A DNA stretch of 63,272 nt, counting the filler. It is 12 parts of 12 records of this genome, joined end to end, with 100 filler letters (N's around TTAATTAATTAA, not from the genome) between each part and the next. Parts side by side here need not be neighbours in the genome. Positions count along the whole stretch, not along the records: positions 48,202 to 50,234 come from SRR11831586_1722; 11 more parts are not named here. The stretch is one strand, 5' to 3'. Numbering within the stretch: the first letter of the stretch is position 1; every line of letters starts with the position of its first letter. The notes beneath the pieces are model-generated. The model was not told the DNA's origin. It saw nothing but the letters and a program-made list of their open reading frames with translations, and searched no databases. Of this stretch, positions 1 to 63,272 are shown one piece after another. The position numbers were made by a program, and so were the translations under genes.

Positions 1-104
1 CCTAACAGGCACAACACTGCACAATAAAGTTGCAGACGATAACAACACAAACACTCACAACGGGTATCCATGCGTTCTTAACGCAGAAGATAAAGGAGTT
101 GGAT

Positions 105-1013
105 ATGCAATTACGTAAACCTGCCACAGCAATCCTCGCCCTGGCGCTTTCCGCAGGACTGGCACAGGCAGATGACGCCGCCCCGGCAGCGGGCAGTACT
201 CTGGACAAAATCGCCAAAAACGGTGTGATTGTCGTCGGTCACCGTGAATCTTCAGTGCCTTTCTCTTATTACGACAATCAGCAAAAAGTGGTGGGTTACT
301 CGCAGGATTACTCCAACGCCATTGTTGAAGCAGTGAAAAAGAAACTCAACAAACCGGACTTGCAGGTAAAACTGATTCCGATTACCTCACAAAACCGTAT
401 TCCACTGCTGCAAAACGGCACTTTCGATTTTGAATGTGGTTCTACCACCAACAACGTCGAACGCCAAAAACAGGCGGCTTTCTCTGACACTATTTTCGTG
501 GTCGGTACGCGCCTGTTGACCAAAAAGGGTGGCGATATCAAAGATTTTGCCAACCTGAAAGACAAAGCCGTAGTCGTCACTTCCGGCACTACCTCTGAAG
601 TTTTGCTCAACAAACTGAATGAAGAGCAAAAAATGAATATGCGCATCATCAGCGCCAAAGATCACGGTGACTCTTTCCGCACCCTGGAAAGCGGTCGTGC
701 CGTTGCCTTTATGATGGATGACGCTCTGCTGGCCGGTGAACGTGCGAAAGCGAAGAAACCAGACAACTGGGAAATCGTCGGCAAGCCGCAGTCTCAGGAG
801 GCCTACGGTTGTATGTTGCGTAAAGATGATCCGCAGTTCAAAAAGCTGATGGATGACACCATCGCTCAGGTGCAGACCTCCGGTGAAGCGGAAAAATGGT
901 TTGATAAGTGGTTCAAAAATCCAATTCCGCCGAAAAACCTGAACATGAATTTCGAACTGTCAGACGAAATGAAAGCACTGTTCAAAGAACCGAATGACAA
1001 GGCACTGAACTAA
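105..1013 (+). CDS. gltI: Glutamate/aspartate ABC transporter periplasmic binding protein
   Basis: ATG at 105 after AAGGAG; signal peptide MQLRKPATAILALALSAGLAQA; 302 aa family-3 solute-binding protein; first gene of gltIJKL. Confidence 0.97.
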   Translation: MQLRKPATAILALALSAGLAQADDAAPAAGSTLDKIAKNGVIVVGHRESSVPFSYYDNQQKVVGYSQDYSNAIVEAVKKKLNKPDLQVKLIPITSQNRIPLLQNGTFDFECGSTTNNVERQKQAAFSDTIFVVGTRLLTKKGGDIKDFANLKDKAVVVTSGTTSEVLLNKLNEEQKMNMRIISAKDHGDSFRTLESGRAVAFMMDDALLAGERAKAKKPDNWEIVGKPQSQEAYGCMLRKDDPQFKKLMDDTIAQVQTSGEAEKWFDKWFKNPIPPKNLNMNFELSDEMKALFKEPNDKALN

Positions 1014-1170
1014 TTACAAGAACCAGGGGCGGAAATTCCAGCCCTCTCGATTGTTACGTAGCACGGACAGACTATACGCCTGATGGTCGTTCCCCATCGG
1101 GCCTGAAAACCGCAATACGCTGGGTAACAATCTTCGAGGGTAGCAGTTAACGCTGCTACCCTCTTTTTTC
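1009..1170 (+). ncRNA. sroC: SroC sRNA (GcvB sponge) from the gltI 3' end / gltI-gltJ spacer; ends approximate
   Basis: Lies between gltI and gltJ and ends in a terminator hairpin; known E. coli/Salmonella locus. Confidence 0.75.
1136..1170 (+). terminator. Intra-operonic intrinsic terminator between gltI and gltJ
   Basis: GAGGGTAGCAG-ttaacg-CTGCTACCCTC followed by TTTTTT. Confidence 0.9.
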
Positions 1171-1182
1171 TGGAGTAGATTT

Positions 1183-1923
1183 ATGTCTATAGACTGGAAC
1201 TGGGGTATTTTTTTACAACAAGCCCCGTTCGGCAACACCACCTATCTTGGTTGGATCTGGAGTGGTTTTCAGGTGACGATCGCTTTGTCGATCTGCGCCT
1301 GGATTATCGCTTTCCTCGTCGGTTCATTTTTCGGCATTTTACGTACCGTTCCAAACCGTTTTCTCTCTGGTCTGGGTACGTTGTATGTCGAACTGTTCCG
1401 CAACGTGCCGTTGATTGTGCAATTCTTTACCTGGTATCTGGTGATCCCGGAGCTGCTGCCGGAGAAAATCGGCATGTGGTTTAAGGCCGAGCTGGATCCC
1501 AATATTCAGTTTTTCCTTTCATCCATGCTCTGCCTGGGGCTGTTTACCGCCGCCCGTGTTTGCGAACAGGTACGCGCCGCGATTCAGTCGCTGCCGCGAG
1601 GGCAAAAAAATGCCGCGCTGGCGATGGGCCTGACGCTACCGCAGGCTTATCGATACGTACTGCTGCCTAATGCTTATCGCGTTATCGTCCCGCCGATGAC
1701 CTCAGAGATGATGAACCTGGTGAAAAACTCCGCCATCGCCTCGACTATCGGTCTGGTGGATATGGCGGCGCAGGCGGGTAAATTGCTCGATTACTCAGCC
1801 CATGCCTGGGAGTCGTTTACCGCCATTACGCTGGCGTATGTGTTGATTAACGCTTTTATCATGCTGGTGATGACGCTGGTTGAACGTAAAGTTCGCCTGC
1901 CTGGCAACATGGGGGGCAAATAA
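1183..1923 (+). CDS. gltJ: Glutamate/aspartate ABC transporter permease
   Basis: 246 aa HisM-type permease; operon context. Confidence 0.96.
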
Positions 1924-2597
1924 TGTACGAGTTTGACTGGAGTTCCATTGTCCCTTCCCTGCCATATCTGCTCGACGGGCTGGTGATCACCCTGAAAATC
2001 ACCGTCACGGCGGTAGTGATTGGTATTTTGTGGGGCACGATGCTGGCGGTGATGCGTTTATCCAGCTTTGCGCCCGTGGCGTGGTTTGCCAAAGCCTACG
2101 TTAACGTATTCCGCTCGATTCCTTTAGTTATGGTTTTGCTGTGGTTTTACCTGATCGTGCCGGGTTTTCTGCAAAACGTGCTGGGATTATCGCCAAAAAA
2201 TGATATCCGTTTAATTTCGGCGATGGTGGCGTTTTCGATGTTTGAAGCGGCCTACTATTCAGAGATTATCCGTGCTGGTATTCAAAGTATTTCTCGTGGT
2301 CAATCGAGCGCCGCGCTGGCGTTGGGAATGACTCACTGGCAGTCGATGAAACTGATTATTCTGCCGCAGGCGTTCCGCGCGATGGTGCCGCTGCTGCTCA
2401 CTCAGGGCATCGTACTGTTCCAGGATACCTCACTGGTGTATGTGTTATCCCTGGCCGATTTCTTCCGTACCGCCTCAACCATTGGTGAGCGTGATGGTAC
2501 GCAGGTTGAGATGATCCTGTTTGCCGGATTTGTTTATTTCGTTATTAGTCTTAGCGCGTCGTTGTTGGTCAGCTACTTGAAAAGAAGGACAGCATAA
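1923..2597 (+). CDS. gltK: Glutamate/aspartate ABC transporter permease
   Basis: 224 aa permease, overlaps gltJ stop (TAATG). Confidence 0.96.
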
Positions 2598-3322
2598 TGA
2601 TTACCCTGAAAAATGTTTCAAAATGGTATGGTCACTTTCAGGTGCTGACCGACTGCTCAACCGAAGTGAAAAAAGGCGAAGTGGTGGTGGTTTGCGGCCC
2701 GTCTGGTTCCGGCAAATCAACGCTGATTAAAACCGTCAACGGCCTCGAACCGGTGCAGCAAGGTGAAATCACCGTCGATGGTATCGTGGTTAACGACAAG
2801 AAAACCGATCTGGCAAAGCTGCGTTCCCGCGTCGGGATGGTATTCCAGCATTTCGAGCTGTTCCCTCATCTGTCGATTATCGAAAACCTGACCCTGGCGC
2901 AGGTGAAAGTGCTTAAACGCGATAAAGCGCCGGCTCGTGAAAAAGCCCTGAAACTGCTGGAGCGTGTCGGGCTTTCTGCTCACGCCAATAAGTTTCCGGC
3001 GCAGCTTTCCGGCGGTCAGCAGCAGCGTGTGGCAATCGCTCGCGCGTTGTGTATGGATCCTATTGCGATGCTGTTTGACGAACCGACATCGGCGCTGGAT
3101 CCGGAGATGATCAACGAAGTACTGGACGTGATGGTGGAACTGGCGAACGAAGGAATGACCATGATGGTGGTGACCCACGAAATGGGCTTTGCCCGTAAAG
3201 TGGCGAATCGGGTGATCTTTATGGACGAGGGTAAAATTGTCGAAGACTCGCCGAAAGACGCTTTCTTCGATGATCCGAAATCGGACCGCGCAAAAGACTT
3301 CCTCGCGAAAATCCTGCATTAA
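2597..3322 (+). CDS. gltL: Glutamate/aspartate ABC transporter ATPase
   Basis: Walker A GPSGSGKS, signature LSGGQQQR, Walker B MLFDEPT. Confidence 0.97.
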
Positions 3323-3439
3323 TCACTCTGGCGCGCATACCCAATTGCGCGCCATCTCACGCTTTATCGTTTCGCCCCTCGTATCTGTTACATCCTGGCG
3401 TTACCCTTGTCGCAAAGAAGCACACAACAAGGAGCAACA

Positions 3440-4375
3440 ATGGCACTGCCAATTCTGTTAGATTGCGACCCAGGTCATGACGACGCTATCGCAATAGTTC
3501 TCGCCCTCGCCTCACCAGAGCTTGATGTCAAAGCAATTACGTCTTCCGCCGGAAACCAGACACCAGAAAAAACCTTACGCAATGTTCTGCGTATGCTGAC
3601 CTTGCTTAATCGCACCGATATTCCGGTAGCAGGCGGCGCGGTAAAACCGTTAATGCGTGAGTTGATTATCGCGGACAATGTGCACGGCGAAAGCGGTCTC
3701 GACGGCCCGGCATTACCGGAACCGACATTCGCACCGCAAAACTGTACGGCGGTAGAGCTGATGGCGAAAACGCTGCGTGAAAGTGCGGAACCTGTCACCA
3801 TTGTGTCTACCGGACCGCAAACTAACGTTGCCTTGCTGCTCAATAGCCATCCGGAACTGCATAGCAAAATTGCCCGTATCGTGATTATGGGTGGCGCTAT
3901 GGGGCTGGGTAACTGGACGCCTGCGGCTGAATTTAATATTTACGTTGACCCGGAAGCGGCAGAAATTGTCTTCCAGTCAGGGATCCCGGTGGTGATGGCC
4001 GGTCTGGATGTTACTCATAAAGCACAAATCCACGTTGAAGACACCGAGCGTTTCCGCGCGATTGGTAACCCTGTTTCAACCATTGTTGCCGAACTGCTGG
4101 ATTTCTTCCTCGAATATCATAAAGACGAAAAATGGGGCTTTGTCGGCGCACCACTGCATGACCCATGCACCATCGCCTGGCTGTTGAAACCGGAGTTATT
4201 TACCTCTGTTGAGCGCTGGGTTGGCGTGGAAACACAGGGGAAATATACCCAGGGTATGACGGTTGTTGATTATTATTATCTGACAGGCAATAAACCGAAT
4301 GCCACCGTAATGGTCGATGTTGATCGTCAGGGCTTTGTTGATTTACTGGCTGATCGTCTGAAATTTTACGCTTAA
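3440..4375 (+). CDS. rihA: Pyrimidine-specific ribonucleoside hydrolase
   Basis: DCDPGHDD motif; ATG at 3440 after AGGAG; 311 aa. Confidence 0.96.
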
Positions 4376-4458
4376 CACACGTCATTGATTAAGATCACCA
4401 CGCGTTACCTGGGTGGTCTTAATCTGTTTATCTCTTTTTCTTTCAAGATATAAATGCA

Positions 4459-6129
4459 ATGGATAATGCAGAACTCGCCATTGGTATCGATCTCGGTACT
4501 ACCAATAGTTTAATTGCCGTCTGGAAAGACGGTGCCGCGCAATTAATTCCAAATAAGTTCGGTGAATATTTAACACCATCCATAATTAGCATGGATGAAA
4601 ATAATCATATTTTAGTCGGAAAACCGGCTGTATCACGGCGTACTTCGCATCCGGATAAAACGGCAGCGTTATTTAAACGTGCAATGGGCAGTAATACCAA
4701 CTGGCGGTTAGGCAGCGACACATTTAACGCGCCAGAACTGTCCTCTTTGGTATTACGCTCATTAAAAGAAGATGCCGAAGAATTTCTGCAACGTCCGATT
4801 AAAGATGTGGTGATCTCCGTTCCGGCTTATTTCAGCGATGAACAACGCAAGCATACCCGTTTAGCAGCGGAGTTAGCCGGGTTAAATGCGGTACGCTTAA
4901 TTAATGAACCCACAGCAGCTGCGATGGCGTATGGCCTGCATACCCAACAAAATACCCGTTCGCTGGTGTTTGATCTCGGTGGCGGCACGTTTGACGTTAC
5001 GGTGCTTGAGTACGCCACGCCGGTGATTGAAGTTCACGCCTCCGCTGGCGACAACTTTCTTGGTGGCGAAGATTTTACCCATATGCTGGTCGATGAGGTT
5101 TTAAAACGCGCGGATGTCGCCAGGACCACGCTTAACGAGAGTGAACTGGCAGCCTTGTACGCCTGTGTGGAAGCGGCAAAATGTAGCAATCAATCGCCAT
5201 TGCACATTCGCTGGCAGTATCAGGAAGAAACGCGGGAATGCGAATTTTACGAGAACGAACTGGAAGATTTGTGGTTGCCGCTGCTCAATCGCTTGCGAGT
5301 GCCGATTGAACAGGCGTTGCGCGATGCGCGTCTGAAGCCGAGTCAAATCGACAGTCTGGTGCTGGTTGGCGGCGCGTCACAAATGCCGCTGGTGCAGCGA
5401 ATCGCCGTGCGTCTGTTTGGCAAATTACCGTATCAAAGTTACGATCCGAGCACCATTGTCGCGCTGGGCGCAGCAATCCAGGCCGCCTGCCGCTTACGCA
5501 GTGAAGATATTGAAGAGGTAATCCTCACTGATATTTGCCCTTACTCGTTGGGCGTTGAAGTTAACCGCCAGGGCGTTTCCGGCATTTTCTCGCCGATTAT
5601 TGAACGAAACACCACTGTGCCCGTGTCGCGTGTAGAAACTTATTCAACCATGCACCCGGAACAGGATTCAATTACGGTTAACGTCTATCAGGGAGAAAAC
5701 CACAAAGTTAAAAACAACATTCTGGTGGAATCCTTCGATGTGCCGTTGAAGAAAACCGGGGCTTATCAGTCGATTGATATTCGCTTTAGTTATGATATCA
5801 ACGGGTTGCTTGAAGTTGACGTGCTTCTGGAAGACGGCAGCGTTAAGTCCAGAGTGATTAACCACAGCCCGGTAACATTGAGCGCGCAGCAGATTGAAGA
5901 GAGTCGGACGCGGTTATCCGCATTGAAAATTTATCCGCGCGATATGCTCATCAATCGCACCTTTAAAGCCAAACTGGAAGAGTTGTGGGCGCGGGCGCTG
6001 GGTGACGAGCGAGAAGAGATCGGCCGGGTGATCACCGATTTTGATGCGGCGTTGCAGTCAAACGATATGGCCCGCGTGGATGAAGTTCGGCGGCGGGCGA
6101 GCGATTATTTAGCCATTGAGATCCCATAA
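4459..6129 (+). CDS. hscC: Hsp70-family chaperone HscC (Hsc62)
   Basis: IGIDLGTTNS and DLGGGTFDV Hsp70 motifs; 556 aa. Confidence 0.96.
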   Translation: MDNAELAIGIDLGTTNSLIAVWKDGAAQLIPNKFGEYLTPSIISMDENNHILVGKPAVSRRTSHPDKTAALFKRAMGSNTNWRLGSDTFNAPELSSLVLRSLKEDAEEFLQRPIKDVVISVPAYFSDEQRKHTRLAAELAGLNAVRLINEPTAAAMAYGLHTQQNTRSLVFDLGGGTFDVTVLEYATPVIEVHASAGDNFLGGEDFTHMLVDEVLKRADVARTTLNESELAALYACVEAAKCSNQSPLHIRWQYQEETRECEFYENELEDLWLPLLNRLRVPIEQALRDARLKPSQIDSLVLVGGASQMPLVQRIAVRLFGKLPYQSYDPSTIVALGAAIQAACRLRSEDIEEVILTDICPYSLGVEVNRQGVSGIFSPIIERNTTVPVSRVETYSTMHPEQDSITVNVYQGENHKVKNNILVESFDVPLKKTGAYQSIDIRFSYDINGLLEVDVLLEDGSVKSRVINHSPVTLSAQQIEESRTRLSALKIYPRDMLINRTFKAKLEELWARALGDEREEIGRVITDFDAALQSNDMARVDEVRRRASDYLAIEIP

Positions 6130-6136
6130 ACACGGC

Positions 6137-6168
6137 TGCCGGATGCGGCGTAAACGCTGCATCCGGCA
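6137..6168. repeat. REP (palindromic unit) between convergent hscC and djlC
   Basis: TGCCGGATGCGGCGTAAACGCTGCATCCGGCA matches the REP consensus. Confidence 0.85.
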
Positions 6169-6188
6169 TCGGCGCAAAAAACACATCG

Positions 6189-6883
6189 TCAGCTAAACAA
6201 CATCGCGATTTTGCCGAGAGCATAACCTATCACCAGCACCGTTAAACTGATTTTGATAATGCTGGTAATGCTCTGTGGTTTTTCACCCTCATCATTTTTT
6301 TCTTCATGATTTTCAGGTGTTGGCTCATCGACATCTTCATCCTCCGGCTCGAGTTTCACTTTCGTCAAAAGCATCCGGGTGACAATGGCCTCTAATGGAT
6401 GAGCATCTCCGCCTTCCAGCCTTGTATTAAGACGGGCCAGCATCTCTTGTTTCGGAAACGCTTCAAGTACTACCTGTTCCGCTACCCGATACAAATCCAG
6501 GAACGGTGAATCTTGCTCTGTCTCGCTACCGACTCTCGATTTCCACCACGCCCATGCTTTGCGCTTGAAGAATAACGACTCAATAAACGATTGACCTAAC
6601 GGCGATAATTTTCCGCTATGTAAAATCTCCGCCCATAACAGCCGCGTCCGGGCGCTCTCACCAGGAACATATTTCAGCGGTTGACCTTGCGCATCTACCA
6701 TGCTCCGCGCTTCGATAACCATCACTAATAACGCGAAATAATCCGGGCAATGACGCTTGCTCCACTGCAACAACAAATTATCAGCTTGTGTAGATGGGTA
6801 ACTTTCCCAGTACGCGCAGAGATCGGCAAGCAGGCTTTCCCCCTCGCCGCAGTACAAACGTTGTGCACACAAGTAATACCGGG
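6189..6883 (-). CDS. djlC: J-domain co-chaperone DjlC, C-terminal part (5' end cut by contig end)
   Basis: Frame open to contig edge; C-terminal membrane anchor; convergent with hscC as in E. coli. Confidence 0.85.
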
Positions 6884-6983
6884 NNNNNNNNNNNNNNNNN
6901 NNNNNNNNNNNNNNNNNNNNNNNNNNNTTAATTAATTAANNNNNNNNNNNNNNNNNNNNNNNNNNNNNNNNNNNNNNNNNNNN
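6884..6983. other. Artificial contig spacer
   Basis: 44 N + TTAATTAATTAA + 44 N. Confidence 0.99.
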
Positions 6984-7009
6984 GGCCTGATAAGCGTAGC
7001 GCATCAGGC
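6984..7009. repeat. Partial REP at contig start
   Basis: GGCCTGATAAGCGTAGCGCATCAGGC. Confidence 0.8.
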
Positions 7010-7067
7010 GATTTTGCGTTTGTCATCAGACTTAATCCGGGCATGATAGCCCGGATTTCCATCAAGA

Positions 7068-7454
7068 TTAGCGACGAACAGCGATCGCTTCGATCTCAAT
7101 CTTCACGTCTTTCGGCAGACGGGCAACTTCAACGCAAGAACGTGCCGGGAAGGTGGCGTTGTGTTCGGTGAAGAAGGCTTCGTAAGTGGCGTTTACGGTT
7201 GCGAAGTCGTTCAGATCTTTTACAAACACGGTAGTTTTAACGATGTCGCCCACTTTCAGGCCAGCGGCTTCGACGATCGCTTTTACGTTATCCAGCGACT
7301 GACGTGCCTGTGCAGCGACGTCTGCCGGTACTTCGCCCGTTTTCGGATTTACCGGGATCTGACCGGAGGTGATGATCATATTGCCCAGATCAACGCCCTG
7401 TACGTAAGGACCGATAGCTGCCGGTGCATTTTCCGTCGCGATAGTTTTGCTCAT
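7068..7454 (-). CDS. ridA: 2-iminobutanoate/2-iminopropanoate deaminase RidA (YjgF)
   Basis: MSKTIATENAPAAIGPYVQG...PARSCVEVARLP; 128 aa. Confidence 0.96.
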   Translation of the reverse strand: MSKTIATENAPAAIGPYVQGVDLGNMIITSGQIPVNPKTGEVPADVAAQARQSLDNVKAIVEAAGLKVGDIVKTTVFVKDLNDFATVNATYEAFFTEHNATFPARSCVEVARLPKDVKIEIEAIAVRR

Positions 7455-7526
7455 GATTTCTCCTTTATTACAGCGGTAAAAAGTCTGGCTCATTATAGGG
7501 AGCCAGACTTTTATTACCAACCGCAA

Positions 7527-7988
7527 TTAATTGGCCAGCACCACATTATGGGAAAACTCTTTTTCACAGTATTTGCATTTGAGCGCGATATCATTGGCGC
7601 GTTTTCGCACGGCAAAGCTGGATGAAACCGGTTCGGCATGGCTGATACAGTTGCTGTTCGGGCAGACCAGCACATTGTCGATGCGCTCCGGCAGACTTGG
7701 GCGCGATTTACCCACCACTTCATAGTTGTCGATACGGTTAACCGTGGCTTGCGGCGCATACAATGCCAGTTGATCTACTTGATCTTCACTCAAAAAGGTA
7801 TTTTCGATTTTGATCAGATCTTTGCGGCCCATCTCGCCAGAAGGCAGGTTCAGACCAATGGTGATGCGCTGATCCGTTTCGGTCAGCTTGAACAGACTCA
7901 ACAGCTTAAAACCGATCTGGGCGGGGATATGGTCAATTACCGTGCCGCGTTTAATAGCTTCAACCTGCAATTTATTATCGTGTGTCAT
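7527..7988 (-). CDS. pyrI: Aspartate carbamoyltransferase regulatory chain
   Basis: 153 aa; Zn ligands CPNSNC and CKYC. Confidence 0.98.
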
Positions 7989-8000
7989 CTCTATTTCCCC

Positions 8001-8936
8001 TTACAGTACCAGATCGCGATTCAGAACCAGTGCCAGTAACGCCTGGCGAGCGAAAATCCCGTTGCCTGCCTGCTGGAAGTACCAGGCGTGTGGCGTTTTA
8101 TCAACATCCGTCGCAATCTCATCAACACGCGGCAGCGGATGCAGCACTTTCATATTGGCTTTGGCGTTGTGGAGATCGCTGGCGCGAAGAACAAACTGCG
8201 CTTTCACGTTGGCGTACTCGGACGGGTCCAGACGCTCTTTTTGCACGCGGGTCATGTACAGGATGTCTACTTCCGCCATCACTTCTTCAATAGAGCTGTG
8301 CAGACTCCATGCGATCCCTTTTTCATCGAGCATATCCAGAATGTATTGCGGCATTGCCAGCGCGTCCGGCGCGATGAAGTAAAAACGGTTGCCGTCGAAC
8401 TTCGCTAACGCCTGAGTCAGGGAGTGAACGGTGCGGCCATATTTCAGGTCACCAACCATTGCGACGTGGAGATTGTCCAGACGCCCCTGGGTTTCCTGAA
8501 TAGTGAATAAGTCCAGCAAGGTTTGCGTCGGATGTTGGTTGGAGCCATCACCGGCATTCAGTACCGGTACATTGCCGGAAAACTCGGTGGCCAGGCGCGC
8601 CGCACCTTCCTGCGGATGACGCATCACTATCGCATCGACGTAAGTGCTGATAACCGAAATGGTATCGGCCAGCGTTTCGCCCTTTTTACCCAGTGATGTA
8701 TTGGCGCTGTCGGAGAAGCCCACCACGCTGGCCCCCAGGCGGTGCATAGATGTTTCGAAAGAGAGGCGGGTACGGGTAGAGGCTTCGAAGAAACAGCTGG
8801 CAATGACTTTGTGCTTCAACAGCTCTGGTTGCGGGTTTGCTTTCAGTTTCGCCGCTGTCGCCAGCACCAGATTAAGGTCATCGCGACTAAGGTCGTTTAT
8901 GGAAATGATATGTTTCTGATATAGCGGATTAGCCAT
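8001..8936 (-). CDS. pyrB: Aspartate carbamoyltransferase catalytic chain
   Basis: [13 protein letters not shown] and HPLP motifs; 311 aa. Confidence 0.98.
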
Positions 8937-8939
8937 CTT

Positions 8940-9074
8940 TTATCTCCTGACGCCTGGGCAAAAAAAAGCCCCTCGATTGAGGGGCTGGGAATGGGTGATC
9001 AACGGGAAGAAAAACGGCAGGCCAGCGTCTTTTTTCAGACGCGGTAAGACAAAATGTCGAACACACTGAACCAT
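8940..9074 (-). CDS. pyrL: pyrBI leader peptide
   Basis: 44 aa MVQCVRHFVLPRLKKDAGLPFFFPLITHSQPLNRGAFFCPGVRR directly upstream of pyrB. Confidence 0.92.
   Translation of the reverse strand: MVQCVRHFVLPRLKKDAGLPFFFPLITHSQPLNRGAFFCPGVRR
8960..8986 (-). terminator. pyrBI attenuator
   Basis: Minus strand AGCCCCTC-aatc-GAGGGGCT plus U-run inside pyrL. Confidence 0.92.
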
Positions 9075-9086
9075 ACATCCTCCCGG

Positions 9087-9127
9087 CAAATTGTCCGGCA
9101 TTATACTCATCGTCAGAAGCGGCGCAA
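9087..9127 (-). promoter_or_regulatory. pyrBI sigma70 promoter with AATTTG initial transcribed sequence
   Basis: Minus strand TTGCGC (-35, 9122-9127), TATAAT (-10, 9100-9105), AATTTG (9087-9092), the known UTP-sensitive reiterative start. Confidence 0.8.
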
Positions 9128-9227
9128 GCATTTGATGCAATATTTTGTCAGCGCAAACGGTTTATTTGAATTAAAAGTCAAGGTATATGCATTTTTATTT
9201 GATGTGATTCTGCAGGGGAACTGTCCT

Positions 9228-9327
9228 NNNNNNNNNNNNNNNNNNNNNNNNNNNNNNNNNNNNNNNNNNNNTTAATTAATTAANNNNNNNNNNNNNNNNN
9301 NNNNNNNNNNNNNNNNNNNNNNNNNNN
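9228..9327. other. Artificial contig spacer
   Basis: 44 N + TTAATTAATTAA + 44 N. Confidence 0.99.
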
Positions 9328-9660
9328 CTGACCTTCGATAACTTCATGAGCAGCTGCGTCAGCTGTCATGTGCTTATCTTTAATCAGGGCTATGATTTCC
9401 TGCTCCAGCTCCTCATCTTCGAGCAGCATAATATGCCCTTCAAAGATGGCTTCTTTTTCTTCACCGAACGTTTCACCAGCTTTCGTTTTGATCGTTTCCA
9501 GCTGGGCTGATGCCTTGGCACGACCGCTCAGAAAACGTTCAACTTCCTGATCAACCTGGTCGGCAGAAATTTTTTTCCGGTCAATGACAATTTCGTCTTC
9601 TTTCAGAAGCAGAGCTTTACCGAAAGCGATACCCGGGGATGCTAAAATGCCTGAAATCAT
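9328..9660 (-). CDS. ptsI: PTS enzyme I, N-terminal part (cut by contig end)
   Basis: [21 protein letters not shown]; follows ptsH. Confidence 0.95.
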
Positions 9661-9704
9661 AACCCTACCTTACTTGTGACTGATTTTTAAAAGAACCCGG
9701 GAAA

Positions 9705-9962
9705 TTACTCGAGTTCCGCCATCAGTTTAACCAGATGTTCAACCGCTTTCTGCTCGTCTTCGCCTTCTGCGGAGATAGTCACAACGGTACCTTGAGTCAG
9801 GCCCAGAGTCTGCAGTTTAAACAGGCTTTTCGCGCTGGCGCTTTTGCCGTTGGAAGTCACAGTAATTTCAGAAGTGAAGCCCTTAGCTTCTTTTACAAAC
9901 TGGGCAGCAGGGCGGGTGTGCAGACCGTTCGGAGCGGTAATGGTAACTTCTTGCTGGAACAT
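9705..9962 (-). CDS. ptsH: Phosphocarrier protein HPr
   Basis: GLHTRPAA (His15), ASAKS; 85 aa. Confidence 0.98.
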
Positions 9963-10295
9963 TGTATTTCCCCAACTTATAGGTTTAGTGTTGTGGAACT
10001 AAAGTCTAGCCTGGCGGTTCGACTTTAGCCTGTATTGTTAGCGCCAGTTTTTAACAGACGCGACGCACGAAGAGCGCAATACAGTCCATTGCTGGCGGGT
10101 GTTGACCGCTGACGTTTCGTACGTCATTAAACATTATGCCGCTAAAGGAAGAATTGAACCAAATCATAAAATCGATTCAGCTTTGGCTTTTCCTGTAACG
10201 ATTAATTTCGCGCATCAAAATAATTAGTCTGGTTAAATACCAGTTCCGACAGGCTGAATCAATGCCAGGAGGGGCGAAAGTTTGAAGCAGGCCAC

Positions 10296-10323
10296 AAAAA
10301 AGCACCTAAAAAGGTGCTTTTTT
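10296..10323 (-). terminator. cysK terminator (A/T runs on both sides)
   Basis: AAAAAAGCACCT-aaaa-AGGTGCTTTTTT just past the cysK stop. Confidence 0.8.
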
Positions 10324-10345
10324 ACGCATTTTTAACAAGCTGGCA

Positions 10346-11317
10346 TTACTGTTGCAATTCTTTCTCAGTGAAGAGATCGGCAAACAATGCGGTGCTTAAA
10401 TAACGCTCACCCGATGATGGTAGAATAACCACAATATTCTTGTTGGTAAAGCTTTCATCTTCTTGTAGTTTCAACGCCGCGGCAACAGCTGCTCCAGAAG
10501 AGATACCTGCAAGAATACCTTCTTCTTCCATCAGACGACGCGCGGTAGAAATCGCTTCTTCATTGGTGATGCCAATGACTTTATCGACCAGCTTGAGATC
10601 GAGGTTAGCCGGGATAAAACCAGCGCCAATACCCTGAATTTTATGCGGGCCAGGTTTAATCTCTTCACCTGCCAGCGCCTGGGCGATAACTGGAGAATCG
10701 GTTGGCTCAACGGCGACAGAGATAAGATCGGTCTTGCCTTTGGTGCCTTTAATGTAGCGGCTGACGCCAGTCAGCGTACCGCCAGTCCCAACGCCAGCAA
10801 TAAATACATCAACCTGACCGTCGGTATCTTCCCATATCTCCGGACCGGTGGTCTTTTCGTGAATTTCAGGGTTTGCCGGATTGCTGAATTGTTGCAGCAG
10901 CAGGTATTTCTCTGGATTGCTGGCGACAATTTCTTCTGCTTTTTGGATTGCGCCTTTCATGCCTTTAGCACCTTCCGTCAGCACCAGGTTTGCACCTAAC
11001 GCTTTCAGCAGCTTGCGGCGTTCAATACTCATGGTTTCTGGCATGGTCAGGGTGAGTTTGTAACCGCGAGCGGCAGCTACATAGGCCAGTGCAATCCCGG
11101 TATTACCGCTGGTCGGTTCAACCAGTTCAACGCCTGGTTTCAGCACGCCGCGCTTTTCGGCATCCCAAATCATGTTGGCACCGATACGGCACTTAACGCT
11201 GAAGCTGGGGTTACGAGATTCCACCTTCGCCAGAATGCGTCCGTTACCGATGCGATTCAGGCGAACCAGCGGCGTGTGACCGATAGTCAGCGAGTTATCT
11301 TCAAAAATCTTACTCAT
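10346..11317 (-). CDS. cysK: Cysteine synthase A
   Basis: SFSVKCR PLP lysine, EPTSGNTG; 323 aa. Confidence 0.98.
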
Positions 11318-11501
11318 GGCCTGTCCTTAACTGTATGAAATTGGGATACAACAGGTAGCATACCCGCTCAGAGAATATGCGGAAGTAAGGATTTAGCATA
11401 TCTATATACAGAAGGGAAATAATGACATGCAAGATGGAATAAGGGGCGGCATAAGCCACCCCTGTTTCACACAAACGGTTTACAAAATAACCGGTAGATT
11501 G

Positions 11502-25072: not shown

Positions 25073-26446
25073 ATGATGGAAGGTCAACAGCACGGCGAGC
25101 AGCTAAAGCGCGGCCTTAAAAACCGCCATATTCAGCTTATCGCGCTGGGTGGCGCGATAGGGACCGGGTTATTCCTGGGTAGCGCCTCCGTAATACAGTC
25201 CGCAGGGCCAGGGATTATCCTGGGTTACGCCATTGCTGGTTTTATCGCCTTTCTGATCATGCGTCAGCTGGGTGAAATGGTGGTCGAAGAACCTGTCGCA
25301 GGCTCCTTTAGCCACTTTGCTTATAAATACTGGGGCAGTTTTGCCGGTTTCGCCTCTGGCTGGAACTACTGGGTACTGTACGTTTTAGTTGCCATGGCTG
25401 AGCTGACTGCCGTGGGTAAATACATTCAGTTCTGGTATCCGGAAATCCCCACCTGGGTTTCTGCCGCCGTATTCTTTGTGGTGATTAACGCCATCAACCT
25501 GACCAACGTTAAAGTGTTTGGCGAGATGGAGTTCTGGTTTGCCATTATCAAAGTTATCGCGGTGGTAGCGATGATCATCTTCGGCGGCTGGCTGCTATTC
25601 AGTGGCAACGGCGGCCCGCAGGCGACCGTTAGCAACCTGTGGGATCAGGGTGGTTTCCTGCCGCACGGCTTCACCGGGCTGGTGATGATGATGGCGATTA
25701 TCATGTTCTCGTTCGGTGGTCTGGAACTGGTGGGGATCACCGCAGCAGAAGCTGATAACCCGGAGCAAAGTATACCGAAAGCAACTAACCAGGTTATCTA
25801 CCGCATCCTGATTTTCTATATTGGTTCGTTAGCCGTTCTGCTCTCACTGATGCCGTGGACCCGCGTTACCGCCGATACCAGTCCGTTTGTGCTGATCTTC
25901 CACGAGTTAGGCGATACCTTTGTGGCGAATGCGCTGAACATCGTGGTACTGACTGCGGCGCTCTCCGTGTACAACAGCTGCGTATATTGCAACAGCCGTA
26001 TGCTGTTTGGTCTGGCACAACAGGGTAATGCGCCAAAAGCGCTGGCGTCTGTCGATAAACGTGGTGTACCAGTAAATACCATTCTGGTGTCTGCACTGGT
26101 AACGGCGTTGTGCGTACTGATTAACTACCTTGCCCCAGAGTCCGCTTTCGGACTGTTAATGGCGCTGGTGGTATCTGCACTGGTAATCAACTGGGCGATG
26201 ATTAGCCTGGCGCATATGAAATTCCGTCGCGCCAAGCAGGAACAAGGCGTGGTAACTCGCTTCCCTGCTCTGCTTTATCCGCTGGGTAACTGGATCTGCC
26301 TGCTGTTTATGGCGGCGGTACTGGTGATTATGCTGATGACCCCAGGAATGGCGATTTCGGTATACCTGATCCCGGTATGGCTGATCGTGTTAGGTATCGG
26401 CTATCTGTTTAAAGAGAAAACCGCCAAAGCCGTAAAAGCGCATTAA
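25073..26446 (+). CDS. aroP: General aromatic amino acid permease
   Basis: APC family (RHIQLIALGGAIGTGLFLGS); 457 aa; next to ampE. Confidence 0.96.
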   Translation: MMEGQQHGEQLKRGLKNRHIQLIALGGAIGTGLFLGSASVIQSAGPGIILGYAIAGFIAFLIMRQLGEMVVEEPVAGSFSHFAYKYWGSFAGFASGWNYWVLYVLVAMAELTAVGKYIQFWYPEIPTWVSAAVFFVVINAINLTNVKVFGEMEFWFAIIKVIAVVAMIIFGGWLLFSGNGGPQATVSNLWDQGGFLPHGFTGLVMMMAIIMFSFGGLELVGITAAEADNPEQSIPKATNQVIYRILIFYIGSLAVLLSLMPWTRVTADTSPFVLIFHELGDTFVANALNIVVLTAALSVYNSCVYCNSRMLFGLAQQGNAPKALASVDKRGVPVNTILVSALVTALCVLINYLAPESAFGLLMALVVSALVINWAMISLAHMKFRRAKQEQGVVTRFPALLYPLGNWICLLFMAAVLVIMLMTPGMAISVYLIPVWLIVLGIGYLFKEKTAKAVKAH

Positions 26447-26488
26447 TCTCTCTACGCCCTCACCCGTACAGGGTGAGGGCAATAATCT

Positions 26489-27343
26489 TTACACCAACGC
26501 CCCGTAAATCGTCAGTAGTGCAATCACCACCACGACCACGAACGAGGTTTTCTTCGCCATTGAAACCGCTGCCTTCGGCGTCTCCACCTTATCGACATGC
26601 GGTTCACGCGCCAGAGAGAACTGCGCCAGACGCGTTAACACCTGATACTGCGAAGTATGGAAATCACCCAGCGAAGCAAACCAGGCCGGTAACGCTTTCT
26701 CACCATGACCGATCAAGGCATATACCACACCCGCAAGACGAACCGGCACCCAATCCAGTACATGAAGCACGGCATCAATGCCGGACTGTAAACGATGATG
26801 CGGCGTCTGATATCGCGCCAGCCAGTATTGCCATGCACGCAAAAACGCATACCCCATCAGCGTAACGGGTCCCCAGGTTCCCCCCACAATCAGCCAGAAC
26901 AGCGGTGCAAGATAAAAACGAAAGTTAATCCACAGCAATGCATTTTGCAGCTCACGCAAATACTCACGTTCGTCGCAGCCTGCCGGGACGCCGTGAATCA
27001 TGGTGAGTTCGCCAGCCATCGTGGCACGGGCATGGCTATCATTACGTGAAGCAGCTGTCAGATAAGCATGATAATGAAGACGAACTTTACCTGCGCCAAT
27101 ACACAGCAAACCAATCAGCAGCCACACCAGTAGCGTGGGAACGTTGAACAATACTCCCTGCAATGCGCGTAACAGTAAAAAAGTCACGCCCATCGCAATA
27201 ATGGTCATGCCTAACGTGCGCCCGAGAGAAAAATGTTTCACCCGCCGAAAGAACGCTTCAAGACGATGATCAAGCTGCCAGTGCTCGCCCAACTTAAACA
27301 GGCGCTCGAAAATTAACACCAGTAAGGTTGTAAATAGCGTCAT
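26489..27343 (-). CDS. ampE: Inner-membrane protein AmpE
   Basis: 284 aa from [10 protein letters not shown]; overlaps ampD stop. Confidence 0.94.
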
Positions 27344-27891
27344 GTTGTCTCCTTGCTGACCAGCACACGAAACCGTGCCCAATCAAATGCAGGACCGGGA
27401 TCGGTTTTCCGATCCGGCGCAATATCACAATGGCCCGTCATGTTTTTAGCGATATCCGGATAGCAATCAATCAGTGCCCGCGTAACCGCCGCAAGCTGTT
27501 GATACTGCGCATCGGTATACGCCAGCGTATCGGTGCCTTCAAGCTCAATCCCAATAGAAAAATCATTGCAGCGTTCGCGCCCCTGATACTGAGAGACTCC
27601 CGCATGCCATGCACGTTTATCGAAAGGAACATACTGGACTATTTCACCATCACGGCGAATCAAACAGTGAGCGGAGACGCGCAAATGGGCGATCTCAGCA
27701 AAGAAAGGATGTGCCTGCGGATCAATAGTTCCAGTGAATAATGCGTCGATCCACGGACCGCCAAACTCGCCTGGCGGCAGGCTAATATTGTGCACCACCA
27801 GCAGGGTGGGTGTTTCGTCATCCGGGCGGCAATCGTAATGTGGTGAGGGAACGCGGCGCGCGCCAACCAGCCACCCCTGTTCTAACAACAT
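27340..27891 (-). CDS. ampD: 1,6-anhydro-N-acetylmuramyl-L-alanine amidase
   Basis: Amidase_2 motifs [30 protein letters not shown]. Confidence 0.97.
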
Positions 27892-27918
27892 GCAGGATCT
27901 CCTTATATGTGGTGCTAA

Positions 27919-28872
<954 letters not shown>

Positions 28873-29074
28873 TAGTTGACAGATTTATCCGCTCCATCGC
28901 GGGCGGATAATCTCCCCTTCCCCAACTTTCTTCGTAACGCCTCGCAAATTTCTTGTCTTTCGCTGCAACGAAATAAAAAACCTCGGAATCTGCTTTCCCG
29001 TTTCGTTTTTTGCCCCTCGCCTGTGCTGATGGCGTTTGCCAAAGTAGCGCCAACCAAATCAAGGAGCGAAACAG

Positions 29075-29515
29075 ATGGACAAGCAACGCGGTTTTACACT
29101 TATCGAACTGATGGTGGTTATTGGCATCATTGCCATTTTAAGCGCCATTGGTATTCCCGCTTATCAAAACTACCTGCGCAAAGCCGCACTCACCGACATG
29201 CTACAAACCTTTGTGCCTTACCGTACCGCCGTAGAGTTGTGCGCGCTGGAACATGGTGGATTAGATACCTGCGACGGTGGCAGCAATGGCATTCCCTCGC
29301 CTACCACCACCCGCTATGTTTCAGCCATGAGTGTGGCAAAGGGCGTGGTGTCGCTGACCGGGCAAGAAAGTCTCAATGGGCTAAGCGTCGTCATGACACC
29401 GGGTTGGGATAACGCAAACGGCGTCACCGGCTGGACGCGCAACTGCAATATTCAAAGTGACAGCGCATTGCAGCAAGCCTGCGAAGATGTCTTCCGCTTT
29501 GATGACGCCAACTAA
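29075..29515 (+). CDS. ppdD: Type IV major pilin PpdD
   Basis: Prepilin motif G/FTLIELMVV. Confidence 0.96.
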   Translation: MDKQRGFTLIELMVVIGIIAILSAIGIPAYQNYLRKAALTDMLQTFVPYRTAVELCALEHGGLDTCDGGSNGIPSPTTTRYVSAMSVAKGVVSLTGQESLNGLSVVMTPGWDNANGVTGWTRNCNIQSDSALQQACEDVFRFDDAN

Positions 29516-29524
29516 GGAGCGGCA

Positions 29525-30909
29525 ATGAATATTCCACAGCTCACTGCCCTGTGTCTGCGTTATCATGGAGTCTTGCTGGATGCCAGCGAAGAGGTGGTTC
29601 ATGTTGCGGTAGTCGATGCACCTTCGCATGAGCTACTGGACGCATTGCATTTCGCTACCACCAAACGTATTGAGATCACCTGCTGGACGCGCCAACAAAT
29701 GGAAGGTCACGCCAGTCGCACACAACAGACATTGCCCGTAGCTGTTCAGGAGAAGCATCAGCCCAAAGCAGAGTTGCTAACTCGAACGTTACAATCTGCG
29801 CTGGAACAACGCGCGTCTGATATTCATATCGAACCAGCGGACAATGCCTACCGCATCCGCTTGCGTATCGACGGCGTATTGCATCCTTTACCGGATGTTT
29901 CACCGGATGCCGGAGTCGCATTAACCGCCAGATTAAAAGTGCTGGGAAACCTGGATATTGCGGAACATCGCCTGCCGCAGGACGGGCAATTCACTGTCGA
30001 ACTGGCAGGAAACGCCGTCTCATTTCGTATTGCGACCTTACCATGTCGGGGTGGTGAAAAGGTGGTATTAAGGTTGTTACAGCAGGTGGGTCAGGCACTG
30101 GATGTCAACACGCTTGGAATGCAGCCGTTACAACTGGCGGACTTTGCTCATGCCTTGCAACAACCACAGGGACTGGTGCTGGTAACTGGCCCTACCGGCA
30201 GCGGCAAAACGGTCACGCTTTATAGTGCCCTGCAAAAGCTGAATACCGCTGACATTAATATTTGTAGCGTCGAAGATCCAGTTGAGATCCCCATAGCCGG
30301 ACTAAACCAGACGCAAATCCATCCGCGTGCCGGACTCACCTTTCAGGGCGTTTTGCGTGCGTTATTGCGCCAGGATCCTGACGTCATCATGATCGGAGAG
30401 ATCCGCGATGGCGAAACAGCAGAGATCGCTATTAAAGCGGCGCAAACTGGTCACCTGGTGTTGTCTACCCTACACACTAATTCCACCTGCGAAACGCTGG
30501 TACGTTTACAGCAAATGGGGGTCGCCGCTGGATGCTATCATCGGCGCTTACGCTGGTAATAGCCCAGCGTCTGGTACGCAAACTTTGCCCACATTGTCGC
30601 CGGCAGCAAGGGGAGCCCATCCACATTCCAGACAATGTATGGCCATCGCCGCTGCCCCACTGGCAGGCACCCGGTTGTGTACATTGCTACCACGGTTTTT
30701 ATGGTCGTACGGCCTTATTTGAAGTTCTGCCCATAACGCCGGTCATTCGTCAGCTTATTTCCGCTAATACCGACGTTGAATCGCTGGAAACGCACGCACG
30801 ACAGGCGGGTATGCGTACGCTTTTTGAAAACGGCTGCCTGGCCGTAGAGCAAGGCTTAACCACCTTTGAAGAGTTAATCCGCGTACTGGGGATGCCGCAT
30901 GGCGAGTAA
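29525..30909 (+). CDS. hofB: Type IV pilus assembly ATPase HofB, apparent -1 frameshift near 30525
   Basis: GPTGSGKT, RQDPD, STLH in ORF 29525-30559; C-terminal CPHC/CVHC part in ORF 30532-30909; span 1385 nt = 3n-1. Confidence 0.9.
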
Positions 30910-32101
30910 GCAACTCTGGCGCTGGCATGGCATAACCGGCGACGGCAATGCGCAAGATGGGATGCTATGGGCAGAGAGCCGTACTTTACTGCTTATGGCA
31001 CTACAGCAACAGATGGTTACCCCACTAAGCCTGAAGCGAATCGCCATCAATTCTGCGCAGTGGCGAGGAGATAAAAGCGCGGAAGTCATTCATCAACTGG
31101 CGACGCTACTCAAAGCAGGGTTAACGCTTTCTGAAGGGCTGGCTCTGCTGGCGGAACAGCATCCCAGTAAGCAATGGCAAGCGTTGCTGCAATCGCTGGC
31201 GCACGATCTCGAACAGGGCATTGCTTTTTCCAATGCCTTATTACCCTGGTCAGAGGTATTTCCGCCGCTCTATCAGGCGATGATCCGCACGGGTGAACTG
31301 ACCGGTAAGCTGGATGAATGCTGCTTTGAACTGGCGCGTCAGCAAAAAGCCCAGCGTCAGTTGACCGACAAAGTGAAATCAGCGTTACGTTATCCCATCA
31401 TCATTTTAGCGATGGCAATCATGGTGGTTGTGGCAATGCTGCATTTTGTTCTGCCGGAGTTTGCCGCTATCTATAAGACCTTCAACACCCCACTACCGGC
31501 ACTAACGCAGGGGATCATGACGCTGGCAGACTTTAGTGGCGAATGGAGCTGGCTGCTGGTGTTGTTCGGCTTTCTGCTGGCGATAGCCAATAAGTTGCTG
31601 ATGCGCCGACCGACCTGGCTTATAGTGCGGCAGAAATTGCTGTTACGCATCCCGATTATGGGTTCACTGATGCGGGGACAAAAACTCACGCAGATCTTTA
31701 CGATTCTGGCGCTGACACAAAGTGCAGGCATTACTTTTTTACAGGGCGTAGAGAGCGTCAGAGAAACAATGCGCTGCCCGTACTGGGTGCAACTTCTGAC
31801 ACAAATCCAGCACGATATCAGTAACGGTCAACCCATCTGGCTGGCGCTAAAAAATACCGGTGAGTTTAGCCCGCTCTGTTTGCAATTAGTGAGAACAGGA
31901 GAGGCATCCGGCTCTCTGGATCTCATGTTAGACAACCTCGCCCATCATCATCGGGAAAACACAATGGCGCTGGCGGATAACCTCGCAGCCTTACTGGAAC
32001 CGGCGTTGCTGATCATAACGGGAGGAATTATTGGTACGCTGGTGGTGGCAATGTATCTGCCAATTTTCCATTTAGGCGATGCGATGAGTGGGATGGGATA
32101 A
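30899..32101 (+). CDS. hofC: Type IV pilus platform protein HofC (PilC/GspF family)
   Basis: 400 aa with two GspF-type repeats (GELTGKL, GEASGSL). Confidence 0.95.
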   Translation: MASKQLWRWHGITGDGNAQDGMLWAESRTLLLMALQQQMVTPLSLKRIAINSAQWRGDKSAEVIHQLATLLKAGLTLSEGLALLAEQHPSKQWQALLQSLAHDLEQGIAFSNALLPWSEVFPPLYQAMIRTGELTGKLDECCFELARQQKAQRQLTDKVKSALRYPIIILAMAIMVVVAMLHFVLPEFAAIYKTFNTPLPALTQGIMTLADFSGEWSWLLVLFGFLLAIANKLLMRRPTWLIVRQKLLLRIPIMGSLMRGQKLTQIFTILALTQSAGITFLQGVESVRETMRCPYWVQLLTQIQHDISNGQPIWLALKNTGEFSPLCLQLVRTGEASGSLDLMLDNLAHHHRENTMALADNLAALLEPALLIITGGIIGTLVVAMYLPIFHLGDAMSGMG

Positions 32102-32135
32102 CGCTGGCGTGTTGCTCCACGCCAGCGTTGGGAGA

Positions 32136-33179
32136 TTACAGGTTGTTGAAGATGCGGTTTTCTTGTTCCTGCACACGAATAAACGTGGTGCGCTTGGTCA
32201 GCTCTTTCAGGCGTGAAGCCCCAACGTATGTACAAGCTGAACGCAGGCCGCCCAAAATATCTCGCGCGGTATTTTCAACCGGGCCTCGCAGCGGCAGCTT
32301 AACGGTTTTACCTTCTGCTGCGCGATATTCCGCAACGCCGCCAACGTGACGTTTCATCGCAGACTCGGAGCTCATGCCGTAGAACAGCATAAATTTCTCG
32401 CCGTTCTCCTCAACGATGCGACCGCCGCTCTCTTCGTGGCCCGCCAGCATGCCGCCAAGCATGACGAAATCGGCACCGCCGCCAAAGGCTTTCGCCACAT
32501 CGCCCGGCGTGGTGCAGCCACCATCGCTGACGATCATTCCGCCCAGACCGTGCGCAGCATCGGCACATTCGATTACCGCAGAAAGTTGCGGATAACCGAC
32601 GCCTGTTTTGACGCGAGTTGTACAAACAGAACCTGGGCCAATGCCAACTTTAACGATATCGGCACCTGAGAGGATAAGCTCCTCACACATTTCACCAGTC
32701 ACTACGTTACCAGCACAAATGGTTTTGGTCGGCCACGCTTCACGCGCTTTCGCAACGAACTGCACGAAGTGTTCGGAATAACCATTCGCCACGTCAATAC
32801 AAACGAAGTTTAATGCCGGGTTCAGGTCGAGAATCTGTTTAGTTTTTTCGAAATCCGCATCAGACGTACCGGTAGAAACCATCACATGTTTCAGCACATC
32901 AGCGGAAGAATTGTTGATAAACGCTTGTCACTCTTCGACAGAATAGTGTTTATGCACAGCAGTCAAAATATCAAAAGAAGCCAGCGCAGAGGCCATAGAA
33001 AATGTGCCTACGGTGTCCATATTTGCGGCGATAATCGGCACGCCGGACCAGCTCTGACCTGAATGTTTGAAGGTGAATTGACGTTCCAGTTCAACATCGG
33101 AACGGCTTTTAAGAGTGGAGCGTTTAGGGCGGATGAGAACGTCTTTAAAACCTAACTTCAGATCTTCTTCAATACGCAT
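32136..33179 (-). pseudogene. guaC: GMP reductase interrupted by in-frame TGA at codon 84
   Basis: Two in-frame ORFs; ...GTC GAA GAG TGA CAA GCG...; span 1044 nt = 347 codons + stop; [11 protein letters not shown] catalytic motif. Confidence 0.88.
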
Positions 33180-33403
33180 GTGCGGATTCCTGGGGTTAAT
33201 GGCTATAAGGGTAAGAGCGCAACTCCAGTGACGCTATCATACGCACTAATCAATGCGGCGCAAGACTGCGAAATTGTCTTTTTTTACGCTACAATCCCAT
33301 AAATTTACCTGGTAAATAGTGAGCGAACGTTTCATCAATTTCGCTTTCGTGCACTCATTTTTAACGTTTTGATAATCATGATGAATTCCCGGGAATATAA
33401 ATT

Positions 33404-34023
33404 ATGAGGTATATAGTTGCCTTAACGGGAGGCATTGGCAGTGGCAAGAGTACCGTTGCCAATGCGTTTGCTGATCTCGGAATTAACGTCATTGATGCCG
33501 ATATTATTGCGCGTCAGGTGGTTGAACCAGGTGCACCTGCGCTACATGCCATTGCTGATCACTTTGGCGCTAACATGATTGCTGCTGATGGAACATTGCA
33601 GCGCCGGGCCTTGCGCGAGCGGATCTTCGCCAACCCGGAAGAGAAAAACTGGCTTAACGCCCTGCTGCATCCGCTGATTCAGCAAGAGACGCAACACCAG
33701 ATCCAGCAAGCTACTTCCCCCTATGTACTGTGGGTTGTGCCATTGCTGGTAGAAAACTCACTGTATAAAAAAGCGAATCGAGTGCTTGTGGTGGATGTCA
33801 GCCCAGAAACGCAACTTAAGCGCACCATGCAGCGCGATGATGTAACTCGCGAGCATGTCGAACAAATCCTTGCTGCTCAGGCAACGCGCGAAGCCCGCCT
33901 TGCCGTGGCAGATGACGTCATTGATAATAACGGCGCACCGGATGCTATCGCATCGGATGTTGCCCGCCTGCACGCACACTATTTGCAGCTTGCGTCGCAG
34001 TTTGTCTCACAGGAAAAACCGTA

Positions 34024-34024
<1 letters not shown>
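33404..34024 (+). CDS. coaE: Dephospho-CoA kinase
   Basis: [12 protein letters not shown]; 206 aa. Confidence 0.97.
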
Positions 34025-34768
<744 letters not shown>

Positions 34769-34777
34769 GGAGTAAAA

Positions 34778-34975
34778 ATGTCAGAAACTATTACGGTGAA
34801 TTGCCCAACCTGCGGGAAAACGGTGGTGTGGGGTGAAATCAGCCCGTTTCGGCCATTTTGCTCCAAACGTTGTCAGCTGATCGACCTCGGAGAATGGGCT
34901 GCTGAAGAAAAACGAATCCCCAGCAGTGGCGATCTTTCCGAAAGCGATGACTGGAGCGAAGAACCAAAGCAGTGA
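34778..34975 (+). CDS. yacG: DNA gyrase inhibitor YacG
   Basis: CPTC...FCSKRC Zn finger; 65 aa. Confidence 0.96.
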
Positions 34976-34980
34976 CATTT

Positions 34981-35071
34981 GTCTGATGCCGCACGTAGGC
35001 CTGATAAGACGCGGACAGCGTCGCATCAGGCATCTTGTGCAAATGTCGGATGCGGCGTGAACGCCTTATCC
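34981..35071. repeat. REP/BIME cluster running into contig end
   Basis: GTAGGCCTGATAAGACGCG...CGCATCAGGCA and GTCGGATGCGGCGTGAACGCCTTATCC. Confidence 0.88.
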
Positions 35072-35171
35072 NNNNNNNNNNNNNNNNNNNNNNNNNNNNN
35101 NNNNNNNNNNNNNNNTTAATTAATTAANNNNNNNNNNNNNNNNNNNNNNNNNNNNNNNNNNNNNNNNNNNN
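35072..35171. other. Artificial contig spacer
   Basis: 44 N + TTAATTAATTAA + 44 N. Confidence 0.99.
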
Positions 35172-35810
35172 AAAACGTTCGGCGGCAATCTCAGCCTCTT
35201 GACGATTGAGCGACACTAAAGGTCGACAGGCCATGATCCGCGCCAGTAATGCATCCGGGATATCGCCAATACGTGGGCCAAAATCGATAAACGGCGTCAC
35301 GTCTTGCAGCTCTTCCAGCCATTCCACTAACAATTCGCCGCAGGGCGAGGCCAGTTGATAACCGGAAAAATAGAGCAGGCTGCCAGGCGCAACGGTTAAT
35401 CGCGCCAGCCACTGGCGATTCCACTGATTTTCAACACCGCTGAATGACATAAAAGTGCGTTCGCCATCCGGCTCAACCAGCGCCAGACACCAGCCGTTAT
35501 CACCTTCGGCGTTATCGATCAGGCTGATTAAGCCCTCTTTTGCCATCCGGTTGCGAATCATCTCCGCCCACACGCCCTGACCGAGCGGCAAGGCATTACC
35601 CGCTTCGATGCCGAGGCGCTTTAACGCCACGGCAATATTCAGTGCGCAGCCGCCAACGTTAACGCTCTGCTGTTTCAGTTCGATATCGCACCCACGCCAG
35701 GGGAGGGCATAAGCGTCGGCGATCACGTCAATGACCGCCGCGCCGACGACCATCACCGACTGACGCGTGGTTAATTCAGGCAGCAGCGTGTGTAATCGAG
35801 CGCCGCTCAT
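35172..35810 (-). CDS. yegV: PfkB-family sugar kinase YegV, N-terminal part
   Basis: GGCALNIAVALKRLG PfkB signature; follows yegU. Confidence 0.9.
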
Positions 35811-36811
35811 ACCGCCTCCCGTTGTTGACGATATTTCGCCAGCGCTGTGGCATAGCGGTTGAAATCAAGCTGATTTACCGCATCCAGTTCCGCCTTTAAC
35901 GCAGGATCGATAGCGTTAACGCCATGCAACGCGCCGCAAATTGCCGTCGCCATAGCACCGATGGTGTCTGTGTCGCCGCCAAGGTTAGCGCACAGGACGG
36001 CGCAGCGATTCGGGTCGGTTTGTGCCAGTTCAACCAGCGCAATGGCGCACGGAACGGACTCAATAGTGCTGGTACCTGCGCCAACGACCTGGTAAAGCTG
36101 TTCGCTGGCGGATTCGGTGCCGTCGGCATTGCGCACAATTTTCAGCGCAATCTCCAGCCGCGCCGCCAGTGAGGCGCTGAACGTAGTGATGCGTTTTTGC
36201 TGTGCATGTCGCGCAATTGAAGGCAGGGAATCAACAATCGCTGACCAGCTTTCTCCGTCAATGGCACGAGAAATCGCCCATGCGATGACTACCGCGCCTG
36301 CAACCGCCAGATCGGATTTATGGGTCGGGCTGGACGCCAGCGCTACATCATCAATAAAGGAATCAACATCACGCGCCGGAAGCAAACAACCTAATGGCGA
36401 GACGCGCATCGCTGCGCCGTTGGTCACGCCGTTGTTTTCCAGTTCAGCAACGGGTTTACCGTCGCGAATGGCGTTAAGCGCAATCTTCGAGGTCGGACCT
36501 AGTACGTTTTTGTTAAAGGCGTCGAAACGCAGCGCCCAGTCGAGAATATTACGCCCAATCAGATCCGGATCGATCTTGCCTTCACGTTCCAGTAACGCAT
36601 CCGCCAGACACAGCGCCATCGAGGTATCGTCGGTGAATTCGGCGCGGTTAAAATAACAGGCCGCGTTATTCTCCTTTGGTCCAGGAAGAAAACGGTCAAT
36701 CCAGCCAAAGTGTGCTTTAACGCGGCTGCGTGGCCAAAGCTCGGAGGGCATCCCCATCGCATCCCCTAACGCCTGCCCATAAAGAGCACCGAGAATACGT
36801 TCTGTTTTCAT
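35807..36811 (-). CDS. yegU: ADP-ribosylglycohydrolase family protein YegU
   Basis: GDAMG, TDDT, NGAAMR, DTDT motifs. Confidence 0.93.
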   Translation of the reverse strand: MKTERILGALYGQALGDAMGMPSELWPRSRVKAHFGWIDRFLPGPKENNAACYFNRAEFTDDTSMALCLADALLEREGKIDPDLIGRNILDWALRFDAFNKNVLGPTSKIALNAIRDGKPVAELENNGVTNGAAMRVSPLGCLLPARDVDSFIDDVALASSPTHKSDLAVAGAVVIAWAISRAIDGESWSAIVDSLPSIARHAQQKRITTFSASLAARLEIALKIVRNADGTESASEQLYQVVGAGTSTIESVPCAIALVELAQTDPNRCAVLCANLGGDTDTIGAMATAICGALHGVNAIDPALKAELDAVNQLDFNRYATALAKYRQQREAV

Positions 36812-38085
36812 TTAACTTCCCCTTGTGTCAACGCAATATCGCGATCATCGACCTTGATAGCCGTAATTTCGTTGTCGGATTCGCGGAAAAAAATCATGAA
36901 CAGCACGGCGATAATGGCAATCATCACCGCGCCGAAAGTCCACATCCCGGACCAGTTGAAAGTCAGTCCGTTTACCGGTTCCTGATAAGCGAACATCTTT
37001 TCCATCATCACACCGCCAAGACGATAGCCGAGCAAACTGCCGAAGCCCTGGCAGCAGAGCGTGATCAGCCCCTGCGCAGCGGTACGCATATGCACGGGGG
37101 CTTTTTTATCGACATAGATGTAAGCGGTAACGTAGTAAAAATCGTAACTTACGCCGTGAAGCAAAATACCGAGGAACAGTAACGCGTAGGTGAAATATTC
37201 ATCCGCACTACCGTAAATAAAGAAGCCATAGCGGATCGCAGCGGTGACCAGACCAAGCAATAATACCTTTTTGATACCAAAGCGTTTAGTGAAAAACGGC
37301 AATGCCAGCATAAAGAAGATTTCAGAGAACTGGCCGAGCGTCATCCAGCCGGTGGCGTTTTTCATGCCAACTTCGGTCAGATAACCGTTGGCAAAGATGT
37401 AATAGAACGCTAGTGGCATCGCAAACAGGAATGAACAGAAGAAAAAGACGAGGAAGTTTTTATCGCGCAGCAGGATCAGCGCATCCAGGCCGAGCATGAC
37501 TTTAATATCCATTTTGCCGGTGCTTTTTGGTGGCGTGTCGGGCAGGAAAAACGCAAACACACCGAGCAGAGCAGAACTTCCGGCGGTAATCAGCAGCGGG
37601 ATGTTAGTCGGTGAGATATCGGCATACCCCAGTATTTGCGGCAAGAAACCACATGCCAGACCGGAGGCAATCCAGCCGATAGTGCCCATCACACGAATGC
37701 GCGGGAAATCACGCTCAACATCCGGCACGTTGGCAAAAGCGATGCTGTTAGTCAGCGCAATGGTCGGCATATAGGTTAGCGAGTAGGCCAGCAGTAACGG
37801 GAAGAACCCGGCAAAAGTGGTCTGTTGCGCAGCGAAATACATCAGCAGCGCGCCTGCGAACATCAATACCGCCAGCACTTTTTGCGCCGAGAAAAAGCGG
37901 TCAGTGATGGAGCCAACCAGAATTGGCGACAGGATCGCCGCAATGGCGGTACAGGCATACGACCAGCCAATTTCTCCGGCACTAAAACCGCTTTTACTTA
38001 ACCACAACCACAATGGCACAAACCACGCGCCCCAGATAAACCATTCAACAAACATCATGAACGACAGCTTTGCTGTTGTTTTCAT
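36808..38085 (-). CDS. yegT: NHS-family MFS transporter YegT
   Basis: 425 aa NupG/XapB paralog. Confidence 0.93.
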   Translation of the reverse strand: MKTTAKLSFMMFVEWFIWGAWFVPLWLWLSKSGFSAGEIGWSYACTAIAAILSPILVGSITDRFFSAQKVLAVLMFAGALLMYFAAQQTTFAGFFPLLLAYSLTYMPTIALTNSIAFANVPDVERDFPRIRVMGTIGWIASGLACGFLPQILGYADISPTNIPLLITAGSSALLGVFAFFLPDTPPKSTGKMDIKVMLGLDALILLRDKNFLVFFFCSFLFAMPLAFYYIFANGYLTEVGMKNATGWMTLGQFSEIFFMLALPFFTKRFGIKKVLLLGLVTAAIRYGFFIYGSADEYFTYALLFLGILLHGVSYDFYYVTAYIYVDKKAPVHMRTAAQGLITLCCQGFGSLLGYRLGGVMMEKMFAYQEPVNGLTFNWSGMWTFGAVMIAIIAVLFMIFFRESDNEITAIKVDDRDIALTQGEVK

Positions 38086-38341
38086 CTTTTAATTCCTTCA
38101 TGACAGGTAATGTAAGGTACGCGATGACAATACCACTTAATAATACCTTTTAAATACCTTTGCGGTGAAAACTTGACCGCGCTAACATTTTTTCTGATGA
38201 ATCGAGCCAACAGAAAACGCTGAAAAAACATCCAAAAGATGGAAAAACTCGCCCGTAACGACCAGGATTATGATTGCCCGCAAAAGGCGGGCCAGGACAA
38301 TCCATAGCCGATATCCAATCGGAATTTACGGGAGCATAGTA

Positions 38342-39394
38342 ATGACAGATATTGCGCAGTTGCTTGGCAAAGACGCCGACAACCTTTTACAGCACCGTTG
38401 TATGACAATTCCTTCTGACCAGCTTTATCTCCCCGGACATGACTACGTAGACCGCGTAATGATTGACAATAATCGCCCGCCAGCGGTGTTACGTAATATG
38501 CAGACGTTGTACAACACCGGGCGTCTGGCTGGCACAGGATATCTTTCTATTCTGCCGGTTGACCAGGGCGTTGAGCACTCTGCCGGAGCTTCATTTGCTG
38601 CTAACCCGCTCTACTTTGACCCGAAAAACATTGTTGAACTGGCGATCGAAGCGGGCTGTAACTGTGTGGCGTCAACTTACGGCGTGCTGGCGTCGGTATC
38701 GCGGCGTTATGCGCATCGCATTCCATTCCTCGTCAAACTTAATCACAACGAGACGCTAAGTTACCCGAATACCTACGATCAAACGCTGTATGCCAGCGTG
38801 GAGCAGGCGTTCAACATGGGCGCGGTTGCGGTTGGTGCGACTATCTATTTTGGCTCGGAAGAGTCACGTCGCCAGATTGAAGAAATTTCTGCGGCTTTTG
38901 AACGTGCGCACGAGCTGGGTATGGTGACAGTGCTGTGGGCCTATTTGCGTAACTCCGCCTTTAAGAAAGATGGCGTTGATTACCATGTTTCCGCCGACCT
39001 GACCGGTCAGGCAAACCATCTGGCGGCAACCATCGGTGCAGATATCGTCAAACAAAAAATGGCGGAAAATAACGGCGGCTATAAAGCAATTAATTACGGT
39101 TACACCGACGATCGTGTTTACAGCAAATTGACCAGCGAAAACCCGATTGATCTGGTGCGTTATCAGTTAGCTAACTGCTATATGGGTCGGGCTGGGTTGA
39201 TAAACTCCGGCGGTGCTGCGGGCGGTGAAACTGACCTCAGCGATGCAGTGCGTACTGCGGTTATCAACAAACGCGCAGGCGGAATGGGGCTGATTCTTGG
39301 ACGTAAAGCGTTCAAGAAATCGATGGCTGACGGCGTGAAACTGATTAACGCCGTGCAGGACGTTTATCTCGATAGCAAAATTACTATCGCCTGA
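38342..39394 (+). CDS. fbaB: Class I fructose-bisphosphate aldolase
   Basis: 350 aa from [16 protein letters not shown] Schiff-base lysine. Confidence 0.96.
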
Positions 39395-39421
39395 TACGCC
39401 TTATACGAACAACACCACCCC

Positions 39422-39534
39422 GTAGGACGGATAAGGCGTTTACGCTGCATCCGGCAACCTATGCCTGATGCGACGCTGAAGCGTCTTATCATGCCTACAT
39501 AGCACTGCCACGTATGTTTACACCGCATCCGGCA
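39422..39534. repeat. REP/BIME cluster downstream of fbaB
   Basis: GTAGGACGGATAAGGCGTTTACGCTGCATCCGGCA and ATGCCTGATGCGACGCTGAAGCGTCTTATCATGCCTAC. Confidence 0.88.
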
Positions 39535-39572
39535 TAAAAACACGCGCACTTTGCTACGGCTTCCCTATCGGG

Positions 39573-39672
39573 NNNNNNNNNNNNNNNNNNNNNNNNNNNN
39601 NNNNNNNNNNNNNNNNTTAATTAATTAANNNNNNNNNNNNNNNNNNNNNNNNNNNNNNNNNNNNNNNNNNNN
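39573..39672. other. Artificial contig spacer
   Basis: 44 N + TTAATTAATTAA + 44 N. Confidence 0.99.
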
Positions 39673-39700
39673 GGATAAGGCGTTCACGCCGCATCCGACA
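39673..39700. repeat. Partial REP at contig start
   Basis: GGATAAGGCGTTCACGCCGCATCCGACA. Confidence 0.85.
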
Positions 39701-39765
39701 AAACATCCGGCACACCAGACAGCAAAAGATTTTAAAACGTTAATTCACACCCAGGAGTGATAAAG

Positions 39766-40479
39766 ATGCAAAAGCAAGCTGAGTTGTATCGTGGTAAAGC
39801 GAAAACCGTATACAGCACGGAAAACCCGGACCTGTTGGTGCTCGAATTCCGCAATGATACGTCAGCAGGGGATGGCGCGCGCATTGAGCAGTTTGATCGC
39901 AAAGGTATGGTGAACAACAAGTTCAACTACTTCATTATGAGCAAACTGGCTGAAGCGGGTATCCCGACTCAAATGGAGCGTCTGCTCTCCGATACCGAAT
40001 GTCTGGTGAAAAAGCTGGATATGGTGCCGGTTGAGTGTGTCGTGCGTAACCGTGCTGCTGGCTCTCTGGTGAAACGTCTTGGAATCGAAGAAGGTATTGA
40101 GCTGAACCCGCCGCTGTTCGATCTGTTCCTGAAAAACGACGCCATGCACGATCCGATGGTCAACGAATCTTACTGCGAAACCTTTGGCTGGGTGAGCAAA
40201 GAGAACCTGGCGCGTATGAAAGAGCTGACCTACAAAGCGAACGACGTGCTGAAAAAACTGTTCGATGATGCTGGTCTGATTCTGGTCGACTTCAAGCTGG
40301 AATTTGGTCTGTACAAAGGCGAAGTGGTACTGGGTGATGAGTTCTCCCCGGACGGTAGCCGCCTGTGGGACAAAGAAACGCTGGAGAAAATGGACAAAGA
40401 CCGTTTCCGCCAGAGCCTCGGTGGCCTGATCGAAGCCTATGAAGCCGTCGCCCGCCGCCTGGGTGTACAGCTGGACTGA
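39766..40479 (+). CDS. purC: SAICAR synthetase
   Basis: [25 protein letters not shown]; 237 aa. Confidence 0.97.
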
Positions 40480-40646
40480 TTTTTCTGTTCATCATCTTGC
40501 CGTGCAGCTGGCACGGCAAGACAACCGCTCTCGGAATATATGCATTGAACGCTCATTCCTCCGCCATTTCATCCCGCTTTCCTGTGGTAATCTTCCTCTG
40601 AACCACCTACGATCATTTCTATAATGAATATATTGTTGAGGTATCT

Positions 40647-41510
40647 ATGCGTTGGCAAGGGCGACGTGAAAGTGACAATGTTGAAGACAGGCGCAACAGC
40701 TCTGGTGGTCCATCTATGGGCGGTCCCGGTTTTCGCCTGCCAAGCGGTAAAGGCGGGCTGATTTTACTGATAGTCGTGCTGGTTGCAGGCTACTATGGTG
40801 TTGATTTAACCGGGTTGATGACCGGGCAGCCGGTTTCCCAACAACAATCAACGCGGTCAATTAGCCCAAATGAAGACGAAGCCGCAAAATTCACCTCGGT
40901 GATTCTGGCAACCACGGAAGACACCTGGGGACAACAGTTCGAGAAGATGGGTAAGACCTATCAGCAACCGAAGCTGGTCATGTACCGTGGAATGACGCGT
41001 ACCGGCTGCGGGGCGGGCCAGTCCATAATGGGGCCGTTCTATTGCCCGGCGGATGGCACGGTTTATATCGATCTCTCCTTCTATGATGACATGAAAGACA
41101 AACTTGGCGCGGATGGCGATTTTGCCCAGGGGTACGTTATCGCCCATGAAGTCGGTCATCATGTGCAGAAACTGTTAGGCATCGAGCCGAAAGTTCGTCA
41201 ACTGCAACAAAACGCGACGCAGGCGGAAGTAAACCGCTTATCTGTGCGTATGGAACTCCAGGCCGACTGTTTTGCCGGTGTCTGGGGGCATAGTATGCAG
41301 CAGCAAGGCGTTCTGGAAACCGGCGATCTGGAAGAGGCGCTGAACGCGGCGCAGGCCATCGGCGATGACCGTTTACAACAGCAAAGTCAGGGGCGAGTAG
41401 TACCAGACAGTTTCACTCATGGCACTTCTCAGCAACGCTACAGCTGGTTTAAACGTGGTTTCGACAGCGGCGATCCGGCACAATGCAATACTTTTGGTAA
41501 AAGCATTTAA
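40647..41510 (+). CDS. ypfJ: Putative neutral zinc metallopeptidase YpfJ
   Basis: HEVGHH zincin motif, ELQADC; 287 aa. Confidence 0.93.
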
Positions 41511-41524
41511 CTTCCGGGGCAGGG

Positions 41525-41709
41525 ATGGCTGAACTGACTGCGCTTCACACATTAACAGCGCAAATGAAACGTGAAGGGATCCGCCGCTTGCTGGTGTTGA
41601 GCGGGGAAGAGGGTTGGTGTTTTGAGCATACTCTTAAGTTGCGTGATGCCTTACCTGGCGACTGGCTGTGGATTTCGCCGCGGCCAGATGCTGAAAACCA
41701 CTGTTCTCC
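41525..41709 (+). CDS. tmcA: tRNA(Met) cytidine acetyltransferase, N-terminal fragment
   Basis: MAELTALHTLTAQMKREGIRRLLVLSG directly after ypfJ. Confidence 0.88.
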
Positions 41710-41809
41710 NNNNNNNNNNNNNNNNNNNNNNNNNNNNNNNNNNNNNNNNNNNNTTAATTAATTAANNNNNNNNNNNNNNNNNNNNNNNNNNNNNNNNNNN
41801 NNNNNNNNN
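41710..41809. other. Artificial contig spacer
   Basis: 44 N + TTAATTAATTAA + 44 N. Confidence 0.99.
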
Positions 41810-42073
41810 TTTTGCCGCGTCAAGGTCGACGTTATTGAAACCGGCACAGCGCAGGGCGATATATTTAACGCCGTGCTTTTTCAGCTCTTCCAGCACCGGG
41901 CGGCTGCCGTCATCGTTTACGAAAATACATACCGCTTCGCAGCCATTGGCAGTTTTAGCGGTTTTTTCCGTCAGCAGAAAGTCAAAAAATTCCAGCTCAA
42001 AGCCAAAGGACTCGTTCACCTGTTGCAGGTACTTCTTGTCGTACTGTTTTGTGCTATAAACGGCGAGTTTCAT
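41810..42073 (-). CDS. ldhA: Fermentative D-lactate dehydrogenase, N-terminal fragment
   Basis: MKLAVYSTKQYD...LRCAGFNNVD. Confidence 0.95.
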
Positions 42074-42280
42074 AAGACTTTCTCCAGTGATGTTGAATCA
42101 CATTTAAGCTACTAAAAATATTTTACAAAATTTCAAATTTAATTGAAAGCTATGGCGATATTGAAAAATTCATCAACAACTATGCTTAGTGTAGGCGCAA
42201 CCTTCAACTGAACGGTTAAACATGCCACAATACCCGTATTGAATGCTTAATTTTTCGCTAAATCAGGATATTAACTACCC

Positions 42281-44919
42281 ATGCTGGGTAAATATAAAGC
42301 CGTTCTCGCGCTGTTATTACTGATTATTCTTGTGCCGTTGACGCTGCTGATGACGCTCGGGCTGTGGGTTCCCACGCTGGCGGGCATCTGGCTACCGCTC
42401 GGGACACGTATTGCATTAGATGAAAGCCCACGCATTACGCGTAAAGGTTTAATCATTCCCGATCTCCGTTATCTGGTGGGAGATTGTCAGCTTGCGCATA
42501 TCACCAACGCCAGCCTTTCACATCCCAGCCGCTGGTTATTGAACGTCGGCACGGTAGAACTTGATTCTGCTTGTCTGGCGAAATTGCCGCAGACGGAGCA
42601 ATCGCCAGCCGCTCCAAAAACACTCGCGCAGTGGCAGGCCATGCTGCCTAACACCTGGATCAATATCGATAAACTGATTTTTTCTCCCTGGCAGGAATGG
42701 CAGGGAAAACTCTCTCTCGCATTAACCTCTGATATCCAGCAACTGCGTTATCAGGGCGAAAAAGTTAAATTTCAAGGCCAGCTGAAAGGGCAACAACTTA
42801 CAGTCAGCGAACTGGATGTCGTCGCGTTTGAAAATCAGCCGCGGTAAAAACTGGTGGGGAATTTGCTATGCCGCTCGTGCCGGATGGACTTCCTGTAAGT
42901 GGGCATGCTACTGCGACGTTAAACTTGCCGCAGGAACCGTCACTGGTGGATGCCGAGCTGGACTGGCAGGAAAATAGCGGGCAATTGATCGTGCTGGCAC
43001 GGGATAACGGCGATCCGTTGCTCGATTTGCCGTGGCAAATTACTCGTCAACAATTGACCGTAAGCGATGGTCGCTGGAGCTGGCCGTATGCAGGTTTTCC
43101 TTTGAGTGGCCGACTGGGTGTCAAAGTCGACAACTGGCAGGCAGGGCTTGAGAACGCTCTGGTCAGCGGACGACTGAGTGTGCTGACCCAGGGGCAAGCG
43201 GGTAAGGGCAACGCGGTGCTTAATTTTGGCCCAGGAAAATTAAGCATGGATAACAGTCAGCTGCCTCTGCAGCTGACCGGTGAAGCGAAACAGGCGGACC
43301 TCATTTTATATGCCCGTTTACCTGCGCAGCTAAGTGGAAGTCTGTCTGACCCAACGCTGACCTTTGAGCCAGGCGCGTTACTTCGTTCAAAGGGAAGAGT
43401 CATCGATTCGCTGGACATCGATGAAATCCGCTGGCCTTTAGCGGGTGTAAAAGTCACCCAACGTGGTGTTGACGGACGTTTGCAGGCCATCTTGCAGGCG
43501 CATGAAAATGAACTGGGCGATTTCGTGCTGCATATGGATGGGCTGGCGAATGATTTTCTCCCTGACGCTGGCCGCTGGCAGTGGCGCTACTGGGGAAAAG
43601 GGAGTTTTACACCGATGAATGCCACCTGGGATGTCGCAGGAAAAGGTGAGTGGCATGACAGCACGATTACGCTGACCGATCTCTCCACCGGTTTCGACCA
43701 GTTACAATACGGTACGATGACGGTAGAAAAGCCGCGATTAATTCTCGACAAGCCCATCGTCTGGGTACGTGACGCACAGCATCCCTCCTTTAGCGGCGCG
43801 CTGTCACTGGACGCCGGGCAAACGCTGTTCACTGGCGGCAGTGTGTTACCGCCATCAACCTTAAAATTTAGCGTCGATGGGCGCGATCCTACCTATTTCC
43901 TCTTTAAAGGCGATTTACATGCTGGTGAGATTGGCCCGGTTCGGGTAAATGGTCGCTGGGACGGTATTCGTCTGCGCGGTAACGCCTGGTGGCCTAAACA
44001 ATCACTGACCGTATTCCAGCCGCTGGTGCCACCCGACTGGAAGATGAACTTACGCGATGGTGAACTGTATGCTCAGGTTGCATTTTCTGCTGCGCCTGAA
44101 CAAGGATTCCGCGCGGGAGGACACGGCGTGTTGAAAGGCGGTAGTGCCTGGATGCCAGATAATCAGGTTAACGGTGTCGATTTTGTCCTGCCTTTCCGTT
44201 TTGCCGATGGAGCCTGGCATCTGGGGACTCGCGGCCCCGTTACGTTGCGAATTGCCGAAGTGATTAATCTGGTGACAGCGAAAAATATTACGGCTGATTT
44301 GCAAGGGCGTTATCCGTGGACTGAAGAAGAACCCTTGCTGTTGACTGATGTTAGCGTCGATGTGTTAGGCGGTAACGTACTGATGAAACAATTACGTATG
44401 CCGCAACATGACCCGGCGCTGTTGCGGCTGAATAATCTCTCATCCAGCGAACTGGTTAGCGCCGTCAATCCGAAACAATTCGCCATGTCCGGGGCATTTA
44501 GTGGTGCACTGCCGTTATGGCTGAACAATGAAAAATGGATTGTGAAAGATGGCTGGCTGGCGAATAGCGGGCCGATGACATTGCGACTGGATAAAGACAC
44601 TGCGGATGCGGTGGTAAAAGACAATATGACTGCGGGTTCAGCAATTAACTGGTTGCGCTATATGGAAATTAGCCGTTCATCGACAAAAATTAATTTAGAT
44701 AATCTCGGTTTATTAACCATGCAGGCCAACATTACAGGTACCAGTCGCGTTGATGGTAAAAGCGGTACGGTAAACCTTAATTACCATCATGAAGAGAATA
44801 TTTTTACGCTGTGGCGCAGTTTACGCTTTGGCGATAATCTCCAGGCATGGCTGGAGCAGAACGCACGTCTGCCGGGAAATGACTGTCCGCAAGGAAAAGA
44901 GTGTGAGGAAAAACAATGA
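42281..44919 (+). CDS. ydbH: AsmA-like lipid-bridge protein YdbH, apparent frameshift at 42841-42861
   Basis: ORFs 42281-42847 and 42868-44919 together span 2639 nt = 3n-1; followed by ynbE and ydbL. Confidence 0.9.
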
Positions 44920-45101
44920 AAATTTTACTGGCTGCGTTGACGTCATCTTTTATGCTGGTTGGCTGTACGCCTCGCATTGAAGTCGCTGCACCTAAGGAAC
45001 CGATCACTATCAATATGAACGTTAAAATTGAGCATGAGATCATCATCAAGGCAGACAAAGATGTCGAAGAGCTGCTTGAAACTCGTAGCGATCTTTTCTG
45101 A
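44916..45101 (+). CDS. ynbE: Lipoprotein YnbE
   Basis: Lipobox LVGC; 61 aa. Confidence 0.93.
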   Translation: MKILLAALTSSFMLVGCTPRIEVAAPKEPITINMNVKIEHEIIIKADKDVEELLETRSDLF

Positions 45102-45108
45102 GGTGATG

Positions 45109-45392
45109 ATGAAGAAAACATTACTTCTTTGTGCGTTTCTTGTTGGGCTGGTAAGCAGCAATGTAATGGCATTGACTCTGGATGAAGCCAGAACTCAGGG
45201 GCGGGTAGGTGAAACATTTTACGGTTATCTGGTTGCGCTGAAAACGGATGCTGAAACAGAGAAATTAGTAGCCGACATTAATGCCGAACGTAAAGCGAGT
45301 TACCAACAACTGGCAAAGCAAAATAATGTGTCGGTAGATGATATCGCGAAACTCGCCGGGCAAAAGCTCGTAGCTCGGGCCAAACCGGGGGA
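45109..45392 (+). CDS. ydbL: Periplasmic protein YdbL (cut by contig end)
   Basis: Signal peptide MKKTLLLCAFLVGLVSSNVMA; third gene of ydbH-ynbE-ydbL. Confidence 0.88.
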
Positions 45393-45492
45393 NNNNNNNN
45401 NNNNNNNNNNNNNNNNNNNNNNNNNNNNNNNNNNNNTTAATTAATTAANNNNNNNNNNNNNNNNNNNNNNNNNNNNNNNNNNNNNNNNNNNN
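45393..45492. other. Artificial contig spacer
   Basis: 44 N + TTAATTAATTAA + 44 N. Confidence 0.99.
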
Positions 45493-46651
45493 TACTTACC
45501 GCCGCGCCAAGTCGACTCATGGCAGTGGCAAAACCGACGCCCAGCGAGCGAATGTCAGTAGGAAAACTTTCCGCAGGCAAAATGCCCACCAGATTACTGA
45601 CTGCCGAAATGGTGGTGCTGAAGAGAACAAAAAGCAGCAGCGTTAATGAACTGCCGGAAGGCAAACAGGCCATGACTACCAGCGTTGCCGCCAGCAGCAA
45701 AAAACTTCCCAGCAAAAATTTGCGATGTGCCAGCAGGTGCGTCAGAACTAATCCCAGCAGCGCGCCCACAATTAACAACGCATTAAGCATCAGGCTGGCA
45801 GTCAGCGCATCTTCCAGACCAATAGTCTGGGCGATAGTTGGCAGCCAGGTATAAATCACAAACCATGGGATTACGAGGCAGACAAAGAAGACGCTGTTAA
45901 ACGCCGTGCGCCGCCAGTAACGCGAAGAGAACAAGGTTTTGATGTGTTTATGGGTCGCCGTTACCACTTCATCGCCCAGTAAAACATGGGGACCAAAATA
46001 GCGATGCACGATAGCGTGAGCTTCTGCAAAACGCCCCTGGCGCAGTAGCCAGCGTGGTGATTCTGGCGTTCCCCAGCGTAATAACGTAATCAACAACGCG
46101 GGCAGAGCTGCCGATGCCAGTAGCCAGCGCCAGGCCTCCGGGTTTTCGGAAATAAAGTGATGTCCGGCAATACTTGCCAGCACATAGCCTACGGTCCACA
46201 CCACGCTGAATGCGCCCAGCAAAATACCGCGATGGCGGCGCGGGGAAAATTCAGCCAGCAAGGTGTGACCTACTGAATAATCGCCTCCCAGACCAATGCC
46301 AATCAAAATGCGCAGTCCAATAAGATGCTCTGGCGTGGTGGCAAAAAATTGTAAAAACGAAGCAAGCGTAATCAGCAAAAAGCTGAAGGTGAAGATTTTT
46401 TGCCGACCAATATGGTCGGAGATCCACCCAAGAACCAGGCTGCCAAGGAACAAACCAAGGAGCGCCGAGCCGCCGATCATTCCCGCCATAAACGGCGTCA
46501 GTTGCATGGCGGGCGTAAGCTGAATAATGGCGTAACCAATGACGCCGAGAACATAACCGTCGGTCAGGTGTGCGCCGAAAGTGAGCGCAGCAATGCGGCA
46601 GTGAAAACGGTTAAGCGGTAAATCATCCATTCGCACCGGTGAAGTGTTCAT
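45493..46651 (-). CDS. ygcS: MFS transporter YgcS (3' end cut)
   Basis: MFS motifs GWISDHIGRQ, PESPRWL; downstream of ygcU. Confidence 0.88.
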
Positions 46652-46744
46652 CTTTACCCCTTCATTGTCCGGTAATAAGAACGGCTTCTCGCCTGAGAAG
46701 CCGAAAAGGCAACGCCCCGTCATCGCGGAACGCTGCCTGACACA

Positions 46745-48101
46745 TTATTTTTCAATCGGATAGATAGTACCCGTATTCATAATGCCATTAGGATCGAACT
46801 GCTTTTTCAGCCCTTCCAGCAACGCCCACGCGCTGCCGTGTTCCAGTTTGCTCCAGTGAACGCGATGTTTACCGATACCGTGGTGGTGCACCATCGAACC
46901 GCCGAGGCGAATGGTTTCTTCACAGATGATCTTGTTGAGCGGATTGTGGTACTTGTCGATTTCCTCTTCCGGCTTACAGTCAACGACGTTGTAATCGTAG
47001 ACGAAGTACATGTTGGTGCCGTTCTGATAGCTATGAGAGGAATGACCGCCCAGCATGGTGATGTCGTCGGCGTGCGGGAACTCAGTACGAATACGGTTAA
47101 TAACGCTTTCGTAGATTTCGTGGATGCAGCTCCAGCAGCCGGATACTTCGGTGGTAAAGCCCATGTTGCCGGTTTTGAGGATCTGCACACGTTCGGCAGC
47201 CACTTTATCCGGTCCCCAGTTCAGGTTGTTAAACCAGGTTTCGATCAGCTTGCTGTCCACGCGCTGGCATTGCGGGTAGCGGGCAACGATTTCCGCAATC
47301 CCTTCGCCCGTCACCTTCGCAATGCGAGGGTTACCTTCAGCCATAAAGATCAGCACGCATTTTCCGTCGGCAAAATGGGTGAAGTGTTGGGTGCCATCTT
47401 CAGCGTCATACAAACGAGCGATTGACGGACGATACCCTTCCACCATGATTTCACGCAGGATGTTGAAGCCGGTTTTCATGTCTTCCAGGATATAGCCGTA
47501 GAAGAGGTTGTTTTCCGGGGTGAATTTAAAGATTTTCACTGTTACTTCAGTGATATAGCACAATGCACCTTCGTTGCCGATGATGATGTGACGAATGTCC
47601 GGGCCAGCCGCGCGGCGTGGCACGTTTTTAATGCGTGTGACGGTGCCATCAGCCAATACTGCTTCCAGACCAACGACCATATCTTCGATTGCGCCGTAGA
47701 GTGTGGAGAACTGCCCGATACTTCGGGTTGCTACCAGGCCGCCCATCTGCGCCAGCGGCTTTGACTGCGGAGAATGCCCCGTGGTGTAACCTTTTTCACG
47801 CAACGCGTTTTCCAGCACTTCCAGCGGAACACCACATTGCGCCGTCGCCTGCATATTCTCAATATCAATATTAATGATTTGATTCATGGCGGAGCCGTCG
47901 AGCACCACCGAGTTTTCTACAACAGTTTCCAGCCCACCTTCGGTGGCGGAAGCACCGGTACGCGGCACACCGTTAATTTTGTGCGCATTCATAAAATTCA
48001 GCACACGGGATACTTGCTCTGTGGAACCGAGTTTTACGACCGCTGCCGGAATCGGCAAAGTATAAATGCCATGAATATCCGGAAATTTACGAAAACGGTC
48101 A
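46745..48101 (-). CDS. ygcU: FAD-linked oxidase/dehydrogenase YgcU (5' end cut)
   Basis: VAO/alkyl-DHAP-synthase-like; HHHGIGK...FDPNGIMNTG C-terminus. Confidence 0.88.
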
Positions 48102-48201
48102 NNNNNNNNNNNNNNNNNNNNNNNNNNNNNNNNNNNNNNNNNNNNTTAATTAATTAANNNNNNNNNNNNNNNNNNNNNNNNNNNNNNNNNNNNNNNNNNN
48201 N
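48102..48201. other. Artificial contig spacer
   Basis: 44 N + TTAATTAATTAA + 44 N. Confidence 0.99.
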
Positions 48202-48202
48202 G

Positions 48203-48934
48203 GTTGCGTACCGTGCGCAGGCGCTGCCCCCGGGGTACCAGTTCGTGGGGTCGGCTGGGGTCAGTCCCGAGCAGGACGAGGTTCGGACGGTCGGCTCCTC
48301 GGACCAGCTGCTGCGGCGGCGGGAGGAGGGTGAGTCGCAGGATGACGGGAGCACGCCGCCAAGGATCGAAGTGGAGGACTACTCGTACATCCAGGTGGTG
48401 CCCGAGCCCGAGTCTGACAGTGGGGACTCGCCCCCGCAGCCCGTGTGGACCCCGCAGCAGCCCCACGACGCTGCGTACGGCCGCTCCCCGCCCTCCGTCT
48501 CCGCCAGCGACACGCCCCCGATGCGCGCCTCCTCGTCTACGGAGCCGCTGACCATCGTGCGGATGCCGGCGGAGACACAACGCACGGACAACACATCTCC
48601 TCCCGGGACCCCGCCTATCCATGAGGAGGACCAGCCGCCGCTGATGATGTCGCCCGTGTCGACGGTGATTGTGGACCTGTCTGCGGACTCCGTGGTCAGC
48701 TCGCCGTCCACTGTGGTGTCGCAGCACATGCAGTATGCGGGACCCTCGACACCCTCGCAGCTCACACTCACACCGGCCACGGACATCACCACCACCGCCA
48801 CTATGATCACACCGAGAACGGTCACGTTTCCCCCTACGCCTGAGCAGTGGGCCATGTCGCCCCCGGCCGGTGCGTTTCGGACGGTGGCTGTGAATTTGGA
48901 TCAGCGGCTGCGAGAATCGCTGGAGCACTTGTAG
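48203..48934 (+). CDS. C-terminal part of an unknown Pro/Ser/Thr-rich, probably disordered protein (5' end missing)
   Basis: Frame open from contig edge (VAYRAQALPPGYQFVGSAG...) to TAG at 48932-48934; many SP/TP dipeptides; strong G/C third-position bias. Confidence 0.6.
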   Translation, partial: VAYRAQALPPGYQFVGSAGVSPEQDEVRTVGSSDQLLRRREEGESQDDGSTPPRIEVEDYSYIQVVPEPESDSGDSPPQPVWTPQQPHDAAYGRSPPSVSASDTPPMRASSSTEPLTIVRMPAETQRTDNTSPPGTPPIHEEDQPPLMMSPVSTVIVDLSADSVVSSPSTVVSQHMQYAGPSTPSQLTLTPATDITTTATMITPRTVTFPPTPEQWAMSPPAGAFRTVAVNLDQRLRESLEHL

Positions 48935-49590
48935 TGAACCTCGCCAGCCACTACGCCGCCACGTGGCCAGAATGTGCCGTTGAATCTGAATCTGAGAATG
49001 TGACGATGTAACAAAGGGGGACAGGTCGCAATGTGGTGGAATAGGGATAGTGTGTATTGGGGGTGCGAACCCGCTGCAACGCCGCGTGATTCGTGGTGGG
49101 AAGGGTTTGCACAGAGTGCAGTTCATAAGCTTCACATATTTTTGATACGTAAATCTGTAAGTAATTCGGAGAGAGTGTGTGTAACTGGGCGTTCTTTAGT
49201 TGGTTATTATTGATATCGTAAATAATATACTCGATGGGCATACGTGCTGACAAACACAGTTCGCCGCTGCAAAAAAACGATCGGTCCCACGCAAGTTGAC
49301 AGATGTATGTCATGGCAGGATCAACGGGGCAACAGGGCCGACGCGCGCGCACGGGAACCAGCCATCCGAACGACCGCGTACACAAGGTATGAATGTCAAC
49401 ACGGGACCGCTCACACCAGCACCGACTCCCAGACACCGGCACAATTAGACACTTGAGTCTGACCACGGATATACGGAGGCAATTGATGTGAATGCGCATC
49501 GCATCCATAGGATCGGCTTGGCCACAGAATCGCGATACCATACGTGCAACCTGCTTCATCGACCGTGACGGTGCCACTCCCCATATTGAT

Positions 49591-50188
49591 TCATTGTGTG
49601 GATGCCGCACGACGCACCAGCACGCGATACGTGAGTGGGGACCGCACCGTACGCTCTACTTCATCATACTGCGTCTCATCGACCGAAGGAAAGAAGACAT
49701 CACCCTCGTGTGGCACTATCATAACAAGCACGCCCGAGAGGCATCGTGTTAGTGAAACAGCTGAGAGGCAGCATATATAAAGATATCAATTTTGCTATAC
49801 GATGTGCAGTACACCAGCGAACCCCCACCACAAGCACACACCATCAATCTCGGTCAGGTACAGATGCGTGGCCAGCGGAAGACTGTCGGCGTACACCTTG
49901 GTCCCGCCGCAGATGAAAGGCATCGGGTCCGACTCCCACGCAGCCTCCAGCGCAGCAGCCAGTGTCGGCACCACCTGCACACAGCACAATCAGAGCGCAC
50001 AGCAACAACAGGACGGTTGTGCGGAAACAGTGATTCAATAGGATGAGGACCAAGAGCATGCACCGCACGGGAAGAGTACGAAGGAGTGGTACCTCGATGC
50101 CATCGGCCTTGTACGCCACATCGGAAGTGATAATGATGTTCCGGCGTCCTTTCAAAGGTTTTCCAACGGATTCGTACGTACGACGTCC
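49591..50188 (-). CDS. Intron-containing dihydrofolate reductase, partial: exons 50093-50188, 49842-49974, 49591-49715; N-terminal exon(s) beyond contig end
   Basis: Spliced: GRRTYESVGKPLKGRRNIIITSDVAYKADGIE|VVPTLAAALEAAWESDPMPFICGGTKVYADSLPLATHLYLTEID|VPHEGDVFFPSVDETQYDEVERTVRSPLTYRVLVRRAASTQ*; DHFR motifs GRxT..S, PL.GR.N, GG..VY, YLT.I, EGD..FP. Confidence 0.88.
49716..49841 (-). other. Spliceosomal intron (126 nt, phase 1) in the DHFR gene
   Basis: GATG|GTGTGTG...CACTAAC (49748-49754)...TTATGATAG|TGCCA; removal joins YLTEID to VPHEGDVFFP. Confidence 0.85.
49975..50092 (-). other. Spliceosomal intron (118 nt, phase 0) in the DHFR gene
   Basis: GAG|GTACCAC...TCTGATTGTGCTGTGTGCAG|GTG; removal restores the DHFR frame. 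Confidence 0.82.
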
Positions 50189-50234
50189 CTGCTGAAGAGT
50201 GAGATTACGCCTCCAAGAATCGAGCTAGATCGCA

Positions 50235-50334
50235 NNNNNNNNNNNNNNNNNNNNNNNNNNNNNNNNNNNNNNNNNNNNTTAATTAATTAANNNNNNNNNN
50301 NNNNNNNNNNNNNNNNNNNNNNNNNNNNNNNNNN
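50235..50334. other. Artificial contig spacer
   Basis: 44 N + TTAATTAATTAA + 44 N. Confidence 0.99.
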
Positions 50335-50335
50335 G

Positions 50336-50552
50336 TTGTTAACGACATTGACTGAGCCTCAGGATCGGTCGCTGGCGTATTAATAATCCACAGCTGGCTG
50401 CCGATGTGAAAACGGCGTGGTTAAAAGAGGATCCATCATTACTCTTATTTGTCGAACAACCCGATCTTTCGCTGTTACGTGATTTAGTGAAAACCGGGGC
50501 AACGCGGAAAATTCGCAGTGAAGCGCGTCACCGGCTTGAGGAAAAACAATGA
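50336..50552 (+). CDS. ykiA: YkiA C-terminal fragment, apparent extra base near 50377
   Basis: LLTTLTEPQDRSLA, then shifted frame INNPQLAADVKTAWLKEDP...RHRLEEKQ*; lies next to rdgC as in K-12. Confidence 0.7.
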
Positions 50553-50632
50553 CACAACGTCCATGGAGCAAGTTACAGCGTAAAACGCATAATATTGCTG
50601 CGCTAAAAATTATTGCTCGCCGTAGCGAATAA
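50549..50632 (+). CDS. 27-aa small ORF coupled to ykiA (probably the annotated small protein YkiD)
   Basis: ATGA overlap; MTQRPWSKLQRKTHNIAALKIIARRSE*; GAGG upstream. Confidence 0.5.
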   Translation: MTQRPWSKLQRKTHNIAALKIIARRSE

Positions 50633-50653
50633 TTATATGCCTGGTGTGGCTTC

Positions 50654-50691
50654 GTACGCCGGATAAGACGCGGCAGGCGTCGCATCCGGCA
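50654..50691. repeat. REP element
   Basis: GTACGCCGGATAAGACGCGGCAGGCGTCGCATCCGGCA. Confidence 0.85.
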
Positions 50692-50709
50692 TTAAAGGAA
50701 AATCAGCAA

Positions 50710-51621
50710 TTAACGTTGTGCTTCGCCACCTAATCCTTCAATCAGGTTTTGAATTAACGCTGCCAGTTCACCAGTCATCAGGATGAAATCGGCATCAAAA
50801 CGCTGGGCGAAATCTTCACGGTCGATATCTTCGTTTTGATCGCGCAGCTCGTCGCAGAACTTCAGACGCTTGAGCGAACCATCGTCGCACATCACAAACT
50901 GAATGCGCTGCTGCCAGTCGAGCGCCAGTTTAGTCACCACTTTTCCGGCTTCAATGTGATTGGTGATCTCTTCGCTGGTCAGATCTTGTTTCTTCGCGCG
51001 GATCACGCCGCCATCTTCCAGCAACGATTTCAGCTCGGCTTCATCAAGCAGCTGGAAGCCCTGTGCCGCACTACCGGAGCGAACCCATTCGGTCAGCGTC
51101 AGTTCAATCGGGTTTTCCATGCTCAATGGTACAACCGGTAACGACCCCAGGCTTTTACGCAGTAATGCCAGCGTATCTTCCGCTTTTTTGGCACTGGCGC
51201 AGTCCACCATAATCAAACCGTTAACCGTGTCGATCCACATCATTGTCTGGCTAAAACGGCTGAAAGCACGCGGCAGCAGAGAGTGCAGCACTTCGTCTTT
51301 CAGCGAATCTTTTTCGGTTTTCTTCAGCTTACGCGCCTGTTCCGCTTCCAGTTTGGCGATTTTCGCTTCCAGCGCCTGTTTAATCACCGGAGACGGGAGG
51401 ATTTTTTCTTCTTTGCGCGCGCAGATAACAATTTGACCATTGGCAACGTGCGTTAACGCATCGCTGTGCGATCCCATCGGAGGAACCCAGCCCATCTTCG
51501 CCATGTCCTGGCTGCCGCATGGGGTAAATGCCATCGAGGCTAGCTGTTTTTCCATCTCTTCTGCACGCAGCGAAATCTCGCGGCTAAGACGGTAAACCAT
51601 TAAATTTTTGAACCACAGCAT
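50710..51621 (-). CDS. rdgC: Recombination-associated protein RdgC
   Basis: [12 protein letters not shown] start; 303 aa. Confidence 0.95.
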
Positions 51622-51745
51622 GATAATTTCCACGGCCTTGTCGTTAAATTTAGCGGGCATGATAACGAATTGTCGGCGGCCTTGCATTGCCAATCCGGTT
51701 GTCCGTCTCTACGCTATTGATATTGAAAAAAATAAGGAGAGTACC

Positions 51746-52653
51746 GTGCGTATAGGTATCGATTTAGGCGGCACCAAAACTGAAGTGATTGCACTGGGCG
51801 ATGCAGGGGAGCAGTTGTACCGCCATCGTCTGCCCACGCCGCGTGATGATTACCGGCAGACTATTGAAACGATCGCCACGTTGGTTGATATGGCGGAGCA
51901 GGCGACGGGGCAGCGCGGAACGGTAGGTATGGGCATTCCTGGCTCAATTTCGCCTTACACCGGTGTGGTGAAGAATGCCAATTCAACCTGGCTCAACGGT
52001 CAGCCATTCGATAAAGACTTAAGCGCGAGGTTGCAGCGGGAAGTGCGGCTGGCAAATGACGCTAACTGTCTGGCGGTTTCAGAAGCAGTAGATGGCGCGG
52101 CAGCGGGAGCGCAGACGGTATTTGCCGTGATTATCGGCACGGGATGCGGCGCGGGCGTGGCATTCAATGGGCGGGCGCATATCGGCGGCAATGGCACGGC
52201 AGGTGAGTGGGGACACAATCCGCTACCGTGGATGGACGAAGACGAACTGCGTTATCGCGAGGAAGTCCCTTGTTATTGCGGTAAACAAGGTTGTATTGAA
52301 ACCTTTATTTCGGGCACGGGATTCGCGATGGATTATCGTCGTTTGAGCGGACATGCGCTGAAAGGCAGTGAAATTATCCGCCTGGTTGAAGAAAGCGATC
52401 CGGTAGCGGAACTGGCATTGCGTCGCTACGAGCTGCGGCTGGCAAAATCGCTGGCACATGTCGTGAATATTCTCGATCCGGATGTGATTGTCCTGGGGGG
52501 CGGATGAGCAATGTAGACCGTTTATATCAAACGGTTGGGCAGTTGATTAAACAATTTGTCTTCGGCGGCGAATGTGAAACGCCGGTGCGTAAGGCGAAGC
52601 ACGGTGATTCCAGCGGCGTACGCGGCGCTGCGTGGTTATGGCCACAAGAGTAA
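51746..52653 (+). CDS. mak: ROK-family manno(fructo)kinase, apparent -1 frameshift at 52502-52503
   Basis: GTG start after [31 protein letters not shown]-terminus MSNVDRLY...GAAWLWPQE* in another frame; span 908 nt = 3n-1. Confidence 0.9.
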
Positions 52654-52661
52654 AAAAACGT

Positions 52662-52761
52662 NNNNNNNNNNNNNNNNNNNNNNNNNNNNNNNNNNNNNNN
52701 NNNNNTTAATTAATTAANNNNNNNNNNNNNNNNNNNNNNNNNNNNNNNNNNNNNNNNNNNN
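52662..52761. other. Artificial contig spacer
   Basis: 44 N + TTAATTAATTAA + 44 N. Confidence 0.99.
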
Positions 52762-52790
52762 CGACGCTGTCGCGTCTTATCAGGCCTACA
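52762..52790. repeat. Partial REP at contig start
   Basis: CGACGCTGTCGCGTCTTATCAGGCCTACA. Confidence 0.85.
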
Positions 52791-52823
52791 AACCGTTACC
52801 GACTCGCATCGGGCAATTGTGGG

Positions 52824-54782
<1,959 letters not shown>

Positions 54783-54863
54783 GCTTTTGTTCTCCTTGTA
54801 GGATGTTAATAATATGTGGCATAAGCGTTAAATGTAGGGGTATTGGCAGTTTTGTTTAGTATT

Positions 54864-54879
54864 TGGGCGACAGATCACG
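54864..54879 (-). promoter_or_regulatory. CRP site of the acs promoter
   Basis: Minus strand CGTGA-tctgtc-GCCCA vs TGTGA-N6-TCACA; known CRP activation of acs. Confidence 0.55.
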
Positions 54880-54999
54880 CAAAAGTAGAATTGTGCAAAT
54901 AAACGGCAGGGTAATTTTTGAAGGTCAGCAACAAAAGTTGATTAATTCTTTGAGGAACATGCAGTTATGCATGCTGTTGAAAAAGAGGAAGATACTGAC

Positions 55000-55015
55000 T
55001 AACTCTAAAGTGGTA
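55000..55015 (+). promoter_or_regulatory. NarL/NarP 7-2-7 site of the nrfA promoter
   Basis: TAACTCT-aa-AGTGGTA upstream of the FNR box. Confidence 0.65.
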
Positions 55016-55033
55016 TTTTACATGCACTTACAA

Positions 55034-55047
55034 TTGATTAAAGACAA
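55034..55047 (+). promoter_or_regulatory. FNR box of the nrfA promoter
   Basis: TTGAT-taaa-GACAA vs TTGAT-N4-ATCAA. Confidence 0.75.
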
Positions 55048-55132
55048 CATTCACAGTGTGGTTATTTGTTACACATAGGGGCGAGCAATGTCATGACAGT
55101 GTAGGTGCGGTTACTGTCGTGAAAAACAATAA

Positions 55133-56611
<1,479 letters not shown>

Positions 56612-56655
56612 CCCCGTTCCGCCTCGCAAGGGGCGGAAAACACAATGGAGTGAAT

Positions 56656-57222
56656 ATGAGCGTATTACGTTCGTTATTAACTGCCGGGGTGCTGGCGTCG
56701 GGCCTGTTGTGGAGCCTGAACGGAATTACCGCTACCCCTGCGGCGCAGGCATCTGATGATCGCTACGAAGTTACCCAGCAGCGTAACCCGGATGCCGCCT
56801 GTCTGGACTGTCATAAACCAGATACCGAAGGTATGCATGGAAAACATGCTTCCGTTATCAACCCGAATAACAAACTGCCGGTCACCTGCACCAACTGTCA
56901 CGGCCAGCCATCACCGCAACACCGCGAAGGGGTGAAAGATGTGATGCGCTTTAACGAGCCGATGTACAAGGTTGGAGAGCAGAACAGCGTCTGTATGTCC
57001 TGTCATCTGCCGGAACAGTTGCAAAAAGCGTTCTGGCCGCACGATGTCCACGTAACCAAAGTGGCGTGCGCCAGCTGCCATTCCCTGCATCCACAGCAAG
57101 ATACGATGCAGACGTTAAGTGACAAAGGACGGATTAAGATTTGCGTCGATTGCCACAGCGATCAGCGCACCAATCCGAACTTTAACCCGGCGTCTGTTCC
57201 GTTGCTTAAGGAGCAGCCATGA
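56656..57222 (+). CDS. nrfB: Pentaheme cytochrome c NrfB
   Basis: Five CxxCH motifs; signal peptide. Confidence 0.97.
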
Positions 57223-57890
57223 CCTGGTCTCGTCGCCAGTTTCTCACCGGCGTCGGCGTGCTGGCAGCCGTCAGCGGCACCGCAGGGCGCGTGGTGGCGA
57301 AAACGTTGAATATCAATGGGGTGCGTTACGGCATGGTGCATGACGAGTCGTTATGCATCGGCTGTACCGCCTGTATGGATGCTTGTCGGGAAGTGAACAA
57401 GGTGCCGGAAGGCGTCTCGCGCCTGACGATTATTCGTAGCGAGCCGCAGGGCGAATTTCCTGATGTGAAATATCGCTTCTTCCGTAAGTCTTGCCAGCAC
57501 TGCGATCATGCGCCGTGCGTTGACGTCTGCCCGACCGGTGCGTCTTTTCGCGATGCTGCCAGTGGGATTGTCGATGTTAATCCGGATCTCTGCGTCGGTT
57601 GTCAGTACTGCATCGCCGCCTGTCCGTACCGCGTGCGCTTTATCCATCCGGTCACGAAGACGGCGGACAAATGCGATTTCTGCCGTAAGACCAATTTGCA
57701 GGCCGGTAAGTTGCCCGCGTGCGTTGAAGCTTGCCCGACCAAGGCGCTGACGTTTGGCAATCTGGACGATCCCAACAGTGAGATTTCGCAACTGCTGCGC
57801 CAGAAGCCCACTTACCGCTACAAGCTGGCGCTGGGAACCAAACCGAAGCTGTACCGCGTACCGTTTAAATACGGGGAGGTGAGCCAATGA
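57219..57890 (+). CDS. nrfC: 4Fe-4S ferredoxin subunit NrfC
   Basis: Tat signal SRRQFL; four Cys clusters. Confidence 0.97.
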
Positions 57891-58843
57891 CGCAGACTTC
57901 CGCATTTCATTTTGAATCGCTGGTGTGGGACTGGCCGATTGCCATCTACCTGTTTTTGATTGGTATTTCTGCTGGTCTGGTGACGCTGGCCGTGCTGTTA
58001 CGTCGCTTCTACCCGCAGGCGGGCGGTGCAGACAGTACGTTGCTGCGCACCACGCTGATTGTCGGGCCGGGCGCGGTGATCCTCGGTCTGTTGATCCTCG
58101 TCTTCCACCTGACAAGACCGTGGACCTTCTGGAAGCTGATGTTCCACTACAGTTTTACCTCGGTGATGTCGATGGGGGTGATGCTGTTTCAGCTCTACAT
58201 GGTGGTGCTGGTGCTGTGGCTGGCGAAAATCTTTGAACATGATTTGCTTGCCCTGCAACAACGCTGGTTGCCGAAGCTGGGGATCGTGCAAAAGGTTCTG
58301 AGCCTGCTGACGCCCGTTCATCGCGGACTGGAAACATTGATGCTGGTGCTGGCGGTGTTGTTGGGGGCTTATACCGGCTTTCTGCTGTCGGCGCTGAAAT
58401 CGTATCCGTTCCTCAATAACCCGATCCTGCCGGTGCTGTTCCTCTTCTCCGGCATCTCGTCCGGTGCGGCGGTGGCGCTGATCGCCATGGCGATACGCCA
58501 ACGCAGTAACCCGCATTCCACGGAAGCGCAGTTTGTACACCGTATGGAAATCCCTGTGGTATGGGGTGAAATCTTCCTGCTGGTGGCGTTTTTTGTCGGT
58601 CTGGCGCTGGGCGATGACGGTAAAGTTCGTGCGCTGGTGGCGGCATTAGGTGGCGGTTTCTGGACGTGGTGGTTCTGGCTTGGTGTCGCCGGGCTGGGGC
58701 TGATTGTGCCAATGCTGCTCAAACCGTGGGTCAATCGCAGTTCCGGCATTCCTGCCGTGCTGGCGGCGTGTGGGGCCAGTCTGGTCGGCGTGTTGATGCT
58801 GCGCTTTTTCATTCTCTACGCCGGACAGTTGACGGTGGCGTAA
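57887..58843 (+). CDS. nrfD: Quinol-oxidising membrane subunit NrfD
   Basis: WDWPIAIYLFL NrfD/PsrC family; 318 aa. Confidence 0.96.
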   Translation: MTQTSAFHFESLVWDWPIAIYLFLIGISAGLVTLAVLLRRFYPQAGGADSTLLRTTLIVGPGAVILGLLILVFHLTRPWTFWKLMFHYSFTSVMSMGVMLFQLYMVVLVLWLAKIFEHDLLALQQRWLPKLGIVQKVLSLLTPVHRGLETLMLVLAVLLGAYTGFLLSALKSYPFLNNPILPVLFLFSGISSGAAVALIAMAIRQRSNPHSTEAQFVHRMEIPVVWGEIFLLVAFFVGLALGDDGKVRALVAALGGGFWTWWFWLGVAGLGLIVPMLLKPWVNRSSGIPAVLAACGASLVGVLMLRFFILYAGQLTVA

Positions 58844-58862
58844 GCCAGAAAAGAGGTGGTTT

Positions 58863-60581
58863 CTGGACGTATTCCTTCCTGAAGTCGGTTTTCTGGCGTT
58901 GTTGTTAAGTCTCGGGGTCAACGTGTTGACCCCGTTGACGGCCTTCGCGGGAGTGCGGTTGCGCTGGCCTGCCATGATGCGACTCACTTGCATCGGCATT
59001 CTGGCGCAGTTCGCGCTCCTGCTGCTCGCCTTTGGCGTACTGACGTATTGTTTTCTCATCAGCGATTTCTCGGTCATTTATGTCGCGCAACATAGCTATA
59101 GCCTGCTGTCGTGGGAACTCAAGCTGGCAGCGGTGTGGGGCGGCCATGAAGGTTCGCTGCTGCTTTGGGTGCTGCTGCTTTCCGCCTGGAGCGCGCTGTT
59201 TGCCTGGCATTATCGGCAGCAAACCGATCCGCTATTTCCGCTGACGTTAGCCGTTTTATCTCTCATGCTCGCCGCACTGCTACTGTTTGTGGTGCTGTGG
59301 TCCGATCCCTTCGTGCGGATATTTCCACCAGCAATCGAAGGCCGCGATCTCAATCCGATGCTGCAACATCCCGGTCTTATCTTTCATCCACCGCTGCTTT
59401 ACCTTGGCTATGGCGGTTTGATGGTAGCGGCGAGCGTGGCGCTGGCGAGTCTACTGCGCGGCGAGTTTGATGGTGCCTGCGCCCGAATTTGCTGGCGCTG
59501 GGCGTTACCTGGCTGGAGTGCATTAACGGCGGGGATCATCCTCGGTTCCTGGTGGGCCTACTGCGAACTCGGCTGGGGCGGCTGGTGGTTCTGGGATCCG
59601 GTGGAAAACGCCTCTTTATTACCCTGGCTTTCTGCCACTGCGCTGCTGCACAGTTTGTCCCTGACACGCCAGCGGGGGATTTTTTGCCACTGGTCGCTGT
59701 TGCTGGCGATAGTTACTCTGATGCTGTCGCTGCTGGGCACCTTAATTGTCCGTTCTGGCATTCTGGTTTCGGTTCATGCGTTCGCGCTGGATAACGTCCG
59801 CGCCGTGCCGTTGTTCAGCCTGTTTGCACTGATTAGCCTTGCGTCTCTGGCTCTGTATGGCTGGCGAGCGCGGGACGGTGGCCCGGCGGTGCATTTTTCG
59901 GGGTTATCGCGGGAAATGTTAATCCTCGCTACGCTGTTGCTGTTTTGCGCAGTGCTACTGATCGTGCTGGTGGGAACGCTTTATCCGATGATTTACGGCC
60001 TGCTGGGCTGGGGACGCCTCTCCGTTGGCGCGCCGTATTTTAACCGCGCGACGTTACCGTTTGGTCTGTTGATGCTGGTGGTGATTGTGCTGGCGACGTT
60101 TGTCTCTGGCAAACGCGTGCAGCTTCCGGCGCTGGTAGCTCATGCGGGCGTGCTGTTATTTGCCGCTGGGGTCGTGGTCTCCAGCGTCAGCCGTCAGGAG
60201 ATCAGCCTGAATTTACAGCCGGGTCAGCAGGTGACGCTGGCAGGATACACCTTCCGTTTTGAGTGCCTCGATCTACAAGCCAAAGGCAATTACACCAGCG
60301 AAAAAGCGATAGTGGCACTGTTTGACCATCAGCAACGCATTGGTGAACTGACGCCGGAGCGGCGTTTTTATGAAGCACGCCGTCAACAAATGATGGAACC
60401 GTCAATTCGCTGGAACGGCATCCATGACTGGTATGCGGTCATGGGGGAGAAAACTGGGCCGGATCGTTACGCTTTTCGTTTGTATGTACAAAGCGGTGTG
60501 CGCTGGATCTGGGGGGGAGGATTGTTGATGATTGCGGGCGCATTGTTAAGCGGATGGCGGGGGAAGAAGCGCGATGAATAA
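58863..60581 (+). CDS. nrfE: Heme lyase subunit NrfE (CcmF paralog); start uncertain (CTG 58863, TTG 58899 or GTG 58923)
   Basis: WGGHEGSLL, WGGWWFWDPVEN, SVHAF CcmF motifs. Confidence 0.93.
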   Translation: MDVFLPEVGFLALLLSLGVNVLTPLTAFAGVRLRWPAMMRLTCIGILAQFALLLLAFGVLTYCFLISDFSVIYVAQHSYSLLSWELKLAAVWGGHEGSLLLWVLLLSAWSALFAWHYRQQTDPLFPLTLAVLSLMLAALLLFVVLWSDPFVRIFPPAIEGRDLNPMLQHPGLIFHPPLLYLGYGGLMVAASVALASLLRGEFDGACARICWRWALPGWSALTAGIILGSWWAYCELGWGGWWFWDPVENASLLPWLSATALLHSLSLTRQRGIFCHWSLLLAIVTLMLSLLGTLIVRSGILVSVHAFALDNVRAVPLFSLFALISLASLALYGWRARDGGPAVHFSGLSREMLILATLLLFCAVLLIVLVGTLYPMIYGLLGWGRLSVGAPYFNRATLPFGLLMLVVIVLATFVSGKRVQLPALVAHAGVLLFAAGVVVSSVSRQEISLNLQPGQQVTLAGYTFRFECLDLQAKGNYTSEKAIVALFDHQQRIGELTPERRFYEARRQQMMEPSIRWNGIHDWYAVMGEKTGPDRYAFRLYVQSGVRWIWGGGLLMIAGALLSGWRGKKRDE

Positions 60582-60957
60582 AGGGCTTCTCACGCTACTG
60601 CTGTTATTTACCTGTTTTGCGCACGCTCAGGTCGTAGACACCTGGCAATTCGCCAATCCGCAACAACAGCAACAGGCGTTAAATATTGCCAGCCAGTTAC
60701 GTTGTCCGCAGTGCCAGAATCAAAACTTACTGGAATCCAACGCGCCGGTGGCTGTCAGTATGCGCCATCAGGTTTACAGCATGGTGGCGGAGGGGAAGAA
60801 CGAAGTCGAAATCATTGGCTGGATGACCGAACGCTACGGAGATTTTGTTCGCTATAACCCACCGTTAACGGGTCAGACGCTGGTGTTATGGGCGCTGCCA
60901 GTGGTGTTGTTACTGCTGATGGCACTGATCCTCTGGCGAGTGAGGGCGAAGCGATGA
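60574..60957 (+). CDS. nrfF: Heme lyase subunit NrfF (CcmH-like)
   Basis: LRCPQCQNQ motif. Confidence 0.96.
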
Positions 60958-61550
60958 AACAGCCCAAAATACCGGTGAAAATGCTGACAACACTCACGAT
61001 ATTGATGGTATTTCTCTGTGTCGGCAGTTATCTGTTAAGCCCAAAATGGCAGGCGGTACGTGCGGAGTATCAGCGTCAGCGCGATCCGCTACATCAGTTT
61101 GCCAGCCAGCAAACCCCGGAAGCGCAGCTTCAGGCATTGCAGGATAAAATCCGCGCTAATCCACAAAACAGCGAACAGTGGGCGTTACTGGGCGAGTACT
61201 ATCTGTGGCAAAACGATTACAGCAATTCGTTGCTGGCGTACCGTCAGGCGTTGCAACTACGTGGTGAGAACGCTGAACTGTATGCGGCGCTGGCGACGGT
61301 GCTTTATTACCAGGCCAGCCAGCATATGACCGCCCAGACTCGCGCAATGATCGACAAAGCCCTCGCGCTGGACAGTAATGAAATCACCGCCCTGATGCTG
61401 CTGGCTTCCGATGCGTTTATGCAGGCGAACTACGCGCAAGCCATCGAACTATGGCAAAAAGTGATGGATCTCAACTCACCGCGAGTTAACCGAACACAGC
61501 TGGTTGAGTCGATTAATATGGCGAAATTGTTGCAGCGGAGATTGGATTAA
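60954..61550 (+). CDS. nrfG: Heme lyase TPR subunit NrfG
   Basis: ATGA overlap with nrfF; TPR repeats; 198 aa. Confidence 0.95.
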
Positions 61551-61891
61551 TCATCTGGTGATGAAGATTATGTCATTGAGCTGCATAAAAAATAATCGAA
61601 TGAACATATGCCAAAAATAATCACTAATCAGTATTATTGCAGATTAAACAAATAAAAATCTTTCCATAACAAATGGTTATTCATTAATCCTGCCATAAAC
61701 TCGCGTTATTATGCATTAATGCAGCGAAAAGCTCTGTTGTTAAAGGGTTGCGCAACATACCGCGCAAATGATACTGATCATAAGCGTTAAAAAAATCTAC
61801 AAACCAACGCAACACAATTCATGCCCTGGCAGTATGTCACGTTCTCGCGTTTCTGAACGGGGAACGGCGCTCCATTGAGGAAGTCATTCAT

Positions 61892-63205
61892 ATGAAAAAT
61901 ATAAAATTCAGCCTGGCCTGGCAGATTCTGTTTGCTATGGTGCTGGGCATTCTCCTGGGAAGCTACCTGCACTACCATAGCGACAGCCGCGACTGGCTGG
62001 TCGTCAATTTGCTCTCTCCGGCGGGTGATATCTTCATCCATCTGATTAAAATGATTGTTGTGCCGATTGTGATCTCCACGCTGGTGGTGGGTATCGCGGG
62101 TGTTGGTGATGCCAAACAGCTCGGGCGTATTGGCGCGAAAACCATTATCTACTTCGAGGTGATCACCACCGTCGCCATCATTTTGGGGATCACTCTGGCG
62201 AACGTCTTCCAGCCCGGTGCCGGGGTGGATATGTCGCAGTTGGCGACCGTCGATATCTCGAAATATCAGAGCACTACGGAAGCGGTACAAAGCAGTTCCC
62301 ACGGCATTATGGGCACGATTTTGTCGCTGGTGCCGACGAACATTGTGGCGTCGATGGCGAAAGGCGAAATGCTGCCGATCATCTTTTTCTCGGTGCTGTT
62401 TGGTCTGGGGCTTTCTTCCCTGCCCGCGACGCATCGTGAACCGCTGGTGACCGTGTTCCGCTCCATCTCTGAAACCATGTTTAAAGTGACTCACATGGTG
62501 ATGCGTTATGCACCGGTGGGTGTGTTTGCGCTGATTGCGGTGACGGTGGCTAACTTTGGTTTCTCGTCTCTGTGGCCACTGGCGAAACTGGTGCTGCTGG
62601 TGCATTTCGCCATTCTGTTCTTCGCGCTGGTAGTGCTGGGAATTGTGGCGCGCCTGTGCGGGTTAAGCGTCTGGATCCTGATTCGTATTCTGAAAGATGA
62701 GCTGATTCTGGCGTACTCCACTGCCAGCTCTGAAAGCGTGCTGCCGCGAATTATTGAGAAGATGGAAGCCTACGGAGCACCGGTGTCGATCACCAGTTTC
62801 GTGGTGCCGACCGGTTACTCTTTTAACCTTGATGGTTCGACGCTGTATCAAAGTATTGCCGCTATCTTCATCGCGCAGTTGTATGGCATTGACCTGTCCA
62901 TCTGGCAGGAAATCATTCTGGTGCTGACGCTGATGGTGACCTCGAAAGGGATTGCTGGCGTGCCTGGCGTGTCGTTTGTGGTGTTGCTGGCAACGCTGGG
63001 TAGCGTAGGTATTCCGCTGGAAGGTCTGGCGTTTATTGCTGGTGTTGACCGTATCCTCGACATGGCGCGTACTGCGCTGAACGTGGTGGGTAATGCGCTG
63101 GCGGTGCTGGTGATTGCCAAGTGGGAACACAAATTTGACCGTAAGAAAGCGCTGGCTTATGAGCGTGAAGTGCTGGGCAAATTTGATAAAACTGCGGATC
63201 AATAA
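61892..63205 (+). CDS. gltP: Proton/glutamate-aspartate symporter
   Basis: DAACS motifs STASSES, SFNLDG, DMARTALNV; 437 aa. Confidence 0.97.
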   Translation: MKNIKFSLAWQILFAMVLGILLGSYLHYHSDSRDWLVVNLLSPAGDIFIHLIKMIVVPIVISTLVVGIAGVGDAKQLGRIGAKTIIYFEVITTVAIILGITLANVFQPGAGVDMSQLATVDISKYQSTTEAVQSSSHGIMGTILSLVPTNIVASMAKGEMLPIIFFSVLFGLGLSSLPATHREPLVTVFRSISETMFKVTHMVMRYAPVGVFALIAVTVANFGFSSLWPLAKLVLLVHFAILFFALVVLGIVARLCGLSVWILIRILKDELILAYSTASSESVLPRIIEKMEAYGAPVSITSFVVPTGYSFNLDGSTLYQSIAAIFIAQLYGIDLSIWQEIILVLTLMVTSKGIAGVPGVSFVVLLATLGSVGIPLEGLAFIAGVDRILDMARTALNVVGNALAVLVIAKWEHKFDRKKALAYEREVLGKFDKTADQ

Positions 63206-63244
63206 TTGAAGATTGCCGGGGATATCCACCCGGCAATGTGTGAA

Positions 63245-63272
63245 TGCCTGATGCGACGCTTGCCGCGTCTTA
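63245..63272. repeat. Partial REP at window end
   Basis: ATGCCTGATGCGACGCTTGCCGCGTCTTA. Confidence 0.8.

Follow-up and report, generated by a model that had tools for sequence, protein, structure and literature searches.

An Escherichia coli draft assembly was found to hold an intron-split dihydrofolate reductase (DHFR) gene, for which the best explanation, and a probable one, is a contaminant contig from a eukaryote with a partial DHFR gene (its 3' two-thirds) that contains at least three spliceosomal-type introns and encodes a short, FolA-like, monofunctional enzyme. The window, meaning the whole stretch of 63,272 nucleotides that was analyzed, consists of 12 contigs separated by 11 identical joints, each made up of 44 N, TTAATTAATTAA and another 44 N. 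The contig of interest is the tenth of these; it occupies positions 48202-50234 (2033 bp) between two such linkers and has the highest GC content of all 12 (0.583).

This contig is not E. coli chromosomal or accessory DNA. The nearest genome, the E. coli-like G001, was compared in three pieces with positions 1-60000 of the window, and the other 11 of the 12 contigs are 94-100% identical to it over their whole compared length, the match of the last one running to base 59998 (bases 60001-63272 lay outside the comparison). For the contig at 48202-50234, G001 contains zero matching sequence. Likewise, the complete E. coli genomes (5426 genomes in 20,395 records) gave no match in distant-mode blastn searches, and none was obtained among 72,556 plasmids or 50,697 phage records. 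The adjoining contig (50335-52661), on the other hand, is the rdgC/mak region, E. coli core DNA present in 5425 of the 5426 E. coli genomes. As matches are lacking in G001, E. coli, plasmids and phages while the neighboring contigs do match, the DNA at 48202-50234 is a free-standing foreign contig within an E. coli draft. Its integration into an E. coli chromosome or plasmid through eukaryote-to-bacterium transfer would agree with its deposition in an E. coli assembly; both ends of the contig are foreign, however, no E. coli, IS or plasmid sequence is present on it, the complete E. coli genomes lack it, and an intron-split gene would be of no use to a bacterium, which leaves this explanation a barely measurable probability. 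Rather, a stray eukaryotic contig would have contaminated the sample or the sequencing run and would then have been concatenated with genuine E. coli contigs. An earlier note on this DNA had proposed a functional eukaryotic nuclear gene inside a bacterial pseudo-scaffold. The main thrust of that interpretation is right, and the pseudo-scaffold is evident from the 12 concatenated contigs, 11 of them E. coli-like, with the foreign one between two linkers; the words 'functional' and 'nuclear', by contrast, were too strong. For the E. coli genome, the matter is one of quality control only, and the contig should be flagged as contamination instead of being annotated as bacterial.

On the minus strand of the contig, three coding exons are recognizable which are separated by two introns. 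The first visible exon (50093-50188; 96 nt, 32 codons) corresponds to FolA residues 43-73, the GRRTYES...PLKGRRN region, and scores 34.8 bits against the Pfam family DHFR_1 (PF00186) at profile positions 43-73. It is followed by intron 1 (49975-50092; 118 nt, phase 0), extending from GTACCA to TGCAG. Exon 2 (49842-49974; 133 nt, 44 codons plus 1 nt) corresponds to FolA 74-116 and includes PFICGG and YLTEID (24.4 bits, profile 77-117). Intron 2 (49716-49841; 126 nt, phase 1) extends from GTGTGT to GATAG, and the last coding exon (49591-49715), equivalent to FolA 117-159 with HEGDVFFP (13.4 bits, profile 121-141), closes with a TGA at 49593-49591. Joining of the three exons, which carry no further lesions, gives a single open frame of 117 codons plus stop, while retention of intron 1 would result in a frameshift and retention of intron 2 in an in-frame stop. 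On the FolA scale, the introns are located after residue 73 and within codon 117, respectively. The GC content of the exons is 0.582 (GC3 0.636) compared to 0.534 in intron 1 and 0.468 in intron 2. Both introns contain CTRAY branch-like motifs, CTGAT in intron 1 and CACTAAC in intron 2 (15 nt and, counted from its A, 33 nt away from the respective 3' ends), together with modest pyrimidine tracts (57-62% Y in the last 40 nt). The donor of intron 1, GTACCA, is atypical and unlike the usual GTRAGT-like consensus of 5' splice sites.

The exon and intron coordinates and lengths (118 nt, 126 nt and a 117-codon frame) had already been proposed in the earlier note, and their arithmetic holds; its CACTAAC about 30 nt before the AG is indeed present, and the third acceptor it had placed before the first visible exon can be located as CTCTTCAGCAG, ending at 50189 directly before the start of the homology. 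Since the 46 nt from 50234 to 50189 on the minus strand end in this acceptor, they are non-coding and represent the tail of an upstream intron that runs off the contig. Homology sets in at FolA G43, immediately 3' of the CAG acceptor, and the residues in frame upstream of the G of GRRTY display no likeness to the V-I-M-G conserved in homologues, both of which argue for a third intron before exon 1 that is clipped by the contig end. A tblastn search with six homologues detected no N-terminal DHFR segment in the window. Hence, about 42 N-terminal codons should lie off the contig, past its end at 50234; in FolA, the first approximately 42 codons include the catalytic acid D27 and the Met20 loop. 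Judged from its sequence, the locus encodes a DHFR and is split by GT-AG introns of the spliceosomal type, at least three when counting the clipped one, which would be spliced in vivo.

The positions of the two complete introns were assessed using an HMM trained on 59 continuous DHFRs, namely E. coli FolA and 58 database matches, which was applied to every GT..AG pair near both junctions that leaves an open frame to the same stop (n = 129). The junction pair described above ranks first of 129. Its spliced peptide, which according to the earlier note would have to hit a DHFR HMM for the idea to stand, obtains 144.9 bits (E 9e-45) compared to 133.2 bits for the runner-up, a margin of 11.7 bits, while the unspliced frames reach 78.0, 35.1 and -2.4 bits with the same HMM. 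Moreover, the spliced product aligns without gaps over both junctions with the database proteins P0001 (107 aa, 51% identity, E 8e-43), P0020 (112 aa, 54%) and P0012 (112 aa, 47%). Both inserts have GT..AG ends, and their removal restores an uninterrupted homologous frame, as is characteristic of spliceosomal introns.

Further evidence on the intron positions comes from the closest relatives of the protein. An exhaustive phmmer search with exon 2 against 1.84 billion representatives yielded 31 proteins at E<=1e-3, none of them a named eukaryotic homologue; word-indexed protein searches returned none for exon 1 and none for exon 2 against longer proteins. Based on tree distance and exon-2 identity, the four closest sequences are P0001 and P0002 (Logan) as well as P0004 and P0005 (JGI/IMG), all of them short singletons sharing 55-67% identity with exon 2. 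P0001 (110 aa) is continuous across all three exons. The other three break at the boundaries of exon 2: P0005 (95 aa, on a 10,164-nt JGI contig) contains 16 additional in-frame residues exactly at the intron 2 site, visible as a single BLAST gap of this length, homology of P0002 (60 aa) stops right after ...TEID, the end of exon 2, and P0004 (64 aa) is homologous only in the part that lies after ...FFFVTVQ and extends to ...TEI, with ...FFFVTVQ itself resembling a translated pyrimidine tract plus CAG. P0005, P0002 and P0004 can thus be read as probable exon-sized ORF calls on intron-bearing copies with the same intron positions. They stem from other organisms and are at most 67% identical to the gene studied here, and the insert in P0005 comprises 16 codons compared to 126 nt for intron 2.

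The exact restoration of the reading register by removal of GT-AG segments, their first rank among 129 alternatives and the break points shared by three independent relatives make two alternatives very unlikely, namely a bacterial folA-like pseudogene in decay and an artefact of assembly or sequencing, in either of which the inserts would look intron-like by chance. Decay or artefact would also have to account for branch-like motifs in both inserts, for a register restored without gap or loss, and for a third acceptor exactly at the onset of homology in front of exons otherwise free of lesions. What speaks for it is the bacterial type of the protein, with bacterial MAGs as its closest named relatives (among the best 120 of 294 profile matches), and the case of G001, which demonstrates that low-quality assembly can fill a folA gene with frameshifts. 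A eukaryotic origin of the contig is strongly suggested by intron anatomy, the break points shared by relatives and composition; this is a statement on origin and not an identification of the organism.

The encoded protein is a member of PF00186, as its three exons match the profile collinearly and nearly abutting, with exon 1 alone exceeding the curated cut-off of 25 bits when Pfam is scored exon by exon. Exons 1, 2 and 3 match solved DHFR chains around residues 41-74, 80-124 and 122-144, respectively (E 1.4e-8 for exon 1 versus PDB DHFR chains). In comparison with E. coli FolA (WP_000624375.1, 159 aa), a type 3 DHFR, 41 of 110 aligned residues of the spliced product are identical (37%). These include G43, R44, T46, S49, L54, R57, G95-G96, Y100, T113 and E120-G121-D122-x-x-F125-P126, and among them are all FolA residues named in the earlier note. 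Residues G43, R44, T46, L54, R57, G95-G96, Y100 and T113 of FolA are those which we take to act in NADPH and folate binding. The distance from G43 to the C-terminus is 117 residues in both proteins, again as noted before. Despite sharing the PF00186 fold family, binding residues and this length with FolA, the gene differs from it in being interrupted by introns before codon 43, after codon 73 and inside codon 117, in its low identity of only 37%, and in lying on a contig with 58% GC that is foreign to E. coli. From a spliced mRNA, the part equivalent to FolA G43 up to the C-terminus, which forms the NADPH- and folate-binding core, would be translated, and the predicted enzyme would convert dihydrofolate to tetrahydrofolate with NADPH, an enzymatic function presumed from these similarities. 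E. coli has an intact folA of its own: a query with the folA region gave matches in each of the 5426 complete genomes, and the copy retrieved as reference carries the annotation of an unbroken CDS of 159 codons. The folA of G001 turned out to be full of frameshifts; it was dropped as a reference for that reason, and the annotated E. coli folA was used instead.

Eukaryotic DHFRs are monofunctional in animals and fungi, while plants and most protists possess a fusion of DHFR with thymidylate synthase (DHFR-TS). They are also longer than their bacterial counterparts, with vertebrate DHFR comprising about 186 aa. Fused DHFR-TS forms of oomycetes and diatoms, for example, appear in tabulated form in the literature (PMC2705460). 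In the gene studied here, the TGA at 49593-49591 directly follows the DHFR C-terminus, with no fused thymidylate synthase domain, and a 234-residue stop-to-stop frame further downstream on the same strand (48951-49655) contains no Pfam family. Because of this immediate stop and the family-less downstream frame, the gene does not encode a DHFR-TS fusion. Additionally, every listed PDB match of the individual exons is a DHFR of 156-182 aa or an engineered fusion, none of them named DHFR-TS, and among the 58 sequences matching exon 2 at E<=1, there is neither one named bifunctional DHFR-TS nor one of about 186 aa. By its sequence, the protein is thus a short, bacterial-type (FolA-like), monofunctional DHFR. 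With canonical eukaryotic DHFRs it shares the enzyme family, and their nuclear genes likewise contain spliceosomal introns; it differs from them in lacking a thymidylate synthase domain and in having the length of bacterial chains. That the protein is of the short bacterial type, and differs from both DHFR-TS and the typical eukaryotic DHFR, had been left unmentioned in the earlier note.

Broader searches for relatives led to bacteria wherever an organism is named. A subgroup profile search covering proteins of 23-193 aa, a range that longer eukaryotic forms could escape, retained 294 of 7908 candidate proteins at E<=1e-3. Among the best 120 of the 294, no named eukaryotic homologue occurs and every source naming an organism is a bacterial MAG, assigned to Deltaproteobacteria, Myxococcota (two), Myxococcales, Planctomycetota, Planctomycetes and Pseudoxanthomonas. 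DHFRs from such Deltaproteobacteria, Myxococcota and Planctomycetota MAGs (P0008 = RMG12375.1, P0020, P0021 and P0033) are also the closest full-length relatives, with 47-54% identity over 112-118 residues, several of them in gapless alignment and with the same length and motifs. They are, however, continuous across both junction sites, whereas the gene on the contig is split. In the same manner, a metagenome scan returned 13 loci of 36-49% identity, all continuous across the exon junctions, with the P0005 contig absent from them, and among species-representative genomes, 14 bacterial loci were retrieved (best, a Deltaproteobacteria MAG with 56%) and no copy of the contig. In the protein atlas, P0001 resembles bacterial DHFR clusters.

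For phylogenetic analysis, the 55 top BLAST hits with a minimum length of 140 aa were taken from 146 proteins (P0003 and P0022 excluded) and combined with any of seven organism-named proteins not yet included, the four split-type fragments P0001, P0002, P0004 and P0005, FolA and the spliced product. The resulting quick IQ-TREE tree has 64 rows and 160 columns and samples no canonical eukaryotic DHFR. Here, a single branch separates the five split-type sequences from the rest (SH-aLRT 65), a result matched by 0 of 500 label shuffles; three of the split-type rows fill less than half of the columns, and 34 of 60 inner branches have a support below 80. The tree gives no supported placement of the gene inside any single bacterial group, and it shows clustering, not the direction or existence of a transfer. 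As the split-type group, a small set of environmental sequences, is surrounded by bacterial DHFRs, the likeliest history would be an ancient transfer from a bacterium to a eukaryote, with introns gained afterwards. That the DHFR of the source eukaryote is bacterial-derived by transfer is therefore our preference, held with a confidence just short of even. Such poor resolution of DHFR trees over about 110-160 columns, with no canonical eukaryotic DHFR sampled, leaves room for a short, divergent but vertically inherited eukaryotic DHFR without any transfer, its source still being a eukaryotic contaminant. A stop right after the domain would fit the unfused DHFR found in opisthokonts and amoebozoans. 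We nevertheless consider vertical descent rather doubtful in view of the exclusively short (156-182 aa) or engineered chains among the listed structure matches, the lack of sequences named DHFR-TS or of about 186 aa among the 58 exon-2 matches, the exact agreement in length with FolA from G43 to the end, and the inclusion of named bacterial MAGs among the best full-length relatives (47-54%).

Under the preferred history of transfer and intron gain, the source could, as a tentative proposal, be a lineage absent at about 70% identity or better from approximately 15 billion predicted proteins, which received a folA-type gene in an old transfer, gained at least three introns in it and has kept it since. 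If true, and with the same intron positions kept in four or more divergent relatives from the environment, this would define a small new family of 'bacterial' DHFRs acting in addition to, or in place of, canonical DHFR or DHFR-TS. A FolA-like DHFR with apparently shared intron sites suggests a fully domesticated bacterium-to-eukaryote transfer. Deep relationships among eukaryotes have been addressed with the DHFR fusion state as a marker, and lineages with an extra or replacement bacterial-type DHFR would, if real, bear on the argument based on this marker. For biology in general, the gene adds another member to a known enzyme family, from an organism which databases barely sample. In a literature search of full texts (supplements being outside its scope), no short, intron-bearing, bacterial-type DHFR was found described in a eukaryote. 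Anaerobic gut fungi (Neocallimastigomycota), whose genomes are AT-rich in contrast to the 58% GC observed here, provide a possible precedent for a bacterial DHFR-family gene in a eukaryote, though not necessarily the same gene. This precedent refers to the entry of a 'DHFR family' gene among those listed in a horizontal-transfer study of these fungi (bioRxiv 10.1101/487215).

The remainder of the contig offers additional clues to its origin. Convergent to the DHFR gene, a plus-strand ORF of 243 codons (48203-48934), 5'-truncated by the contig end, encodes a Ser/Thr/Pro-rich sequence for which no Pfam family, no usable protein atlas match and no relative in 2.9 million viral contigs was obtained. 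The spacer between the two convergent 3' ends (48935-49590) measures 656 nt with a GC content of 0.517, and neither an Rfam family nor a tRNA was detected on the contig. A family-less low-complexity neighbor ORF, the lack of a cellular match to the contig, 58% GC and short GT-AG introns would also be compatible with an origin in nucleocytoviricota, giant DNA viruses that infect protists. Some giant viruses are GC-rich, encode folate enzymes and possess spliceosomal-type introns which are processed by the host. A non-coding spacer of this length and an intron density of three within 600 nt would, however, be unusual in viruses. Since, moreover, neither the DHFR subgroup alignment nor the neighbor ORF has a relative among the 2.9 million viral contigs and no phage matches, a viral source is regarded as highly improbable. 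For a cellular eukaryote as source, in our judgement, the convergent ORF and the 656-nt spacer of lower GC look eukaryotic and unlike compact bacterial packing. The GC3 of the convergent ORF amounts to 0.832, and this high value of 0.83 is specific to that frame.

On the foreign contig (window 48202-50234), which carries the intron-split DHFR gene, an open reading frame is found on the plus strand at 48203-48934, with its 5' end open and a product rich in serine, threonine and proline. Its GC content at third codon positions is very high (0.83) and frame-specific. Searches with this reading frame gave no family in Pfam, no usable match in the protein atlas and no relative among the viral contigs, and it is probably the 3'-terminal portion of a further gene from the organism from which the foreign contig derives.

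Two of the proteins retrieved by the search with exon 2 of the DHFR gene (49842-49974, minus strand) are P0022 and P0003. In P0022 (339 aa), the DHFR match at residues 258-299 is preceded by a long N-terminal extension that exceeds 200 residues, and hence this protein may be a fusion. P0003 (262 aa) is repetitive and was matched by exon 2 in five stretches with 34% identity; this match is probably spurious. Both proteins were left out of the DHFR tree.

The 12 contigs of the window are connected by 11 identical artificial linkers (6884-6983, 9228-9327, 20442-20541, 24578-24677, 35072-35171, 39573-39672, 41710-41809, 45393-45492, 48102-48201, 50235-50334 and 52662-52761), each consisting of 44 N, TTAATTAATTAA and another 44 N and carrying stop codons in all six reading frames. 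The window represents a draft assembly in concatenated form, so gene adjacency across linkers carries no meaning. Five short stretches (6984-7054, 34988-35071, 39413-39542, 50649-50702 and 52762-52819), of which four lie at the end of a contig, have dozens of matching sites in G001, the nearest E. coli-like genome compared, with 72-100% identity. We take them to be REP/BIME-type repeats, and repeats of this kind coincide with several contig breaks of the assembly.

G001 itself looks like an error-rich assembly: its completeness score is only 44%, and its folA (locus L028, region G001:C1:46847-50266) contains many frameshifts and stops, with two TGA and two TAA codons inside the match. Such errors probably account for the 94-97% identity to several window contigs.

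The strongly negative AT skew (-0.35) and the GC content of 58% at 58-60 kb are explained by two plus-strand membrane-protein genes at 57887-60581, one for a protein whose NrfD domain scores 396.9 bits, the other for a CcmF/NrfE-like protein with Cytochrom_C_asm and CcmF_C domains. This region matches G001 and is ordinary E. coli nrf-type DNA.

Follow-up and report, generated by a model that had tools for sequence, protein, structure and literature searches.

The dihydrofolate reductases (DHFRs) of animals and fungi have a longer loop and a greater overall length, and plants and many protists have a bifunctional DHFR-TS, in which the enzyme is joined to thymidylate synthase (TS). This fusion has served as a marker of deep phylogeny, with doubts about such use already in print (PMC3351787), and Paratrimastix is reported to encode two DHFRs (PMC9746703). 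In the anaerobic gut fungi (Neocallimastigomycota), a DHFR-family gene is listed among the genes acquired horizontally from bacteria in a figure legend of a preprint (bioRxiv 10.1101/487215). Full-text searching returned no description of an intron-split DHFR family of bacterial type, and such a description may still exist. Here we describe a small DHFR gene which resembles bacterial enzymes in length and sequence, and which is nevertheless interrupted by apparent spliceosomal introns.

The gene was found in a stretch of DNA of 63,272 bases (hereafter the window, meaning the whole stretch that was analysed). According to our linker map, the window consists of 12 contigs of 2.0-11.1 kb each, with 11 identical linkers of 100 nt between them. 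Eleven contigs are from E. coli: each aligns over its whole length with an Escherichia genome (G001), at 94-100% identity, their map positions are scattered over the Escherichia chromosome, and the final one (52762-63272) is 100% identical to K-12 laboratory strains. The remaining contig bears the DHFR gene (Table 1). A genome comparison, in which it occupied query positions 8530-10562, found no E. coli match for it, and a search of its DNA against the plasmid collection found no match either. The single continuous genome context that an earlier note on this DNA had assumed for the gene thus dissolves into 12 linker-joined contigs. Since 11 of these are E. coli, the sequence outside 48202-50234 is uninformative about the host of the DHFR gene, and any conclusion of the kind "a eukaryote with bacterial genes" drawn from adjoining sequence would be unsafe here, given how the contigs were stitched and how far E. 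coli dominates them. E. coli's own folA was considered as the identity of the gene and rejected, with an identity of only 38-40% and a contig lacking any E. coli match. The other open frame of the contig, which is convergent with the DHFR gene, belongs to no Pfam family and gave no usable match in the ESM Atlas; the antisense frames of the contig likewise gave no Pfam family.

Table 1. Features of the DHFR contig and of the linkers on either side of it, in window coordinates
Feature	Position	Strand	Description
Linker, other side of the DHFR contig	48102-48201		Identical to the linker at 50235..50334
DHFR contig	48202..50234		2033 bp, GC 58%; the sole one of 12 without an E. coli match
Convergent open frame	48202..48934	+	Last 243 codons of a protein rich in S, T and P; truncated by the end of the contig
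Stop codon TGA	49591..49593	-	Five codons (AASTQ) past VLVRR
Exon C, coding part	49594..49715	-	Two bases finishing codon 77, then 40 codons; EGDVFFP; last strand ...TYRVLVRRAASTQ
Intron 2	49716..49841	-	126 nt, GTGTGT...GATAG, phase 1
Exon B	49842..49974	-	133 nt: 44 codons and the first base of the next
Intron 1	49975..50092	-	118 nt, GTACCA...GTGCAG, phase 0
Exon A	50093..50188	-	32 codons, phase 0 at both ends, GRRTYESVGKPLKGRRNIIITSDVAYKADGIE; NADPH- and substrate-binding stretch
Upstream intron, 3' end	50189..50234	-	46 nt ending CTCTTCAGCAG; pyrimidine-rich CTCACTCTTCAGCAG acceptor; cut by the contig end
Artificial linker	50235..50334		44 N, TTAATTAATTAA, 44 N; separates the DHFR contig from the next one, which is E. 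coli and unrelated

On the minus strand, between 49591 and 50188, we observed three collinear DHFR segments separated by two GT-AG gaps (118 and 126 nt). That a DHFR is split by introns at this place had been proposed before, and the observation was confirmed: the coordinates are exact, the borders are GT-AG, and a single frame is restored. Indeed, removal of the two gaps recovers not only the frame but also the exact length of the family. The spliced frame is 354 nt long (117 codons and the stop, all in one frame), with zero internal stops and zero frameshifts in exons A, B and C. In the alignment, spacing across the intron 1 junction (...DGIE|VVPTLAAAL) is identical to that of intronless relatives, and length across the intron 2 junction (TEID-V-PHEGD) equals that of the proteins P0001 (TEIDTPHDGD) and P0010. 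Intron 2 moreover contains a branch-point-like CACTAAC, 32 nt before its AG.

A third splice acceptor is present at 50189. The residues just upstream of exon A are NLTLQQ, in a place where relatives have a conserved ...VIMG, and an in-frame stop is encountered 12 codons upstream of the exon; together, the stop and the missing ...VIMG make a sound case for a third intron. The number of introns previously given, at least three, is therefore best read as two complete GT-AG introns plus one deduced from the acceptor at 50189. The contig lacks the first ~42 residues; the catalytic acid and the mobile loop would belong to this absent N-terminal third, and no N-terminal DHFR segment was found elsewhere in the window. 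Judging from its borders, the gene would be spliced in vivo as modelled here.

The gene is a dihydrofolate reductase (PF00186), and chance does not account for the match. Against the Pfam profile of this family (DHFR_1, with a curated cut-off of 25 bits), the frame of exon A scores 32.9 bits (E 6e-8, profile positions 42-75); exon C alone reaches 13.5 bits (profile positions 121-141), and exon B alone gave no Pfam match. Searches of the PDB placed the three exons at chain positions 43-74 (exon A, up to 34.5 bits), 86-124 (exon B, E 5.5e-4) and 121-144 (exon C) of DHFRs. Engineered DHFR fusions apart, the PDB matches of each exon are DHFR chains only, the natural ones being 157-182 residues long, and no TS fusion appears by name among the matches listed (60, 60 and 9 rows for the three exons). 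All of the listed matches look bacterial, and the top entries appear to come from mycobacteria, staphylococci, Bacillus and E. coli.

Relative to the 159-aa enterobacterial FolA, exon A retains the counterparts of G43, R44, T46, L54 and R57, exon B those of G95, G96, Y100 and T113, and exon C those of G121, D122 and F125, positions which in the E. coli enzyme contact the cofactor or the substrate or have a structural role. The distance from G43 to the C-terminus is 117 residues in both proteins. Because the conserved positions are all kept in the part that is present, the spliced product is likely to be a working enzyme, as judged on its C-terminal two-thirds. The motifs ESVGKPLKGR and EGDVFFP, which the earlier note had singled out, are both present in the exon translations. 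The loop following ..ES[IV] has the short form of five residues, which is also that of 110 rows among the 131 in the alignment; a loop of 8-9 residues is found in 7 of the 131, including DHFRs from the sampled genomes of Pseudomonadota, Planctomycetota and Bacteroidota. The short loop had been offered as a bacterial mark, and it does fit a bacterial type, but long loops in some bacteria prevent its use as a clean marker of domain.

As far as the contig reaches, the evidence supports a stand-alone DHFR. The claim that no TS is fused to it holds over the 2033 bp available: the DHFR frame is closed by an in-frame TGA, the Pfam search of eight long frames found no TS (PF00303) on the contig, and tblastn with three bacterial TS proteins as queries found no TS-like segment there (best E 3.7). 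Outside the DHFR gene, the contig comprises 1.39 kb without a TS-like segment, and its far end is taken up by the convergent frame. The stop was correctly recognised in the earlier description, although not its exact place, as the five codons AASTQ intervene between VLVRR and the TGA. The closest relatives, P0001 and a second protein, P0005, end within 2-4 residues of the position of this TGA.

We searched for relatives of exon B exhaustively among 1.84 billion cluster representatives (phmmer, E <= 0.001) and obtained 31 matches, one of which (P0003) was set aside as a low-complexity protein. The longest match is 339 aa, and so there is no DHFR-TS among the 31; no canonical eukaryotic DHFR was found among them either. 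Ten of the matches were looked up, and the only named one is a DHFR from a Deltaproteobacteria MAG. No near-identical protein was found among about 15 billion, word-index searches with exon B and with the exon A region included. The spliced protein (117 aa) is 47-56% identical to the best full-length proteins, which are bacterial-looking and intronless, 51% identical to P0001, 44-53% identical to 11 named Myxococcota loci (over about 98 residues), 47-48% identical to loci of Muribaculaceae, Bacteroides and Planctomycetota, and 38-40% identical to enterobacterial FolA.

Prokaryote genomes yielded 16 loci, of which 11 belong to Myxococcota, and the named profile matches include two Myxococcota, one Deltaproteobacteria, two Polyangiales MAGs and one entry labelled Rickettsiales. 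Within the phylum, loci selected by motif score 88-104 bits and random ones 42-72 bits (L038 and L040 excepted). Two loci from outside the phylum, one of Planctomycetota (95 bits) and one of Muribaculaceae (94 bits), come close to the scores of the motif-selected Myxococcota. Given that only some Myxococcota are similar, and that these two other loci come so close to them, we assign no donor, and "Myxococcota-like" should be read throughout as a statement of similarity, not of donor. A metagenome scan provided 14 loci, all of them intronless and 13 of them GC-rich (54-69% GC, with L017 at 44%); these 14 look bacterial. The ESM Atlas, queried with P0001, returned generic bacterial DHFR clusters only.

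Mobile elements offered little. In tblastn against 72,556 plasmids, exon B found a single match, at 45.5%, to a DHFR on a Methylibium megaplasmid; against the phage collection it also found a single match, at 44%; and a scan of 2.9 million viral contigs produced 34 pattern matches, with no relative among them. The earlier designation of the gene as of bacterial folA/dfr type is therefore apt in that the product is bacterial in length and sequence, and misleading insofar as it points to a mobile dfr, for which the plasmid and phage matches just mentioned are all that was recovered.

For phylogenetic reconstruction, DHFRs were sampled from 17 of 41 genomes of Myxococcota, 17 of 31 of Pseudomonadota, 13 of 21 of Bacteroidota and 10 of 21 of Planctomycetota. 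The following rows were left out of the trees: P0002 and P0004 (exon B only), P0003 (low complexity), fragments shorter than 120 aa (P0013, P0016, P0025, P0027), duplicate or partial loci (L016, L040, L049-L052, L069, L070, L075, L083, L090), and 94 of the 120 profile matches. In a quick tree of 132 rows and 122 columns, the DHFR product pairs with the spliced P0005 (SH-aLRT 94), and it belongs to the 73 rows that a branch supported at SH-aLRT 97 sets apart. This side includes the Myxococcia-type DHFRs and none of 20 sampled Pseudomonadota; P0001 is also on it, but apart from the DHFR product. In a more careful tree of 52 rows, the DHFR product, P0001 and the spliced P0005 form a clade (95/83), to which the bacterial-looking P0074 is sister (89/79), on a backbone with 21 of 49 forks open and with a bootstrap that had not settled. 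The trees hold no canonical eukaryotic DHFR or DHFR-TS. The apparent nesting of the product with bacteria rather than with eukaryotes comes from its best matches and its length, not from a direct tree test.

Four of the top matches of exon B are short proteins from environmental or run assemblies, and three of these short proteins break off where our gene is split. P0005, which is encoded on a 10-kb contig, aligns to residues 40-76 and 77-111 of the DHFR product, with an in-frame insert of 16 residues exactly at the site of intron 2. The homology of P0004 is limited to residues 31-75, essentially exon B; it starts at the border of intron 1, and is preceded by a T-rich head ending ...VTVQ. P0002 starts at the start of exon B, and past TEID the family motif disappears from it. 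This pattern looks like read-through translation of split genes, and we infer the introns of P0002, P0004 and P0005 from such read-through translations only. The diverged fragments are 55-67% identical to exon B. When exon B is compared alone, P0005 and P0004 rank 25th and 26th among 225, the bacterial-looking P0074 ranks first, and the intron-bearing fragments are not mutual best matches.

The pattern suggests that diverged members of the family share intron positions, and the environmental relatives would then themselves be eukaryotic in origin. Homology that breaks at the same exon borders suggests an older gene family shared among eukaryotes, and not a one-off transfer. This bears on the central proposal of the earlier note, that a bacterial gene was acquired by a eukaryote and subsequently gained introns. 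Both the bacterial type and the introns stand, whereas an acquisition private to this organism fits poorly with breaks that appear to be shared with environmental fragments.

Taken together, these observations make it probable that the contig is a eukaryotic nuclear fragment with a stand-alone DHFR of bacterial type, which is split by introns, derives from a bacterium and has long been resident in one or more lineages as yet unsampled. According to this explanation, the contig would be a piece of a nuclear genome carrying the 3' two-thirds of a gene for a DHFR of roughly 160 residues, interrupted by at least two introns of spliceosomal type, with a third probable. The spliced product would fold as an ordinary small DHFR and presumably reduce dihydrofolate with NADPH, an activity that we predict from its sequence. 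The gene most likely entered the eukaryotic lineage from a bacterium with a DHFR resembling that of today's Myxococcota, and would have stayed there long enough to acquire introns, apparently at positions that its diverged environmental relatives also have.

A compact stand-alone DHFR could alternatively have been inherited vertically, from early in the evolution of eukaryotes, in a poorly sampled eukaryotic lineage, its bacterial likeness being retained ancestry. Intron sites apparently common to diverged environmental fragments would be expected of such an old resident gene, the lack of a near-identical protein among about 15 billion is in keeping with a poorly sampled lineage, and the short loop is the common state (110 of 131 rows), hence compatible with retention. 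Nonetheless, vertical inheritance does not predict an identity of 47-56% to one subset of bacterial DHFRs versus 38-40% to others, nor a product that lies inside a supported bacterial subset (SH-aLRT 97), and the 31 exhaustive matches include no canonical eukaryotic DHFR; we regard it as unlikely. The size and the motifs, bacterial in style, are equally what one would see if a mobile folA or dfr had recently been captured from a plasmid, an integron or a phage by this organism alone, with rapid intron gain afterwards. A recent event is hard to reconcile with a best bacterial identity of about 56%, or with apparent intron sites common to fragments that are 51-67% identical; exon B, moreover, has a single match among plasmids (45.5%) and a single one among phages (44%), and the viral contigs scanned yielded no relative. 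Such a capture appears quite improbable to us.

Two further explanations concern the nature of the contig itself. It is short and an orphan, it lies among E. coli pieces that have the look of contaminants, and the 5' end of its DHFR is missing, all of which could be taken to indicate a decayed pseudogene, bacterial or eukaryotic, or an assembly chimera, with gaps that only resemble introns. We give this very little credence: both gaps run from GT to AG and their removal recovers the frame and the exact spacing of the family, the key residues that can be checked are all kept in exons free of stops and frameshifts, and the same break points occur in independent environmental sequences. Least probable in our judgement is that the gene belongs to a large DNA virus of eukaryotes instead of a cellular genome. 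Genes of nucleotide metabolism do occur in large viruses of protists, and nothing next to the DHFR on the contig can be recognised as a cellular gene; but the scan of 2.9 million viral contigs, with its 34 pattern matches, gave no relative, and a small gene with three introns of spliceosomal type so close together would be unusual for such viruses.

If a long-resident nuclear gene of bacterial origin is indeed the right explanation, one more bacterial metabolic gene has settled in a eukaryotic nucleus, in this case one for a drug-target enzyme. With a DHFR of bacterial type, the response of the eukaryote to antifolates could be closer to that of a bacterial than of a eukaryotic enzyme. A wider possibility, though a doubtful one, is that a stand-alone folA resembling that of Myxococcota, its intron positions conserved, has long resided in the nucleus of one or several eukaryotic lineages that are still unsampled, where it may take the place of the canonical DHFR or DHFR-TS. 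If this were true, the fusion character of DHFR-TS would gain a fresh exception that can be dated, and there would be a eukaryotic antifolate target with pharmacology of bacterial type. Transfer of this sort from bacterium to eukaryote is in itself ordinary, and it has a DHFR-family precedent in print, in the figure legend of the preprint (bioRxiv 10.1101/487215). A truncated gene and a published precedent together limit the value of the present case.

The gene shares with canonical eukaryotic DHFR and DHFR-TS the PF00186 family and the presence of introns, but its product has neither the longer loop, nor the extra length, nor the TS domain of those proteins, and none of them appears among the PDB matches listed. 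DfrA and phage DHFRs are small and stand-alone like our product, and a "type 5" enzyme even has the EGDVFFP motif (16.1 bits with exon C), whereas in sequence the closest of them to exon B reach only 45.5% (plasmid) and 44% (phage). The enterobacterial FolA has the same fold family, key residues and length from G43 to the end; it differs in its identity of 38-40%, and in the 132-row tree the main branch separates it from our product. The DHFR-family transfer in Neocallimastigomycota is a precedent for the entry of a DHFR-family gene into a eukaryote. With respect to the FolA of Myxococcota (Myxococcaceae and Archangiaceae MAGs, loci L019-L027), a sister relation is not supported in the 52-row tree. 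The genes of these bacteria are intronless, with 66-73% GC, whereas ours is split and lies in DNA of 58% GC, and in one Archangiaceae genome folA follows thyA by 20 bp, while the gene described here has no thyA nearby. It is nonetheless with these Myxococcota enzymes that the product shares its length class, its short loop, the motifs DPMPF..GG, PLATHLYLTE and GD..FP, and its side of the branch with SH-aLRT 97.

The window comprises 12 separate contigs (1-63272), joined by identical 100-nt linkers (44 N, TTAATTAATTAA and a further 44 N), and the adjacency of contigs across a linker is without biological meaning. Eleven of these contigs (1-48101 and 50335-63272) are pieces of the E. coli chromosome in scrambled order. 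One of them, 52762-63272, corresponds to the acs-nrf-gltP region and is 100% identical to K-12 laboratory strains, e.g., NEB 5-alpha and DH1 derivatives. As judged from sequence, the E. coli contigs suggest contamination from a cloning host or the laboratory, or else an assembly dominated by E. coli.

On the remaining contig, the DHFR gene is accompanied by a convergent open frame encoding an S/T/P-rich protein, for which neither a Pfam family nor a usable Atlas match was found.

Coordinates of the features (window positions unless a contig is named)
Feature	Coordinates	Strand	Description
Linker	6884-6983		
Linker	9228-9327		
Linker	20442-20541		
Linker	24578-24677		
Linker	35072-35171		
Linker	39573-39672		
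Linker	41710-41809		
Linker	45393-45492		
Linker	48102-48201		
Linker	50235-50334		
Linker	52662-52761		
Convergent open frame	48202-48934	+	C-terminal 243 residues of S/T/P-rich protein
thyA (L096)	G007 contig C443: 85087-85920		
folA (L040)	G007 contig C443: 85941-86360		

The loop form [LI]P.K[FQ]RPL, following the ES[IV] motif of DHFR, is usually regarded as eukaryote-like. Among the sequences compared, this longer loop of 8-9 residues is present in some bacterial and unlabelled DHFRs (loci L066, L092 and L080-L082; proteins P0010 and P0029). Since bacterial enzymes can carry it, the loop is no strict domain marker.

The DHFR match in G001, the nearest Escherichia genome compared (completeness score 44%), reads with two TGA and two TAA codons internally (contig C1: 48347-48766); these stops look like a masked or altered sequence copy rather than biology. 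Among the matches of the exhaustive search, P0022 (339 aa) has its DHFR domain fused C-terminal to an N-terminal region of ~190 residues, which by eye looks acetyltransferase-like.

One of the named DHFRs most similar to the window gene is encoded by the Archangiaceae genome (G007), in which folA begins 20 bp past the end of thyA. The Archangiaceae folA and thyA form an adjacent pair, whereas the window gene is without a TS neighbour.
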